Shown in pieces: positions 1 through 64,000 of a DNA stretch of 64,000 bases. This stretch comes from an uncultured delta proteobacterium. Lineage in GTDB: Bacteria; Myxococcota; Myxococcia; Myxococcales; Myxococcaceae. The notes below the pieces were generated by a model that was not told where the DNA came from, did no database searches, and worked only from the letters and a program-made list of their open reading frames with translations. The stretch lies in NCBI GenBank assembly GCA_963776345.1, contig CAVZMH010000015.1, positions 384,001 to 448,000 of the forward strand, read 5' to 3'. Both the position numbers and the translations under genes were made by a program. Each line of letters opens with the position of its first letter. Positions within the stretch are counted from its first letter, which is position 1.

Positions 1-476
1 TGCGCTACGACTCGCTCGAGGGCTTCGAGGGGGAGAAGAAGGGAGGCCTTCTCCGGCCACGGGTCCTGGCGTACGGCGCGGTGACCGCCGCGGCGCTGCT
101 CACGGTCGGGCTCAACGTCTTCGCGCTGCGCACGCCCTTCGAGGCGAACCTGCTCCGCTCGGCGGGGATCCCCTACGTGCTCGAGACCGCCACCATCCGG
201 AACCAGTTCGAGCTGCACCTGATCAACAAGCACGTGGACCCGGCGGAGTTCGAGGTGGCGGTGAGCGGCCCGGAGGGCACGACGGTCATCGTGCCGCAGC
301 CGCGGATCCAGCTCGGGCCGCTGGAAGGCATCCGCACGCCGGTGATGGTCACCATCGATCGCGCCAGGTACCGCGGGCCGTTCGAGCTGAAGGCGACGGT
401 GAAGGACCTGGCGACCGGCGAGGTGCGCGAGCTGTCGGGGAGGTTCCTGGGGCCGCCGGTGGGGCCGAAGAGCTGA
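1..476 (+). CDS. ccoG: Cytochrome c oxidase accessory protein CcoG/FixG, C-terminal part (5' truncated by window edge)
   Basis: Frame is open from base 3: RYDSLEG...LLRPRVLAY, a TM helix, then an Ig-like domain (IRNQFELHLINK) typical of the FixG C-terminus. Confidence 0.75.
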   Translation, partial: RYDSLEGFEGEKKGGLLRPRVLAYGAVTAAALLTVGLNVFALRTPFEANLLRSAGIPYVLETATIRNQFELHLINKHVDPAEFEVAVSGPEGTTVIVPQPRIQLGPLEGIRTPVMVTIDRARYRGPFELKATVKDLATGEVRELSGRFLGPPVGPKS

Positions 477-579
477 GTCGCCCGGGAGGGGCGCCTCGTT
501 GCGCCTCCGGGCCAGCGCGGAGCGGGACGCTCCGGCTGGCGTGCGCCCCCACTCCGAGAGGGCCACCGCTGGCGCGCGC

Positions 580-1128
580 TCAGTCGTCCGACCAGCCCCG
601 ACCCTCGCGCGGGATCGGGTTCGGGAGCCGGTCCACCAGCCGGATCACCGGATTCACGATCTCGGGGCCGAGGATCCACCGGAGCGATGCGTCGATCTCC
701 CGCCACCCGGGCTCGAGGGCCTCGAGGTGTATCTCGCCCTCCTCGGTCAGCGCCCAGCGCGCGAGCCGCCGGCTCGAGGCGCGCCGGGCCACTCCGCGAT
801 CACGCATCCTCGCCAGCGAACGGCCCACCGGCGCAGGATCGAGCCGCAGCCGGCGGGCGAGCTCGAGCGCGCTCGCGGGCCCACCACGCAACGTCACCAT
901 GAGCTGGAACTCGGTCATGCTCAGCCCGTGGCCCGCCAGCATCCGCTCCAGCGGCCGGCTCGCGAATCGCGTCAGCATCCGGAGCGCTGTGCAGACGCAC
1001 GCGTCCGGAAGCTCGGACCACGAGGCCTCGATTGCCCCAGCAAGACGCAGTGAACGCGACACGGAGCCGAGCAAGCTTGCGAGCCACGTGCCCTCCGGCC
1101 CACGGGAGCCGCCGCTCCCAGCGCTCAA
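580..1128 (-). CDS. MarR-family transcriptional regulator (true start may be downstream)
   Basis: CVCTALRMLTR...GLSMTEFQLMVTL...ELARRLRLDPAPVGRSLARM...WALTEEG is a winged-helix MarR pattern. Confidence 0.8.
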   Translation of the reverse strand: MSAGSGGSRGPEGTWLASLLGSVSRSLRLAGAIEASWSELPDACVCTALRMLTRFASRPLERMLAGHGLSMTEFQLMVTLRGGPASALELARRLRLDPAPVGRSLARMRDRGVARRASSRRLARWALTEEGEIHLEALEPGWREIDASLRWILGPEIVNPVIRLVDRLPNPIPREGRGWSDD

Positions 1129-1251
1129 GACGCTATAGCACGCAAGGACGCACTCGAAGTGAACACGGTACGAGCCTTCAGGTACTTACACTTGGTCCAT
1201 CCGCACTCGGAGTAGGCGTGGATGCTATAGCATCTTGAGCGCTGGAGGCGG
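1112..1251. repeat. 29-bp inverted repeat pair (1112-1140 / 1223-1251) around an 82-bp spacer
   Basis: CCGCTCCCAGCGCTCAAGACGCTATAGCA versus the reverse complement of the right copy, CCGCCTCCAGCGCTCAAGATGCTATAGCA: 26/29 identical, inner 23 bp 22/23. Confidence 0.9.
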
Positions 1252-1459
1252 ACGCCCGGGCGAGGCCTCCCGCGGACCCGCACCACTGCGGCTCCCCGGA
1301 GCGCCCGGGTTCGCGGAGGCCGCCCATCGAGCCACCGCAGCCGACCACTGTCCCCTTTGCGTCTCCTCGAGGCCGGCGACCTGGGCTCCCCTGATATTCC
1401 TCGGCTGCTGCCAATTCGCGCGCAGGAGCGGTCCCGACCGGCGCTTGCGGTGTTCCCCG

Positions 1460-2138
1460 ATGCTCCTCTTCCAGAAGCGCTTCCACGCCGGACTCGTCGA
1501 CGGGTCGATCCACCTCACCTTCCGGCGGTGGCAGAAGCCGCACGTCCGCCCGGGAGGCCGCTACCGGTGCCATCCGATCGGCGTCCTCGAGGTCGAGCAG
1601 GTGGCTCGTGTCCCCGTCCGCTCCATCGGAGAGGACGAGGCACGTGCGGCAGGCTTCTCGTCGAAGGACGAGCTGCTCCGGTTTCTCGCCGAGGGGCCGG
1701 CAGGGCCGGGTCAGGCCCGAGACCGAGGTCTGGCGCGTCGCCCTCCACCACGGAGGCGACGGTGACCGCGTGGAGATTGCCCTCGACGACCGGCTGACCC
1801 CGGCCGACGTCGAGACGCTCGCGCGGCGACTGGAGCGGCTCGGCGAGTGGACGCTCCCCACCCTCCGCCTCATCCGACGGCGCCCCCGCGTCGCCGCGTC
1901 CGTGCTCGCGAGGACCCTCGGCCGGGAGCGCGACCCGTTCAAGGTCGACGTCCGCAAGCTGAAGCGCCTCGGGCTCACCCAGAGCTTCGAGGTCGGCTAC
2001 GAGCTGTCGCCGCGCGGTCGGGCCTTCCTCGCCCAGCTCCCCCGCCGCCGGCCGGTCAGTCCGAAGCGCACGACCCCGCGCCCGAGACGGACGCACCCGC
2101 GAAGCGCCCGACGTCGGCAGGCTATGAAGCCCCGATGA
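1460..2138 (+). CDS. ASCH/PUA-like domain protein with C-terminal winged HTH; frameshift near 1706-1710
   Basis: MLLFQKRFHAGLVDGSIHLTFRRW...EDEARAAGFSS (ASCH-like) continues in another frame as VRPETEVWRV...FKVDVRKLKRLGLTQSFEVGYELSPRG. One extra G in CCGGG explains the shift. Confidence 0.7.
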
Positions 2139-2266
2139 GTCGCAACCGCCCGATTTCTGGTGGGACTCCGGGGGCTCGATCCCGTCCGGCGCAAATCATG
2201 CGGCCTGATTCGGTCCAGGCCGCAGAGCCCGCGCGGCCGCGCCCCCCTCCGAGGGTGAAGGGGCCC

Positions 2267-2282
2267 GGGCACCTCGCTTGCA
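2267..2282 (+). promoter_or_regulatory. Putative sigma-54 promoter for hemN-hemJ
   Basis: GGGCACCTCGCTTGCA fits GG-N10-GC and the TGGCACnnnnnTTGCA consensus closely, just upstream of hemN. Confidence 0.55.
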
Positions 2283-2296
2283 CGACAGAGGCCCCG

Positions 2297-3692
2297 ATGC
2301 AGGCCAGACTCCAGCCGGTGCAGACTCCGGAGCCCGCAGGGATCGATCACGCGCTGCTCGAGCGCTACGGCGCCCTCCCCGTCCCGCGCTACACCAGCTA
2401 CCCGCCGGCGAACCACTGGGAGTCGAGGTTCGGCGAGCCCGAGGCCCGCGAGGCGTTCCAGACCGCCGGGAGCCCGCCCGGCGTCCATCTACGTCCACGT
2501 CCCGTTCTGCCGGAAGCTCTGCTACTACTGCGGCTGCAACATGCTCGTGACCCGGAGCGAGTCGCTCGTCGAGCGCTACCTCCGGGCGCTGGAGCTGGAG
2601 CTCGATCGCGTCTCCGCCCTCCTCCCCCGCCGTCCCGAGATCGTCCAGCTTCACCTCGGCGGCGGCACGCCGACCTACCTCGACCCGGACCAGCTCGCCC
2701 GCCTCGCCGACGCCATCCAGGCCCGGCTCCCCTGGAAGCCCGGCATCGAGGCCTCGATCGAGATCCACCCGGCGGTCACCAGCGTCGAGCAGATCCGCAC
2801 CCTCGCGCGGCTCGGCTTCAACCGGGTCAGCATGGGCGTCCAGGACTTCGACCCGGCGGTCCAGAAGCGCATCAACCGCCGGCAGTCGTTCGAGGAGACC
2901 CGGGCGCTGATCGAGGAGAGCCGCGCGCTCGGCTTCGTCAGCGTCAACGTGGATCTCATGTACGGGCTCCCGCTCCAGACCGTCGACCACTTCCAGCGCA
3001 CCCTGGACCGCATCGAGGAGCTGCGCCCCGACCGCATCGCCCTCTTCGGCTACGCCCACGTGCCCTCGATGAAGAAGCACCAGGGGCTCTTCCAGCCCAA
3101 GGAGTTACCCGGACCCGCCGACCGCCTGGCCCTGCTCGAGGCCTCCATCCAGCGGCTGCTCGCCGCCGGCTACGTGCACGTCGGCCTGGACCACTTCGCC
3201 CTGGAGGACGACGAGCTGTGCCGCGCCCGCGCCGCCGGGACGCTCCGCCGCAACTTCATGGGCTACACCACCTGCGCCGACAGCGACGTGCTCGCCTTCG
3301 GGCCCTCCGCCATCTCCGAGGTGTCCGGCACCTACGTCCAGAACGCGCGCGAGGTGCACGACTGGGCCACCATGCTCGAGCAGGGCCGGCTCGCGGCCGT
3401 GCGCGGACACCGGCTCGACGCCGAGGACCGCGCCAGGAGCGCGCTCATCATGCAGCTCTTCTGCAGCCTGGAGGTCGACCTGGACGCGCTCCGCGCCCGC
3501 CACCCCGGGACGCTCCAGAACCTGCGCGACGAGGAGCGCGACCTCGCCGGGCTCGAGCGCGACGGCCTCGTCGCCCGCCAGGGAGCGCGGATCCGGGTGA
3601 CCCCGCGCGGACAGCTGCTGCTCCGCACCGTGGCCGCCCCCTTCGACACCTACCACCGGGCCGACGCCCGGCTCCACGCCCCTGCCCTATGA
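2297..3692 (+). CDS. hemN: Oxygen-independent coproporphyrinogen III oxidase (radical SAM); frameshift near 2473
   Basis: PRYTSYP in one frame; SIYVHVPFCRKLCYYCGCN (CxxxCxxC), HLGGGTPT, GLDHFAL and RNFMGY in the next. One extra C in AGCCCGC. Confidence 0.93.
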
Positions 3693-4138
3693 GCGCGGAA
3701 CCGTCGTCGCTGCTGCTCTGGCTCAGGGCCTTCCACCTGATGGCCATCATCAGCTGGATGGCCGGGCAGTTCTACATCTGGCGGCTGTACGTCTACCACG
3801 CGATGACCACCGAGCCGGCGGTGATGCGCCAGTTCGAGGTCATGGAGCGGCGGCTCCTCAACGCCATCACCACCCCGGCGGCGATCCTCTCGCTCTTCAC
3901 CGGGATCGGACTGCTCGCGCTCCAGCCCTTCTTCCTCGAGCAGCCCTGGATGCTCGTCAAGCTGCTCTTCGTCGCGGTGATGTACGTGGCGCATGGCTTC
4001 TCCATCCGCTTCCGCAAGAAGCTGATGACCGAACCCCACGCCTACCCGCACACGCTCTTTCGCTTCCTCAACGAGCTACCAACCGTGTTGATGATCGTCA
4101 TCGTGATCATGATCATCGTGAAGCCGTTTGCCCGCTGA
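3689..4138 (+). CDS. hemJ: Protoporphyrinogen oxidase HemJ
   Basis: WLRAFHLMAIISWMAGQFYIWRLYVYH...MERRL...FRFLNELPT...IVKPF; ATGA overlap with the hemN stop. Confidence 0.9.
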   Translation: MSAEPSSLLLWLRAFHLMAIISWMAGQFYIWRLYVYHAMTTEPAVMRQFEVMERRLLNAITTPAAILSLFTGIGLLALQPFFLEQPWMLVKLLFVAVMYVAHGFSIRFRKKLMTEPHAYPHTLFRFLNELPTVLMIVIVIMIIVKPFAR

Positions 4139-4228
4139 TGAGCGGAGCCGGCAGCCAACGGTTGGACCTGACCCCGGCGGCGGGGTAAGGGCAAGGGGAC
4201 GCGAGGGGATGAAAGCAGGACGCGGACG

Positions 4229-4990
4229 ATGACGAGCCGGTTGAGCCGCTGGACGACGCTGCTGATCACCTTCGCCGGGATCGTGCTCCCCTGGCTCTTT
4301 GCCCTGACGGCGCTCGACTCGAACAGCGCAGCCGCCCAGGCGGTCGCGTTCCTCCCCGCCCCCTACGCCTTCATCATCTGGGCACCCATCTACACCGGGT
4401 TCCTCATCTTCGCGGTGTGGCAGGCCCGGCCGGCACAGGCCAACAACCCGCGCGTGGCGGCGATCCGCCCCTGGCTGATGCTGACCGCGGCGCTCAACGC
4501 CGCCTGGTTCGGCGCGGTGGCCATCCGCCACACAGGGTGGACCGTTCCGATCGTCTTCGGGATGCTGGCGGTCGCGGTGGCGATGCACCGGGCCGCGCGC
4601 ATCGGCGTGGTGCCGGTCGATCCCGCCGAGGCCTGGCTCCGGCTCCCCTTCTCCCTCTACACGGGCTGGCTGATCATCGCGGTGTTCGCCAACGTCTCCA
4701 TCGAGCTGTCGCGCGCGGGATGGGACGGCTTCGGCTGGAGCCCGGTCACCTGGGGCATTCTCTTCATCGTGGCCAGCTCGGTCATCGGTCTGTTGACCCG
4801 CTTCGGTCTCGACGATCCAGTCCTCGGCGGCGTGCTGGTCTGGGCCTACCTGGCCATCGTCGTCCAGCAGCAGGAGCGCCCCTTCGTCTCCCTGTTCGCC
4901 GGCATCGCGTCGGGGATCTGCCTGCTCTCGCTCTTCGTGCGCGACCGCCAGGCGCCCCACTCGACGAGCAGCGAATGCGTCGAGGTGTGA
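4229..4990 (+). CDS. Tryptophan-rich sensory (TspO/MBR-like) membrane protein
   Basis: PAPYAFIIWAPIY, LNAAW and SLYTGWL motifs; multiple TM helices. Confidence 0.7.
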   Translation: MTSRLSRWTTLLITFAGIVLPWLFALTALDSNSAAAQAVAFLPAPYAFIIWAPIYTGFLIFAVWQARPAQANNPRVAAIRPWLMLTAALNAAWFGAVAIRHTGWTVPIVFGMLAVAVAMHRAARIGVVPVDPAEAWLRLPFSLYTGWLIIAVFANVSIELSRAGWDGFGWSPVTWGILFIVASSVIGLLTRFGLDDPVLGGVLVWAYLAIVVQQQERPFVSLFAGIASGICLLSLFVRDRQAPHSTSSECVEV

Positions 4991-5021
4991 GCCCGGACGC
5001 GCCCGGCGCTGGCCTTCGCTC

Positions 5022-5531
5022 TCAGCGAGCGGCGTCCAGCATTCGCCCGAACCACGCGCTGCCGTGTGGGTTCTCGTTGTACCGGGGAATCGGCGCGTAG
5101 CCGGCCGACAGGTAGAGGGCCGCCGCCTCCCGCAGCGGCGTGGCAGTGTCGAGCACCAGCCGCCTCGCGCCGAGGGAGCGGGCGACGCCTTCGACCCCGG
5201 CGAGCAACACCCGCCCGAGCCCATGTCCCCGGAGGTCCGGGACGAGGAAGAAGTGCTTCAGCTCCAGCGTGCCCTCGCCGAGAGGGCGCAGCCCGGCACA
5301 GCCCACCGCGCGGCCCGCGTGCCAGCCGAGCACCACCGCTCCGCCCGGTCCGCGGAAGTCCTCCGGCCAGCGCGCGGTGATCTCCACCACCGCGGGGGCG
5401 AGCCGCTCCCGCAGCTCGCGGAAGTACGCCTCGAGCAGGCGGCCCGCCTCCGGGGCGCCCGGATCCGCGCGGCCGACCTGCAGGGCGACGCTTCCTTCCA
5501 CGGCGGGCACTGCAGCACACGTTGCCCGCAC
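5022..5531 (-). CDS. GNAT N-acetyltransferase (start possibly GTG near 5500)
   Basis: AVGCAGLR...ELKHFFLVPDLRGHGLGR...LDT...AAALYLSAGY acetyl-CoA motifs. Confidence 0.88.
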   Translation of the reverse strand: MRATCAAVPAVEGSVALQVGRADPGAPEAGRLLEAYFRELRERLAPAVVEITARWPEDFRGPGGAVVLGWHAGRAVGCAGLRPLGEGTLELKHFFLVPDLRGHGLGRVLLAGVEGVARSLGARRLVLDTATPLREAAALYLSAGYAPIPRYNENPHGSAWFGRMLDAAR

Positions 5532-5584
5532 AGTTCCTTGCGGCGAAAGCGAGAACAGTCGCCGGCCGCTCCGGACCGGGAGCC

Positions 5585-6607
5585 TCAGGCCAGCGAGTCC
5601 ATCACCTCGTCCAGCACCTTCTTCGGCGGGCGGGTGACCTCCTGGGGCAAGGTGGCCAGCGGCGCGTCCGTCACGTGGAGCAGGTCGTAGAAGCTCGGAA
5701 GCTCGGTGTTCACGTACAGCACGCCGGTCAGCACCTCCTGCTGCGCATGCGAGGTCATGATCCGGGTCACCACCGCCAGCTTGTCCCGCGGGTCGTACCC
5801 TTCCTCCACCTTCCGGAGCTGCAGGTGCGAGCCGTCGTGCATCTTCACCGACACGGTGGAGCCGGGGTCGTAGTCCACCGAGATGTCCTCGTACGAGGGG
5901 ATGAACGACAGCTCGTGCACCGGCTCGTCGTGGTCCTTCATGTACGAGTACGACTTGGTGGATCCCTCGTGGTCGTTGAAGGTCACGCAGGGCGAGATGA
6001 CGTCCAGCACCGCCGTGCCCCGGTGCACGGTCGCCGCCTTGAGCATCGCCGAGAGCTGCTTCTTGTCCCCGGAGAAGCTCCGGCCGACGAAGGTGGCTCC
6101 GAGCTGGATGGCGAGGAGGCAGGTGTCGATCGCCGGGAGCTGGTTCACCACTCCCGACTTCGAGGTCGAGCCCGCGTCGGCGGTGGCGCTGAACTGGCCC
6201 TTGGTCAGGCCGTACACCCCGTTGTCCTCGATGATGTAGACCAGCGGCAGGTTGCGGCGGACCAGGTGCACGAACTGGCCCACGCCGATCGACGCGGTGT
6301 CCCCGTCGCCCGAGACCCCGAGGCCGATCAGCGTCCGGTTGGCGAGCAGCGCGCCCGTGGCCACCGACGGCATGCGCCCGTGCACCGCGTTGAAGGCGTG
6401 CGCCCGGCTCATGAAGTAGGCCGGCGTCTTCGACGAGCAGCCGATGCCGGAGAGCTTCGCCACCCGCTCCGGCTGGATGCCCAGCTCGAACATCGACTCG
6501 AGGATGCGCTCGCTGATGGCGTTGTGCCCGCAGCCCGCGCAGAGGGTGGTCTTGCTGCCCTTGTAGTCGGCCTGGGTCAGTCCCAGCCGGTTGGTCTTCT
6601 CCGCCAT
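5585..6607 (-). CDS. 2-oxoacid:ferredoxin oxidoreductase beta subunit
   Basis: LCAGCGH, SGIGCSSK, HGR and the TPP motif GDGD...DNGVYGLTKGQ. Confidence 0.95.
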   Translation of the reverse strand: MAEKTNRLGLTQADYKGSKTTLCAGCGHNAISERILESMFELGIQPERVAKLSGIGCSSKTPAYFMSRAHAFNAVHGRMPSVATGALLANRTLIGLGVSGDGDTASIGVGQFVHLVRRNLPLVYIIEDNGVYGLTKGQFSATADAGSTSKSGVVNQLPAIDTCLLAIQLGATFVGRSFSGDKKQLSAMLKAATVHRGTAVLDVISPCVTFNDHEGSTKSYSYMKDHDEPVHELSFIPSYEDISVDYDPGSTVSVKMHDGSHLQLRKVEEGYDPRDKLAVVTRIMTSHAQQEVLTGVLYVNTELPSFYDLLHVTDAPLATLPQEVTRPPKKVLDEVMDSLA

Positions 6608-6610
6608 GGC

Positions 6611-8410
6611 TTACCGGCCCTCCCGGGCCACGATCTCGTCGGTCACGCTGCGGGCATCGAGCGGCAGCCCGGGAATGTGGGCCACCGACCGGAGCCGGGT
6701 CAGCAGCTCCGCCGGCAGGTCGATCTTCAGCAAGGACGCGAGCTGCCCGTCCCGGTTCTGCTCCACCACGTACACCCGGGGGTGCCGCTCGATGAACGCC
6801 TGGACCTCCGGCGAGAACGGGTAGGCGAGCACGCGCAGGTAATCGGTCTTCAGGCCCTTCTCCTTGACCAGCTGGTCCCGCGATTCGACCAGCGCGTGGT
6901 GGCTCGAGCCGTAGCCGATGATGCCCACCTCGGCCCCGCCCTCGTCGACGATCGGCGCGGGGAGCTCGCGGCGGGCGGTGTCCATCTTCCGCTCCAGACG
7001 GGCGAGGTTGTTCACCCAGTCCTCCGGCCGCTCGGAATACTGCGCCTTCTCGTTGTGGCCGGTCCCTCGGGTGAAGTACGAGGCCAGAGGGTGGTCGGTG
7101 CCCGGCAGCGTGCGGTAGGCGATGCCGTCACCGTCAACGTCCCGGTAGCGCTCGAATCCGCCCAGCCGCTGGAGGTCCTCCCTGGAGAGCACCTTCCCGC
7201 GGGCAATCGGCTTCTCCGGGTACGGAAACGGCTCCGACATCCAGTAGTTCATCCCCAGGTCGAGGTCGGAGAGAACGAAGACCGGCGTCTGGAACCGCTC
7301 GGCGATGTCGAAGGCCTCCGTCCCGAAGCGGAAGCACTCCTCCACCGAGCCCGGGAACAAGAGGATGTGCCGCGTGTCCCCGTGCGAGAGGAGGGCGGTG
7401 GAGAGCACGTCCCCCTGCGAGGTCCGGGTGGGGAGCCCGGTCGACGGGCCCACCCGCTGGACGTCCCAGATGACCGCCGGGATCTCCGCGAAGTAAGCCA
7501 GGCCCGCGAACTCGGCCATCAGCGAGATGCCCGGGCCGGCGGTGGCGGTCATCGCCCGCGCGCCCGCCCAGCCGGCGCCCACCACCATGCCCACCGCCGC
7601 CAGCTCGTCCTCCGCCTGCACGATGGCGTAGGTGCTCTTGCCGTCCGGCCCCATCCGGTAGCGCCGCATGTAGCCGATCAGCGTCTCCACCAGCGACGAC
7701 GAGGGGGTGATGGGGTACCAGGTCACCACCGTCACCCCGCCGAACATCGCGCCCAGCGCCGCAGCCGAGTTCCCGTCGATGATGATCTTCCCCCGGTTGG
7801 CGTCCATCCGGTGGATCTGGAATCGGTCGCGCTTCTGCAGCGACTCCCGGGCGAACTCGAACCCGGCCCGGGCCGCGCGCACGTTCAGCTCGGCCGCCTT
7901 GGCCTTCTTCCGGAACTGCTTGGTGATCGCCGCCTCCACCTCGCCCATCTCCAGGCCGAGGATGTGGGCCACCACCCCCACGTAGGACATGTTCCGGAGA
8001 AGCTTCTTGAGCTTCGCGTCCCCGCTGACCGGCTGGACCACCTTGTCGAAGGGCACCGGGTAGAAGGTGAGGTCGGAACGGAGCCCGGCAAGCTGCAGCG
8101 GCTCGTCGAACACCACCGCCGAGCCCGGCCGGAGCGAGAGCACGTCCTCGCGCGCGGACTCGGGGTTCATGGCGACGAGGAGATCGATCTCGTTCTTCCG
8201 GCCGATCCACCCGTCCTTGCTCGCGCGGATGGTGTACCAGGTAGGGAGCCCGGCGATGTTCGAGGGGAAGAGGTTCTTCGCCGAGACCGGGACACCCATC
8301 TGGAACAGGGTCCGGAGCAGCACCATGTTCGCGCTCTGCGAGCCGGACCCGTTCACGGTCGCGACCTGCAGGCTCATGTCGTTGATCACCGGTGATGCGG
8401 GCTGGCTCAT
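6611..8410 (-). CDS. 2-oxoacid:acceptor oxidoreductase alpha subunit (gamma-alpha fusion)
   Basis: NGSGSQSAN, WYPITPSS, QAEDELAA, QRVGPSTGLPTRT; GAGGAGG RBS before ATG 8410. Confidence 0.95.
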   Translation of the reverse strand: MSQPASPVINDMSLQVATVNGSGSQSANMVLLRTLFQMGVPVSAKNLFPSNIAGLPTWYTIRASKDGWIGRKNEIDLLVAMNPESAREDVLSLRPGSAVVFDEPLQLAGLRSDLTFYPVPFDKVVQPVSGDAKLKKLLRNMSYVGVVAHILGLEMGEVEAAITKQFRKKAKAAELNVRAARAGFEFARESLQKRDRFQIHRMDANRGKIIIDGNSAAALGAMFGGVTVVTWYPITPSSSLVETLIGYMRRYRMGPDGKSTYAIVQAEDELAAVGMVVGAGWAGARAMTATAGPGISLMAEFAGLAYFAEIPAVIWDVQRVGPSTGLPTRTSQGDVLSTALLSHGDTRHILLFPGSVEECFRFGTEAFDIAERFQTPVFVLSDLDLGMNYWMSEPFPYPEKPIARGKVLSREDLQRLGGFERYRDVDGDGIAYRTLPGTDHPLASYFTRGTGHNEKAQYSERPEDWVNNLARLERKMDTARRELPAPIVDEGGAEVGIIGYGSSHHALVESRDQLVKEKGLKTDYLRVLAYPFSPEVQAFIERHPRVYVVEQNRDGQLASLLKIDLPAELLTRLRSVAHIPGLPLDARSVTDEIVAREGR

Positions 8411-8488
8411 GGACCTCCTCGACGGCGGCACAACTACAGTCGCACCGCGGAGGGCAGCCGGGCAACTTTCGCGCCAGGTTCCGCCGGG

Positions 8489-8758
8489 CTACGGCGGCCT
8501 GGACCCGGAGTGTGCCCCGTTCGAACGCACGGCCCGGGCCGGCGATTCCGGCCGGAGCCCGAACCTGCGCTCGGCCCACCGCGTCGCGCCGAAGACGGCC
8601 ACCCAGAGCATGAGCCCGGCGGCCGCCCGGAGCCCCGCCCACCGGAGCAGCGGGCTGGCGCCCCGACGTTCGCGGCTCGCCACCCAGAGGAGCACCGCCA
8701 GCACGGCGATCCAGACAGCGCTGGCCAGGGCCCAGGCGATCGCGTCGTTGCGTTCCAC
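8489..8758 (-). CDS. Small two-TM hypothetical membrane protein
   Basis: GTG start after a purine-rich RBS; two hydrophobic segments (AIAWALASAVWIAVLAVLLWVA; AAAGLMLWVAVFGA). Confidence 0.5.
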   Translation of the reverse strand: MERNDAIAWALASAVWIAVLAVLLWVASRERRGASPLLRWAGLRAAAGLMLWVAVFGATRWAERRFGLRPESPARAVRSNGAHSGSRPP

Positions 8759-8943
8759 GCTCCCTCTCGGGGACGCACCGTGCCACAGCTCCCGCCCACA
8801 TGGCGGCCTGTTCGTCGGGACAGGCGCACGGCCGTCCACGACCGGACCGGGGGGTCGCGGCCCAGCGGCCAGAGCGACCGGACGGGGACCACCGTTGCCT
8901 GCACGGCCGTTGACGCGCCCGCTCACCTGATTGAAGGGGACGC

Positions 8944-11090
8944 ATGCCCATCCGCCACCTTCCCCCGCTCCTGCTCGCGCTCGGCGTCGCCTGCGCCTCG
9001 ACGGAGCCGCGTCCGACGCCGCCAGCCCCGGCGCCCGATGCGGGAGCCACGCCCGCCCGGGCCGCCGCGGCTCCGACGCCAGGGTGCACGGCATCGACGT
9101 CGCGGGCATGGATCCGCTCGGTCGCCCCCGGCGACGACTTCTTCCTCTATGCCAACGGGACCTGGGTGAAGGACACCGAGATCCCCGCCGACCGGCCGCT
9201 GGGGAACGTTCAACATCCTCGCCGAGCAGTCGCGCCAGCGGACCCGCGAGCTGCTGGAGGCGGCCGCCAGCGGGAGCGCGCCCGCCGGCTCCGAGGAGCG
9301 CAAGGTCGGCGACTTCTACGCGAGCGTACCTGGACGAGGCCAGCGTCGAGGCCGGGGCATGGAGCCGCTCCGTCCGCAGCTCGCCGCCATCGCCGCGCTC
9401 CGGGACAAGACCGCGCTCGCCCGCGCGCTGGGGCAGGACCTGCGGACCGACGTGGACGCGCTGAACAACGCGGTACTTCCACACCGAGCCGGCTGTTCGG
9501 CTTCTGGGTCGCTCCCGACATGAACCCCCCACGGTCAACGGGGGCTACCTGTTCCAGGGCGGCCTGGGGATGCCCGACCGCGAGTACTACCTCTCCACCA
9601 ACCCCAAGATGGCCGCCATCCGCGACCGCTACCGGGCGCACATCGCGAAGGTCTTCGCCTGGCCGGCATCCCCGGCGGCGAGGAGCAGGCCCGGCGGATC
9701 TTCGATCTCGAGACGCGGATGGCGCGCGTGCACGGCACCCGCGCCGAGGCGCTCGAGGTTCGCCAGGCTTACAACCCGTGGAAGCGGACGAGTTCGGCAA
9801 GCGCGCGCCCGGGCCTCGACTGGGCGGCGTTCTTCCAGGGCGCCACCCTGCAGCAGCAGCCGATCATCGTCGTCTGGCAACCGACGGCCATCACCGGGCT
9901 GGCCGCCCTGGTGAAGCGGTGCCGCTCGCCACCTGGAAGGAGTGGCTGACCTTCCAACCGGTGGAGCGCTCAGGCTCGCCGCTCCTCTCGCGGGCCTTCG
10001 TGGACGAGAGCTTCGATTTCTACGGCAAGACCCTCAGCGGGACGCCCCAGCTGAGCGCGCGCTGGAAGCGCGCGTCGAGGCGGCAGCGAGCTCCGCCACC
10101 AGGCGGGCCCGCGAGGCTCGGGCATGGGCGACGCGGTGGGCAAGCTCTACGTCGCGCGCCACTTTCCGCCCTCGGCCAAGGCGAAGATGCAGGAGATGGT
10201 CCGAGCAGCATCATCGCCGCCTTCGACCGCCGAATCGAGGCGCTCGACTGGATGGCGCCGGCGACCAAGGCCCAGGCGCGGGAGAAGGTCCGCACCCTCT
10301 ACGTGGGCGTCGGCTACCCCGAGCGCTGGCAGGACGACTCGGGGCTCGAGGTGATCCCGGGGAGACCTGCTGGGCAACGTGCAGCGCGCCTCGCCTCTTC
10401 GACTACCGCCGCGACCTGGCGAAGCTGGGCAAGCCGGTCGACACGAGGGACTGGTGCATGAGCCCTCAGACGGTCAACGCGGTGAACCTGCCGCTGCAGA
10501 ACGCGCTCAACTTCCCCGCCGCCATCCTCGAGCCGCCATTCTTCGACCCGGCGGCGCCCGCCGCGTCCAACTACGGCGCGATCGGCACCGTCATCGGACA
10601 CGAGATCAGCCACAGCTTCGACGATCAGGGGGCGATGTTCGACGCGCAGGGGCGACTGCGGAACTGGTGGACCCCAGCCGACTTCGCGCAGTTCGAGGAG
10701 TCCGGCGGACGGCTGGTCACGCAGTACGACGAGTACCAGCCGTTCCCGGACATGCACGTCAACGGCAAGCAGACGCTGAGCGAGAACATCGCCGACGTCG
10801 CGGGAATCGCCGCCGCGCACGACGGCTGGCGGCGTCGCTCCAGGGGCAAGGAGCCCCCCGCGCTCTCCGGCTTCAGCGGCGAGCAGCAGTTCTTCCTGGC
10901 CTACGCCCAGAACTGGCGGAGCAAGATCCGCGAGCCCATGGCCCGGCAGCGGCTCGTCACCGACGGGCACGCGCCCGATCACTACCGGGCGGCAACGGTG
11001 CGGAACGTCGACGCCTGGTATTCCGCCTTCGCCGTGAAGCCAGGCCAGCAGCTGTACCTGTCGCCCGAGCAGCGGGTGCGCGTCTGGTGA
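8944..11090 (+). pseudogene. M13-family (neprilysin/PepO-like) metallopeptidase lipoprotein with many frameshifts (pseudogene or sequencing error)
   Basis: Lipobox LGVAC; VAPGDDFFLYANGTW, QGGLGMPDREYY, VGYPERW, VNAVN, GHEISHSFDDQG and ENIADVAG are spread across all three frames. Confidence 0.85.
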
Positions 11091-11119
11091 CGGCCGGGCC
11101 CGGGGTAGCCTCCCGGGCC

Positions 11120-11998
11120 ATGGCGTACGTCTCCCGGCTCCTCGTCTACCCGGTGAAGGGGTGCCGGGGCGTCCCCGTCGCCTCGGCGGTGCCCGACGAC
11201 CGGGGGCTCGCCGGCGACCGGCGGTGGATGGTGGTGGACGAGGCGGGTCGCTTCCTCTCCCAGCGCACCGAGCCGCGCCTGGCGCTGGTGCGGGCGCGGC
11301 TCGAGACGAGCGGCCTGGTTCTCGAGGCGCCCGGGATGCCCGCGCTCGAGCTGCCCGGCCAGGCGGAGGGACCGCTCGGACCGGTGGTGGTGTGGAACGA
11401 CGCGGGGCAGGCGCGCGACGGCGGGGCTCCGGCGAGCCGCTGGCTCTCCGAGCACCTCGGGCGGGCGGCGCGCCTGGTCCAGCTGGACGAGACCTTCGAG
11501 CGCGTCGCCTCGGCCGAGTTCGCGCCCGGCGCCCGGCTGGCCTTCAGCGACGCCTTCCCGGTGCTGGTCATCGGCGAGGCCTCGCTTGCCGAGCTGAACC
11601 GTCGGCTCGACCGGCCGGTCCCCATGGACCGCTTCCGCCCCAACGTCGTCGTCTCCGGCGGCGAGCCCTTCGCCGAGGACGGCTGGCGACGCGTCCGGGT
11701 GGGGGAGGCGGTGCTCCGGCTGGTGAAGCCCTGCACCCGGTGCGTGGCGACCACCGTGGATCAGGAGACCGCCGAGACGCGACCCGAGCCGCTGCGCACG
11801 CTCGCCACCTTCCGGCGCTGGAACGGCGGCGTCATCTTCGGCCAGAACGCGATGGTCGAGCGGCCCGGCCCGATGCAGGTCGGTGACGCGGTGGAGGTGC
11901 TGGAGGCAGGCGAGCCCGCCGTTCCCCTGGCGCCGCTCAGCCCTTCCGGCCCAGCCGGGCCAGCACCTCCGCCAGACGCTCGCGGGCCGGCGCGCTGA
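11120..11998 (+). CDS. MOSC domain protein (mARC/YcbX-like)
   Basis: YPVKGC, DRRWMVVD, RFRPNVVV and KPCTRC motifs. Confidence 0.92.
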   Translation: MAYVSRLLVYPVKGCRGVPVASAVPDDRGLAGDRRWMVVDEAGRFLSQRTEPRLALVRARLETSGLVLEAPGMPALELPGQAEGPLGPVVVWNDAGQARDGGAPASRWLSEHLGRAARLVQLDETFERVASAEFAPGARLAFSDAFPVLVIGEASLAELNRRLDRPVPMDRFRPNVVVSGGEPFAEDGWRRVRVGEAVLRLVKPCTRCVATTVDQETAETRPEPLRTLATFRRWNGGVIFGQNAMVERPGPMQVGDAVEVLEAGEPAVPLAPLSPSGPAGPAPPPDARGPAR

Positions 11999-12689
11999 AC
12001 GCCGTCTCCACCCAGCTGCGGGCGTCCTCCCGCTCGGCCCGGCGCACCGCCGCGACCACCGGACCCCGGAGCGCGTCCTTGATCTGCCGGAACGCCGGCC
12101 CGGGAAGGGAGGCCAGCGCCACCGCGCGCGCCCGCGCGGCCTCGAGGAGGCCCTCGGGCGGAACGACCGCCTCCACCAGGCCGAGCGCCCGCGCCTCCTG
12201 CGGGGCGAGGAGCCGCCCCTCCAGCGCCACCGGTCCGAGGGAATGAGGAGGGACCTGGCAGCGCAGCGTCTCCAGGACCACCGCCGGCAGCCCGAGACCG
12301 ATCTGCACCTCGTTGAGCCCGATGCGGAAGTCCCCGGCCGCGGCGAGGCGGACGTCGGCCTGGAGCGCGAGCACGCACCCCCCGGCGATGGCGTGCCCGT
12401 TGATCGCCGCCACCACCGGGAGCGGCAGGGCGAACACCCGCAGCATCACCTCGGAGAAGCGCCGGATGAACCTCTCCATCCCCGCGCGATCGAGCGCGGC
12501 CAGCTCCGGGAGGTCGAGCCCGGCGGAGAACGCCCTCCCCTCGCCGGTCAACACCAGGGCCCTGGCGCCCGAGGTCTCGACGGCGTCGAGCTGGGTGGAG
12601 AGCCGGTCCAGGAACGCCGCTCCGATGGCGTTCGCCTTCCCGGCCCGCATCCGCAGGACGGCCACCTCACCCGAAGTCTCGATCTCCAT
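11937..12689 (-). CDS. Enoyl-CoA hydratase/isomerase family protein
   Basis: FSAGLDL, AAINGHAIAGGCVLA, IGLNEVQIG. Confidence 0.9.
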   Translation of the reverse strand: MEIETSGEVAVLRMRAGKANAIGAAFLDRLSTQLDAVETSGARALVLTGEGRAFSAGLDLPELAALDRAGMERFIRRFSEVMLRVFALPLPVVAAINGHAIAGGCVLALQADVRLAAAGDFRIGLNEVQIGLGLPAVVLETLRCQVPPHSLGPVALEGRLLAPQEARALGLVEAVVPPEGLLEAARARAVALASLPGPAFRQIKDALRGPVVAAVRRAEREDARSWVETAFSAPARERLAEVLARLGRKG

Positions 12690-12700
12690 CGTGCCGCCGA

Positions 12701-13468
12701 CTACATCGTGAGGCCGCCGTCCACGTCCACGGTGCGCCCGTTGAAGTAGTCGCACTCGATGCAGAACCGCACCGCCTGCCAGATGTCCTCTGGCTCGCCG
12801 ATCCGCCCCACCGGAATGGCCGAGACCAGGGCCTCGCGGGCCCGGGCGTTCATCCCCCGGGTCATGGGGGTGTCGATCATCCCCGGCGCCACCGCCGTCA
12901 CCCGGATCCCGAACGCCGCGAACTCGCGCGCCCAGGTGACGGTGTTGGCGGCCAGGGCGGCCTTGGCCGCGACGTAGTTCGACTGCCCGCGGTTCCCGTG
13001 GCGGGCGATGCTCGACATGTTGACCACCACGCCGGACCGGGTGCCGGTCTCGACCATCTTCCGGACCGCCTCGCGGACCAGGAGGGTGGCCCCGGTGAGG
13101 TTCACCGCCAGCACCGCGTCCCAGTGCTCGCGCGAGAGCACCGTCACCTCGCCGGTGTGGCGGTCCTTCTTCACCAGGAGGCCGTCGCGCAGGATGCCGG
13201 CGTTGTTCACCACCGCGTTCAGCCCGCCCATCGCTCCGTGGGCCCACTCGACGAACGCGCGCACCTCGGACTCCTGCGACACGTCGAGCGGCCGGGCGTG
13301 GAGCTTGCCGCTGTTCCCGCGGGCGAGCTCCAGCGTGTCGGCGAGCCCCTGGGGGTTCACGTCGCCGATGGCGACCTGGGCGCCGGCCTGGCACAGCCGG
13401 AGCGCGAAGTGGCGCCCCAGACCCTGTGCCGCGCCCGAGATGATGCACTTCACCGATGCGAGGTTCAT
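12701..13468 (-). CDS. SDR oxidoreductase (FabG-like)
   Basis: SGAAQGLG, NNAGILRDG, YVAAK catalytic motif. Confidence 0.92.
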   Translation of the reverse strand: MNLASVKCIISGAAQGLGRHFALRLCQAGAQVAIGDVNPQGLADTLELARGNSGKLHARPLDVSQESEVRAFVEWAHGAMGGLNAVVNNAGILRDGLLVKKDRHTGEVTVLSREHWDAVLAVNLTGATLLVREAVRKMVETGTRSGVVVNMSSIARHGNRGQSNYVAAKAALAANTVTWAREFAAFGIRVTAVAPGMIDTPMTRGMNARAREALVSAIPVGRIGEPEDIWQAVRFCIECDYFNGRTVDVDGGLTM

Positions 13469-13670
13469 GACACCCGAACTCCCCTCCTGACCCGGGACCC
13501 GAGACCTCCGGCGGGCGCGGGAAAGAGCACGCGCGGCCCGGGGCTCCGCCGGCGCGGACTGTATGGCCTTGCGCGGGGCGGGGACAGACGATTCGCAGTC
13601 CGCCCCCGGAAACGGTCCCCCCCGACCCACCTCGTCGCGGCGCGACGCAGCTGACCTAGAGTCCCGGGGC

Positions 13671-14290
13671 ATGCGCCGGCTCATGTTCGTGGCCTTCGCG
13701 GTGCTGGCGGCCGGGGGGGCCTGGTGGCTACGGAGACAGGGAACCGCGTCGTCGTTCGGCGCCTACACCGGCGCCCAGCTCGACACCCTCGAGGCCGCGT
13801 ACCGCGCGGCGATGCACGCCCCGCCCGCGCCGCCGACGAGCACCCTCGCCCGCAGCGACGCCGCGATGGATGCCGAGATCTCGCTCGGGTTCCTGGAGGC
13901 GGAGCGACACCGGCGCAAGGCGCTCCTCGGCGCGATCTCCGTCGCGCTCCTGGGCGTGCTCGGCGCCCTCCTCCCCAGGCGCGGCGGCTCGAGCGGCGCG
14001 CGGAGCGAGGACCGGCGGCTGGCGCGGGCCATGGGAGATCCGGCCGCCCTGCTCGAGGGCGAGCGACACAAGGCGGCGAAGCTGCTCGGCGTGACCGTCG
14101 AGGCGCCACCGGCGGTGGTGGACGCCGCGCTGGCCGCGCAGCTCGCGGCCCGGGACCTGGGCCGGCTGGACGGGCTCGCGCCGGACCTCCGGCGCATGGT
14201 GCTCGAGCAGCGCCAGGCGCTCCAGCGGGCGCGCGATCTCCTGGTGAGAGGCGCCGCCCGGGCCACGCCCGGCACCACGCCCGGCAGTGA
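13671..14290 (+). CDS. Membrane protein with C-terminal J-like domain lacking HPD; 3' end inferred (probable frameshift near 14281)
   Basis: N-terminal hydrophobic segment, a second TM, then AAKLLGVTVEAPPAVVDAA...RDLGRLDGLAPDLRRMVLEQRQALQRARDLL. The read frame runs on antisense to the kinase; a TGA lies at 14288-14290 in the adjacent frame. Confidence 0.55.
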
Positions 14291-14318
14291 GCCCGGGAGG
14301 CGGGCTCGCCGCCGCAGG

Positions 14319-15644
14319 CTACGGGGAGACCCCGCCCGGCGCTCCACGGACGAGCGGTCCCGGCGCGCCGTCCAGCACCGGCTCCGACCCCGCGACGCTC
14401 CTCGGCAGCCGGATGGAGACGCGCGTCCCCACCTCCAGCTCGGAGGAGAGCCGCACCGAGCCGCCCATCGCCCGGACGTAGCTGTCGACGATCGCCAGCC
14501 CGAGCCCGTGGCCCGTCCCGTCCGGGGCGGCGCGAAAGAACGGCTCGAGGGCCCGCCGGACGGCGCTCGCCGGCATCCCCGTCCCGTTGTCGGCGACGTC
14601 GATCGTCACCCACGCCGGCTCGACCCGGGTGGAGACCTCCAGCCGGCAGCTGCGCTGCGGGGCCCGGTACTTGAGGGCGTTCCCGATGACGTTGCGCAGG
14701 ATCTGCCCGAGCACCTCGGGGGCACAGGCCACCGCCACCTCTGCGACGTCGAGGTGAAGCTCGGCCCCCTGGCTGGCGGTGGCCAGCTCGTCGAGCGCCT
14801 CGTTCACCGCGCCTCGCACCTCGGTCCGCCCGCGCGGGAGCCGGCCCGACCGGGAGAAGGCGAGCATCGCGTCGATGATCGCCGACATCCGCGAGGCCGC
14901 GCCGACGATGCGGCCCGCGAGCCGGACGTCGGTCTCGTCCCTGGCCGCGCGGACGATCAGACTCGCCAGGCCGTGAATCGGCGCCAGCGGGCTGCGGAGA
15001 TCGTGCGCCGCCCGGGCGGCGAACGCCTCCAGCTCGCGGTTCTTGGACTCGACCACCTCCAGGCTCCGCGCCGCCGCCTCCCGCTCCCGGGCCATCGACC
15101 GGAGCCGGGAGGCCGCCACCTGCACCACGACCAGGAGCACCAGCCCACCGCCGAGCACGTCGACCAGGATCTGCCGGTGCCCGAGGACCAGGAGCCTGGT
15201 CCCGATGGCCTCGGCCTCGGTCCGGTTGAGCGCGATGAGCCGGTTCACCGACTCGACCGCGCTGCTCGCGTCCCGGGCCATCGCGGCGCGGTCGCCCCGT
15301 GCCACGTCCCGGGAGAGCTCGTGGGTGAGACCGGAGAGCGTCAGCCATTCCGGGCGCTCGCCCTCGAACGTCGCCAGCGGCTCGTAGATCCGCACGTCGC
15401 GGACCAGCCATTCCAGCGCCTGATGCCCGGTGGGACCTTCCGGGCTGCCAGACGCCAGCCGGGAGAGCTGCCAGCGCATGTCGTCAGCCACCTCCACCGA
15501 GCGCAGCGCGTTGGTAGACAGCGCCTCGGCGCCGCGGGAGGTGGCCCCGGCCACCCAGGCGTCCACCCCGGCGACGAGGAGGACCGTCCCGGCCACCACC
15601 GCGACGGATACGATGCCTCGCCTCGGCCTCTGGACCTCCGACAT
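14319..15644 (-). CDS. Membrane-bound sensor histidine kinase (orphan)
   Basis: Two TMs, H-box AAHDLRSPL, N-box NVIGNALKY, DNGTG, EPFFR, GHGLGLAI. Confidence 0.9.
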   Translation of the reverse strand: MSEVQRPRRGIVSVAVVAGTVLLVAGVDAWVAGATSRGAEALSTNALRSVEVADDMRWQLSRLASGSPEGPTGHQALEWLVRDVRIYEPLATFEGERPEWLTLSGLTHELSRDVARGDRAAMARDASSAVESVNRLIALNRTEAEAIGTRLLVLGHRQILVDVLGGGLVLLVVVQVAASRLRSMAREREAAARSLEVVESKNRELEAFAARAAHDLRSPLAPIHGLASLIVRAARDETDVRLAGRIVGAASRMSAIIDAMLAFSRSGRLPRGRTEVRGAVNEALDELATASQGAELHLDVAEVAVACAPEVLGQILRNVIGNALKYRAPQRSCRLEVSTRVEPAWVTIDVADNGTGMPASAVRRALEPFFRAAPDGTGHGLGLAIVDSYVRAMGGSVRLSSELEVGTRVSIRLPRSVAGSEPVLDGAPGPLVRGAPGGVSP

Positions 15645-15832
15645 CGCGACGTCTCCGCAAGGCCCCCCGGTCTCGCCGGCGCGGACGGTAGCACCGGGGT
15701 CCAGGGTGTCCGTCGGCCTTCGGAGCACGACCCTCTGCGGTTCGTCGGAAACCCGATGGAGCGCGGGCTCACGCAACCGCATGACGGCTCGGGTCCACCG
15801 CGGATGCCTCGGCGGCTACACTCCCGGGCTCG

Positions 15833-17104
15833 ATGCGAGTCTCCCGCGTTGCGCTCGCGCTCCTGATCGCCCTCCTCCAGAGGCCCGCGCTGGCGAGCGA
15901 CGACGAGGACCTGCTCCGCGAGGCCGAGCGGATGTCCCGGATGCAGTCCGGCGCCGCGGCCTCACCCGAGGAGCTGCGGGCGCTGGTCGCCGAGCTGCTC
16001 CCCCGCGTGGGCAAGGTGATGCGGCTCCCGGTCCCCTCCCGGGTCGAGGTGAAGGTCGTGTCGCGCGACGAGGCCCGGGCCGCGCTGCTCGCGGTGCTGC
16101 GCCGCGACTACCCGGGCGACACGCTCGAGCGTCTCTCGGAGTCCCTGGCGGCGGTGGGTCTGGTCGCCGCCGGGACGGACCTGCGCTCAGAGGCCCGGTC
16201 GCTGTACGGCAGCAACGTCTCCGGCTTCTACGACCCGCACCAGCGGCGCCTCTACCTCCTCGCGGACCAGCCCCTGGCGGCGCAGGCGCTGGTCGTCGCG
16301 CACGAGCTGGCGCACGCAGTCCAGGACGAGGCCGTCCGCCTCGACGCAGCCTCGCAGAAGGTGCGGGCCTCCGAGGACGCCCAGCTCGCGCTCTCCGCCG
16401 CCATCGAGGGGCAGGCGCAGCGGGTGGCCGCGCTGGTGCTCGCCGGCGAGGCCGGAGGGACGGGCGAGGACGGGCTCGATCTGGGAGGCTTCCTCACCGA
16501 GGCGGCCGCGGCCAGCGCGGAGATGGCCGGGGGACAGTCGTCCGTGCCGTGGCTGGGGATGCAGCTCTCCTTCCCCTACGCCGCCGGGGCGAAGCTGGTG
16601 GCCGCCGTGCAAACCGCGAACGACCCCGCTGCGACGTCGCTCCTGCGCCGGCTGCCCCGGTCCACCGCGCAGGTGCTGGATCCGGCGCTCTACCGAGCGG
16701 ACGAGCGGCCCCGGGAGGCGCGTCTCGACCTCGCCACCCGGCTCCCCGGGAGCTCGGCCGTCCACGCCACCACGCTCGGCGCCGCGAACCTCGACCTCTT
16801 CGGCGAGCTGCACGGGGGCGGAGAGCTCGGCCGCGGCTGGCGAGGCGACCGCCTGGAGACGGTCCGCCGGGACGGCCAGCTCTGCGCCGTGTGGGCGGTG
16901 GCCTTCGGTTCCCCCGAGGGAGCGGACCGGCTGGTGAAGGCCTGGAGCGCGGCGCTCGGGGGAGGCGTCGGCGGGCCGGCGACCCAGCCGGACGGCTCGC
17001 GGTACCTCGTGAGGCAGGGTGGCGCCGTGGCGGTGCTGCTGGAGAACGTGCCGGCGGACCGCGTCGCCGAGCTGGTCTCGGCCGCGGCCACCGCGTTCAG
17101 GTGA
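15833..17104 (+). CDS. Secreted putative zincin-like metalloprotein
   Basis: Signal peptide; GFYDP, VAHELAHAVQD (HExxH), downstream IEGQA, FPYAAG, PRSTAQVLDP. Confidence 0.65.
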   Translation: MRVSRVALALLIALLQRPALASDDEDLLREAERMSRMQSGAAASPEELRALVAELLPRVGKVMRLPVPSRVEVKVVSRDEARAALLAVLRRDYPGDTLERLSESLAAVGLVAAGTDLRSEARSLYGSNVSGFYDPHQRRLYLLADQPLAAQALVVAHELAHAVQDEAVRLDAASQKVRASEDAQLALSAAIEGQAQRVAALVLAGEAGGTGEDGLDLGGFLTEAAAASAEMAGGQSSVPWLGMQLSFPYAAGAKLVAAVQTANDPAATSLLRRLPRSTAQVLDPALYRADERPREARLDLATRLPGSSAVHATTLGAANLDLFGELHGGGELGRGWRGDRLETVRRDGQLCAVWAVAFGSPEGADRLVKAWSAALGGGVGGPATQPDGSRYLVRQGGAVAVLLENVPADRVAELVSAAATAFR

Positions 17105-17112
17105 CGCCCAGG

Positions 17113-17493
17113 CTACTTGCCGGACTTCGCGGGCGCCGCGAGCCCGCGGATGTACGCCACCACCGACTTCACTTCCGCGGACGACAGCTTGGCCGCCGGC
17201 ATGTCCTTGGACAGTCCCTTGGCGGGACCGCCGCCGGTGATGACCGCCGTCAGGAACTCGTCGGTGCGCTTGGAGAGGGCGGCCTTGTCCGAGAAGTCCG
17301 CCGGCTTGGTGGTGTAGTACGCCGCGTCCTCCCCGTCGCCCTTCCCGGTGACGCCGTGGCAGCTCACGCAGTCGCGCTCGTAGATGGCCTTGCCCGCGGC
17401 GGCGTCGGGCTTCGCCGGCGCCGCAGCCAGCGACGCGACGGAGCCCAGGACCACCGCCGCTCCGGCAGCCCGCATCCAGTTCCGGACGTGCAT
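17113..17493 (-). CDS. Periplasmic monoheme cytochrome c
   Basis: Signal peptide, GKAIYERDCVSCHG (CxxCH), distal Met in KDMPA; GAGGAGG RBS. Confidence 0.9.
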   Translation of the reverse strand: MHVRNWMRAAGAAVVLGSVASLAAAPAKPDAAAGKAIYERDCVSCHGVTGKGDGEDAAYYTTKPADFSDKAALSKRTDEFLTAVITGGGPAKGLSKDMPAAKLSSAEVKSVVAYIRGLAAPAKSGK

Positions 17494-17576
17494 GCGATTC
17501 CCTCCTCGTGGGTCCGGGGGGCAGGCCCCGCCCCGGACCGTCAAAGGCCGGCGAGCCTAGCCTGCCCCGGCCGCCG

Positions 17577-17987
17577 CTACGGCCTCGACGTGGGCTTCCC
17601 CGCGTCTTTCCAGCCCTTCAGCCCGGAGGCGAGCACGCTCACCCGGGTGTAGCCCGCCTCGACCGCCCGACCGGCGGCCGTGTGCGAGGACGTTCAAAGC
17701 TTGTTGGAGCAGTAGAAGACGAGCGGCGCGTTCCTGTCCGGAGGCAGCTCCTTCTTCACGTCGTAGTCATCGAACGAGCTCAGGAGCTTCGCCCCGGGGA
17801 TGACGCCGTTCTTCTCGCGGAACTCCGCGTCGTTGGCGTCCAGCACCGTCGCCGGGCTCCGCGGGTCCTTCTGCATCGACGCGAGCTCGGGCACCTCGAT
17901 GAAGCGGAACTTCTCCTTGGGCTCCGCGGCGAGGGCCAGGCCCGAGGCGAGCACCAGTTGGAGGGCGAGAATGGGGGAGCGCGTCAT
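17577..17987 (-). CDS. Secreted rhodanese-like protein, probable selenoprotein (UGA at 17694-17696 read as Sec); 136 aa
   Basis: Signal peptide; VLDAN...GVIPGA...LVFYCSNKL-UGA-TSSHTAAGRAVEAGYTRVSVLASGLKGWKDAGKP-TSRP-TAG. The rhodanese fold is completed only by reading through the UGA. Confidence 0.8.
17657..17693 (-). promoter_or_regulatory. Putative bacterial SECIS hairpin
   Basis: Directly 3' of the UGA: CCUC/GAGG lower stem, bulge, GGCCGCC/GGCGGUC upper stem, and a G-initiated loop GGUCG after a 21-nt spacer from the UGA. Confidence 0.65.
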
Positions 17988-18062
17988 GGTCGGCGCTCCT
18001 GCTAGCCGGTCCTCCCCCCGGCCGGCAAGCCGGTTCCCTGCACCCCACCCGCACTCGGCGCT

Positions 18063-18239
18063 TCAGCCGACGTGGTGGATGGTGGGAGCGGCGGCCGAGG
18101 CGAAGACGCCCGCGGTCACGAAGTTCCGGACGATGGCGCCCGAGCCGCCGAGCCCGACCACGGCGAAGATGGCGCCGGCGAGGATGAGCCCGAGCGAGTG
18201 GCTGTGGCGGGTGGCGGAGAAGAGGGTGTCGCGGGTCAT
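18063..18239 (-). CDS. Small (58 aa) single-TM protein
   Basis: GGAG RBS, ATG, hydrophobic core LGLILAGAIFAVVGLGG; GC-rich third positions. Confidence 0.55.
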   Translation of the reverse strand: MTRDTLFSATRHSHSLGLILAGAIFAVVGLGGSGAIVRNFVTAGVFASAAAPTIHHVG

Positions 18240-18276
18240 GGGAGGCTCCGGTTGCGGCGAGTTGCCAGGCTTCCAT

Positions 18277-18292
18277 TGCACGGCCTCTGCCA
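18277..18292 (-). promoter_or_regulatory. Putative sigma-54 promoter
   Basis: TGGCAGAGGCCGTGCA (GG-N10-GC), 37 nt upstream of ATG 18239. Confidence 0.5.
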
Positions 18293-18478
18293 GGCTGAAT
18301 CCCAGCAGTCTCCACGACTTGAGAAACCCGGCCGTCGCGCCCGGAGCTACGGGGCCCGGCACCTGTTGCGGCGGCCGTCTCAGCTCCGGCGTGGGCGAGG
18401 GTCGGACCTCGCCTCCCCCCGACCTCCGGCAGCCGCCGGTTGGCGACAACGAACGAGCCGCCCAGAATGCCTCCCCCG

Positions 18479-18973
18479 ATGACCCGCCGCCCTCCCTTCA
18501 TCGTCTCGTCCGCCGACGTCGCCGAGCGGATCCACCGCTACCCGAACAGCACCGAGGACATGGCGCCCTCGAGACCGATTGGCCGCACCGCCGGGCTTCT
18601 CCGGATCGGCATCCACCTCGTCCGGGTTCCTCCCGGCGCGCGCACCTCGTTCCCCCACGCCGAGTCGGCCGAGGAGGAGTTCGTGTACGTCGTCGAGGGG
18701 GAGATCGACGCCTGGATCGACGGCGAGCTCCACCGGATGAGGGCCGGGGACCTCGCCGCCTTTCCCGCCGGCACCGGCATCTGCCACACGTTCATCAACG
18801 ACGGTGACCGGGATGCGCTGCTCCTCTCGGGCGGAGAGGCGGACAAGGCCGACAACCAGATCCACTACCCGCTCAACCCCGGGCGCCGGGACGACCTCCC
18901 CTGGAGCCGCTGGTGGGACGACGTTCCCAGGCGCCCGCAAGGGCCGCACGACGGGAAGCCCCGCCGGCGCTGA
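18479..18973 (+). CDS. Cupin domain protein
   Basis: PPGARTSFPHAESAEEEFVYVVEG...GDLAAFPAGTGICHTFIN cupin motifs. Confidence 0.88.
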   Translation: MTRRPPFIVSSADVAERIHRYPNSTEDMAPSRPIGRTAGLLRIGIHLVRVPPGARTSFPHAESAEEEFVYVVEGEIDAWIDGELHRMRAGDLAAFPAGTGICHTFINDGDRDALLLSGGEADKADNQIHYPLNPGRRDDLPWSRWWDDVPRRPQGPHDGKPRRR

Positions 18974-19012
18974 GCCAACGTCTAAGGCCGAACTCCCTGC
19001 GCGGGTTCGTCC

Positions 19013-19040
19013 TCGAAGACCGGGGTTGTTCTTCCTTGGA
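19013..19040 (+). repeat. 28-bp direct repeat, copy 1
   Basis: TCGAAGACCGGGGTTGTTCTTCCTTGGA; 27/28 identical to 25152-25179. Confidence 0.9.
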
Positions 19041-19124
19041 CCTCTTCGGCGCGTGTCAGCAGGGGGCAGCTCAGCTAGAAGGCTCCCCCGGAACCGCCGC
19101 CTTCACCACTCGAGGAGTCTGGGC

Positions 19125-19688
19125 ATGGACAAGAAGGGTTCGTCGTTTTCCAGCGACATCGCCGCCATCCGGAAGCGGGCGCGCGCCCATCTGGAGCGGG
19201 GCGCGGTCACCGAGAACTACGGGCTGGACGTGAAGACCGCCATCGCTCTGCTCAACGGGGCCGTGGCCACGGAGATCGTCTGCGTCCTCCGCTACAAGGC
19301 GCACGCGGTCATCGCCACCGGGCTCGCCAGCGAATCGGTGAAGGAGGAGTTCGCCCAGCACGCCAAGGAAGAGGAGGCCCACCTCGACTGGCTCGCCGAG
19401 CGGATCAATCAGCTGGGAGGAAAGCCCAACTTCAATCCCGATGGAATCACCGGGCGTGCGTCGTCCCAGTTCGTCGAGGGCGAGAACCTGGTGGACATGA
19501 TCCGCGAAAACCTGGTCGCCGAGCGGATCGCCATCGAGCACTACCGGGACCTGATCGCCTGGTTCGGAGAGAAGGACTCGACCACCCGGACCCTGCTGGA
19601 GCGGATCCTCGCCCAGGAAGAGGAGCACGCCAACGACATGCATGATCTCCTGGTGGCCCACGAGGGCAGGCCGATGCTCAAGCGGTGA
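19125..19688 (+). CDS. Ferritin-like / bacterioferritin-related protein
   Basis: ATEIVCVLRY, EEEAH, LAERINQLGG, ENLVAERIAIEHY, EEEHA diiron ExxH motifs; GAGGAG RBS. Confidence 0.88.
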   Translation: MDKKGSSFSSDIAAIRKRARAHLERGAVTENYGLDVKTAIALLNGAVATEIVCVLRYKAHAVIATGLASESVKEEFAQHAKEEEAHLDWLAERINQLGGKPNFNPDGITGRASSQFVEGENLVDMIRENLVAERIAIEHYRDLIAWFGEKDSTTRTLLERILAQEEEHANDMHDLLVAHEGRPMLKR

Positions 19689-19830
19689 CTTCACCTTCGC
19701 CACCGTTGGCGTTGATGTGGAAGGCTGGGGCTCGCTGCTCGGGGAGGTCGAGCGAGCCAGTCGCGCGTGAAGCTGCGTGGGGTCGTTGGGCCGACCAGGA
19801 CCCCTCGGTCGAGGTGGAGAGCCTCCATTG

Positions 19831-21564
19831 GTGAGACGGGCATCAGCGCCTGCGGTCCCCCGGATCGCCGTCGTCCTGACCGTGGCCGGGTTCTCCGGCG
19901 CCGCGGGGGCCGCTCCGGCCCGGTGCGATCGGAGGCTGACCGCGAGGCCGTCGACCCTCCCCGCCGGTCTCCACCTGGCCCGCGTGCGCATTCCCGCAAG
20001 CTCTCCCGACATCCAGCTCCGCGCCAGCAGCGGAACGGCCGGGCTTCCGGTGAGCGCGGGCACCGGCGCCATGGTCGTGGAGTTCACGGCCGACCCTCGC
20101 TCGCCGCCGCTGGTGATCATCGCCGCGGTGGGCGGGAGCTTCTGCGGGTTCTCGGTCGTTCGCGTCGGTTCGGCAGACGCCGCAGTCGCCCCGGGCCCGG
20201 TGACCCTGGTGGTGAACGAGCCGTCCACGGCGCCGGGCGATGCGGACACCGAGGTGCGGGTGTACGTCTTCGCGGTCGACAAGCACGGCGCGCCCCGCCG
20301 CGGAACCGCCCCCGCCTTCCAGCCGGGTGCTGGATCCATCACCGGGGTCAAACCGCTCGGGCCTGGAGTCTGGCGGGGCCGATGGAAGGTCCCAGCCGGG
20401 AAGGCCGACGAAACCCGGATGGAGGTGGCCTTCGGGTCGGAGGCGCTCACCCGGGGAGCCGTCGCCAGGAGGGCCGGCCTGCCCGCGGCGCTGGAGATCG
20501 AGGAGGATCCGGCAAGCAACGCCAACGGCATTCCGGGGGCAGTCATCGTCCGGATCCGGGATTCCGCCGGCAACCTCACCGATGGAACCCTGAAGCTGGA
20601 GGCCGACGTGGCGACGATGGGGGTGCCGGTCCGCCTCGAGCGCGGGATCTACCGCGCGCCGCTGCTCGTGACGACGGAGACGCACCGGAAGTCGTTATTC
20701 GTCAGTGCGACCGCCAACCGGATCTTCGCCAGCGCCACGCTCGTCATCGCGTCCCCGCCTGCGGCGATGGTCACGGTTGGACCGCCCGGGCCGATCCTGG
20801 CCCCTGGGTCCTCTCAGGGGAGGCCGGTGGTCCTCCTCCCGGTCACGGTGGCCGACGCCTCTGGCAATCCGGTGAACGACGTCCCGGTGGGCTCGGCACA
20901 GCTCGGCGAGTTTCTCGATGCCCAGGTCGTGGGCCCGGGGTCCTGGACTCTGCCCTACCGTCCGCCGCGCGTGCTGGAGGACTCGGTCGATCACATCACT
21001 GTCCGGGCCGGCACCGTCTCCACCGACGCGGATCTTCATATCTCGGCCGATCGCTTCTCGGGCTCCGTCGGCCTGAAGGCGGGGATGGTGGTGGCGAACG
21101 GCGTCGGGCCAGGCGCCGGGGTCGAGGGCTCGGCGTGGGCGCCCGTCGGGGGTACCCAGCTGGGGCTGACGCTCGACCTGAGCTGGTGGACGCTGTCGCA
21201 GACGAGCGCCGCAACGGTCGGCGGCGCAACCTCGACCTATCACGCCAGGCAGAACTATCTCCCGGTGCTGCTCTCCTTCTCCTTGAGGAAGCTGTTCACC
21301 AAGCGGTGGCTGCTCTGGGCGAGCGCCGGCGGAGGGGTTGCCGTGGTCTGGAACAACTCGCAGTTCGGCGGCCAGACGTCGGTGAGCGAGAGCGGGCTTG
21401 CTCCGGCCGCCAGTGCCTCCGTCTCCGCCGGGCCGCGCCTGGGGCCGGGCGCGCCGTTCCTCGAGCTGCGGGGCACCTGGATCGGCGATGCGAAGCTCTC
21501 GACCCTGACCGGGTCCACCGTCAACTTCCTGGTCCTGCTCGGGTATCGGTTCGATGTCATCTAG
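19831..21564 (+). CDS. Secreted protein with Ig-like beta domains and probable C-terminal outer-membrane beta-barrel (start approximate)
   Basis: Signal-like N-terminus; invasin-like segments (VRIRDSAGN, VTVADASGNPV); last ~180 aa show alternating amphipathic strands ending VLLGYRFDVI. Confidence 0.6.
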   Translation: MRRASAPAVPRIAVVLTVAGFSGAAGAAPARCDRRLTARPSTLPAGLHLARVRIPASSPDIQLRASSGTAGLPVSAGTGAMVVEFTADPRSPPLVIIAAVGGSFCGFSVVRVGSADAAVAPGPVTLVVNEPSTAPGDADTEVRVYVFAVDKHGAPRRGTAPAFQPGAGSITGVKPLGPGVWRGRWKVPAGKADETRMEVAFGSEALTRGAVARRAGLPAALEIEEDPASNANGIPGAVIVRIRDSAGNLTDGTLKLEADVATMGVPVRLERGIYRAPLLVTTETHRKSLFVSATANRIFASATLVIASPPAAMVTVGPPGPILAPGSSQGRPVVLLPVTVADASGNPVNDVPVGSAQLGEFLDAQVVGPGSWTLPYRPPRVLEDSVDHITVRAGTVSTDADLHISADRFSGSVGLKAGMVVANGVGPGAGVEGSAWAPVGGTQLGLTLDLSWWTLSQTSAATVGGATSTYHARQNYLPVLLSFSLRKLFTKRWLLWASAGGGVAVVWNNSQFGGQTSVSESGLAPAASASVSAGPRLGPGAPFLELRGTWIGDAKLSTLTGSTVNFLVLLGYRFDVI

Positions 21565-24500
21565 GCGCCGAGCGTTTCTTGTCCTCGCGGTCCTCGCCCT
21601 GGCCCGGTGCGGAGGCTCCGCCTTTCCCAATCCAGCGCCCACTGCGGTGGTGCCGGACCGTGGCTTCACCGGAAACGCCACCCCGATCGTCATCCACGGC
21701 ACCGGGTTCTCCGTCCGAGCCGTCCAGCCAGCGTCCGGCGGTGCTCTCACGATCGACGAGACCTTCCAGGCCTGGTTGGGAAACGACGCGCTGCTCGACG
21801 TCCACGGGGTCGACGAGCAGACGCTCACCGCCACCGTCCCCCCGGGGCTGACCCCGGGTCTGAAGTCACTGCGCGTCCAGGGGCCGTTCGGCACCTCCGG
21901 GGAGCTGGCGCAGGCCTTCACCGTGGAGGGCACGGCGCTGGCGTCGATCACGCTGGACATCGCCGCCGCACCGGCCACCGTCAGCGAGGGCCAGTCGATC
22001 TCGGTCACGGTGACGGTGACGAACACCGGAAGCACGGCGGCCACCAACGCGGTTCCCGACACACCGACGGTGGCCGGGACCGGCACGGTGAGCTTGTCCA
22101 CCGGTCCGGCTCCGACCTCCATCGCCACCCTGGGGCCCGGCGACTCGGGGACCTTCACCTGGACCTACCTGGCGACCGGCGCCGGGACGCTGAGCTTCGC
22201 GGCGTCGGCCCATGCGACCGACACGTTCTCCGGGACGACCGTCAGCGCGTTCACCGACCCCACGAAGCCGGCGCAGGTCACGGTGCAGCACCCGGCCGCT
22301 CTCGCCGCGACCTTCCCCGCTTCCGGGTCCGCGGCCTTCGGCCAGGAGTTCCCGGTCACCATGACCGTCACCAGCGTGGGCGGAGCGGCGGTCGAGAACG
22401 TGATCCCCGCGGCGCCCACGGTGAATCCGGCCGGCCTGGTCACCCTGAAGACCGGGACGGACCGGTCCCGGCATCCGTCGCCTCGCTCAGCTCGGGCGAG
22501 AGCACCACCTTCACCTGGACCTTCGTGGCCGGCAACACGCCGGGCACGGTGCAGTTCTCTTCGAGCGCGGCCGGGAACGACGCCAACTCGGGCGCGGCGG
22601 TCGCTTCGGGCACCGCCACCTCTGGCAACTTCACCATCGGCGCGGCCGCGATCAATGCCACCCTCTCTGCCTCGCCGGCGACTGCCAGCATCGGTCAGGC
22701 AATCACCTTGACCCTGAAGCTGACCAACCCCGGGCTCGCCGACGTCCGCAACTTCACGGTGGGTACACCCAGCGTCAGCTCGACCGATGGCGCCAACGCC
22801 ACCCTGACCGCGGGCCCCTCTCCGGCACCGCCCGCGGTGCTCGCGGCGGGACAGACCGTCACCATCACCTGGACCTACAGTCCGGCGCTGATGCCGGGTC
22901 TCTCCTCGGGGCACCTCAGCTATCTGGTGACGGCGACCGGCGTCGACGCGTTCTCCGGCGGAACCATCGCCGCGCAGCCCACCGCCTCGTCCACCGTCCA
23001 GTCCCCGGCGGCGCTGACCGCGACCCTCACCCCGGAGCGCACGCCGCCGGTTCCCACCGGCCAGCCCTTCACGGTGAACACCGGCCAGGTCTTCACCATG
23101 AGCCTGGCGCTGAGCAACACCGGCGGGGCGGCGGCAGTGGCCGTGACCCCCACTCCGATCCCCGGCTGCGGGGCTCCATCTCCCGCCTCCGCCACCGTCA
23201 ACCCAGGCAGTCCGGTGGTCTTCGCCTACGCGAGCTGTTCCTCGGCCACGGCAGGGACCCTGACCCGCTCGGCGTCCGCATCCGGCACCGACGCGAACAA
23301 CCCGTCGCTGGTGGTGACCTCGAACACCGCGACCGCCACGGTGGTGGTGCAGACTCCGGCGGCCGTCGCGGCGACCGCGCTGACGACGACACCGGCAACC
23401 CTCACCGCCGGCCAGGGATTCACCGTCACCCTGACCCTGACCAAGTCCGGTTCGGCGGCGGCCAACGTCACCGGGGTGTCGCTCACCGGCACGACCTGCG
23501 CCACCGCTCCACCGATGCCGGTGAACGCCATCGGCACCACGTTGAACCTCACCTGGTCCGGGTGCACGGCGCCCTCGACGCCGCAGACGCTGACACTCGG
23601 GGGGTCCGCGGCCTGGCAGGACGCCAACACCGGCGTGACCCAGACCGCGGGACCGGCGACTGCCGCGGTCCAGGTGGTGAGCGGCGCGGAGGTGACTGCG
23701 ACCACCATCGCCACGACACCCCCGACGCTCAGCGCGGGACAGACGTTCACCATCACTCTCACCCTCGCGAAGTCGGGCGGGGCCACGGCGAACGTGACCG
23801 GCGCGTCGATGAACGACGCTTCGTCCTGCCAGACCGCGCCCACGTTCCCGATCAACAACATCCCGGCGACCCAGACCCTCGTCTGGAGCAACTGCACGGC
23901 GCCGGCGACGCCCGGACCGCTCGCGCTGGCTGGATCGGCGACCTGGGTGGACGCCAACGCTCCGACCGTCGTCAACACCACGAACCTGGCGGCGGCGGCG
24001 ATCACGGTTCAGGCGCCGGCTGCCTGGCGGCCAGCTTCCAGGCCCAGCCGCCAGCGACCGCGAGCGTCGGACAACCCCTGGCACTCACGGTGAATGTGAC
24101 GAACACCGCCGCCGCGGGCGGCGCCGCAGCGAACGGCGTGACTGTCACGCCCTCCACCACCGGGACGGCGACCGCCTCCTGTACCGCCGCGAGCCCGGGG
24201 GCCTCGAGCATCAATGCCGGCACGACCCTGCCATTCACCTTCACCTGTACGCCCCTCACCACGGGTACGCTCGCCGTCGTCGCCACGGTGAGCGGGACGG
24301 CAGCGAACAGCGGAAACGCGCTCACGGCCTCAGCCACGACCACGCCGGCGACGACGATCCAGGCGCCAGCCGGCCTGGCGGTGACCTTCGCGGCTCAGCC
24401 CCCGGCGTCGGTCAACGCGGGACAGCTCATCTCGCTGACCGCGAACGTCCGCAACACCGCACCGGCTGGGGGCGCGGCGGCGAATTCGGTCACGGTCACG

Positions 24501-24962
24501 CCGACCGTCAACACCGTGAGCGGGACGGCTGCCGCCACCTGCACTGCGGCGTCTCCCGGTGCCTCGACAATCAGCGCCAACTCCACCGTGGCTTTCAGCT
24601 TCGGTTGCACGACCTCGGGCGCTGGGACCCTCACTTTCACCGCGACTGCCAACGGCACCGCGGCCAACACCGGCACCGCGCTCGTCGCCGCGGCGACCAC
24701 CTCGCCGGCGACGACGGTCATCGCGCCGCTCGTCATCACGCCCGCGACGGCAAGGGTGCCCCATAACAAGAGCCGGACCTTCACCGCCAGCGGGGGGAGC
24801 GGGACTGGCTATACCTGGTCGCTGTCGACCAACGCCTCGGGCGGCTCCATCGACCCCGCCACCGGCGTCTACACGGCCGGGGCCACGCGCAACGTGACCG
24901 ACGTGGTGCGCGTGCAGGACTCCCTGGGGAACTCCGCGACCGCCAGCGTGACGGTGACGTAG
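21554..24962 (+). CDS. Large Thr/Ala-rich Ig-repeat surface lipoprotein (IPT/TIG-like + 8 'GQ' repeats + terminal Ig module); two frameshifts near 22458 and 24024
   Basis: LALARC lipobox-like signal; repeats of form P.T...GQ...VT.TV.N.G...FTWT; coding continues across ORFs 21554, 21607 and 23562 through single-base deletions. Confidence 0.75.
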
Positions 24963-25151
24963 ACCGTCTGCAGGCCGAGACCCCTCGTTCGGCCCGCTGC
25001 CCTGGTCATCGTTGGCGATGAGCTGGAGCGAGCATCTGGCGTCAAGGTCGACTGGCACGCGCTCCAGGCCGGGCGGAGCGGCAGCGACGACTGGATCAAG
25101 CAGTCGCCGACGCGTCGCATCTCGATCCCTCCGTTAGATGCGGCCCGCCCT

Positions 25152-25179
25152 TCGAAGACCCGGGTTGTTCTTCCTTGGA
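25152..25179 (+). repeat. 28-bp direct repeat, copy 2
   Basis: TCGAAGACCCGGGTTGTTCTTCCTTGGA. Confidence 0.9.
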
Positions 25180-25296
25180 GGTTGCGTTTCGCCGGCCTCG
25201 GACGTACGTCGGCGAGACGCGAGGGGGCCTCTCGTCTGGCAGGCGCGCCTGTGACCGCACCGTGACATGTGCCGCCCTCGGCTGGAGGCACGTCCC

Positions 25297-28089
25297 GTGG
25301 ACACCGTTCGCTCTCGCCGACCCTCGATTCCCGGCTTGCTCGTTCTGTGGCTGGCCCTGTCGACCACGCTGCTGCTCTCCGCGTGTTCGGGCTCGAGCAC
25401 GAAGACGCTCCAGTCGATCGGGGTGACTCCATCCAATCCCTCGCTCGGCGCCGGCACGACACTCCAGCTGACGGCGACCGGGACGTACTCCGACCAGTCC
25501 ACGCAGGACCTCACTCCCTCCGCCGCCTGGACGTCCTCGGATGCCGGCGTGGTCACCGTCTCCAGCGCCGGGCTGATCACCGCCGTCGCCCCCGGGTCCG
25601 CCACGGTCACCGCCACCAGCGGAAGCGTGGTTGGTTCGACCACCGTCACGGTGACCGCGGTGACGCTCCAGTCGATTGCACTGACCCCCGCCGCGCCCTC
25701 GATCGCCAAGGGGACCACGCAGCAGTTCACCGCCATGGGCAGCTTCTCCGACGGGAGCACTCAGAACCTCACCAGCCAGGCCACCTGGACCTCGTCCGCT
25801 CCCACCATCGCGACGGTCTCCAATGCCGCCGGATCGAAAGGACTCGGCACCGGCGTCGCGGTCGGGACGGCCACCATCAGCGCAGCACTGAACGGCGTCA
25901 CTGGCTCGACCACGCTGGCGGTGACCACCGCCACCCTGCAGTCCATCGGCGTCACTCCGGCCAACCCCTCGATCGCCAAGGGGACCACCCGGCAGTTCAC
26001 CGCCACCGGCACCTATTCAGACACCTCCACGCAGGACCTCACCACGCAGGTGACCTGGGCCTCCTCGGCGACCACCGTGGCCACCATCTCCAACGCCGCG
26101 GGCACCGCCGGGCGGGCCACCGCCATCGACGTGGGGCCGACGACCATCTCCGCCACGTTCGGAGGAACGACCGGCTCCACCGTCCTCACCGTGACCACGG
26201 CCGCCCTGCAGTCCATCGCCGTCACACCCCCCAACCCATCGGTGGCCAAGGGCAACACCGTGCAGTTCACCGCCACCGGGAGCTACTCCGACAACAGCAC
26301 CCACGACATCACCGGCCAGGTGACCTGGGCGTCCGCGACGACCTCCGTTGCCACCATCTCCAATGCCGCGGGGAGCCAGGGGCTGGCCAGCACGCTCGGG
26401 GTCGGGACCAGCACCATCTCCGCTTCGCTCGGAGGGACGACCGGCTCGACCGTCCTCACCGCGACCACGGCCACCCTGCAATCCATCGCCGTCACGCCGC
26501 CCAATCCATCGGCTGCCAAGGGCAGCACCCTGCAGTTCACCGCCACCGGCACCTATTCAGACACCTCGACGCAGGACCTCACCACGCAGGTGACCTGGAC
26601 CTCCGCGACGACCTCCGTGGCCAACATCTCCAATGCTGCCGGGTCGAAGGGCCTGGCCACCGCGGTGAACGTCGGAACCTCGACGGTCTCCGCCGCCCTC
26701 TCGGGAGTGACCGGATCCACCCTCCTTACCGTGACCGCGGCCACCCTGCAGGCCATCGCCGTCACGCCGACCAATCCCTCGGTCGCCAAGGGCAGCCCGG
26801 TACAATTCACTGCCACTGGCACGTTCTCGGACAACACCACTCAGGACATCACCAACCAGGTGACCTGGGCGTCCTCGGTGATCACCGTGGCCACCATCTC
26901 CAACGCTGCGGGGTCGAAGGGCCTGGCGAGCACGCTCCAGGTGGGAACCACCAGCATCTCCGCGGCGCTCTCGGGAAAGACCGGCGGATCGGCGCTGACC
27001 GTGACTGCGGCCACCCTCCAGTCGATCTCGGTCACCCCCGCCACTCCCAGTCGGCCGGCGCCGATCACCCTGGCCTTCACCGCCACCGGCATCTTCACCG
27101 ATGGAACGACCCAGGATCTGACGACCCAGGTCACGTGGTCGTCGTCCAGCCTGGGGGTGGCGACCATCTCCAACGCCGCGGGCTCGATCGGAGTGGCCAC
27201 TCCCGTTGCCCCTGGGACCACCACCATCCGCGCCACCCTGGGAACGGTAAGCGGATCGACGGTCTTCACCGTCACCTCCGCCACCCTGAACTCCATCGGC
27301 GTTACCCCGGCCAACCCCTCGATCGCCAAGGGCACCACCGAGCAGTTCACCGCCACCGGGAACTACTCGGACGGGAGCACCTTCGACCTCACCCAGACTG
27401 CCACCTGGGCCTCCTCGATGACCTCGGTGGCGACCATCTCCAATGCGGCGGGAACCAAGGGCAAGGCCAGTGCCGCCGGAGTCGGAACCACCTCCATCTC
27501 CGCCACCTTCGGTGGGAAGACTGGCTCGACCATCCTGACGGTGACTCCGGCCACCCTGGTGTCGCTCGCCGTGACCCCAACGGCTCCCTCCATCGCCCGT
27601 GGATTGACCCAGCAGTTCGTCGCCACCGGAACCTTCAGCGACGGCAGCACCCAGGTGTTGACCTCCACCGTCACCTGGTCGTCCAGCAACGCCGTGGTGG
27701 CGTCCATCGCCAACGTGGGCTCACCCGGCCTGGCCACCGGACTCTCGGTGGGGAGTTCCACCATCCAGGCCGCGGTGGGGACCATCACCGCTTCCGCGAC
27801 CCTCAAGGTGACCGACGCCATCCTGGTCTCGATCGCGGTGAGCCCGGACAATGTCACCATTCCCAGGACCACCACCGAGCAGTTCGCCGCGCTCGGAACC
27901 TTCAGCGACTCCGCAACGGCGGACCTCACCACGCAGGTGACCTGGAGCTCGTCGGACGACACCGTGATCGTCATCTCCAATGCCGCGCTCTCCCAGGGCC
28001 TTGCCACCGCCCTGGCAAAGGGCAACAACATCACCATCACCGCCACCAAGGGATCGGTGAGCGGGACGGCGACGGCCAAGGTCCCCTAG
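25297..28089 (+). CDS. Big_2 (bacterial Ig-like group 2) repeat lipoprotein, 10 tandem ~90-aa domains
   Basis: GGAGG RBS then GTG; lipobox LLSAC; ten LQSIxVTPxxP...QFTATGTxSD...DLTxQVTWxS repeats resembling Lig/intimin-type domains. Confidence 0.88.
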   Translation: MDTVRSRRPSIPGLLVLWLALSTTLLLSACSGSSTKTLQSIGVTPSNPSLGAGTTLQLTATGTYSDQSTQDLTPSAAWTSSDAGVVTVSSAGLITAVAPGSATVTATSGSVVGSTTVTVTAVTLQSIALTPAAPSIAKGTTQQFTAMGSFSDGSTQNLTSQATWTSSAPTIATVSNAAGSKGLGTGVAVGTATISAALNGVTGSTTLAVTTATLQSIGVTPANPSIAKGTTRQFTATGTYSDTSTQDLTTQVTWASSATTVATISNAAGTAGRATAIDVGPTTISATFGGTTGSTVLTVTTAALQSIAVTPPNPSVAKGNTVQFTATGSYSDNSTHDITGQVTWASATTSVATISNAAGSQGLASTLGVGTSTISASLGGTTGSTVLTATTATLQSIAVTPPNPSAAKGSTLQFTATGTYSDTSTQDLTTQVTWTSATTSVANISNAAGSKGLATAVNVGTSTVSAALSGVTGSTLLTVTAATLQAIAVTPTNPSVAKGSPVQFTATGTFSDNTTQDITNQVTWASSVITVATISNAAGSKGLASTLQVGTTSISAALSGKTGGSALTVTAATLQSISVTPATPSRPAPITLAFTATGIFTDGTTQDLTTQVTWSSSSLGVATISNAAGSIGVATPVAPGTTTIRATLGTVSGSTVFTVTSATLNSIGVTPANPSIAKGTTEQFTATGNYSDGSTFDLTQTATWASSMTSVATISNAAGTKGKASAAGVGTTSISATFGGKTGSTILTVTPATLVSLAVTPTAPSIARGLTQQFVATGTFSDGSTQVLTSTVTWSSSNAVVASIANVGSPGLATGLSVGSSTIQAAVGTITASATLKVTDAILVSIAVSPDNVTIPRTTTEQFAALGTFSDSATADLTTQVTWSSSDDTVIVISNAALSQGLATALAKGNNITITATKGSVSGTATAKVP

Positions 28090-28218
28090 AAGCCGGTCCG
28101 GATGCCGGGGCCCGCCCGGCTGATCCTGAGACGCTGGCTCCGACTCCGCTCTGGGCGGCACCGGCGACCAGTCGGTGAACTGCGCCCCATGCTAAAGACC
28201 GCGGCAGAAGGAGCAATC

Positions 28219-29541
28219 ATGCCCGAGGCAGAGAAGCTTCCTCCGGGGTCAAGCGGGTTGCCACTCGTTGGCGAGACGCTCCCGTTCATCTCCGACATGT
28301 TCGGGTTCATTCGCGCACGTACCGAGCGGTACGGGCCCGTCTTTCGTTCGAACATCCTCGGCCACCCCACCGCCTTCATCTCCGGGCCCGAGGTCACCGA
28401 CCAATGGCTCGACGAGAGCAAGATCCAGCGCGCGGACTCGTTTCCCGCGCCGGTGAGGCAGCTCTTCGGCGGGCCCGGGATCCTGCCGTTGATGGACGGC
28501 GCAGAGCACCGCCAGCGCAAGGAGCTGCTCATGGCGGCGTTCACGCGGGAGGCGCTCGCCAGCTACCTCCCCGCGCTGCAGCGAATCATCGAATCAGCCC
28601 TCTCGCGCTGGGCCACGGGCGTCGAGCGGCCGCTCCTGCCCCAGCTGAAGCTCCTCGCGGTCGAGGGTATCTGCGCCAACGTGCTCGGAATGGAGACAGG
28701 GCCGGAGCTGGAGCGGCTCGTGGCCGACTACGGCGTGCTCTTCAAGGGATTCACCGGCTTGCCCCTCGACCTGCCCGGCTTCTCGTTTCACGCTGCGCTG
28801 CAGGCGCGCGATCGCATCCTCGCGCAGCTCGCCGGGCAGGTGCAGCGTCACCAGGCGGGCAAGTTCGACGACGGCCTCTCTCGCGTGCTGGCGGCGCGCA
28901 CCGCCGACGGCAAGGGGATGGCCCCCGAGCACGCCACGAAGGAGATGCACCACGTGGTGCTGGCCGGGGTGATCGTCTTTGCCGAGCTGGGCGCGATGAT
29001 GCTCGAGCTGTCCAGACATCCCAAGGTGCGCGAGAAGCTGGTCGCCGAGGTGAAGGCGGCGGCCCCCGCGGGCCCGGTGACGCCCGCCCAGTTGCGGCAG
29101 ATGGCTTACCTCGATCAGGTGGTCATGGAGGTGAAGCGGACCTGCCCCAACGTGCCGGTCAGCTTCGGCCGGGCCAGGGTCCCCATCCACATCGGCGAGG
29201 CGACCATCCCGGCGGGCTGGAACGTGATGATGGCGATCGGCGAGCACAACCGGAACGCCATCTTCACCGAGCCGGAGAAGTTCGATCCCGATCGCTTCGG
29301 GGAGCCGCGCGCCGAGCAACGCCGGCACCCGCACGCGTTCGCGCCGCAGGGTGCCGGCTCGGTGCTCGGCGGACACAAGTGCGCGGGCTACGACTACTCG
29401 ACGGTGTTCATCCAGCTCTTCACGGTGCTGCTCGCGCGCGGATACGCGTGGGAGGTTCCGCCGCAGGATCTCTCGGTGAACCGCGCGCTGGTCCCGCCCG
29501 AGCTCAAGAGCGGGCTGCGGGTGGTGATCCGGAAGCTCTGA
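28219..29541 (+). CDS. Cytochrome P450 (atypical)
   Basis: LPPGSSGLPLVGET, ExxR (EVKR), FDPDRF, heme Cys in FAPQGAGSVLGGHKCAG; AAGGAG RBS. Confidence 0.92.
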   Translation: MPEAEKLPPGSSGLPLVGETLPFISDMFGFIRARTERYGPVFRSNILGHPTAFISGPEVTDQWLDESKIQRADSFPAPVRQLFGGPGILPLMDGAEHRQRKELLMAAFTREALASYLPALQRIIESALSRWATGVERPLLPQLKLLAVEGICANVLGMETGPELERLVADYGVLFKGFTGLPLDLPGFSFHAALQARDRILAQLAGQVQRHQAGKFDDGLSRVLAARTADGKGMAPEHATKEMHHVVLAGVIVFAELGAMMLELSRHPKVREKLVAEVKAAAPAGPVTPAQLRQMAYLDQVVMEVKRTCPNVPVSFGRARVPIHIGEATIPAGWNVMMAIGEHNRNAIFTEPEKFDPDRFGEPRAEQRRHPHAFAPQGAGSVLGGHKCAGYDYSTVFIQLFTVLLARGYAWEVPPQDLSVNRALVPPELKSGLRVVIRKL

Positions 29542-29779
29542 GGTGCCGTGAGGTCCCGGCAAGGCGTTCATCCGGCCGCCCGGCTGTTCCGGTGGCCCTG
29601 AGCACCCTTTCCGAGCACCTCCGGCGGCTCCCTCACGGCCCGCACCCGAGACGGAGGGCGGAGTTCCTGCGGCGCCTTCGCCCTCGCCGCCGCGGCGAAC
29701 ATCACCGCCGCCACCCAGTGCCTGGCGCTGGTGGTGAGCCAGACCTCGGGCGGGGTCCGACTGTTCTGCGTAAGTACTG

Positions 29780-29851
29780 AGCGGGAAAAGGGATTTGAAC
29801 CCTCGACCCTCGCCTTGGCAAGGCGATGCTCTACCACTGAGCTATTCCCGC
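29780..29851 (-). tRNA. tRNA-Gly(GCC); CCA not encoded
   Basis: GCGGGAA/TTCCCGC acceptor stem, D-arm AGCTCAGTGGTAGAGC, anticodon arm TCGCC-TTGCCAA-GGCGA, T-arm GGTTCAAATCC. Confidence 0.97.
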
Positions 29852-29866
29852 TGAACGACTCCGCGC

Positions 29867-29896
29867 CTGTTACCAATCGCCGGCCCCGGGGGTCAA
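29867..29896 (-). promoter_or_regulatory. Putative sigma-70-type promoter of tRNA-Gly
   Basis: TTGACC-18 nt-TAACAG ending 15 nt before the tRNA 5' end. Confidence 0.45.
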
Positions 29897-29964
29897 GCGC
29901 CCGCGGGCGAGGCGACCGCGCCCACGCGTGCTACATGCCTCCGCCCACCCCCGGGGAACCCTCC

Positions 29965-31215
29965 GTGCACACCCATCCATCGATCCGCCGCCCCTCCGTC
30001 CTCGCCGCGATGGCGCTGCTCGCCCTCCTGGGCTGCGGCGGCGGCTCCAATCCCGGGCCCGGAGGCGGCACCACGGTCACCGGCCAGGTGTTGGACGGCT
30101 TCGCCCAGCCGCTCCCCGGGCGCACGGTGCTCGTGGGCAGCCAGTCGACGACCAGCGACGCGAACGGCAAGTTCACCGTGAGCGGCGTCACCACACCGTA
30201 CGACGTGGTCGTCGTCGAGCCTGGGTCGGGCAAGGTTGCCACGGTGTACGCGCAGCTGACGCGCACCGATCCGAAGCTCCGCGACCTCGGGGCCACCAGC
30301 ACCCCGACCCGCCAGGCCACCCTCGGGGGGAACCTCTCCGGAGGTGACGCGCTCCCCACCCCCGACGCGACGTTGACCGGGGTGTCCTGGGGCTCGCCCG
30401 AGAGCTCCACCGGGTCCTACGTCACCAGCAGCCCCTACGCCTTCACCGTCGCCTGGTCCGGCCCGACCTCCATCACCGGCAGCGTGCACGCGCTCCAGTG
30501 GACGGTGGACCCGAGCGGCACCGTCACCGGCTACCGCTCGCACGCGGTGACCACCGGGGTGTCGCTCAGCGCCGGCAACGTGGTGAGCAACGCCAATCTG
30601 CTCCTGGCGGCGCCGCTGACCACCAACGTCTCTGGCAGCACCAGCGTCCCCGGCGGCTACACGATCGTCGACCGGACCGTCTACCTCACCTTCGACGACG
30701 GGGCATTCTTCCCCGTCAGCAGCGACGGCATCTCCAACCCTAGCTTCGACCTCCCGGTCCCCTCGGGCATCGGAGCCAGCGCGCAGATCAACGTCACCGC
30801 CGGCGACGGCGGCACCCAGACCTCGGCGCAGCTGTCCGGAGTGGCGCCCGGGACGACGGGCCTGGCGCTCACCCTCCCCGCTCCGGCGCTGGCCGCCACG
30901 CCCGCCGACGGGGCGACCGGCGTGGACACCGGCACCGACCTCGTCTGGAGCCCCGTCCCGAACGCCGTGCACCTCCTGATCCTGAGCGGTGGCTCGAGCG
31001 ATCCGACCTACATCGTGGTGAGCGGCGGCACGCGGGCCCGAATCCCCGACCTGACCGCGCAGGGCCTCGGGCTCCCCTCCGGGCGGCTGTACGACTGGGG
31101 GCTGGTCGCCGTCGGCCCGTCGCCGGGCATCGACGCCTTCACCGCCACCGGCGTCTTCCCCCGCGAGGGCTTCGGGTTCCAGACCGTCAGCAGCACGCAG
31201 TTCACGACCCGGTAG
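29965..31215 (+). CDS. Beta-rich lipoprotein with carboxypeptidase-regulatory-like N-terminal domain
   Basis: Lipobox LLGC-GGG; VTGQVLD...TTSDANGKFTVSGV; Thr/Gly-rich beta domains. Confidence 0.7.
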   Translation: MHTHPSIRRPSVLAAMALLALLGCGGGSNPGPGGGTTVTGQVLDGFAQPLPGRTVLVGSQSTTSDANGKFTVSGVTTPYDVVVVEPGSGKVATVYAQLTRTDPKLRDLGATSTPTRQATLGGNLSGGDALPTPDATLTGVSWGSPESSTGSYVTSSPYAFTVAWSGPTSITGSVHALQWTVDPSGTVTGYRSHAVTTGVSLSAGNVVSNANLLLAAPLTTNVSGSTSVPGGYTIVDRTVYLTFDDGAFFPVSSDGISNPSFDLPVPSGIGASAQINVTAGDGGTQTSAQLSGVAPGTTGLALTLPAPALAATPADGATGVDTGTDLVWSPVPNAVHLLILSGGSSDPTYIVVSGGTRARIPDLTAQGLGLPSGRLYDWGLVAVGPSPGIDAFTATGVFPREGFGFQTVSSTQFTTR

Positions 31216-31218
31216 GGC

Positions 31219-31908
31219 TCAGACCTCGGCCGAGCCGCTCCCGTCTCCCCGGCGCGCCAGCATCTGCAGGAAGCCGCGGAAGTACACCCCCGCGCTCCAG
31301 AGGCTGAAGAGCACGCTGAGGTAGGTCAGCGCCTGGCCGACGTCCTTGAAGCTCACCGGCCCGTGCCAGACCCAGAGGTCGATCTCGTGCCGGTAGTGGA
31401 CCAGGAGGGCGACGATGCCCACCAGCTGCAGGGCCGTCTTCCACTTCCCCTCCTGGCCCGCGGCGATGACCATCCCCTCGCTGGCGGCGATCTGCCGGAG
31501 CCCGGTGACCACGAACTCGCGCGAGAGCAGGAGGATGGCCACCCACGCCGGGAAGCGGCCCAGGCGCACCAGCATCACCATCGCCGCGAGGACGATCAGC
31601 TTGTCGGCGAGCGGGTCGAGGAACTTGCCGATGACGGTGACCAGTCCCATCCGCCGCGCGAGCCATCCGTCCACCACGTCGGTGATCGCCGCCACCGCGA
31701 ACAGCGCGCCGGCGAGCAGCGAGGCCAGCGGGTTCGCCTGGTACGCCAGCTCGATGAACAGCGGGATGATCAGGATCCGCCCGAAGGTCAGGAGGTTCGG
31801 GACGTTCCACAGCTCCTTGAGCAGCACCCCCGGGGGGCGACGCTCCCGGCCCGGCCGGCGCCGGCGGCGCTTCCGTCGTCCTTCCCGCGGTGCCGGGGGC
31901 TCGGCCAC
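31219..31908 (-). CDS. pgsA: CDP-diacylglycerol--glycerol-3-phosphate 3-phosphatidyltransferase
   Basis: NVPNLLTFGR, TDVVDGWLARR...GKFLDPLADK, GKWKT. Confidence 0.93.
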   Translation of the reverse strand: MAEPPAPREGRRKRRRRRPGRERRPPGVLLKELWNVPNLLTFGRILIIPLFIELAYQANPLASLLAGALFAVAAITDVVDGWLARRMGLVTVIGKFLDPLADKLIVLAAMVMLVRLGRFPAWVAILLLSREFVVTGLRQIAASEGMVIAAGQEGKWKTALQLVGIVALLVHYRHEIDLWVWHGPVSFKDVGQALTYLSVLFSLWSAGVYFRGFLQMLARRGDGSGSAEV

Positions 31909-31977
31909 GCCCCGGGCTTACTCCACGTGTGGCCGCGTTGGCGACGCCGAACCCGGGGAGTACGCTCCACGGCCTTG

Positions 31978-32337
31978 ATGCGGCGCACGGGGACAGCGAT
32001 TGCCCTTGCCGTTCTCGGGCGCGCCGCCCTCGCCGAGCCCACCGGCGCCGAGGAGCTCGCCCAGCGGAGGGAGGCTGCCCGCGAGGCGCTCAGGCCGTCC
32101 TGCGGGCGATGTCACGACCACGGACAGCCGACCGCCCGTCCCGCGGCGCTTCGGGTCTTCGACCTCCAGGACGCGGACTGGTCGGCGCACGTGACCGACG
32201 TGCAGATGGACCACATGGTGGGCCGCTTCGAGAGCTTCAAGATGCCCCAGGCGGACCGGGTCACCGTGCAGCGCTTCCTCGACGCCGAGCGCGCCCGGCG
32301 CGCCTCCGCCCCGCCGGCCGCCGAGCCGGGGCACTGA
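31978..32337 (+). CDS. Small secreted c-type cytochrome-like protein
   Basis: Signal peptide and a single CGRCH motif. Confidence 0.6.
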   Translation: MRRTGTAIALAVLGRAALAEPTGAEELAQRREAAREALRPSCGRCHDHGQPTARPAALRVFDLQDADWSAHVTDVQMDHMVGRFESFKMPQADRVTVQRFLDAERARRASAPPAAEPGH

Positions 32338-32348
32338 GGGCGGAGACG

Positions 32349-33194
32349 ATGGGCGCCTCGGGCCCCGCGACACTCTGGCGGAGCATCGTCACCGAGACCG
32401 CCGAGCGGGCCGACGCCGGCGCGCGGCTGGCGCTCGAGCGCGAGGGGCATCGGCGGCTCGACCGCGACGCGGGCATCGTGCTGGTCACCGCGGTGCTCTG
32501 CCTCACCCTCATCCAGTTCTTCGGCCGGCCCGGCGCGCTCGAGACCTGGCGGCAGCTCTGCGCGGCGCTCCACCTCGAGCCCCTCTTCCGCTGGATCGAG
32601 GCCTACGTCTTCGAAGGGCCGCAGGCCCGCTTCCATGCCCGGGTGTTCTGGGCCGCGGCCCGCGCGCTCACGCTCCTCGTCCTCCCGGCGGTGGTGGTGG
32701 TGACGGTGCTCCGGCGCCCGCTCGGCGACTTCGGGCTCCGCGTCCGGGGCATCCTTCCGCACGGCTGGCTCTACCTCGCAATGCTGCTCCTCATCGCCCC
32801 GGCGGTGATCATCGCCTCCTACACCCAGCCGTTCCAGGCCACCTACCCGTTCTACCGTCTGGATCCAGGAGAGCGGCTCTGGCCCAACTTCTGGCTCTGG
32901 GAGCTGCTCTACGCCACGCAGTTCGTGGGCATCGAGTTCTTCTTCCGCGGCTTCCTGCTCCACGGGCTCAAGCAGCGGATGGGCTACGCCGCGGTCTGGG
33001 CCTCGGTGGTCCCGTACACCATGATCCACTTCGAGAAGCCGCTGGCCGAGTGCCTCGGCGCCATCGTCGCCGGGTGGGTGCTCGGCACGCTCAGCCTGAA
33101 GACCGGGTCCATGTGGTGGGGCGCGGCGATCCACACCGCCGTCGCCTGGGGCATGGACCTGCTCTCGCTCGGGCACCAGGGTCGGCTCGGCTGA
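32349..33194 (+). CDS. CPBP (Abi/CAAX) family intramembrane protease
   Basis: IEFFFRGFLL, MIHFEKP, AAIHT; multi-TM. Confidence 0.85.
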   Translation: MGASGPATLWRSIVTETAERADAGARLALEREGHRRLDRDAGIVLVTAVLCLTLIQFFGRPGALETWRQLCAALHLEPLFRWIEAYVFEGPQARFHARVFWAAARALTLLVLPAVVVVTVLRRPLGDFGLRVRGILPHGWLYLAMLLLIAPAVIIASYTQPFQATYPFYRLDPGERLWPNFWLWELLYATQFVGIEFFFRGFLLHGLKQRMGYAAVWASVVPYTMIHFEKPLAECLGAIVAGWVLGTLSLKTGSMWWGAAIHTAVAWGMDLLSLGHQGRLG

Positions 33195-33204
33195 CGCCGC
33201 ATCT

Positions 33205-34665
33205 CTAGAGGGCGCTGGCGGGAACGCAGAGCAGGGCCGCGCCCTCGCCCGAGAGCTCCACCGCCGGCGCGGGCGTGCCCTCCGGGCCCTCCCAGCCGAG
33301 CGCCACCACCCGCGGGCTGAGCTGACCCTGCCAGCCCACCCAGTGCTGCAGCGGCACCGTCACCGGGGCGTCGTGCCGCACCTCGGTGGAACGCAGGGGC
33401 CCGGGGAGCGCGAGCAGCACCTGCCCCACGCCACTCAGGTGCACCAGGTCCAGGTCCGGCGCCACCTCGCTCGGCACGCGCCCGTTCTCGAACATCACCG
33501 GCTCCTCGAAGCCGAAGACCCAGTCCTCGCGCAGGTAGACGCTCTCGTCGCCGAGGTCGATCGCCAGGAAGGTGCGGCCCATCACCCCGAGCCACGCCGT
33601 CCCCGTGCCCACCAGGCGGTGCATGCGCGCCGGTCCCCAGCCGAATGGCTTGTCCGTCACCCGTCCGCGGAAGCGCTTGAACTCCGCGCGGGCCTCGATG
33701 ACCCCGGTCCACCCGAGCAGCCCCGAGGTGCGGACCAGCACCTCGCCGCGGACCTCCACCCGCACCGCCTCCGGCGTCACGGTGAAGGTGCGGCTTCCGT
33801 CGCCAGGCAGCTTCCCGGCCACGCTGGAGAGCTCGGTGGGGCGGATCACCGGATGCGAGGAGTCGGCCAGCGTGGTGCGGGCCGCCTCGCGGAGCGATCG
33901 CATCGGCGCGGGAGGAGCCGGAGGAGCGGCGACCTCGGCTTGCGCAGGCGGAGCCGCCGGGCGCGCGGACCCGGGCTGGGGCGGCTTGGCGAGGGCGGCC
34001 GACGCCGGCTCGCCGCCGCTCCCGAACGTGGGCAGGGGGGCCGCGGGGACGGGCGCGGGCGGCGCCGCCGCCTCGGTGAGCGGGATGGGCGCCGGCTCCC
34101 CGCCGAGCTGCGCCACCGAGACCACCGGCAGCTCCTGCGTCAGCCCGGAGATCTTCTGGTCGGGCGGAGCAGGCCTGGGCGGCACGGGCACCGGCCGCGC
34201 CTCGGCGGCGAGCGCCTTGGCCATCTTCTCGGCCATCACGTCCGAGCCGGCCTTGACGAAGTGCTCGCGGGCCCGGCCGTACTCGCCGGCCTGGGCGAGC
34301 GCGAGCCCGAGGTAGTTGTGCGCCTTGAGGTGCCCGGGCTGCAGCTCCACCGCGGTCTCGAACTCGCGCACCGCACGGGTCAGCTGGTTCGACTTGAGGT
34401 AGACCAGCCCGAGGTTGACCCGCAGCGTCGGATCGGCGCCGTTCTCGCGGACCAGCGCCTCGTAGACCTCGGCCGCGCGCACGAAGTCGCCGAGCTTGAA
34501 GTACGCCAGGCCGAGCAGGTTCTTCGCCTTCTCGTCGCCCGGGCGCATCTGGTAGGCGCGCTCGAGGTGGTCGCGGGCCTCGGTCAGCTGCCCCTGCTGG
34601 AGCAGCTCGCCCCCGCGGTAGAGGGCCTCGAGGAAGACCGCGTCGGTGGCTTCCGCCGCGTTCAC
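33205..34665 (-). CDS. TPR-repeat protein with Pro-rich linker and C-terminal AIM24-like domain
   Basis: [11 protein letters not shown] / NLGLVYLK / NYLGLALA TPRs; C-terminal [12 protein letters not shown]...[12 protein letters not shown] overlap with the upstream gene. Confidence 0.75.
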
Positions 34666-35297
34666 CGCCACGCCGCCGGCTCCACCTGCGAGGTCATCGA
34701 CCCGTCCTGCTTGTACTGGAAGTACAGCGCCAGGACCTTCTGCACGTAGGTCCGGGTCTCGTCGAACGGAGGCACCTGGTTCCCGTACTTCCGGACCGCA
34801 TCCGGACCGGCGTTGTACGCGGCGACGATGGTCTCCATCTGGCCGTCGAACTCGTTGGCCAGCACCCGCAGGTAGCGCACGCCGCCGAAGATGTTCTGCC
34901 GGGCGTCGAAGATGTCCCGCACGTACATGTCCGACGCGGTGCCGGGCATCAGCTGCATCAGCCCCGAGGCGCCCTTCCGCGAGAGCGCGTGTGGATCGAA
35001 GTTGCTCTCGGCATGGGCCACCGCCCGCACCAGCGCCAGCGGGATGTTGTACCGGCGCGCCGCCTCGGTCATCCACTCGAGGTAGAGCGACGGCGCGATC
35101 ACCGAGCGCACCGGAGCCTCGGAAGGACGCGGGGCCTGGCGGAACGACGAGCCTCCGAGCCGGCGCGCCTTCACTCCGGCAGGAGGAACGTTGGTGTAGA
35201 CGATGGTCCCGTCCTTCTCGCGATAGGTGTAGATGGCGCTCGCGCGCGCGGGCAGAGCGGAGAACAGCGCGAGCAGGAGCACGGGCAGGAGACGCAT
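34662..35297 (-). CDS. Lytic transglycosylase (SLT) with N-terminal DUF4124-like segment
   Basis: Signal peptide, [42 protein letters not shown]. Confidence 0.92.
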
Positions 35298-35396
35298 CGG
35301 CAGGGGGTCGGCCTGCGACTCTACTGAACCCGCCGCGCAAACCTCAAGAAATGGCCCTTGTTTCCGCCGGGTTGGACCGCTACACGGGACGACAAG

Positions 35397-36980
35397 ATGC
35401 CCCGGCGGTTCGACTTCCTGGTGCTCGGCGGCGGCGTGGCTGGCCTGTCCTTCGCGCTCGAGGCCGCCCAGCGCGGGACGGTGGCGGTGCTCACCAAGCG
35501 CAGCCGGTCCGAGAGCAACACCATGTATGCGCAAGGGGGAGTGGCCGCGGTCCTCTCCGGGCGCGACAGCTTCGAGCAGCACATCGCCGACACGGTGGAT
35601 GCCGGGGCGGGTCTGAACAACCCCGAGGCGGTGGAGATCACCGTCCGGGATGCCCCGGAGCGAATCCACGAGCTGGCGGCGCTGGGCGCACATTTCGACA
35701 CCCGACCCGACGGCGAGTTCGACCTCGGGCGGGAGGGCGGGCACACCCGGCGGCGCATCGTCCACTCCGGGGACATCACCGGCCGGGAGATCGAGCGCGC
35801 CCTGCTGGCCGCCTGCGACGACCGGCCCAACATCCAGTTCTTCTCCGAGGCCGCGGCGATCGACCTGATCCTCGACCGCCGCAGCCCGCACGGGCAGCCG
35901 CGGTGCCTCGGAGCCTACGTGCTGCTCTCCACCGGGGAGATCGAGACCCTGCTCGGCAGGGTGACCGTGCTCGCCACCGGAGGCGCGGGAAAGGTGTACC
36001 TGTACACCACCAACCCCGACGTGGCGACCGGCGACGGGGTGGCCATGGCGTACCGGGCGGGCGCGCGCATCGCCAACATGGAGTTCTACCAGTTCCACCC
36101 CACCTGCCTGTTCAGCCCGGAGGCGAAGAACTTCCTCATCTCCGAGGCGCTGCGCGGCGAGGGGGGCAAGCTGCGGTTGCGCAGCGGCGCGCCCTTCATG
36201 CAGCGCTACGACCCGCGCGCCGAGCTCGCCCCGCGCGACATCGTGGCCCGGGCCATCGACTCGGAGCTGAAGCGGACCGGCGACGACTACGTGCTCCTCG
36301 ACATGACGCACCTCGGGCGGGCGTTCCTCATCGAGCGGTTCCCGAACATCTACGAGACCTGCAAGGCGTTCGGCGTGGACATGGCGGTGCAGCCCATCCC
36401 GGTCGTGCCCGCGGCGCACTACCAGTGCGGCGGCGTGTCCACCGACATGGGCGGCCGCACCAGCGTCCCCGGGCTGTTCGCGGTGGGCGAGGTGGCGCAC
36501 ACGGGGCTGCACGGCGCCAACCGGCTGGCCTCCAACTCGCTGCTCGAGGGGCTGGTGTTCGGTCACCGGGCGGCGCGGGCCGCGGCGGAGGAGCTGGGTC
36601 CGACGGCGCAGGGCGAGGACGTGCCGCCGTGGGACCCGGGCGCCGCGGTGGACCCGAACGAGGCGGTGCTGGTCACCCACAACTGGGAGGAGGTCCGCCG
36701 CCTGATGTGGAATTACGTGGGCATCGTCCGGACCGACAAGCGGCTGATGCGTGCCCGCCGGCGGCTGGACCTGCTCCGCGAGGAGATCCGCGACTACTAC
36801 TGGCGGTTCAAGGTGACCCGCGACGTCATCGAGCTGCGGAACATCGCCGACGTGGCGCACCTCATCGTCGAATGCGCCAGCCGGCGGAAGGAGAGCCGGG
36901 GCCTGCACTACACGCTCGACTACCCGAACCGCGACGACCACAACTGGAACAAGGACACGGTCGTCCAGCGCGAGCCCTGA
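35397..36980 (+). CDS. nadB: L-aspartate oxidase
   Basis: [58 protein letters not shown]. Confidence 0.96.
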
Positions 36981-36983
36981 TCG

Positions 36984-37670
36984 GTGGAACCCACGCCGAC
37001 GCCTCCCCCGCAACCGGTGCCCCGGCTGCCGCCGCCCCTGGTCTCCTGGACCTTCCTGGGGCTCTGCGTCCTCATCTTCCTCCCGCACGCCCTCGAGAAC
37101 GAGCCGCCGCTCCGCTTCATCCTCTACGGGCCGGCCGTGGCCGCGGGCGAGTGGTGGCGCGTGCTCAGCTCCAGCCTCGAGCACGTCACGCCGATGCACA
37201 TCCTGATGAACGGGCTGAGCATCTTCAGCTTCGGCCCCGTGGTGGAGCGGCAGATCGGCTCGAAGCGATTCCTCCTCGTCTCGCTGATCGCCGCCCTGAC
37301 CTCCTCGGCGGCCGCGCTGGCCTTCATGTGGTTCTATCCGAGCGCCGGCGCCTCCGGCGTCATCGCCGGATGGCTCGGGCTCGCGCTGCCCATCTCCGAC
37401 GGCCGGGCACGCAAGGTCCTGGTGCAGTGGACCATCCTCCTGGTGCTGGTCAGCCTCGTGCCGCGCGTGAGCTGGGCTGCGCACCTCGGCGGCTTCGTCG
37501 GGGGGCTGGCCGCCGGGCTGCTCATCCGCGCCTCGGCCCGGAGGAATCCCACCGAGCCGTTTCGCCTCCTCGACCGGCTCGCGCTGCCGCTCCTGGTCCT
37601 GGCCGTCCTGGCAGTGGTCCTCGTGGTGCGCTTGCACGCCGGCGCGACCCCGGAGACCCTGCCCGCATGA
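36984..37670 (+). CDS. Rhomboid intramembrane serine protease
   Basis: WWR, HILMN, GASG, AHLGG. Confidence 0.88.
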
Positions 37671-38221
37671 GCCGGCCGTTCCACGTCTGCGTCTTCTGCG
37701 GCGCGCGGAGCGGCGGCGCCCCGGCGTACGCCCGCGCCGCGGCGGCGCTGGGCCGGCGCCTCGGCGAGCGGGGCCTGGGGCTGGTCTACGGCGGCGGCCG
37801 GGTGGGGCTGATGGGCGCGCTGGCCGACGCGGCGCTGGCCGCGGGAGCGCCGGTGCTCGGCGTGCTGCCCCGGGCGCTGTCCAGCGTCGAGGTCGCCCAC
37901 GGGGGCCTGACCGAGCTCGTCCTGGTGGACGGGCTCCACGCGCGGAAGGCGCGGATGACCGCCGAGAGCGACGCCTTCGTCGCCCTCCCCGGCGGCTTCG
38001 GGACGCTCGACGAGCTGTTCGAGGCGCTCACCTGGGCCCAGCTCGGCCTGCACACCCGCCCCCTGGGGCTGCTCAACGTCGACGGCTTCTGGGACCCCCT
38101 GGTGGCCACCATCGAGCGCCAGGTCGCCGACGGCTTCGTCACCCCGGCGGACCGCGCTCGCCTGTCGGTGGAGGTCGAGCCCGATGCGCTGCTGGACGCG
38201 CTCGGGGCTCCGCGGCGCTAG
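37667..38221 (+). CDS. LOG-family nucleotide phosphoribohydrolase
   Basis: [27 protein letters not shown]. Confidence 0.92.
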
Positions 38222-38381
38222 GATCCGCCCTGGGGGCGTTCCCCGGCCGAGCGCGCCGGAGTGGCGACTTCCCCCCGATGTGGAAGATTCGGGTGCAGCC
38301 CACCGTTCTGCCCCGGCGAGGGCCGGAGGCGAGCGGAGCGGGGCCCCACGTCCGGGCGACCCGGGGAGGAGCGAGGAAGCC

Positions 38382-39461
38382 GTGCTGACGCCACGGAGGC
38401 CCGCGCATCAGCGGCCCTTTGTCCGGGCGCTGATCCTCTCGCTCGCGCTGCACGCGGCGCTGGTGGTCTGGCTCCTCCGGTCCGAGCGCACCCGGGCCCC
38501 TCCCCCGCCGCGGCCGGCGATGCGCGTGTCCATCCGCCCGTTGCCTCCGCGCCCGACCCGGCCCGAGCGGCCCACCTCTCCCCCGGCCCCGGCTCATCCG
38601 CACGCCTCCGTGTCCTCCGCGCCGCCGGTCCCCGCGTCCCGTCCCGGCGCCGCCGCTGGAGCTCCGGCCCCGGGAGCTCCCCCATCGCCGGACACCGCGG
38701 CCGTGCGGACACCCGGGGCCGACGCGCCCATCCAGCTCTTCCCCGGCGGGGCGGTGGCCCGGGGCGCGGGGCCGGTCCCGCCCGGCGACGGCGCGTCGAC
38801 CTCGCGCGACGTCCCCGAGAGCCGCGAGGCGGAGGGCCGCCGGGTCCAGCAGCGGGTGGAGGCCTGGCGCTGGGACTCGCTCGCCGAGCGCCGGGTGGCC
38901 ACCGGCGTCGACGACTACTTCAAGGACTTCCGGCGGGCGATGCAGGCCAACATGGGGCCACCTCCGCCAGGGGGCGGGCCGAAGCACGGGGACCTCACCG
39001 CCGGCCAGCGGTGGATCAACGCCTGGCTCGACGCGCTGGAGGACGCCAATCCGTCGAAGCAGCCTCCGCCGCCGGGAGAGCGCATGCCCGCCCGGGACGT
39101 GCAGGACGTCACCGGCCGGATGGACGAGCTCATCGGCAACCACCTCGGGCCCATGGCCGTGCAGCCGAGCTTCGCCGCGCAGCGGCTGCTGCGGCGCGCC
39201 GCCGCGGTGGGGGTGCCGGTGGCCGTGCTGCGCATCGTCCAGCGCGCGGACGGCTCCATCGCCTCGACGGAGCTGGTCGCCTCCAGCGGAGACAAGACCT
39301 TCGACGCATACGTCGTGGAGCATGCGGCGCTGGCGCTCGCCGCCGTGCCGCCGCCTCCTGCGCGGCAGGGCGCCGGTCTGCACCCCGACGGCACCCGGAC
39401 CGAGTGGGCGTTCTACCGGGCGGGGGGAAGCTGCGGCGTGCTCCTCCTCCGCGCGTACTGA
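38382..39461 (+). CDS. TonB/TolA-like membrane-anchored protein
   Basis: SLALH anchor, Pro-rich linker, C-terminal ADGSI...SSGDKTFD module. Confidence 0.65.
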   Translation: MLTPRRPAHQRPFVRALILSLALHAALVVWLLRSERTRAPPPPRPAMRVSIRPLPPRPTRPERPTSPPAPAHPHASVSSAPPVPASRPGAAAGAPAPGAPPSPDTAAVRTPGADAPIQLFPGGAVARGAGPVPPGDGASTSRDVPESREAEGRRVQQRVEAWRWDSLAERRVATGVDDYFKDFRRAMQANMGPPPPGGGPKHGDLTAGQRWINAWLDALEDANPSKQPPPPGERMPARDVQDVTGRMDELIGNHLGPMAVQPSFAAQRLLRRAAAVGVPVAVLRIVQRADGSIASTELVASSGDKTFDAYVVEHAALALAAVPPPPARQGAGLHPDGTRTEWAFYRAGGSCGVLLLRAY

Positions 39462-39500
39462 TCGAACGGCCCGAGATCTCCCGCTCCTCGCGGGTGGCGG

Positions 39501-40184
39501 TCAGCGGCTCACTGGAGGCGACGGCGGTGACACCGGCGCGGTCGGCCCGGCGGGCGTCCCCCCGGACGCGAGGGGGAACTTCATCTCCACCTGCCCCTGC
39601 GTCGACGACATCCGGAAGAGGAGCGTCTGCGTGGCCGGGCCGACGAGCGGCTTGCCTGCCACGTCCGTCGGGAAGCGCACCGTGTACATGGTCCAGAACT
39701 CCCCCAGGTACGGGTAGTAGGCGCGCAGGTCCTGGTTGGCACGCCCCACCCGGCGAATGGCCAGCGGCGTGACCTCGCCCTGGTCCGTCACCAGGCTGAG
39801 CCTCCAGATGGTGTTCTTGGAGTCGAGGTCGTCGAAGCGCCGGTCGACCAGGCTCAGCCCCAGCACCACCTCGTGTCCCTGGGTGGCCTCGGCGCGCTCG
39901 CGGGCGAGCGCCTGCTCCAGCTTCGCCTCCGGCCAGGTCTGGAACTGGGCCTGCCGCCGGACGCGGGCCTCGCGGAACTCCGGGCTCTGGTAGGTGGCCG
40001 CGCAGTACAGCTGGGTGTCGAGGCCCGAGTAGACCTCGCGGTGCTCGGTGACCCGGTTCAGCGCAGCCTGGTAGCTCGCCTCGGCCCGGGAATCCGAGAG
40101 CTCGGCGCCCGGATCGCCGATCGTGGGCGGAGCCCCGGCACAGCCCGCGAAGCCGAGCAGGAGCAGCAGCGCCGCGGCCCTCAC
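39501..40184 (-). CDS. Hypothetical lipoprotein
   Basis: Lipobox FAGC; GTGA overlap with the pyrE stop. Confidence 0.7.
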   Translation of the reverse strand: MRAAALLLLLGFAGCAGAPPTIGDPGAELSDSRAEASYQAALNRVTEHREVYSGLDTQLYCAATYQSPEFREARVRRQAQFQTWPEAKLEQALARERAEATQGHEVVLGLSLVDRRFDDLDSKNTIWRLSLVTDQGEVTPLAIRRVGRANQDLRAYYPYLGEFWTMYTVRFPTDVAGKPLVGPATQTLLFRMSSTQGQVEMKFPLASGGTPAGPTAPVSPPSPPVSR

Positions 40185-40741
40185 GGGAGGAAGTCGCTCC
40201 GGGTGAACAGCGTGGACAGCCCGTAGCCCTTCTGGGTCACCGCCTCGCGCCCACCCTCCAGCCGGTCGACGAGCGCGAAGGCGCAGCGGACGCGGAGCCC
40301 GGCGGCCTCCACCCGCTCGATGGCCTTCAGCGTGCTGGCCCCGGTGGTGACCACGTCCTCCACCACCGCCACCTCGGCGCGATCGGCGATGAGGCTGCGC
40401 CCCTCGATCCACTCCCCGGTCCCGTGGCCCTTGGCCTCCTTGCGCACGATGAACGCGGGGATCGGCGAGCCGGCGAGGTAGCTGGTGAAGCTCACCGCGG
40501 AGGCGAGCGGGTCGGCTCCGAGCGTCAACCCGCCCACCGCCGCGGCGGCCGGCGCGAGCCGCTGGATGTCGCGCCACAGGAGCCGCCCCACCAGGAAGTG
40601 TCCCTCGGCGGTGAGCACCGTGCGCTTGCAGTCGATGTAGAAGTCGCTCTCCTTGCCCGAGGAGAGCGTCACCCGTCGCTTCTCGAACGACAGCTGGGTC
40701 AGCAACTCCAGGAGCCGTGCGCGATCCCGATCGAGCGCCAT
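40181..40741 (-). CDS. pyrE: Orotate phosphoribosyltransferase
   Basis: LSSGKESDFYID, RKEAKGHG, VVEDVVTTGAS. Confidence 0.95.
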   Translation of the reverse strand: MALDRDRARLLELLTQLSFEKRRVTLSSGKESDFYIDCKRTVLTAEGHFLVGRLLWRDIQRLAPAAAAVGGLTLGADPLASAVSFTSYLAGSPIPAFIVRKEAKGHGTGEWIEGRSLIADRAEVAVVEDVVTTGASTLKAIERVEAAGLRVRCAFALVDRLEGGREAVTQKGYGLSTLFTRSDFLP

Positions 40742-40745
40742 GGGG

Positions 40746-41555
40746 TCAGGATTCCTCCTCGAAGTAGGCCACCAGCTCGGCCGCGTAGCGCAGCTGCTGC
40801 AGTAGCTCGGCCCGGCGCCCCGGCTCGAGCGCGTCGAACACCGGCGCCAGCAGCGCCAGGTCCTGGTTCACTTCGCCCATGCGGGCGGTGAGCTCGGAGG
40901 CCAGCTCGTCGGCGTCGACCTCCTCCTCGCCGTCGCTCCCCACCGACTCGGGGGCGAGCCCGTCGTCGGTCGCCCGGGCGCGCAGGAGCATGTCGCGGGC
41001 TGCCGCCGGGAGCCGGCCCTCCTGCTCCAGCCGTCCCTCGAGCTCCGCGAGCTGCTCGTGGGTGGGCGCGGCTCCGTGGAGAATGCCGGCGAGCGCGAGC
41101 AGCAGCGCGTCCTCGTCCGACAGCCGCGCGTGCACCCGCGCCAGCACCGTGGTGCGCTGGAGGAAGCGGAGCGCCGCCACCCGGCGGAACCCGGCCACCA
41201 GCTGGAAGCGGTCCGTGCCCTCGCGCCGGCGCACGTCCACCGGGAACGCCTGCCCCAGCCGCGCGAGGTCCATCGCCAGCCGCCCCACGTCTCCCGCCGG
41301 ACGGAGCTGGAAGGTGTCGTCCTGGTCCAGCGCCTCGAGGGAAATCGGCCGCTCCTCCACTGCCGGCGGGCGCTCGGGGCGCGGGGCCGGCACGGGCTCC
41401 ACCCGCGGAGGCAGCGACGGCATCGCCGTGTCGGCCGCCGCCTCTCCGGCATCGACCGGAGCGGAGCTGGACGGCGCATCGCCCGGCGCGGCCCCGGCCC
41501 CGGGGCGCTCCTCGAGGGGATCCGAGGTCATCTCGTGTGGCTCGGGCGTCTCCAT
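40746..41555 (-). CDS. padC: ParB/Srx-domain bactofilin adaptor PadC
   Basis: LARLGQAFP...QLVAGFRR ParB-like motif; lies directly downstream of three bactofilins as in M. xanthus. Confidence 0.8.
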
Positions 41556-41611
41556 TGGACCGTCCCGGACACGCTACCGCGGGCGGGGGCCCGCGGGAAC
41601 GTGCCCGCCGG

Positions 41612-42223
41612 TCACTTCTTCTTCTTCAGCACGACCTTCTTCTTGGCCCCGGCGGCGACCACCGGCGGCGTGGGAGGCGCAGGCGGAGGCGTCCGGGCCT
41701 CGGTGCGGACGATGCCCGGCATGCCTCCCGGCTTGCGGGCGGCCGCGGTCGCGCCGGCGCCGCCGGGACGCGCGGCAGTGGCGGAAGCCGTCGCCGGACG
41801 CGGCGGCGGAGGCGGCAGGCTCCGGACCGTGGGCCGGAGCTGGGTGCGCGGAGTGCTCCGCTCGGGGAGGCTGCGGCCCGGCGGCAGCTCGCCCATGTCG
41901 ACCCGGCCGCGGAAGCTGGCCCCGTCGACGATGATCACCCGGGGCGCGCGGATGTCACCGACCATCCGGCCCTCCTGGGTCAGCTCCACGCTCTCGCTGG
42001 CCTGGATGTTCCCCACCACCACGCCGCTGACCACCGCGTTCTTCACCGTGACGTTGGCTTTCACCACGCCCGACGGCTCGACGATGAGGGTCTTGGTGAG
42101 GGACAGCTCGCCCTCCACGCGCCCGCGGACCGTGAGGTCCTCGTCACCGGTGAGCTTCCCGTTGATGAGGATGGAGGGACCGATGACCGTGTTGCCGCTC
42201 GCGACCAGATCCTTGGCGGCCAT
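41612..42223 (-). CDS. bacP: Bactofilin BacP (Pro-rich, basic C-terminal tail)
   Basis: Bactofilin domain (TVIGPS...DGASFRG) plus disordered tail ending KKKVVLKKKK; third gene of the trio. Confidence 0.85.
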   Translation of the reverse strand: MAAKDLVASGNTVIGPSILINGKLTGDEDLTVRGRVEGELSLTKTLIVEPSGVVKANVTVKNAVVSGVVVGNIQASESVELTQEGRMVGDIRAPRVIIVDGASFRGRVDMGELPPGRSLPERSTPRTQLRPTVRSLPPPPPRPATASATAARPGGAGATAAARKPGGMPGIVRTEARTPPPAPPTPPVVAAGAKKKVVLKKKK

Positions 42224-42226
42224 GGG

Positions 42227-42550
42227 TCAGCGTTCCTTCACGTCCATGTCCACGTTGCCCTTGAAGCTCGCGCCGTCGGCGATGAGGATCCGCGGCGCCT
42301 TCACGTCGCCCACCACCCGGCAGTCGGCCTTGAGCTCGACCTTGTCGCTGGCCTGGATGTTCCCCGTGACGCGGCCGGCGATCTCCACGTTCTGGGTCTC
42401 GATGTCCGCCTCCACCACACCCGAGCCCTCGACGAAGAGACTCTCGCGCAGCGAGATCTTCCCCTTCACCGTGCCCTGGATGACGAGGTCCTCGTCGCCC
42501 GAGATCTCTCCGTCGATGACGATGCTGGATCCGATGACCGTGTTCGCCAC
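42227..42550 (-). CDS. bacO: Bactofilin BacO
   Basis: TVIGSSIVIDGEI...ADGASFKGNVDM; middle gene of the trio. Confidence 0.82.
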   Translation of the reverse strand: MANTVIGSSIVIDGEISGDEDLVIQGTVKGKISLRESLFVEGSGVVEADIETQNVEIAGRVTGNIQASDKVELKADCRVVGDVKAPRILIADGASFKGNVDMDVKER

Positions 42551-42681
42551 GTGCGTTCCGTCCTTCCCGTGTCAGTCCCGACGGCGACGGGAGCGCGGGA
42601 CGCACCCGCGGAGTCCCCTCGCGCCGGAGAAGCTTCGTGAACCTGTCCGAATGTCGCTCCGCCCTCGCCGCCCAGACCGCG

Positions 42682-43026
42682 CTAGATGTCCTCGGGCAGC
42701 TTGACGTCCATCTCGATGGAGCCGTTGAACACCGCGCCGTCCTCGATCACCACCCGGGGCGCCTTGATGTCACCCGCCACCTTCGCCGAGGCGGAGATGG
42801 CCACGCGCGAGCTCGCGTCGATGTTGCCGCTCGCCTCGCCGTTGATGGTCAGCTCCTCGGCCCGGATGTCGGCCTGCACGCGCCCGGTGCTCTCGATGGT
42901 CAGGTGGTTCTTGAGGGCGATCTGCCCCTCCACCCTGCCCTCGATGACCAGATTGCCGCCGCCGGTGAGGTTGCCCCGGATGACGATGCCCTTCCCGATG
43001 ATTCCGACCTGATCGGCCTGTGCCAT
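42682..43026 (-). CDS. bacN: Bactofilin BacN
   Basis: IIGKGIVIRGNL...EDGAVFNGSIEM; first gene of the trio. Confidence 0.82.
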   Translation of the reverse strand: MAQADQVGIIGKGIVIRGNLTGGGNLVIEGRVEGQIALKNHLTIESTGRVQADIRAEELTINGEASGNIDASSRVAISASAKVAGDIKAPRVVIEDGAVFNGSIEMDVKLPEDI

Positions 43027-43055
43027 CCTCACCCCTGTCGCGTGAAAACGGTACG

Positions 43056-43907
43056 CTAGAGATGCTCTGAGATCCAGCGAGAGGTTGCCGCGTACACCTC
43101 CTCCTTGCCGATCTCGTTGAAGATCTCGTGTCGCATGGACGGCCACTCCCGGAGCCGCTTGTCGGAGATGGTCAGCGTCTCGAACCAGCGGCGCGACACC
43201 GGCGCGGACGCGACGCGATCCTCTCCGGGCAGCATCAGCAGCACTGGAATCCGGAGCCGGGCCCCGGCGCCCAGCACCTCGCGCTGCATCCGGGTGTGCT
43301 CGGTGTACCAGCGTGGGGTCGCCTTGCGGCCGTAGAGCGGGTCCTCGTCCGTGGCCCGCTGCCAGGCCGGATCCCGGCTCAGGTCGGCCGAGGCGATACC
43401 GGTGGGGATGGGGAGCGAGGGGGAGAGGCGCGAGAGCAGCACCGCGGGCGCCGTCTTCCACGCCGGCGGGGCGACGGCCAGGCCGAGGTAGGGCGCGGAG
43501 AGGACCAGCCCGCGCAGATCGAACGTCCGCGGAGCATCGGCGCCCCGACCCAGCAGCCAGCTCAGCGCGATGAGGCCGCCGTGGCTGTGCGCCACGATGA
43601 AGAGCGGCAGACCCGCGGCGAGCGGGTGGACCGACCGGACGAAGGCCTCGAGCTCGTCGGTGTACTCGCCGAAGGTGCCGACCCCGCCGCGTGGCCCGTC
43701 GCTGCGGCCGTGCCCGCGGGTGTCGTAGGCGTGCACCGCGAAGTGCTCGGCGAGCATCGCGTCACGGAACGTGCGGTATCGGCCCAGGTGGTCGCCGTAG
43801 CCGTGCACCAGGACGAGGTGCGCCCGGGCGCCATCGGGGACGTCGCGCTCGAACCACAGGCGCGTCCCGTCCGGCGCCGAGAGGTGACCTTCCTGGTGGT
43901 GGTTCAT
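43056..43907 (-). CDS. agmH: Alpha/beta hydrolase (lysophospholipase, AgmH-like)
   Basis: VHGYGDH, DTRGHGRS, AHSHGG, HEIFNE; symbol from recalled M. xanthus synteny. Confidence 0.7.
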   Translation of the reverse strand: MNHHQEGHLSAPDGTRLWFERDVPDGARAHLVLVHGYGDHLGRYRTFRDAMLAEHFAVHAYDTRGHGRSDGPRGGVGTFGEYTDELEAFVRSVHPLAAGLPLFIVAHSHGGLIALSWLLGRGADAPRTFDLRGLVLSAPYLGLAVAPPAWKTAPAVLLSRLSPSLPIPTGIASADLSRDPAWQRATDEDPLYGRKATPRWYTEHTRMQREVLGAGARLRIPVLLMLPGEDRVASAPVSRRWFETLTISDKRLREWPSMRHEIFNEIGKEEVYAATSRWISEHL

Positions 43908-44091
43908 CGGGGACCGGCCCCCGGAGAAGCGAGGCGGGCGGAGCATGCCCGGCGCATCTGACGCGGGTCCACCCGAAGTCACATCGCTCGTGACAGTGAG
44001 GGCATGCGCCGAGCCGTCCCCGTCACGCCGGGGGGTGCTCCCCGCCCTCGCTCGAGGCCCGCCGGGACGGCGGCACTGCCCGCCGGGGGGC

Positions 44092-45918
44092 TCAGCGATC
44101 CGCGACCGGCGAGGTGAGCGCCTTCAGCTTCCGCTCCACCGCCGCGGTGCGCTCGCGGGCCTGCGGGTCGTCCGCGGTCCGGATCGCCTCCAGCGCCCGG
44201 CGGTACGCGCCCACCGCGTCGTCCCTCCGGCTCGCGCCGCCGTACGCATCCCCGAGGTGCTCGAGGATGGTGGGCTCGTCCGGCTCGAGCTCGGCCGCGC
44301 GCTCCAGTGTGCCTGCGGCGTGCGTCACGTCGCCCCGCCGGAACTGCACCCACCCCAGCGAGTCGAGGTAGGCGCCGCTGTCCGGCTGGATCGCGAGGGC
44401 GCGGCGCACCAGCCGCTCCGCCTCCTCGAGCTGCTCGCCATGGTCCGCCAGCGTGTAGCCGATGAAGTTCAGCGCCGCGGCGTTGCGTGGATTCACCTCC
44501 AGCAGCTGGCGCATCCGGGCCAGCGCCTCGCCCGTGGCGCCGCCGCGCTCGAGGACGGTCCCCAGCGCGTACAGGAGCTCCTCGTCGCGCGGGTGCGCCT
44601 GGAGCGCCTCGGTGAGGACCGAGACCGCCTCGGCGTGAGCCCCGGTGCGGGAGAAGATCTGCGCCAGTGCTGTCACCAGCCCGGTGCTGCCCGACGCCCG
44701 GATGCGCACTTCCAGGAATCGCTCGGCCCGGCCCGGAGCGCCGATGGCCTCGAGCACCGCGGCGTGTCCGGCCTCGAGCGCCACGTCGCCCGGAGCCTGC
44801 CGGAGCCCGTCGGCCGTGGCCTGCTCGGCGGCGGCCGGCTCCCCGGCGCGGGCCAGCGCGAGGCCCCGCTGCACCACCGCGTCCTTCCACCCCGGCGCGC
44901 CGGGAGGCACCTGGCCGTAGGCCCGGGCCGCGTCTGCCCAGCGGCCCACCTTCCCCTGCACCAGGCCCAGCGCGAGCAGCAGGCGCGGATCCTCGCTGCC
45001 CGAGCGCGCCTGCTCGAGGACCCGGACCGCGCGCGCCGGCTTCCCCGCCGACAGCCAGGTCAGGGCGATCCTGAGGGACTGCTCCGGGCCGCCATCCAGC
45101 GAGGCCAGCCGGTCCAGGTAGGCGCGCGCCCGCGGCTCCGAGCCCGACCTGAGCGCCAGCCGGCCGGCCCGCAGCAGCACCTCGCGCGAATCCGGATCGC
45201 GCTCCAGCGCCCGGCCGTACGCGGCCTCGGCGTCCGCGGAGCGGCCGAGCGACTCCAGCGCCTCGCCCAGCGCGCCCTGGGCCTCGGCGTCGCCCGGATC
45301 GATCTGCACCGTCTTCGCCAGGAGCGCACGCGCGGTCTCGGGCTCGCCACGGTCGAGCAGCGCCACGCCCAGCCGCTTGAGGCCGGTGGTGTCCCGGTTG
45401 AGGTCGGCGAGCGCCTGCACCGTGTGCACCGCCTCGTCGGGGTGGCCCGCCTCGAGCGCCATCTCCGCGAGGAGGAGGTACGGCTCCTGCTCGCGCGGGG
45501 CGAGCTTCCGGACCCGCTCCAGCACCTCGCGCGCTCGCTGTGGCCGGTCGGTCTCGAAGAGCAGCCGTCCGAGGAAGAGGAGCGCCGGGACATGGTCCGG
45601 CCGTCTCTCCAGCAGCCCCCGGGCGGTGGCCTCGGCGCGCGCCGGCGCCCCGGCCCGGGCCTGCGCCTCGGCGAGCGCGAGCAGCAGCTCGGCACGGCCA
45701 GGGTCCGAGGCCAGCGCGAGCCGGAGCTGCTCCACGCTGCGCGCCTGCTCCCCCTGGAGCGCCAGCAGCCGCGCGCGGAGGAAGTGGGCGTACGCCGAGG
45801 CCGACGAGTAGTCGTCGCTCGGCGCCTCCATCGCCTCCTTCATCGCCGACACGTCCACGCGGGGGTGCGCCGGCGAGGCGCCGAGGAGGACGAAGGCGGC
45901 GAGGACTGGAGCGACCAC
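44092..45918 (-). CDS. Secreted multi-TPR protein (start approximate)
   Basis: Signal peptide, many TPRs, ALNFIGYTLA...YLDSLGWV...ILEHLGDAY. Confidence 0.85.
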   Translation of the reverse strand: MVAPVLAAFVLLGASPAHPRVDVSAMKEAMEAPSDDYSSASAYAHFLRARLLALQGEQARSVEQLRLALASDPGRAELLLALAEAQARAGAPARAEATARGLLERRPDHVPALLFLGRLLFETDRPQRAREVLERVRKLAPREQEPYLLLAEMALEAGHPDEAVHTVQALADLNRDTTGLKRLGVALLDRGEPETARALLAKTVQIDPGDAEAQGALGEALESLGRSADAEAAYGRALERDPDSREVLLRAGRLALRSGSEPRARAYLDRLASLDGGPEQSLRIALTWLSAGKPARAVRVLEQARSGSEDPRLLLALGLVQGKVGRWADAARAYGQVPPGAPGWKDAVVQRGLALARAGEPAAAEQATADGLRQAPGDVALEAGHAAVLEAIGAPGRAERFLEVRIRASGSTGLVTALAQIFSRTGAHAEAVSVLTEALQAHPRDEELLYALGTVLERGGATGEALARMRQLLEVNPRNAAALNFIGYTLADHGEQLEEAERLVRRALAIQPDSGAYLDSLGWVQFRRGDVTHAAGTLERAAELEPDEPTILEHLGDAYGGASRRDDAVGAYRRALEAIRTADDPQARERTAAVERKLKALTSPVADR

Positions 45919-45988
45919 GGCAGGGTTCCCTGGGCAGGAGCCTAGCAGGGGGCCCTGGAGGGGTGCGCGGCACCCCGGGCCGGGAACG

Positions 45989-48160
45989 TCAGCGCTCCTT
46001 CCGGCCCTCGAGCAGGTGGTCCAGCACCGCCTCGGGGAGCTCCCGGCCCGGCACCTCGGCCACCTCCACCTGGCAACGGAGGCTGGTGGAGGCGCGGAGG
46101 TCGGACTCCACGCGAGCGAAGACCGCCATCGCCTGCTCCCTGGTGCACTCCGGGAGCAGCGCGGCGAAGGTCCCCTGCCCCAGGTGGGCGAGCACGTCCG
46201 GGTGGCGGAGGCGCTCGCGCATCCGGGCGGCGGCGGTCCGGAGCAGCTCCGGGTTGACCGCGTCGGTCCGGGCCACCGCGAGGGAGAGCGGCCGCCCGTA
46301 GCGCCGGGCGCGGGCCGCCTCCTGGGTGAGCCGGGCCACGAGCCCGCGCCGGTCGAGGAGCCCGGTCTCGGCGTCCGCCACCCCGACCGTGGGCGCATCC
46401 GAATCGCCGGGAGCCGCCGCGGGGCGGCGGTTGACCGACAGGGCGCGCTCGGCCCGCTGCAGCAGCTCGGAGGCGTGGAACGGCTTCGCCAGGTAGTCCA
46501 CCGCCCCGAGGTTCAGGGCCCGCACCCGGTCGGCGACTCCCACCTGCGCCGACACGAGGATGACCGGGATGTCGGCGGTGTCGCTCGAGGCCTTGAGCGA
46601 GATGACGGCGTCGAGCCCATCCAGGTGGGGCAGGAAGACGTCCATCACCACCAGATCCGGATGGAGCGCGTGCACCTTCGCCACGCCCTCGCGCCCGTCG
46701 CGGGCCACCTCCACCCGGTAGCGCTTTCGAAGGATGCCCTCCAGGACGGCGGCGATGTCCGGCTCGTCCTCGACGATGAGCACCCGGGGCTGCTCGCCGA
46801 CCACGGCCTGAAGCTTGGGGACGGCCTTCCGGTCCTCCTGGGCGAGCGGCAGGGTGAAGACGAAGGCGCATCCGCCCTCCGCGGGCCGCTCGGCCCAGAT
46901 CTCCCCACCGTGCAGCTCGACGAACTCCTTGCAGATGGCGAGGCCCAGGCCCGTCCCGCCCGGCCCGTGCCGGTAGCGGTCGAAGACCAGGTGCATCTGC
47001 TCTTCGGGCATGCCGGGCCCGTCGTCGTGGACGACCACCTTCACCACCGGACCGTCCGGGCGGTGCAGTACCTCGCCCTCGACCAGCACCGTGCCCTTCT
47101 TGGCTGCGTGCTCGAGCCCGTTGGTGATGAGGTTCTGGAGCACCTCGCGGAGCTTCAGCTCGTCGCCCATCACCGGCAGCCGCTCGGGGGCGTGGGCGCT
47201 GAGCGCCACCCCGCGCTCGGCGGCGAGGATCTCCAGCTCGAACGCGCAGTCGCGCGCCACGCGCCCCACGTCGAGCAGCTGCACGTCGAGCGCCACCCGC
47301 GCCTGCTCCCCCTTCCCCCGGTCGAGGAGCGACTCGACCATCTTCAGGATCTTCCGGGACTGCCGGACGATGGCCTCGGCGGAGGTCCGGAGGTCCCCGG
47401 GGAGGTTGGCGTCCTCCAGCATCCGGCCGTGGCCGAGCGTCACTTGCAGCGGAGCCCGGAGGTCATGGCTGATGATGGCGATCAGCTCGTCCTTGAAGCG
47501 GGCCATCTCGCGCAGCCGGCGGTTGGCCTCGCCCAGCTCGCGGTAACGCTCCACGTAGGCCAGCTCGAGGTCGTCGCGCTTCTTCTGGACCGAGGCGTGC
47601 AGCTTGGCGTTGCGGACCGAGTTGGCCAGCGCCGCGGCCACCGCCTTGGCGAACTCCTGCTCCTCGGGCCCGAAGGCCCCTCGCTTCCTCGACAGGCGGA
47701 GGAACAGCGCCCCCACCAGGTCATCCTGGCTGATGAGCGGCTGGACCAGGATGCTCGCCACCCCGAGGGGGGCGATGGCCGGCATCACGTCCGCCATCAG
47801 CGGGTCCTCGAGCGCGTCCTCGATGTAGGTCGCCTCGCGGGTCTGGAGCGAGCGGCGGAGCTCCGGGTACTTGGAGAGGTCGATTGTGATGGGGCGGTAG
47901 TCGTCCCGCTCGCGGGTCGCCATCACCACGGCCTCGGTGGAGCTCGGCGAATCCACCAGGACGACCGAGCAGCGGTCGGTGGGGAGCACCTGGCTCACCT
48001 TCTCCACCGCAATCTTGAGGATTCTCTCCAGCTCCAGGGACGAGGTGGCCGCCTGGGTGATGTCCAGGAGCATCGCCATGCGCGCGGCGATGCGCCCTTC
48101 ACGGTCGCCTGCCGCCTCCGGCGGGCGCACCAGCGCCGACGTGGAACTCTCCCCGCTCAT
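45989..48160 (-). CDS. sgmT: Hybrid histidine kinase GAF-HisKA-HATPase-REC-degenerate GGDEF (SgmT-like)
   Basis: SHDLRAPL, NLITNG, GLGLAI, REC VMDVFLP, I-site RHPD, degenerate GQGTF; architecture and position match SgmT. Confidence 0.82.
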   Translation of the reverse strand: MSGESSTSALVRPPEAAGDREGRIAARMAMLLDITQAATSSLELERILKIAVEKVSQVLPTDRCSVVLVDSPSSTEAVVMATRERDDYRPITIDLSKYPELRRSLQTREATYIEDALEDPLMADVMPAIAPLGVASILVQPLISQDDLVGALFLRLSRKRGAFGPEEQEFAKAVAAALANSVRNAKLHASVQKKRDDLELAYVERYRELGEANRRLREMARFKDELIAIISHDLRAPLQVTLGHGRMLEDANLPGDLRTSAEAIVRQSRKILKMVESLLDRGKGEQARVALDVQLLDVGRVARDCAFELEILAAERGVALSAHAPERLPVMGDELKLREVLQNLITNGLEHAAKKGTVLVEGEVLHRPDGPVVKVVVHDDGPGMPEEQMHLVFDRYRHGPGGTGLGLAICKEFVELHGGEIWAERPAEGGCAFVFTLPLAQEDRKAVPKLQAVVGEQPRVLIVEDEPDIAAVLEGILRKRYRVEVARDGREGVAKVHALHPDLVVMDVFLPHLDGLDAVISLKASSDTADIPVILVSAQVGVADRVRALNLGAVDYLAKPFHASELLQRAERALSVNRRPAAAPGDSDAPTVGVADAETGLLDRRGLVARLTQEAARARRYGRPLSLAVARTDAVNPELLRTAAARMRERLRHPDVLAHLGQGTFAALLPECTREQAMAVFARVESDLRASTSLRCQVEVAEVPGRELPEAVLDHLLEGRKER

Positions 48161-48248
48161 CCGCGCTCCAATTTTCCTAGATTTTCCAGGGACTGGCCAG
48201 CGCCCCCGTCAAGGAGTCGGCATCGACCCCATTCGGCGGTCGGGGGTG

Positions 48249-48995
48249 TCACGGACGGCGTGCCACCAGGAGGACCTCGCGGTTCCCGGCAGGCCCATGG
48301 ACGGGAGAATCCATCGTCCCCACGGGGGTGAGGCCAAGCTGCTCCAGGCACGCCCTGACCCGCGCCACCGCCTCCGCCCGCACTGCGTCATCCCGCACCA
48401 CCCCACCCTTGCCAACCTGGTCCCGCCCCGCCTCGAACTGTGGCTTCACCAGCGCGACCGCCACCCCGCCCGGGCGAAGAAGCCGGACCGTCGCCGGCAG
48501 GACCTGGGTGAGCGAGATGAAGCTCACGTCGAGGACCAGAACCGAGACCGGCTCGGGCAGCTCCGACGGGCCCAGGTGCCGAGCATTCACCCCCTCCCGG
48601 AGCACCACCCGGGGGTCGCTCCGCAGCCGGGCGTGCAGCTGACCGCGCCCGACGTCGAGCGCGTACACCCTGGCCGCGCCGGCCTGGAGCAGGCAGTCGG
48701 TGAACCCGCCGGTGCTCGCCCCGATGTCGGCGCAGACGGCGCCCCGGACGTCGAGCTGGAAGTGGCGCAGCGCGGCCTCGAGCTTCAGCCCGCCGCGGGA
48801 CACGTAGGGCATCGGCTCGCCCTTGAGCCGCACCGCGGCCTCCACCGGGACGCGGGTGCCGGACTTGTCCACCCGCTGGTCGTCGACCACCACCTGGCCG
48901 GCGAGCACCAGCGCCTGGGCCTTCGCGCGAGTGGGCGCGAGCCCGAGCTCGACCAGCAGGACGTCCAGCCGCTCCTTCTTCAGGCGCTCGCTCAC
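48249..48995 (-). CDS. tlyA: TlyA rRNA 2'-O-methyltransferase
   Basis: ERLDVLLV (S4 domain), YVSRGGLKL, DIGASTGGFTDCLLQ, DVSFISL, KPQFE, GPAGNRE. Confidence 0.95.
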   Translation of the reverse strand: MSERLKKERLDVLLVELGLAPTRAKAQALVLAGQVVVDDQRVDKSGTRVPVEAAVRLKGEPMPYVSRGGLKLEAALRHFQLDVRGAVCADIGASTGGFTDCLLQAGAARVYALDVGRGQLHARLRSDPRVVLREGVNARHLGPSELPEPVSVLVLDVSFISLTQVLPATVRLLRPGGVAVALVKPQFEAGRDQVGKGGVVRDDAVRAEAVARVRACLEQLGLTPVGTMDSPVHGPAGNREVLLVARRP

Positions 48996-49192
48996 GGCAA
49001 GGGGATGTTCGCTGTCGCGGGCCTGGAAGTCTCGGCCGAATGCGCTCGCGAGACAGCGCGAGGGGCCGCCCCGAGAGGAAGCCCGGGCTCCGGATGCGTG
49101 GTCGCGGCGACGTTCTCGACGCTGGCCTCGATGTCGAGCCCTGGCGGGCTGCAACGGTCCGGGCGGCGCGGGGAGCGTTCGCCTACCGAACC

Positions 49193-49279
49193 TCTTGGGG
49201 GGTCAACTGGACAGGAAACGCACCTGACGATTTCTGGGAAATAGACAGGTGACTTACCTGAATAGTCAGACCCCTCTTG
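49193..49279. repeat. 77-bp imperfect dyad (38-bp arms) flanked by 5-bp direct repeat TCTTG
   Basis: Arms 49198-49235 and 49237-49274 match 25/38 ungapped; TCTTG at 49193-49197 and 49275-49279. Confidence 0.7.
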
Positions 49280-49484
49280 TTGATGCCGCTGGACGCGGAT
49301 GGCGTCGCCTGCGCCGGGCCGGGCCGGCTCCGCGCCCAACCTGAGGGTTCGAGATCGCGGAGGCCGTGCTGGACCGCCCCCGAGCCAGCCCACCGTTCCC
49401 CTCCTTCCTCGGGGCGACCGGGGCGAGTCGCGTCGGTCCCCTCCATTCCAGGGCGCAGGCTGAGCCTGCCTCGCCCCTCCCGGG

Positions 49485-51261
49485 TCAGCCCCTCGGCCGC
49501 GCTGGGCTGGCTCCGACCGGAGGCTGCGCGAGCACTCCCCGGACCGCCGCCGCGATGCCCTCGGCCGACAGGCCGATCGCCCGCCGCTGGGTCCGCGCAT
49601 CCCCGTGGGGCACCGGCGCGTCGGGGAGCCCGAGCGTCCGCACGCGCAGCAGGAGCCCGCGCGTCGCGGCCAGCTCGAGGACCGCGCTCCCGAGCCCCCC
49701 GTGCAGGGTCCCCTCCTCCACCGTGACCACGTGCCCCGTGGCGCAGGCCTCCAGCACTCGCGCGGCGTCCAGCGGGAGGACGCGCGCATCGAGCACCGCG
49801 GTCGGGATCTCGAGCGCCTCGGCGGCCTCCAGCGCGGCGAGCCCCAGCGGTCCGAGCGAGACGATCGCCGCGACGGCGCCCTCGGGCCGCCGCAGCCAGC
49901 GCGCGCCGGCGACCGGTCCGGACTCGACCTCGATCCGCGCCGGCGTGGTGGGCAGCGTTCCGCGCGGGAAGCGGAACGCCGCGGGGCCGGGACCCGCGAG
50001 CGCCGTCTCCAGCACCGGGTCCACGTCCTCGCCAACGGTGGGGGCGTACAGCCGCAGGCCGGGCAACGGCCGGAGCAGGGCCAGGTCGTACGTCCCCTGG
50101 TGCGTCGCCCCGTCGGCGCCCACCAGCCCCGCCCGGTCGACGGCGAAGGTGACCGGCAGCCCGGGCAGCACCACGTCGTGGATGAGCTGGTCCACCGCGC
50201 GCTGGAGGAAGGTGCTGTAGATGCAGACCACCGGCCGCAGCCCGCGGGCGGCGAGCCCCGCGGCGAGCGTCACCGCGTGCTGCTCGGCGATGCCCGCGTC
50301 GTGCACCCTGGACCCGAAGCGCGCCGCGAGCCCGGTCAGCGAGGAGCCCTCGAGCATCGCCGGGGTCACCACCACCACCCGCCCGTCGCGCTCCATCGCC
50401 CGGCCGAGCGCCGCGGCCACCGCATCGGACCAGGTGGGCTGGCCGTGCCGGCTGCGGACCAGCTTGCCGTCGCGCATCTCGTACGGGCCCATGGCGTGGC
50501 CGCGGGTGGCGACGTCCGCCTCCGCCTCGGCGAGCCCGCGCCCCTTCTCCGTCCGCACGTGGACCACGACGGGCCGGCGGCTCCGGCGCGCCTCGACCAA
50601 GCGCCGCCGCGAGCTCGCCGAGCGCGTGCCCGTTCACCGGCCCGAGGTAGGTGAAGCCCAGCGCCTCGAAGAAGGCGCCGGCCCCGCCCCCGGCCAGCAT
50701 CCGCGGCACCGCCCCGACGTTCTCCGAGATGGACATCCCGTTGTCGTTCAGCACCACCACCAGGGGGAGCCCGCTCGCGCCGGCGTCGTTCAGCCCCTCG
50801 AAGGTGAGCCCGCCGGTGAGCGCGCCGTCCCCCACGATGGCCACCGCCCGGCCCCCTGCCCCGGTGTGCGCCCGGGCGAGCGCCATCCCCAGCGCCACGC
50901 TCACCGCGGTGCAGGCATGCCCGGCCGGGAAGGCGTCGAACGGGCTCTCGCGCGGGTCGAGGAACGGCGCCACCCCGGCCTCCTGCCGGAGGGTGTGCAT
51001 CCGCGGGCCGCGGCCGGTGAGGAGCTTGTGCGCGTACGCCTGGTGGCCCACGTCGAAGACCAGGTCGTCGTCGGGCGCGTGGAAGACGCGATGGAGCGCG
51101 ACGATGAGCTCCACTGCCCCCAGCGACGCGCCGAGGTGCCCGCCCACCCGGCCGCAGATGGAGATGATCTCCTGGCGCAGCTCGGCACAGAGGCGCGGGA
51201 GCTCGTCCTCGGGCAGCGCGCGCACGTCCCTCGGCGACAGGACGCGCCCGAGCAGGGTCAC
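49485..51261 (-). CDS. dxs: 1-deoxy-D-xylulose-5-phosphate synthase; frameshift near 50600
   Basis: GGHLGASLG, FDVGHQAYAHK, GDGALTGG, LNDNGMSI, then in another frame TEKGRG, GIAEQH, YSTFLQRA, DRAGLVGADGATHQG. Confidence 0.94.
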
Positions 51262-52142
51262 GTGCTGCGCTCCACGCTGTAGCGGGCCAGCGCGGCCAGC
51301 GGGCCCGGTCTGGGCTCGAGCCCGCGCACCGCGGCCAGCGCCTCGTCCACCAGCGCCCGGGCACGCGCACGGGAGGCCTCGAGACCGAGCACCGCGGGGT
51401 AGGTGTGGCGCCCGGCAGCGGCGTCCGCACCGGTCGGCTTACCCATCGCCTCCGCCGAGGACGTCACGTCGAGCAGGTCGTCGGCGATCTGGAAGGCGAG
51501 CCCCACCGCGTCTCCGTAGCGTTCGGCCGCGGCCACCTGGTCGGGCGTGCCCCCCTCGGCGACGACGCCCAGCGTGCACGCCGCCCGGAGCAGCGCTCCG
51601 GTCTTCGCCCGGTGAAGCCGGGTCAGGTACGCCTCCTCGGCCGGGCGGTCCTCGGCGATGTCCAGCACCTGGCCGCCGACCATGCCCACCGCGCCGGCGG
51701 CCTGCGCGAGCCGCGACACCAGCTCCGCCCGCCGCGGCTCGGGCCCGGTGGCGAGCAGGGTGAAGGCCTCGGTGAGCAGCGCGTCGCCGGCGAGGATGGC
51801 CATCGCCTCGCCGAATACCTTGTGGCTGGTGGGCCGGCCGCGGCGGAGGTCGTCGTCGTCCATCGCCGGGAGGTCGTCGTGCACCAGGCTGTAGGTGTGG
51901 ACGTACTCGAGCGCGCAGGCCGCGTCCTCCGCCGCGGCGCCGGGCGCGCCGCCCCGGACCGCCTCGGCGAAGGCGAGGCAGAGCAGCGGGCGCAGCCGCT
52001 TCCCGCCGGCGAGCAGCGAGTACTCCATCGCCTCGACCAGCCGCCGGGGCGCGGCCTCCAGCCGCCGCAGCCGATCGGCGAGCAGCGACTCGACGCGCGC
52101 CCCGCGCGCCTGGAGCCATGCCTCGAGCTGGAAACCGCTCAT
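51258..52142 (-). CDS. ispA: Farnesyl diphosphate synthase / polyprenyl synthetase
   Basis: GGKRLRP, SLVHDDLPAMDDDDLRRG, GGQ, KT, FQIADDLLD. Confidence 0.93.
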   Translation of the reverse strand: MSGFQLEAWLQARGARVESLLADRLRRLEAAPRRLVEAMEYSLLAGGKRLRPLLCLAFAEAVRGGAPGAAAEDAACALEYVHTYSLVHDDLPAMDDDDLRRGRPTSHKVFGEAMAILAGDALLTEAFTLLATGPEPRRAELVSRLAQAAGAVGMVGGQVLDIAEDRPAEEAYLTRLHRAKTGALLRAACTLGVVAEGGTPDQVAAAERYGDAVGLAFQIADDLLDVTSSAEAMGKPTGADAAAGRHTYPAVLGLEASRARARALVDEALAAVRGLEPRPGPLAALARYSVERST

Positions 52143-52555
52143 GGCCGCAGCCCTCCCGACCGTCGCTCGACCAGCTCGCGCATCCGTCCGAGAAGCGCGT
52201 CGAGGTCGATGGGCTTGGTGAAGTAGCCGTCCGCGCCGGAGGCCAGCCCGGCCTCCACGTCCGCCCGGCCCTTCCGCGAGGAGACGAAGAGCACCGGCAG
52301 CTCGTGCAGCTGCTCGTTCCGCCGAAGCGCGCGGCAGAGCTCGAACCCGTCGATCCACGACATGTTGACGTCGAGCAGCAGGATGTCCGGCCGGTGCAGG
52401 TGGAGGCTGGAGATGAGCTTCACCCCGTTGGCGGCCTGGGAGACGTCGTAACCCTCGATCTCCAGGGCCATCGCCAGCATCTCCCGGGTGTCGCGATCGT
52501 CGTCGACGATGATCGCCGAGCGGCGAGGAGAGCCGTCAGAACGGGATGTCGTCAT
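52139..52555 (-). CDS. Single-domain response regulator
   Basis: IVDDD, LLDVNM, FVSS, FTKP. Confidence 0.9.
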   Translation of the reverse strand: MTTSRSDGSPRRSAIIVDDDRDTREMLAMALEIEGYDVSQAANGVKLISSLHLHRPDILLLDVNMSWIDGFELCRALRRNEQLHELPVLFVSSRKGRADVEAGLASGADGYFTKPIDLDALLGRMRELVERRSGGLRP

Positions 52556-52832
52556 CGTCGGTGCCCGTCGGAGCGGGCTTCGACGGCCCGCCCCGGGTGG
52601 GCTCGAGAGGGACGGTCCGGTCCCCGCCCTTGTGCTCCAGCAATTCCTGGACGCGGAGCTCGGCCTGCTGCAGCAGCGCCTCGCCCCGCTTCACCAGCTG
52701 GATGCCCTTCTCGAACTCCTCCAGCGAGTCCTCGAGGCTCAGCTGGCCCCCTTCGAGCTTCTTGACCACCTCCTCGAGGCGGTCCACGACGTCGCTGTAG
52801 CGCTCGCTGGGCTGCTCTTCTCGGGTGGCCAC
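52536..52832 (-). CDS. xseB: Exodeoxyribonuclease VII small subunit
   Basis: RLEEVVKKLEGGQLSLEDSLEEFEKGIQL...LQQAELRV; extra tail ending DDDDIPF. Confidence 0.93.
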   Translation of the reverse strand: MATREEQPSERYSDVVDRLEEVVKKLEGGQLSLEDSLEEFEKGIQLVKRGEALLQQAELRVQELLEHKGGDRTVPLEPTRGGPSKPAPTGTDDDDIPF

Positions 52833-52893
52833 GGGAGACTGCCTCTACCGCCCGGCCGGGCGAGGCGCAACCGCCGCGGGCCGGCCCGTGTTC

Positions 52894-54699
52894 TCAGTCT
52901 CCCGCTGCGGGTTCGACCCGGGTGATGGTGGCCTCGGCCTCGTCGCACTCCCCGAGCGAGGCGCGCCCGGGCGGCGCCCAGCGGAGCCGAACCGTCGCCC
53001 CGGGCTGCAGCTCGCCGGCGCGGCGGACCAGGTGTCCGTCGTCCGTGCGGTGGACGACAGCGTATCCGCGGGCCATCACCCGGAGCGGGCTCAGCCCGTC
53101 GAGCCGGCCGGCGTGCATCTGCACCGCCCCCTTCGCCTGGGCGAGGCGGGCCCGCGCCACCCGCTCGAGCCGGTGCCGCGCCGAGACCAGGGCCGCGCCC
53201 TCGAGCCCGAGCCGCGCCCTCTGGACCTCGGCCAGCCGCCAGCGCAGCCGCTCCAGCCGCGCCCGGCGCTCGCCGAGCAGAGCCTCGGGGCGGAAGCGCT
53301 CCAGCCGGCCGCGCAGCTCCATCAGCCGCCCGCGCTCGCCCCGGAGCCGCTCGGTCCACAGCCGGCCGAGCGTCCGCTCCTGCTCGATGAGCCCGTGGCG
53401 GCAGCGGGTGACCTCCTGGCGCGGGTCGCGCAGCCGCCGCTCGTGCTGCCGGAGGCGCTCGCGAGCTCGCGCCACGGCGCCGCCGACCGCCTGCCGGAGC
53501 CGGGTACGTGCAGTCCGGAGGTCGTCGAGCAGCGCCTCCCGCTCCGGCGCGAGCAGCTCGGCGGCTGCGCTGGGAGTCGGCGCGCGCGCGTCGGCGACGA
53601 AGTCGGCGATGGTGAAGTCCACCTCGTGGCCCACCGCCGAGACCACTGGCACCGGGCTGGCGGCGATCGCCCGCGCCACGGCCTCCTCGTTGAACGTCCA
53701 GAGGTCCTCGGCGCTGCCTCCTCCGCGCGTGACGACGATGACGTCCACGTCGGTGCGCGCGAGCCGCTGGAGCGCCCGGACCACCTCGTCCGTCGCCCCG
53801 GGGCCCTGGACCCGGGCGTGGCAGAGAAGCACGGAGAGTCGCGGGTTGCGCCGGTGGAGCACGTGGAGGAAGTCTTGGAGCGCCGCACCCGAGCGGCTGG
53901 TCACCACGCCGATGCGCCGGGGCAGGAACGGCAGCGGCCGCGGAGGTCGGAGCCGGTTCTCGCCCATCAGCCCCTCGGCGATGAGCCGGTCCCGGAGCTG
54001 GGCGAAGGCGATCGCCAGGGCGCCGGCGCCGGACGGCTCGATGCGCTGGACGATGAGGTTGTACTGGCCAGCCTTCTCGTACACGTCGAGGTTGCCCTCG
54101 GCGACGACCTCCATCCCCTCTTCCAGGCGGAACCGGAGGCGCTGGACGACGCTGGCCCAGATCTTCACGTCGATGGAGGCGCCGGCGTCCTTGAGCTTGA
54201 AGAACAGGTGGCCGCTGGCGTGAGGCCCCCGGAAGTTGCTGACCTCCCCGCGGACCAGCACCCGGCGGAACCCCTCGACCAGCACGCCCTTCACCGCCTG
54301 GGTGAGCTCGGTGACGGTGAGCACGATTCGCTCGGGCGGCCGCGCGGCCGGGGTGGCGGCGGGCGTCTCGATGCGCACCACCTCGGTGGTGGAGGTCCAC
54401 CGGACGGCCGCTCCCCGCTCCCGCGGTCGCGACGGCGTGAGGTCGACGCGGACGGTCTCGCGGCTGACGGCGAGCTCGGTGCGGGGCTCGGGCTCGAGCG
54501 GCTCGACCTGGCCCCTCGACCGCGCGAGCCGCGGCGGCGGACCGACCGCGGGCGGCTCGACGTCCGGCGGCGGACCGGGAGCTCGCGGCGCTGCGGCCGG
54601 CGTCGCGGGCCTGCGCTCGACCCGGGCCTCGGGCTGACCGAAGAGGTCCCCCTGCTGCGTCGAGGGCGCGGACGGGACGAGGCTCTTGACCTTCTTCAT
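52894..54699 (-). CDS. xseA: Exodeoxyribonuclease VII large subunit with long Pro-rich N-terminal extension
   Basis: LTVTELT, GEVSNF...SGHLFFKLKD, RGGGSAEDLWTFNEE, SAVGHEVD, RAPTPSAAAE, LSPLRVMARGY. Confidence 0.95.
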   Translation of the reverse strand: MKKVKSLVPSAPSTQQGDLFGQPEARVERRPATPAAAPRAPGPPPDVEPPAVGPPPRLARSRGQVEPLEPEPRTELAVSRETVRVDLTPSRPRERGAAVRWTSTTEVVRIETPAATPAARPPERIVLTVTELTQAVKGVLVEGFRRVLVRGEVSNFRGPHASGHLFFKLKDAGASIDVKIWASVVQRLRFRLEEGMEVVAEGNLDVYEKAGQYNLIVQRIEPSGAGALAIAFAQLRDRLIAEGLMGENRLRPPRPLPFLPRRIGVVTSRSGAALQDFLHVLHRRNPRLSVLLCHARVQGPGATDEVVRALQRLARTDVDVIVVTRGGGSAEDLWTFNEEAVARAIAASPVPVVSAVGHEVDFTIADFVADARAPTPSAAAELLAPEREALLDDLRTARTRLRQAVGGAVARARERLRQHERRLRDPRQEVTRCRHGLIEQERTLGRLWTERLRGERGRLMELRGRLERFRPEALLGERRARLERLRWRLAEVQRARLGLEGAALVSARHRLERVARARLAQAKGAVQMHAGRLDGLSPLRVMARGYAVVHRTDDGHLVRRAGELQPGATVRLRWAPPGRASLGECDEAEATITRVEPAAGD

Positions 54700-54770
54700 G
54701 GACACGGGCGTCGGGCTCCAGCGCTGGAGTATGCCGTGGGACTGACGCTCGCCGCTCCCCCCTCGGGCGT

Positions 54771-55979
54771 TCAGCGCTCCGGCGCGTCGGACGGCAGCTG
54801 GAGGGAGAACCCCCGGGCGATCTCCGCGGCCCGCTTCGCCTCCGGGGTACCGGGGAACTCCCGGGTCACCTTGGAGCAGCTGAGCACCGCGTCCGGCCCG
54901 CGCTGGAGCGACGCCTCGAGCTCGCACTGCTCCATGAGCAGCGCCTTCCGCTCGTCACCACGGGCAGTCTCGAGCTTGCGGAGGATCTCGGCGTGCCGGG
55001 CCTCCTGCTCGGGGGTGCCCATCCCCACGCGGGCGGACTGCATCGGAATGGACTGTAGCGTTCCCTTTCCACCTGCGGCCACCGGCGACGCCTTCGCGAG
55101 TGGCTTGCTCGGCAGGGAGGCCTTGCTCGACAACTCGCTCGGTGTGCGCTCGGCGCTGGCGACGGCATCGGAGGCCGCGGCGACCTTCGCGGCGTCCTTC
55201 GGCGACGCCGGGGCTCCTGCTCCCGCCAGGGCGCCTGCCCCGGCAACGGCGCTCGACGCACCGGTGAGGCCCGACACATTCGCGCGGGCAGCGGGACGAT
55301 CCGCGGGCGCGGCTTCGGCATGACGCTGCGCCGGAGCCTCCGCGACCGCCATGCGCTCGGCGGGCGCATCGAGCTTCGCCACGTCCTTCCGCCGGGCCTC
55401 GGCCTCGAAACGGGTCTCCGGGGCACGCCGCCCGGGAGCGGTCTGCTCCTCGACCACCGCCCGCTCCTTCTTCGCCACGAGCGGCTCGGCGGCCGGCGCC
55501 GCGGGCTTCATCGCCGCCGGCCCGGTCGCCCCCTTCTCCTCGTCGCGGGCGCGGTCGCCCTGGACTGGTGCACGCGGCAGCTCGGCCTGGGCCAGCGTGT
55601 CCGGGGCGCTCGGCGCGGTCACCCGGGCCACGCTCTCGGCCTGCTTCTGCGGAGCGGGGAGGACGAGCCAGGCGACGGCGAGCGCCGCGGCCGCCGAGAG
55701 GATTCCGAGGATCCGCAGGCCGCCCCGCCGGGACCGGGCGCGCGCCGCCGCCTGCTCTCCGTAGGCGAGGAGCGACTCCAGGCCGCGCTCGGGGGCCGGT
55801 TCGGTCGGAGCGGACCGGAACGCGCTCCGGACCTTGGCGATGCCATCGAGCGTGCCGCGACACCGGGCGCAGCCGTCGACGTGCTCCCGCAGCGCGCGCG
55901 CCTCGGAGGCAGGCACCTCGCCGTACGCCAGCTCGAGCAGCCGGTCGTCCTCGGGGTGGGCCGGGACCTGGGGCCTCAT
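54771..55979 (-). CDS. Zinc-binding anti-sigma factor (zf-HC2) with TM and extracytoplasmic region
   Basis: HPED...EHVDGCARC (HxxxCxxC), TM segment, ATGA overlap with the ECF sigma gene. Confidence 0.85.
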   Translation of the reverse strand: MRPQVPAHPEDDRLLELAYGEVPASEARALREHVDGCARCRGTLDGIAKVRSAFRSAPTEPAPERGLESLLAYGEQAAARARSRRGGLRILGILSAAAALAVAWLVLPAPQKQAESVARVTAPSAPDTLAQAELPRAPVQGDRARDEEKGATGPAAMKPAAPAAEPLVAKKERAVVEEQTAPGRRAPETRFEAEARRKDVAKLDAPAERMAVAEAPAQRHAEAAPADRPAARANVSGLTGASSAVAGAGALAGAGAPASPKDAAKVAAASDAVASAERTPSELSSKASLPSKPLAKASPVAAGGKGTLQSIPMQSARVGMGTPEQEARHAEILRKLETARGDERKALLMEQCELEASLQRGPDAVLSCSKVTREFPGTPEAKRAAEIARGFSLQLPSDAPER

Positions 55980-56560
55980 GCCACCTGCCCTCCCGCGGGC
56001 GCGTCGATGCCCGCCTCGGTCAGCCGCGTCCGCAGCGCCTCGAGCGCGTAGCGCATCCGGCTCTTCACCGTGGGCTCGGGTGCGCCGGTCATCCGGGCGA
56101 TCTCCTGGAAGGGGATGCCGGCCATCTCACGGAGAAGGAACACCTCACGCTGCGCCTCGGGGAGCGCGGCGATGGCGGACTCGAGTACCGGGCGCAGCTC
56201 GGACGCCGCGGCGGCACGCTCCGGGTCCGCTCCCTCGGCGGACATCCGCTCGGCCTCCAGCGGCTCGGCCGCCCGGGCTCGCTCTCGTCGTGCTCCGTCC
56301 ACGCAGGCATTCCTCGCGATGGTGTACAGCCAGGTGGTGAAGCGTGCACGCGGGCTCCAGTCCGACGACGCCCGCACCACCTTCAGCCAGGTCTCCTGGA
56401 GGATGTCCTCCGCCCGCGCCCGGTCCTGCGTCCACCGCAGGACGAACGCGAACACCGCCGCCCGGTGCCGCCGCACCAGCTCCGGAAAGGCCCGGGCGTC
56501 GCCCCGCTGGAACCTCCGCATCAGGACCTCGTCGGGGGTCGTGTCGTCGGGCGTGTCGAT
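55976..56560 (-). CDS. ECF RNA polymerase sigma factor (start uncertain)
   Basis: DEVLMRRF, AEDILQETWLK, FTTWLYTIARNACVD, LPEAQREVFLLRE, TVKSRMRYA. Confidence 0.9.
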   Translation of the reverse strand: MDTPDDTTPDEVLMRRFQRGDARAFPELVRRHRAAVFAFVLRWTQDRARAEDILQETWLKVVRASSDWSPRARFTTWLYTIARNACVDGARRERARAAEPLEAERMSAEGADPERAAAASELRPVLESAIAALPEAQREVFLLREMAGIPFQEIARMTGAPEPTVKSRMRYALEALRTRLTEAGIDAPAGGQVA

Positions 56561-56660
56561 GCGGCCTCCGCCGGTGCTCCGTCCATGCGCCCTGGAACGC
56601 GAGAGCCCGGCCGATGGATCTACGGCTCGGGGAGAGTGTGTCAGCCCGCCTGGTGGGCTG

Positions 56661-57431
56661 TCATGGGAGGGAGCCCGGGGGGGCCACCTCCTCCACGGGC
56701 ACACCCGGCGGGGGCTCGGGGGTGAAGAGCGAGACATCCGGCTGCTCGCCCAGGTGAAGGTCGGTGTACTGGAGCGCCACCGAGCCCTCGCCCGAGAAGG
56801 TGATGCTGCGCGGAAACGGCGCGCCCCGGACGTCCTCGAAGCCCTCGAAGGTCAGCGTGTACCCGCCCGGGCCGTCCAGGTGGCTCCGCACCACCCGGCG
56901 GCGCCACGGATCCACCCAGAGGTCCTGGGTCCGTCCCCCGGCGCGGAGCGTCACCCGGAAGGCGTTCGCCTCGGCGTCGACGGCGAGCGTGGGCGCCGGG
57001 TCGGCCAGGCGCGGCGCGCGGCCGAGGAGCATCGAGACCAGCTGCTCGGGCGGGAGCGAGACCGGAAGCACGCGGGACACGTTCCCCGCGCTCGCCGCTC
57101 CACGCTGCCACACCCCGGCGTCCGAGGCGTACATCACGAACCGCTGTCCGTCCGAGATGAGGATGCCCGACGGCTTGCCGAAGAAATCGAGCACCTCCAG
57201 GTGGACGGAGGCGGGGGCGGCGGCGGCGACGAAGAGCTGGACGTTGCCCTTCTTCCCGCGAGCGTCTACACGGGCCTTCGCCTGGCTCTGCAGCCGGGCA
57301 ACGTGGGCGTCGACCGCGTCCACCTCGGAGAGCAACGCCGTGGCGTCCGGTGGAGGGACGCTGCGCACGTCCACCCGGGGAGGACAACCAGTGAGCAGGA
57401 GGAGGAACAATGGCCAGCCGCGCCTGTTCAT
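56661..57431 (-). CDS. Lipoprotein, DUF4292/LolB-like
   Basis: Lipobox LTGC; HLEVLDFFGKP...ISDG beta-rich pattern. Confidence 0.65.
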   Translation of the reverse strand: MNRRGWPLFLLLLTGCPPRVDVRSVPPPDATALLSEVDAVDAHVARLQSQAKARVDARGKKGNVQLFVAAAAPASVHLEVLDFFGKPSGILISDGQRFVMYASDAGVWQRGAASAGNVSRVLPVSLPPEQLVSMLLGRAPRLADPAPTLAVDAEANAFRVTLRAGGRTQDLWVDPWRRRVVRSHLDGPGGYTLTFEGFEDVRGAPFPRSITFSGEGSVALQYTDLHLGEQPDVSLFTPEPPPGVPVEEVAPPGSLP

Positions 57432-57482
57432 GGACAGCGAAAACCACGTAACGTCGGTAAAGCTCAAGGATTTGAGGGCGGA

Positions 57483-58205
57483 ATGACCTTGGAAGAGCTG
57501 TCCCACTACCTGCACCTCGGGGGCGCGACCCTGGCGGTGATCCTCGCCTCCTCGGTGCTCGCCATTGGCGTGGCCGTGGAGCGGTGGATCGCGCTCTGGA
57601 ACATGTCCGCCGACTCCCGGGCGCTGACCGACGCCGTGGGCAGGCACCTCCTGCGGGGCGACCTCTCGGCCGCCCGGGGGACCGTGGAGCGATCGGACAG
57701 CCTGCTGTCCGACGTGTACCGGGTGGCATTCGAGCGGCTGGAGCGGAGCCGGACGGTGACCCCCGGGGTCGAGGCCGCGGTGGAGCGCGAGCGGGCGCAG
57801 CTCGGGCTCCGGATGAAGAAGAACCTCTGGATCCTCGGCACCATCGGCGCGACCACGCCCTTCGTCGGCCTCTTCGGCACCGTGGCCGGCATCATGCGGA
57901 GCTTCCGGGAGCTGGGCCTGGACGTGGAGGCCGGCGGCACCGGCGGCACCGCGGCGGTGATGACCGGCATCTCCGAGGCGCTGGTGGCCACGGCGGCGGG
58001 CATCCTGGTGGCGGTCGAGGCGGTCATCCTCTTCAACTACTTCCAGTCGCGCATCGCCCGGCTGATCATCGAGATGCGGCTGCAGATCGAGGAGTTCGTG
58101 GAGCTCCTGCGCGAGCGCCCCCCCGGCCCGCCCCATCCCGAGCTGGCCCCGGTGACCAGCCCCGCCGCCCCGCTGCCCGCCGTCACCACGGCCGGGGCGA
58201 ACTAG
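57483..58205 (+). CDS. MotA/TolQ/ExbB proton-channel protein
   Basis: LGTIGATTPFVGLFGTVAGIM...GISEALVATAAG. Confidence 0.93.
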   Translation: MTLEELSHYLHLGGATLAVILASSVLAIGVAVERWIALWNMSADSRALTDAVGRHLLRGDLSAARGTVERSDSLLSDVYRVAFERLERSRTVTPGVEAAVERERAQLGLRMKKNLWILGTIGATTPFVGLFGTVAGIMRSFRELGLDVEAGGTGGTAAVMTGISEALVATAAGILVAVEAVILFNYFQSRIARLIIEMRLQIEEFVELLRERPPGPPHPELAPVTSPAAPLPAVTTAGAN

Positions 58206-58214
58206 GAACCACGG

Positions 58215-58673
58215 ATGGCGCTCGGACACGTTCCCGGGGCGGAGGACGATGCGGATGACTCGGTCTTCTCCGACATCAACATCACCCCGCTGACCGACAT
58301 CTTCCTGGTGCTGCTCATCATCTTCATGGTGACCAGCTCGGTCATCGTGAACCAGGGCGCCGGCGCGGCGAAGGCGGGGCTCAAAGTCAATCTCCCCAAG
58401 GGCAGCTCGGCGGACGTGATGCCCGCCTCGACGGACCTCTCGGTCGCGGTGCTGAGCGACGGCCGGTTGGTGCTCTCCGGCAACGTGGTGTCGAGCGACG
58501 AGCTGAAGAAGGCGCTCGACGACGCCCGGCAGAAGAACCCCAACACCCTGGTGGTCATCCAGGCCGACGAGGGCGTCCCCCACGGCAGGGTGGTGGAGGT
58601 GATGGAGATGGCGAAGGGCGCGGGCCTCGGCCAGCTCGCCATCGGGGTCCGCGAGGCGCCCGGCGCCAAGTAG
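58215..58673 (+). CDS. ExbD/TolR family protein
   Basis: INITPLTDIFLVLLIIFMV, IQADEGVPHGRVVEVM. Confidence 0.93.
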   Translation: MALGHVPGAEDDADDSVFSDINITPLTDIFLVLLIIFMVTSSVIVNQGAGAAKAGLKVNLPKGSSADVMPASTDLSVAVLSDGRLVLSGNVVSSDELKKALDDARQKNPNTLVVIQADEGVPHGRVVEVMEMAKGAGLGQLAIGVREAPGAK

Positions 58674-58695
58674 CTCCGGGCACCCCCTGTCGTGC

Positions 58696-60537
58696 TCAGG
58701 CCGTTCCGAGCGCCGCGTCGGGAATCTCGAGCGGCGAGGCGTCCTCGGTCGCGAGCGAGCGCGCCGACGCCTCAACTTGAGGAAGCACGTTGCGCGCGAA
58801 CCACAGGGCCGACTGCACCTTGCCGGTGTAGAACGCCTTCTCTTGCTCGGACAGGCCGCCCGCGGCGAGCGCCTTCTGCGCCACCGCGGCCGCATCGAGC
58901 AGCACCCAGGCCACCGCCACCTGCGACATCATGGTCAGGAAGCGGTTCGCCGACAGCCCGATGAGCCCGAGCCCGTTCGACTGGCTCCAGCCGAGCAGGG
59001 TCATCGCGCTCGACATCAGCGCCTCCTGCCCGGCCGCGAGCAGCTCCATCGCCTTGCCCAGCGTGGCGTCGCCCCGGTGCGCCTCGACGAAGCCGGCCAC
59101 GTCCTGGAGGAACGCCTGGAAGTTGACCCCGCCGGCCTGGCCCATCTTCCGGCCCACCAGATCCATCGCCTGGATGTGATTGGTGCCCTCGTAGATGCTG
59201 TAGATCTTCGCGTCGCGGGCGTACTGCTCCACCGGGTGGTCCTTCAGGTAGCCGGCGCCGCCGTACACCTGGATCGCCACGCCGGCGAGCCGGAACGCCT
59301 CGTCCGAGGCGAACGACTTCACCAGCGGGGTCAGGAGGTCCACCTGGCCCTTGTGGTAGGTGGCCTTCTGGTCGTCCTTCCCCGCCAGCGCCCGCGCCTG
59401 GTCGCTGTGCCAGGCGAGCTTCACGATCAGCGCGCGGATCCCCTCGGTGTGCGACTTGAGGTCGAGCAGCATCCGCCGCACGTCCGGGTGCTCGATGATC
59501 GCCACCCGCGGCACCGTGGGGTCCTTCCAGTGCGTGTAGTGTGGCCCCTGCTTCCGGTCGCGCGCGTAGTCCACCGCGTTCTGGTACGCCGCCGCCGCCG
59601 TCGCCAGGCCCTGGATGCCGACGGCGATGCGCGCGCCGTTCATCATCCGGAACATCTGGGACATGCCCAGGTTCTCCACCGTCCCGACCAGCTCGCCCTC
59701 GCAGCCGTCGTTCTCGCCGAAGGCCAGAACCGCAGTGGCAGAGCCGTTGATGCCCATCTTGTGCTCGATGGACGCCACCGCCACGTCGTTGCTCCCGCCG
59801 ACCTTGCCGCTCGCGTCGATGCGCTTCTTCGGCACGATGAACAGCGACAGGCCCTTGGTGCCCGGGGGCGCGCCCTCCACCCGCGCGAGGACGAGGTGGA
59901 CGATGTTCTCGGCGAGATCGTGGTCACCGCCGGAGATGAAGACCTTGGTTCCCTTGATGGCGTACTTGCCGTTGCCCACCCGCTTCGCGCTGGTCTTCGC
60001 CGAGCCCACGTCGCTGCCGGCGTGCGGCTCGGTGAGGCACATCGTCCCGCCCCAGGTGCCGTCGAGCATCTTCTCGGCGTAGCGCTTGGTCTGCTCCGGC
60101 GTGCCGCACTCGACGATGGTCTCCGCCGCGCCGAACGCCAGCCCCGGGTACATGTTGAAGGCCGGGTTGGCGCCGGAGAGGATCTCCTCCACCAGCGCCA
60201 CCAGCGCCTGCGGCGCGCCCTGGCCGCCGTGCTCCGCCGCGACGCCCAGCGCCTTGAACCCGTTCTCGTAGAGCTGCTTCCAGGCCTCGCGGAAGCCCTT
60301 CGGCGTCCGGACCTCTCCGGCCTCGATCCGGCAGCCTTCCCGGTCACCCGAGGCGTTGAGGGGCCCGAGCACCTCGCGGGCGAAGCGGTACGCGGCGTCC
60401 AGCACCGCCTTGGCCTCGTCCTCGCCCCAGGCGTCGTACGGCGCCTTCCCCAGCAGCTCGCCCAGGCGGAACTGCTCCAGCAGAACGAAGGAGAGCTCCC
60501 GGAGGTCCGCCTTGTACCAGTTCAGTCCAGCCGCCAT
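58696..60537 (-). CDS. Acyl-CoA dehydrogenase
   Basis: GTMCLTEPHAGSD, GTKVFIS, EHKMGI, QVYGGAGY, IYEGTN. Confidence 0.95.
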   Translation of the reverse strand: MAAGLNWYKADLRELSFVLLEQFRLGELLGKAPYDAWGEDEAKAVLDAAYRFAREVLGPLNASGDREGCRIEAGEVRTPKGFREAWKQLYENGFKALGVAAEHGGQGAPQALVALVEEILSGANPAFNMYPGLAFGAAETIVECGTPEQTKRYAEKMLDGTWGGTMCLTEPHAGSDVGSAKTSAKRVGNGKYAIKGTKVFISGGDHDLAENIVHLVLARVEGAPPGTKGLSLFIVPKKRIDASGKVGGSNDVAVASIEHKMGINGSATAVLAFGENDGCEGELVGTVENLGMSQMFRMMNGARIAVGIQGLATAAAAYQNAVDYARDRKQGPHYTHWKDPTVPRVAIIEHPDVRRMLLDLKSHTEGIRALIVKLAWHSDQARALAGKDDQKATYHKGQVDLLTPLVKSFASDEAFRLAGVAIQVYGGAGYLKDHPVEQYARDAKIYSIYEGTNHIQAMDLVGRKMGQAGGVNFQAFLQDVAGFVEAHRGDATLGKAMELLAAGQEALMSSAMTLLGWSQSNGLGLIGLSANRFLTMMSQVAVAWVLLDAAAVAQKALAAGGLSEQEKAFYTGKVQSALWFARNVLPQVEASARSLATEDASPLEIPDAALGTA

Positions 60538-60570
60538 CGGTCGACTCCAGAATCAACGGGACGTGGGGGA

Positions 60571-60599
60571 AGGATGTCCCCGGCTGATTCCCGAGTCAA
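60571..60599 (-). promoter_or_regulatory. Putative sigma-70-type promoter for the acyl-CoA dehydrogenase
   Basis: TTGACT-17 nt-CATCCT, 33 nt upstream of the ATG. Confidence 0.45.
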
Positions 60600-60647
60600 T
60601 CCGAAATGACGCCCCGCGTCGCCAGGGCCTGCAGGGGGGCGACAGCC

Positions 60648-61286
60648 CTACTTCTTGCGCGGCTTCCTGGTCGCCCCGGGGGCCTTCCGGAGGGCCGGAG
60701 ACTCCCGGGGGGAGGCCTTCTTGACCCCGGAGACGGGGGTGGCCGCCGGCTCCTTCCGCGCCGGAGCGGGCGGTGAAGGCGGTGGGAGGATGCTCTCCTT
60801 GGGCGCGGGGATCATCACCGGGGGCTGCCCCGAGCGCTGGCGGTTCTCGTCCTCGAGCGAGTGGAAGAGCTGGATCTGCGCGCCGCCGCGGAGCACCAGC
60901 TCGCCCTTCTGGTTCTCCACCCAGACGTCCAGCTCGGCGAAGTAGCGGCCCTCGTCGCCCCAGCGCTCGGTCACCCGGCCCTTGCAGACCACGGTGTCGC
61001 CCGGCCAGACGATCTTCGAGAACTTCACCGAGTACCGCCGGAGCTGCGCGCCCCGCGCCCAGTCGGACACCAGCTGGCCGAGGAAGCCCATGATCAGCAT
61101 GCCCGGGGCGTAGACGCTGGGCATGCCCAGGCTCCGGGCGTACGTCTCATCGACGTGCACCGGGTTGAAGTCCCCCGAGGCACCGGCGTAGCGCGCCAGC
61201 TGCACCCGGTCCAGCGGAGGCTTGGAGAGCGCGGGGAGCTCCTCTCCAACCCGCACCGCTTCGAAGTAGAGCTTGCGAGAGGCCAT
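60648..61286 (-). CDS. MaoC-family (R)-hydratase/dehydratase
   Basis: YAGASGDFNPVHVD hydratase-2 motif; basic Pro-rich tail. Confidence 0.9.
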   Translation of the reverse strand: MASRKLYFEAVRVGEELPALSKPPLDRVQLARYAGASGDFNPVHVDETYARSLGMPSVYAPGMLIMGFLGQLVSDWARGAQLRRYSVKFSKIVWPGDTVVCKGRVTERWGDEGRYFAELDVWVENQKGELVLRGGAQIQLFHSLEDENRQRSGQPPVMIPAPKESILPPPSPPAPARKEPAATPVSGVKKASPRESPALRKAPGATRKPRKK

Positions 61287-61293
61287 GGACGGG

Positions 61294-61740
61294 TCAGCTC
61301 TCCTTGCTGGCGCGCACCACCAGCGTGCGCCGGGCCTTGAAGACGAGGTTGCCCTCCTCGTCGCGCCCCTCGTCCTCGATGACCGCGACGTCCATCTTCC
61401 CCGAAGGCCCGGTGCGCTCGAGCACCTCGGCCACCCGGGTGGAGACGTAGATGCGGTCCCCGGCGAAGATGGGGCGGTCGTACTCGAACGCCTGCTCGGC
61501 GTGCAGCAGGCTCTTGATGCCGACGCCGAGGAGCTCGCGCAGGTCGGCCGCCGACTGGAAGCTGGCCGGGAACGTGGGCGGGGCGACGATGGTTGGGTAA
61601 CCGGCCGCCCGGGCGTACTCCTCGTCGTAGTACATGGGGTTGAAGTCGCCGAGCGCCTCCGCGAACCGGCGGATCGCCCCCTTCTCGACCTCGTTCAGGG
61701 TCGGCGGGGAGGAGCGACCGATGGCGTTCTTGTCCAGCAT
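61294..61740 (-). CDS. MaoC-like dehydratase N-terminal (HadA-like) subunit
   Basis: VEKGAIRRFAEALGD...APPTF...LLHAEQAFEY. Confidence 0.85.
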   Translation of the reverse strand: MLDKNAIGRSSPPTLNEVEKGAIRRFAEALGDFNPMYYDEEYARAAGYPTIVAPPTFPASFQSAADLRELLGVGIKSLLHAEQAFEYDRPIFAGDRIYVSTRVAEVLERTGPSGKMDVAVIEDEGRDEEGNLVFKARRTLVVRASKES

Positions 61741-61758
61741 GTCAGGTCCTCTTCTGGA

Positions 61759-62754
61759 TCAACGTCCCGCCGGGAGATCGAGCACGGTGAGGAGGCCCGA
61801 CTCCGCGGAGGCGACGCGTGGGGCGGCGTGTACCACGAGCTCCGCGGTGGCCGAGTCCCCCGGGATGCCACCGGTGATGTCGACGGTGAGCCGGGTGTCC
61901 GACTCGATGACGATCCGGTCCCCGGGGGGTTCCGCGCCCAGGGCGAGCATCAGCTCGAGGCGCACCCTCTCCTGCCCGTCCTCGAGGCCAACCACCGTCT
62001 GGCTCACCCCCGCCACCCGGCCGCGCGGGACGACGAACGCGCCCCCGGGGATGTCCTCCTCGGCGATGACCGGGGCGACCTCCTCCTCGTACTCCTCGAC
62101 GTCGAGCCCGAGCCCCAGCGCGCACAGCGCCGCCGACTCCAGCAGGCCCACGTGGCCCACGGCTCCCTCCGCGGCGAGCGCGTCGAACTCCTCCTCGGTG
62201 AGGCCGGCGCCGATCTTCCGCTGCAGCGCCTCGCGGCGCCCCCGCGCGTCCACCACCCGCCGGGCCAGCACGTGGCGCACCGGCCCGAGCGTCTGGCCGA
62301 GGGTGGCGACGAGCCGGTCGAGGACGAAGCCGGGATTCACCCCCGTCCCGAGGACCGAGACGCCGCCGCGCTGGGCGGCCCGCTCCAGCTTCTCGGCCAG
62401 CTGGGGGTGCCGGACCCAGGGGAACGCCAGCTCCTCGCAGGTCGACACCACCGGGTGACCCTCCTTCACCGCCGCCAGCAGCTGCTCGGCGATGGCGGGG
62501 AACGACGACCCGGTGGCGTGCAGCACCACCGGACGGCGACCTTTTCCGGTCCCCCGCCGCAGCGCGGGCTCGACCTCGATCGATGACGACACCCCGAGCA
62601 GGTCCAGTCGCTTGCCCACCAGCGCTGGATGGGTGTCCACGGCGCCGACCAGCATCACCTCCTCGGACCGGAGGGCCGCGCGTGCGATCTCCCGCCCGAT
62701 GGCCCCGAGCCCCATCACCACCACGGGCACCGGACCCGAGTTCGCCCTGGCCAT
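61759..62754 (-). CDS. NAD(P)-dependent dehydrogenase, DapB-like / 2,4-diaminopentanoate (amine) dehydrogenase-like
   Basis: GLGAIG, VVSTCEEL, GTGVNPGF, GHVG, GIPGDSAT. Confidence 0.75.
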   Translation of the reverse strand: MARANSGPVPVVVMGLGAIGREIARAALRSEEVMLVGAVDTHPALVGKRLDLLGVSSSIEVEPALRRGTGKGRRPVVLHATGSSFPAIAEQLLAAVKEGHPVVSTCEELAFPWVRHPQLAEKLERAAQRGGVSVLGTGVNPGFVLDRLVATLGQTLGPVRHVLARRVVDARGRREALQRKIGAGLTEEEFDALAAEGAVGHVGLLESAALCALGLGLDVEEYEEEVAPVIAEEDIPGGAFVVPRGRVAGVSQTVVGLEDGQERVRLELMLALGAEPPGDRIVIESDTRLTVDITGGIPGDSATAELVVHAAPRVASAESGLLTVLDLPAGR

Positions 62755-62835
62755 GAAGACCGAATCTCCCGCCGTTTCGAGGGGTTGTGGTTTTACGTCC
62801 GGGGGCTCGGGCCGGGCAACGAAAAGTGGAGCCTC

Positions 62836-64000
62836 TCAGGGCGTGAAGAGAACCCAGTCGACGAGTCGATCCCCCTCAACCAGACCATCGAGCGCTTCCA
62901 TTCCGGAGACCACGGTTCCAATGATGGTGTAACGGCCATCCAGGTGCGGCTGGGGCGAGAGCGCGACGAAGAGCTGGCTCCCGCCGGTGTCCTTCCCGGC
63001 CAGGGCCATCCCAACGGTTCCGCGGAGATAGGTGCGCGGGGAGACCTCGCAGGGGATGGTGAAGCCTGGGCCCCCCTCGCCGTCACCGCGCGGGTCGCCC
63101 CCCTGGACCACGAAGTCCGGGACGACGCGGTGGAAGGTGAGCCCGTGGAAGAAGCCCTCCCGCGCGAGGCGGGAGAGCTGGGCCACCGTGGCGGGGGCCG
63201 CGTCGAGCTCGGGGGCGATGACCACCGGCCCCAGCGCGGTCTCGATGCGCCACAGCGTCCCGGCCGGCACCGGGGACGCGGACGGCGCCTCGGCCCGCGC
63301 GGGGACCGAGGGCGCGCGCACCGGCGTCCCCTCGAGGGCGGTGAGCGCGCGTGCCGCCTCGTGGCGGATGTGCGCGTGCGGTGAGCCGAGCCACTGGCGG
63401 AGCAACCCCGAGGCGCCGTCGGGCCTCAGCTTCACCAGCGCGTCGGCGTAGGTCGTGACGACGTCCACCGGGGCCGCGCGGGCCCACGCGAAGATGGCCG
63501 GACCCGACACCTTGTCCCCCAGCGTCGCCAGGGCATCGACGGCCGCCGCCCGGACGATGAGGTCGGGGTCGTCGAGCAGCGGCCGGAGCGCCGGGGTGAG
63601 CTCGGGCGCCTTCGCCGCGGGGACGACGGCCGCCGCGGCCGCGCGGACCTGCGGGGAGGAATGGCGGAGGAAGGGCAGCAGCGCCTTCTGGATCCGCGCC
63701 TCGGCCACGCGGGGGCTGGCCGCGACCGCCTCCAGACCGAGGCGCAGCCGCCGCGGCTCGGGGATCCGATCGTGGCCGCACCGGAGCGTCTCGTCCAGCC
63801 AGCCCCGCTGGCGATCCTCGGCGGCGGCCATGCGGCAGTCGAGCCAGGCGGCGGTGTCGCGGACCGACTCGGGCGCGGTCTCGGCCGCGGAGCGCAAGGT
63901 CGTCCGCAGCCGGACCAGGACCCGGCGCGCGGACTCGGGTACCGGCGCCTGGGCGAGCGCGAGGAGCGGCGGGACGGTCTGCCCCAGCGTCGACGGCCCG
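62836..64000 (-). CDS. HEAT-repeat protein with C-terminal cyclophilin PPIase (5' truncated by window edge)
   Basis: HEAT repeats, then FHRVVPDFVVQGGDPRGDG...GMALAGKDTGGSQ...HLDGRYT. Confidence 0.9.
   Translation of the reverse strand, partial: GPSTLGQTVPPLLALAQAPVPESARRVLVRLRTTLRSAAETAPESVRDTAAWLDCRMAAAEDRQRGWLDETLRCGHDRIPEPRRLRLGLEAVAASPRVAEARIQKALLPFLRHSSPQVRAAAAAVVPAAKAPELTPALRPLLDDPDLIVRAAAVDALATLGDKVSGPAIFAWARAAPVDVVTTYADALVKLRPDGASGLLRQWLGSPHAHIRHEAARALTALEGTPVRAPSVPARAEAPSASPVPAGTLWRIETALGPVVIAPELDAAPATVAQLSRLAREGFFHGLTFHRVVPDFVVQGGDPRGDGEGGPGFTIPCEVSPRTYLRGTVGMALAGKDTGGSQLFVALSPQPHLDGRYTIIGTVVSGMEALDGLVEGDRLVDWVLFTP

Follow-up and report, generated by a model that had tools for sequence, protein, structure and literature searches.

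Gene structure and the probable selenocysteine codon

In the window analysed here (the whole stretch of 64,000 nucleotides), a minus-strand gene for a probably exported, single-domain rhodanese of 136 residues contains an in-frame UGA that is very probably read as selenocysteine (Sec). Sec decoding is supported by the open frame beyond the UGA, a protein domain that extends across it, the Sec machinery of the genome, the exchange of TGA and Cys codons among homologs, a conserved SECIS element and selection on the downstream codons. Judged by its motif, the Sec site is not new but belongs to an already catalogued form of rhodanese selenoprotein (form 1, see below), since its representative WP_010941598.1, which we take to be from Geobacter sulfurreducens, has the same C-x4-U-x2-S motif. 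What differs in comparison to this form is the stand-alone single domain with a predicted signal peptide and a family tree with at least six switches between Sec and Cys.

The frame runs in the window sequence from an ATG at 17987 to a TAG ending at 17577 and contains a single in-frame TGA (17696-17694, minus strand, codon 98), which is followed by 38 sense codons. The third-position GC content amounts to 0.95 before as well as after the TGA. An initial annotation of this DNA had described the frame as open for 38 sense codons up to the TAG, and its coordinates were exact. It had also proposed that read-through supplies the C-terminus of a rhodanese, and this part indeed corresponds to the second half of the Pfam Rhodanese domain (PF00581, residues 34-128; 44.7 bits versus a cut-off of 22.2, E 1.9e-11). 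The gene is very likely intact and cut short by gene finders. The following features were assigned:

17577..17987, minus strand: full gene, 136 amino acids with UGA read as Sec; putative exported single-domain rhodanese-fold selenoprotein (frame, Pfam, selection, fold)
17928..17987, minus strand: signal-peptide-like N-terminus, residues 1-20, with a basic residue, a hydrophobic core and A-x-A at its end; export across the inner membrane is predicted
17604..17888, minus strand: rhodanese domain PF00581, residues 34-128, across the TGA (Pfam match and fold matches)
17709..17711, minus strand: Cys93 (TGC), which occupies the canonical catalytic position of rhodaneses and is invariant in the homolog alignment
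17694..17696, minus strand: TGA, predicted Sec98, five residues after Cys93 (C-x4-U-x2-S; homolog column, independent contigs)
17660..17680, minus strand: SECIS upper stem-loop; 8-bp stem, GGUCG loop that begins 21 nt past the UGA (conservation)
17113..17493, minus strand: downstream gene for a mono-haem cytochrome c, on the same strand and 83 nt past the rhodanese stop

The selenocysteine column in homologs

Altogether 105 loci were examined, and after 10 duplicates had been dropped 95 non-duplicate related loci remained. The loop type of the protein studied here occurred in 76 of them, with TGA at the Sec column in 34 and TGC or TGT in 42; the remaining 19 were other rhodanese types (14 with a canonical Arg loop and five with CxU). 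TAA, TAG or TGG was found at this column in none of the 95 loci. Among the best 30 loci, from 61 genomes, 19 had TGA and 11 had TGC, and all 10 same-genus orthologs found possessed the TGA together with the 38 downstream codons. A Sec copy and a Cys copy occurred together in eight genomes. In a broader sample (the 150 best of 323 cluster representatives, E ≤ 1e-30), 175 of 188 motif instances had Cys and 13 had Arg. The matches of a profile search were distributed over 110 of 301 genomes of the phylum, and 59 of 138 profile matches contained one in-frame TGA by a hand count in which the position of the codon was mostly unchecked.

Both loop positions, Cys93 and residue 98, were invariant across the family as Cys and as Cys or Sec, respectively. 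The proposal of the initial annotation, a CxxxxU motif with Sec in place of the second Cys, thus fits a column that holds only TGA or Cys within this loop type, and no Trp was seen there among the Cys-type homologs. Decoding of the TGA as Trp or Arg was rejected for this loop type, the latter because the 14 Arg loci belong to the canonical C-x4-R type of rhodanese, whose loop is shorter.

Truncation by automated annotation had likewise been predicted, and it is widespread: among 120 database homologs listed, 109 stop exactly before the Sec column, one further homolog with a variant motif also ends before it, and all 10 that continue past the column have Cys. The 97-residue forms of the rhodanese listed in databases reflect a systematic annotation error, which is corrected here, as those 109 entries are stumps of this 97-residue type without half of the active site region.

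For the family tree, 75 proteins were used after one fragment had been left out, and the Sec column was masked together with seven residues constrained by the SECIS. The tree needs 10 changes between Sec and Cys, of which at least six are forced by well-supported branches; with only 98 columns, it does not give the direction of the switches.

Beside the conserved loop, a conserved His after the loop was found in most Sec members, and five Sec members (L090, L091, L093, L096 and L097) possess a third Cys in the motif C-x4-U-x2-C-H. A Cys relative of this subgroup (L094) reads C-x-x-C-H. In an exported protein, the U-x-x-C-H motif resembles a haem c attachment site, but a third redox-active Cys would be more likely.

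SECIS hairpin

The upper stem comprises 8 bp (17680-17673 pairing with 17667-17660) and encloses the loop GGUCG at 17672-17668, which begins 21 nt past the UGA. The hairpin with its GGUCG loop and its spacer of 21 nt had been recognized in the initial annotation. The CCUC/GAGG base named there is not the lower stem of minimum energy, and homologs vary in this lower part. A published model of bacterial SECIS elements (available text of PMC13188914) comprises a loop of 3-9 nt with a G in the first two loop positions, a stem of 4-16 bp, a spacer of 16-37 nt and an MFE ≤ -7.5. With a loop of 5 nt, a stem of 8 bp, a spacer of 21 nt and -24.2 kcal/mol, the present hairpin lies within this model, as evaluated with a custom script and not with bSECISearch.

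The stability of the single sequence was not above chance at 72% GC (z = -0.93, -0.23, -0.71, +0.39 and -1.89 in five windows versus shuffles). Hairpin stability was rejected as evidence on these z values between -1.9 and +0.4, and the case for Sec therefore had to rest on comparison. A genome-wide scan with a similar rule found such a hairpin at 40 of 654 coding-like in-frame TGAs. It was too blunt, as it recovered two of the four Sec genes known in this genome and missed selD and fdhA.

The hairpin counts as evidence because of its conservation rather than its energy. When coded leniently and with four window lengths, the SECIS model was satisfied by 32 of 34 TGA loci versus 12 of 42 Cys loci, and a hairpin in the same register (loop start 20-22 nt past the codon) was present in 30 of 34 versus 1 of 42. 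A pair between the third positions of two Ala codons was kept in 33 of 34 TGA loci but in only nine of 42 Cys loci. In the 33 distinct TGA rows 93.5% of the cells pair, in comparison to ≤ 55% for slid structures; two-sided changes occurred at four of seven pairs, and the covariation score was reached by none of 500 shuffles, although the relatedness of the sequences inflates these pairing and covariation figures. At the codon in the SECIS loop, Sec members encode Gly or Arg in most cases and Cys members usually Glu or Lys, a case of an RNA signal shaping a protein.

Selection, sequence verification and expression

In 11 same-genus sequences, dN was 0.077 and dS 0.65 (dN/dS 0.12) for codons +14 to +38, and dN/dS was 0.25 for the 60 codons upstream of the TGA. 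Purifying selection acts on the codons that follow the TGA. Over the SECIS codons +1 to +13, dS falls to 0.14, in comparison to 0.55 and 0.65 in the two flanking parts, which is the pattern that an overlapping RNA signal should produce.

The TGA codon was covered by contigs in all four runs from four studies, with no other letter listed, and unchanged in three of four further runs; these are contigs rather than raw reads, and one run may be the source sample. TGC or TGT, which by the initial annotation would have refuted the reading as Sec, did not occur in these independent assemblies. A sequencing error or a pseudogene was rejected on the TGA in 10 of 10 same-genus orthologs, the purifying selection and the independent contigs. 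In the metatranscriptome run X19, one contig with a depth of 2.4 lay over the TGA codon, and RNA run X20 had no coverage of the rhodanese gene; the low-depth contig does not amount to evidence of transcription.

Elsewhere in the window, a gene with an HExxH motif for a peptidase-like protein, presumably of M13 type (8944-11090, plus strand), was split over several frames, which suggests indel errors in the assembly.

Selenocysteine machinery of the host genome

The genome of this soil bacterium (5.1 Mb, about 72% GC) contains selA (E 1e-124), selB (score above the cut-off), selD, which itself possesses an in-frame TGA, and one tRNA-Sec with the anticodon TCA, so that the machinery asked for in the initial annotation, including SelC, was found completely. 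It also contains a gene for a formate dehydrogenase alpha subunit (fdhA) with an in-frame TGA, and its tRNA-Trp genes have the normal anticodon CCA.

The 33 TGA loci that could be assigned to genomes belong to 31 genomes, of which 27 have both selA and tRNA-Sec and four have one of the two. Neither gene was detected in 11 of the 61 sampled genomes, and four of these 11 carry the rhodanese family at five loci, all with TGC. The confinement of TGA loci to genomes with selA or tRNA-Sec agrees with Sec decoding. It is a weak test, because most genomes have the machinery anyway and related genomes are not independent; with one or both genes in 50 of 61 genomes, the link between codon and machinery hangs on the four family-bearing genomes with neither.

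A second hidden selenoprotein was noticed in the same genome, in which a C-x-U rhodanese is joined to a membrane domain of DedA/VTT type (locus L128; G000:C2, TGA at 57738, minus strand), with a hairpin about 21 nt past the TGA. Similar CxU loci are present in genomes G002, G006, G036, G048 and G049. Loops containing G were found 19-21 nt past the TGA in fdhA and in this second rhodanese gene, and no clear hairpin was detected at this distance past the TGA of selD.

Fold and localization of the protein

The structure model, calculated with Cys in place of Sec, showed a mean pLDDT of 89, with low values before residue ~25. A helix (100-110), a strand (116-119) and a second helix (122-128) are all encoded past the TGA, so that the 97-residue stump lacks core elements of the modelled fold. 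All fold matches listed were rhodanese-like, the best with a TM of about 0.67-0.69, and included a polysulfide-sulfur transferase (1qxn, E 2e-5).

According to hydrophobicity heuristics, a hydrophobic N-terminal stretch is present in 54 of 54 aligned members and a lipobox-like motif in 25 of 54. The protein is likely to be exported, and a periplasmic location is more likely than secretion, as which the initial annotation had described it. One C-x4-U rhodanese of about 115 amino acids (L100, G028:C315) has no signal-peptide-like start and is therefore probably a cytoplasmic version. The mature domain of ~116 residues, with natural Cys and Sec versions that sometimes occur in one genome, offers an easy test of the chemistry of rhodanese selenoproteins.

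Relation to known rhodanese selenoproteins

Rhodanese-type selenoproteins, which the initial annotation named as existing, are catalogued in Table 1 of PMC13188914 (2026) in five forms, all as predicted. Form 1 comprises rhodanese-like domain-containing proteins with the motif UxxS, with WP_010941598.1 as the representative, and its Sec site dates back to 2005 by the reference given there. In the supplement of PMC12013277, as compared by eye, WP_010941598.1 shows FYC-x4-U-x2-S with the same loop and Sec column as the protein studied here, six further distinct entries also have YC-x4-U, and most of these examples possess signal-peptide-like starts, as here. A multi-domain Cys relative aligns its second Cys on the TGA.

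In contrast to the single domain of 136 amino acids found here, the form 1 examples in this supplement are multi-domain proteins of about 250-480 amino acids (423 in WP_010941598.1). Such domains share about 30-40% identity with the present protein; their D-x-R corresponds to D-A-N here, and G-V-I-P-G-A takes the place of what is mostly H-x-P in them. Furthermore, the examples come from other bacteria, whereas the single-domain subfamily is centred on Myxococcota. The protein thus shares the PF00581 domain and UxxS (U-T-S-S) with form 1 but not the multi-domain architecture of the representative, which the available text of PMC13188914 does not state as defining the form. Longer fused forms gave three matches, all weak, among 8000 scored candidates.

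BSepDB, as far as its description is available, gathers its Sec/TGA pairs in a tblastn search (E ≤ 0.01) that is followed by a second round, and may therefore already hold single-domain C-x4-U genes. In a stand-in tblastn with two queries, one (P0122) found the gene with E 3e-8 and a Cys on the TGA, and the other (P0123) gave no hit at E ≤ 0.01.

TsoB, listed in PMC13188914 as form 5 (similar to a fusion of rhodanese and DsbD; UxxxxU, NCBIfam NF045694), has by this listing the same five-residue spacing of two chalcogen residues. Its model was the best NCBIfam match and was matched by 54 of 54 aligned members; membership was nevertheless rejected, as the protein reached 38.6 bits versus a cut-off of 805, has no DsbD part and possesses one Sec instead of two. 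The form 3 proteins with LYCAU (NF041203, CxU) are likewise small, start in a signal-peptide-like manner and have their Sec within the active-site loop, but there the Sec follows two residues after the Cys instead of five, and membership was rejected (30.8 bits versus a cut-off of 115). PQQ_CXXCW (TIGR03865) was rejected with 31.5 bits versus 128. No NCBIfam model scored above its cut-off, and no match to a PspE or GlpE family was obtained. The loops of classical rhodaneses read CRSG/AxR and form a cationic pocket for thiosulfate, which the final Arg helps to bind (accessible part of PMC10925157); the present loop differs, with a two-residue insertion and Sec at its end. The available parts of PMC9312934, PMC1976440, PMC1794560, PMC5877670 and PMC13510729 were also consulted.

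A literature search, for which subscription journals were mostly out of reach, yielded no publication about single-domain rhodaneses with C-x4-U or their activity and no assay of a rhodanese selenoprotein or of any C-x4-C/U rhodanese.

E. coli PspE and the Wolinella polysulfide-sulfur transferase (1qxn) resemble the protein, which is itself predicted to be exported, as exported single domains with the catalytic Cys at the loop start; to our knowledge, both have this one catalytic Cys and no second Cys or Sec in the loop. It is possible, though we would sooner doubt than assert it, that the stand-alone exported C-x4-U rhodaneses are an uncatalogued, widespread subfamily of Myxococcota, which would represent the minimal module of form 1 and TsoB and act as rhodanese-fold thiol-selenol oxidoreductases rather than as classical sulfurtransferases. 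If so, the many Sec/Cys switches and the eight genomes with both copies would provide a small natural test case for the benefit of selenium in the periplasm. To a specialist, the finding is expected rather than surprising.

Proposed function

Decoding of Sec in bacteria by SelB and a hairpin is established, and in rhodaneses the persulfide forms on the Cys at the loop start. For the present gene, SelB with Sec-tRNA would bind the GGUCG hairpin downstream of the UGA and insert Sec; if selenium is absent, translation would stop at the UGA and leave the 97-residue stump that misses the three core elements. Cys93, at the usual persulfide-forming position, may take sulfur from polysulfide, thiosulfate or a persulfidated protein of the envelope. 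Sec98, which would stand where classical thiosulfate sulfurtransferases have the loop-ending Arg, could then attack the Cys93 persulfide and release the sulfur or pass it on, and the resulting Cys-Sec selenenylsulfide would be re-reduced by a DsbD-type pathway. A gene for a protein with a DsbD-type membrane domain and a thioredoxin-like domain is present on another contig than the rhodanese (G000:C13, L041:1498-2880, minus strand). Its product matches the C-terminal two-thirds of TsoB with about 300 bits and is a candidate for the reductant. This role of Cys93 and Sec98 as a periplasmic redox pair handling sulfane sulfur is the one we tentatively favour, at slightly less than even confidence. 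Its support is indirect and comes from the invariance of both loop positions, from the listing of TsoB with Sec at both of them and a DsbD-like fusion part, and from the unlinked DsbD-type gene.

It is unlikely that the selenoprotein is a general periplasmic reductase of disulfides or sulfenic acids, whose Cys-x4-Sec loop would serve like the active site of a thioredoxin on protein substrates, with no role in sulfane sulfur metabolism. The invariance of both loop residues, the loop without the canonical final Arg, the joining of a rhodanese domain to a DsbD-like part in TsoB and the presence of pdxA and/or a SurA-type chaperone gene beside nine Cys-type loci are consistent with such a reductase. 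Cys93 at the rhodanese persulfide position and the intact rhodanese fold argue against it; moreover, the order surA-pdxA is common among housekeeping genes and was not seen next to those Sec copies that were examined. In favour of a general reductase, predicted selenoproteins of bacteria are for the most part regarded as thiol-type oxidoreductases (available text of PMC13188914).

A classical PspE-like thiosulfate sulfurtransferase that works via Cys93 alone, with Sec98 only tuning or protecting the site, appears quite improbable. PspE is a periplasmic single-domain protein that converts thiosulfate to sulfane sulfur via an enzyme persulfide (accessible parts of PMC2593051 and PMC10215317), and the polysulfide-sulfur transferase among the fold matches points in the same direction. 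However, the loop has two more residues than those of solved rhodaneses and does not end in Arg, and where a family allows just Cys or Sec, a catalytic residue is more likely than an auxiliary one.

Binding or reduction of a metal or metalloid (arsenate, selenite, mercury or copper) by the Cys/Sec pair in the periplasm must be considered very doubtful. Rhodanese-fold arsenate reductases exist, and the conserved His past the loop in most Sec members as well as the third Cys in five would suit this function; yet no recurrent metal-resistance operon was seen, and an ArsA-type ATPase and a copper-binding protein occurred once each among the 150 neighbouring ORFs. Finally, it is highly improbable that the TGA is a true stop (pseudogene, assembly error or 97-residue product) or is decoded as Trp or Cys along a route without SECIS: the frame breaks in the peptidase-like ORFs, the 97-residue database forms and the hairpin that is not significant alone would speak for it, but TGA is kept in all same-genus orthologs found and across the order, TAA and TAG are absent from the column in 95 loci, the downstream codons are under purifying selection, independent contigs agree, and neither the Trp-free column of Cys-type homologs nor the normal tRNA-Trp anticodon fits.

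Gene neighbourhood and further observations

A cytochrome c gene was adjacent to the rhodanese gene in 11 of 11 same-genus loci and was not seen beside the other loci. The 150 neighbouring ORFs from 45 loci (of 152 selected by a GC-frame heuristic, long ones cut to 450 amino acids) showed scattered functions, and among them neither a conserved sulfur-metabolism neighbourhood nor an operon shared beyond the genus was detected.

A scan for sigma-70 consensus promoters gave no sites. An element resembling TTGCC...TAGCA shortly upstream of the start (window 18029-17997, minus strand) and the element CAGGCTAGGCT just past the stop (window 17564-17553, minus strand) recur in most same-genus loci; these are possible promoters of the rhodanese and cytochrome c genes, respectively.

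A gene for an OPT-family transporter lies near the rhodanese in L054, L091, L094 and L096, one of which is outside Myxococcota. The Cys copies L026 and L086 are located beside an FGE-sulfatase/DinB protein, presumably EgtB-like, L023 beside a tandem rhodanese, and L092 beside a rhodanese and a disulfide oxidoreductase; these neighbours are scattered sulfur-related genes. The window also encodes two long Thr/Ala-rich proteins with repeated Ig-like units (21554-24962 and 25267-28089, plus strand), which are likely to be surface proteins.

Follow-up and report, generated by a model that had tools for sequence, protein, structure and literature searches.

An SSB-type C-terminal tip on the small subunit of exonuclease VII in myxobacteria

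Introduction

The C-terminal tail of bacterial SSB (MDFDDDIPF in E. coli) consists of a variable, unstructured linker, three or four acidic residues and a free [IV]-P-F end (PMC7145534, PMC5872125). The isolated E. coli tip peptide was reported to bind RecO, PriA, PriC and chi without help from the linker, and the addition of six residues to the tip abolished RecO binding (PMC7145534). In the pockets described for SSB partners, an Arg is paired with the terminal carboxylate (PMC5872125). A dissenting review holds that the partners are bound by the SSB linker and not by the tip (PMC7290993). The tip is usually regarded as a handle proper to SSB, and as a target for antibiotics.

Exonuclease VII (ExoVII) of E. 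coli was described as XseA4.XseB24 (PDB 8TXR), with disordered XseB C-termini; each XseA has an arm that exceeds 20 nm in length and is lined by six XseB (PMC10835039). Why a long arm coated with XseB should carry the catalytic domains is a question that the structure paper does not settle, and a word search of its text and supplement gave no hit for SSB, clamp or Myxo (PMC10835039). A link between ExoVII and SSB has been described in B. subtilis, where XseA purifies together with SSB and its foci at forks depend on the SSB C-terminus (PMC3000357). ExoVII is thus tied to the SSB-tail network at forks in that species, but as a client of the tail; in the locus studied here, ExoVII carries the tail. 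The closest precedent in print is the DDDIPF C-terminus of prophage DUF669 proteins, an SSB-type tip outside PF00436 that was proposed to be a mimic (PMC13687109). Those proteins are themselves ssDNA-binding proteins of mobile elements, whereas XseB belongs to a core nuclease encoded on the chromosome. Short clamp motifs of the type QL[S/D]LF, and the RecB-clamp link, illustrate a short Q-x-D-L-F sequence in a repair nuclease (bioRxiv 2025.08.20.671105). In searches of the open full-text literature, a body that mostly leaves out subscription journals, no hit was seen to describe an SSB-type tip on XseB or a clamp motif on XseA.

Results and discussion

The small subunit and its tail

We analysed a window of 64,000 nucleotides from an uncultured member of the Myxococcaceae (assembly GCA_963776345.1, contig CAVZMH010000015.1, positions 384,001 to 448,000). 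Its ExoVII genes stand at the head of the order xseA, xseB, receiver-domain gene, polyprenyl synthetase, Dxs-like gene and S4-FtsJ methyltransferase. The Dxs-like gene, which we take to be such from its motifs, is broken into two frames near 50600 (window 49485-51261) by one extra base relative to four intact relatives; the split is probably an assembly error. The small subunit gene and its parts are as follows.

52536..52832, minus strand: xseB, exonuclease VII small subunit, 98 aa (PF02609; profile match to E. coli XseB)
52632..52799, minus strand: helical hairpin of XseB, residues 12-67 (AlphaFold2)
52560..52604, minus strand: added Pro/Gly/Ala linker of XseB, residues 77-91, varying in length and sequence among relatives
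52536..52559, minus strand: SSB-type acidic tip DDDDIPF and stop codon of xseB, giving a free C-terminal Phe

PF02609 covers residues 13-62 of the protein (E 4.9e-16; 58.9 bits against a curated cut-off of 24), and the family profile matched E. coli XseB (8txr) with E 3.3e-21. The same Pfam search gave no match of XseB to PF00436, the SSB OB fold. In the AlphaFold2 model, helices span residues 12-28 and 33-67, with pLDDT of about 94 over the hairpin (12-67), and the chain beyond residue 67 has no secondary structure (pLDDT 51-57).

The initial annotation of this DNA had described a Pro/Gly linker after the XseB coiled-coil, ending DDDDIPF-stop. Translation of the minus-strand ORF agreed: the C-terminus reads ...RTVPLEPTRGGPSKPAPTGTDDDDIPF-stop, i.e. 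...TDDDDIPF-stop, with the tip codons at 52539-52559 and the stop codon at 52536-52538. The linker is present but had been drawn too long, because its RTVPL part (residues 72-76) aligns with the normal terminus of E. coli XseB. Residues 72-76 are therefore the ordinary end of the family, and the added part comprises residues 77-98, a 15-residue linker plus the tip. E. coli XseB stops right after this match and has no linker-plus-tip.

The XseB tip fits the SSB C-terminal pattern, an acidic run followed by [IV]-P-F at the chain end, borne on an unstructured and poorly conserved linker. Like the SSB tail, the XseB tail should also be present in several copies per oligomer. It differs in sitting on a helical nuclease subunit without an OB fold, and its linker is shorter (about 15-30 residues, compared with 56 in E. 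coli SSB).

Rarity of the tip in the genome

The initial annotation had proposed that the XseB tail be compared with the SSB tail of the same genome, and the two match. The single SSB, encoded on another contig, ends ...AEDDIPF, so the last five residues (DDIPF) are identical in both proteins. Among 54,035 stop-closed segments of the whole genome (six frames, at least 40 aa), only these two end in [DE][DE][IVLM]PF, and the composition-based expectation of such ends was 0.026 among about 4,851 likely genes.

We also compared the two tips in relatives. All 27 intact main SSBs (27/27) end in D[IV]PF. The XseB tips were mostly DVPF and the SSBs of the same relatives mostly DIPF, so the tips of the two proteins do not follow each other closely. 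A recent copy from the ssb gene was considered as well, since the final 18 nt show no difference in this genus; yet these are common codons, and in other genera the 18 nt differ, with V in XseB and I in SSB. Recent copying from ssb to xseB was therefore unsupported.

Conservation of the tip among relatives

Genome and locus sets used for the following counts may overlap, and related genomes are not independent. An acidic-[IVL]-[PA]-F tip was found on XseB in 24 of 30 genomes (the genome itself and 29 relatives). All 18 members of its own family, itself included, had the tip, as did 6 of the 12 members of the order outside the family, one of these six with a DIAF and one with a DPVPF end. A phylum sample of 151 genomes gave 147 with a match, from which 88 loci were read (28 new best-scoring ones and 60 hand-chosen across families). 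Here the tip was present in 24/25 members of the own family, in 1/8 other members of the order and in 1/55 outside the order. The sole tip-less member of the own family is a 2.7-Mb genome, which also lacks the XseA motif and the long arm described below. The initial proposal had been made to depend on conservation of the tail in related XseBs, and such conservation was found at the level of the family (18/18 and 24/25). Even samples of two other phyla gave 0/30 and 0/30.

Named loci showed the same picture, and named relatives put the organism of the window within the Myxococcaceae or close to them. From 507 loci 80 were kept, and among the best 47 of these 80 all 44 stop-closed XseBs were tipped (44/44), in genera that include Archangium, Corallococcus, Pyxidicoccus and Myxococcus; at named loci with non-myxobacterial sequences the tip was found in 0/29. 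M. xanthus AM003 has an XseB ending EDDVPF and also carries the XseA motif, which offers a genetically tractable species. One tip-bearing locus (L145) is titled as a Bacillaceae genus. It fell with myxobacterial family f3 (98% SH-aLRT) and was thus left out as a Firmicute case. Among 150 library representatives, 64 XseBs were tipped, although the search profile was biased towards the tip. About nine of the tipped XseBs among these 150 are distant ones. Distant XseBs with acidic-x-PF ends on unlike linkers (P0092, P0101, P0111, P0115, P0120, P0124, P0125, P0138, P0145, P0165) are perhaps independent gains.

Overlap with the receiver gene

The gene that follows xseB raises the question of whether the tail is functionless, as a by-product of gene overlap or a neutral extension.

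52139..52555, minus strand: stand-alone receiver-domain gene (PF00072), with its probable ATG inside the xseB tip codons

In this genus, the only one in which this was seen, the receiver gene has its start among the tip codons and overlaps xseB by 20 nt (-20 nt), as would be expected of such a by-product, and the tip is missing in several families (none was seen on the XseBs of f4, f6 and f8). However, outside this genus the next gene begins at or after the xseB stop and the tip is still present. Within the genus the overlapping receiver frame varies (MTTSRS, MTTFHS, MTTSPS) but DDIPF is constant. In three genomes of the genus (L010, L020, L021) the receiver gene has decayed or lost an internal part, and both the overlapping start and the XseB tip remain. 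Absence of the overlap elsewhere, variability of the second frame and retention of the tip beside broken receiver genes together argue that selection acts on the peptide. An origin of the tip as an overlap artefact was rejected, as the tip outlasts both the overlap outside the genus and the decay of the receiver gene, and a functionless tail is very improbable. Among relatives, in rows picked for having a tip, the linker varies freely in length and sequence (linker positions 1.9-3.2 bits), and the tip and stop codons change synonymously. On these comparisons, the XseB tip is a real, selected and lineage-specific variant of exonuclease VII, for which we infer a function below.

The large subunit

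54699 marks the ATG of xseA that we placed by comparison with relatives; the features of the gene are as follows.

52894..54699, minus strand: xseA, exonuclease VII large subunit, 601 aa (PF02601, PF13742; ATG at 54699 inferred from relatives)
54640..54654, minus strand: QGDLF, putative sliding-clamp-type motif, XseA residues 16-20 (conservation in relatives)
53095..53547, minus strand: helical arm of XseA (approximate limits), 22 residues longer than that of E. coli, with probably one more XseB site

The gene lies immediately upstream of xseB, and its product has OB-fold and catalytic domains (PF02601, PF13742) and matches 8txr_A with E 6.4e-82. Homologous subunits, a helical XseB, an OB fold, a catalytic domain and an arm whose length changes by about 22 residues per step are thus shared with E. 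coli ExoVII. E. coli XseA differs in beginning at the OB fold. The XseA studied here has about 120 low-complexity residues before the fold, with QGDLF near their start, about 105 residues ahead of the fold; neither this 120-residue stretch nor QGDLF occurs in E. coli XseA, which also has an arm shorter by one step.

The motif Q-x(1-2)-[DSG]-L-[FL] or GDLF was found in XseA at 63 of 65 assessable tail-bearing loci at 9 of 13 tail-less order-level loci and at 0/10 non-myxobacterial named loci. As the pattern by itself is common in the genome (Q.[DS]LF occurs 33 times among 25,470 segments), the evidence for a clamp-type motif in XseA is its conservation across variable linkers of 10 to 290 residues. 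Position 2 is Gly in the window and in most relatives, and Leu, Ala, Val or Phe in some. QGDLF therefore deviates from the revised clamp consensus as reported, which has an aliphatic residue there (bioRxiv 2025.08.20.671105), and the putative motif of XseA differs from known clamp motifs also in its N-terminal position on a long linker. In other families of the phylum, QLPLGL, QLPLTF, QVDLF and MDLF were seen ahead of the XseA OB fold.

The arm measured 133, 155, 178 or 200 residues between fixed motifs. These steps of about 22 agree with the description of XseB sites in ExoVII as quantised (PMC10835039). The initial annotation had stated that ExoVII carries several XseB copies per XseA, which the XseA4.XseB24 structure bears out (PMC10835039). 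With an arm of 155 residues, 22 more than in E. coli, the XseA of the window would hold about seven XseB. The predicted number of tips is then about 7 per XseA, 14 per dimer and 28 per tetramer if the assembly is as in E. coli, compared with 4 on SSB. The arm of M. xanthus (178) implies about eight XseB per XseA. Arms of at least 150 residues were found at 76 of 78 tail-bearing loci, compared with 6 of 58 tail-less loci. Co-evolution of tip and arm length was nevertheless not significant on a 105-row XseA tree (5 changes, 3 independent pairs), from which 37 near-duplicate or redundant loci had been excluded, with 6 of 142 arms unmeasured.

Possible docking within the enzyme

Because the tip peptide binds on its own and the XseB C-termini are disordered and spaced along the arm, the tips are likely to be exposed. 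One place where they might dock is XseA itself, in an SSB-tip pocket or on the DNA face of the OB fold, damping the nuclease until DNA or SSB displaces the tip. Several reports are in line with this: B. subtilis XseA depends on the SSB C-terminus as described above (PMC3000357), the SSB tip was reported to bind SSB's own DNA-binding domain (PMC7145534) and XseA has an OB fold, and ExoVII was described as autoinhibited (PMC10835039). However, we found no Arg or Lys position in the XseA head that families with the tail share and families without it lack (37 vs 12 sequences). With six XseB spread over more than 20 nm of arm, a 15-residue linker should leave most tips far from the nuclease head, which, judging from the E. 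coli structure, would be within reach of only one or two neck XseB copies; the distant tips would be free for other proteins. An electrostatic shield, moreover, would need just an acidic tail, whereas the [IV]PF end is conserved exactly. When the XseB tail (69-98) was modelled together with residues 123-601 of XseA from a 41-row alignment, the score was 0.00, which weighs neither way. We regard docking on XseA as unlikely.

The tips might instead bind the OB fold of SSB and help to strip SSB off ssDNA for entry of the nuclease. The DNA-binding domain of SSB is reported to bind the acidic tip (PMC7145534), and ExoVII to require sterically open ssDNA (PMC10835039). But the contact of tip and OB fold was described for DNA-free SSB, and as stronger with short linkers in cis (PMC7145534). 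Among the alternatives to recruitment that assume a function, SSB stripping seems to us the least probable.

Proposed recruitment of SSB partners

As XseB bears a conserved copy of the SSB tip, ExoVII probably works as a many-tipped recruiting rod. By analogy with SSB, the XseB tips are likely to be bound by any protein of the cell that binds the SSB tip. The clamp-type motif of XseA would hold the nuclease on DNA, at nicks, gaps and forks, and the XseB tips would capture helicases, restart or recombination proteins where ExoVII destroys the ssDNA of SSB. Recruitment, most usefully of an unwinding enzyme, would then be what selection keeps. We consider a clamp-tethered, many-tipped ExoVII that recruits SSB-partner repair enzymes to be the best reading, and hold it with moderate confidence; the binding itself is predicted from sequence. 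Against recruitment, the tip is dispensable in many relatives: half of the 12 members of the order from other families have none (6 of 12), and families f4, f6 and f8 have tip-less XseBs, in f8 together with a tip-less helicase. If the reading is true, a housekeeping nuclease has several times more tips than SSB and the handle is shared, which raises the question of how SSB and ExoVII split their partners. The XseA arm would be a display rack, a possible answer to why it is long.

The genome encodes RecO, PriA, RecJ, one RecQ-family helicase and the clamp (dnaN). Pol III chi and ExoI were not found in this genome, which is 98% complete. The SSB-tip pocket of E. coli RecQ lies in its RQC domain. 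No such domain was found by Pfam search in the genome's only RecQ-family helicase (C20:53816-54844, L250), in which an HTH insert precedes the zinc domain. In PriA, a His aligns with the position of Arg697 of K. pneumoniae PriA, with an Arg one place off; the reference position was taken from PMC4129139, with a tag offset of 16 deduced from chain lengths. The alignment of RecO stopped short of its C-terminal part. The partners named in the initial annotation (chi, ExoI, RecQ and PriA) thus appear to fit poorly here. RecQ was also rejected as a co-occurring partner, being present in 28 of 29 genomes, tipped or not. A longer, canonical-type RecQ match was best in the tail-less family f7 and the tail-less f1 genome but likewise in tail-bearing f5, which gave no clean pattern. 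In several relatives, the gene for RecQ of the type found in this genome is a few kb away from ssb.

Further tip-bearing proteins

A pattern scan for SSB-type tips in 30 genomes, with 41 places read, revealed a second enzyme. In family f7 the XseB tip was found in 0/8, yet a UvrD/PcrA-like helicase (PF00580, PF13361) was tipped in 6/8 (L269, L270, L299, L307, L308, L309), with the ends GGDDVPF, GGEDVPF, GDDEVPF and GGDLPF. A P-x-L-F motif occurs shortly before the tip. Homologues of the UvrD-like helicase outside f7 were tipped in 0/14, of which one shows no more than 42% likeness and is perhaps a paralogue; the f8 homologue had no tip. At E 1e-100, no helicase match was found in 11 of the 30 genomes, the genome of the window among them. 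The tipped helicase of a family with tip-less XseB argues for recruitment.

It also bears on the possibility that the XseB tips are a decoy or sink, competing with SSB for its partners and so restraining recombination or restart while ExoVII works. Their identity to the SSB tip and the high predicted valency (14-28 per complex) would suit a decoy, and every SSB partner whose pocket is intact should be able to bind them, judging from the peptide binding reported (PMC7145534). A tipped helicase, however, suits recruitment better than titration. In addition, xseB, a housekeeping gene, is present in one copy and belongs to a conserved operon, and a permanent sink for essential partners should be costly. 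We therefore think a decoy rather improbable.

Returning to recruitment, we tentatively propose, at somewhat less than even confidence, that a clamp-anchored ExoVII rod with 14-32 tips is a second genome-maintenance hub beside SSB, holding SSB partners at lesions once the ssDNA is gone. The SSB tip would then be a movable tag, attached to one repair enzyme or another according to the myxobacterial family: to XseB in one and to the UvrD-like helicase in f7.

In a locus of another phylum (L331, from the phylum of G170), XseB ends GGGQGSLF, a clamp-type motif where the myxobacterial XseB has the SSB tip. Together with the tips on XseB, the f7 helicase and other proteins, this ending suggests that replisome docking tags may have been gained repeatedly at the free ends of repair enzymes in these bacteria.

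Other occurrences of the tip were recorded in the same scan. A small myxobacterial protein of about 160 aa without a Pfam match, with the motif FP-x-YGRS-x-G...DLE[YF]YA and a Pro-rich linker, ends DD[IV]PF or DEIPF (PPP-x-DD[DE][IV]PF-like) at four loci (L275, L281, L287, L296); the copy in the genome of the window (C1:27336-27803) ends EEEQF. A Cas2 protein (PF09707; L265, G041) ends SDDVPF, and a 222-aa frame without a Pfam match (L298, G025) ends SDDIPF. One genome (G130) has two SSB paralogues (L291 and L302), both tipped.
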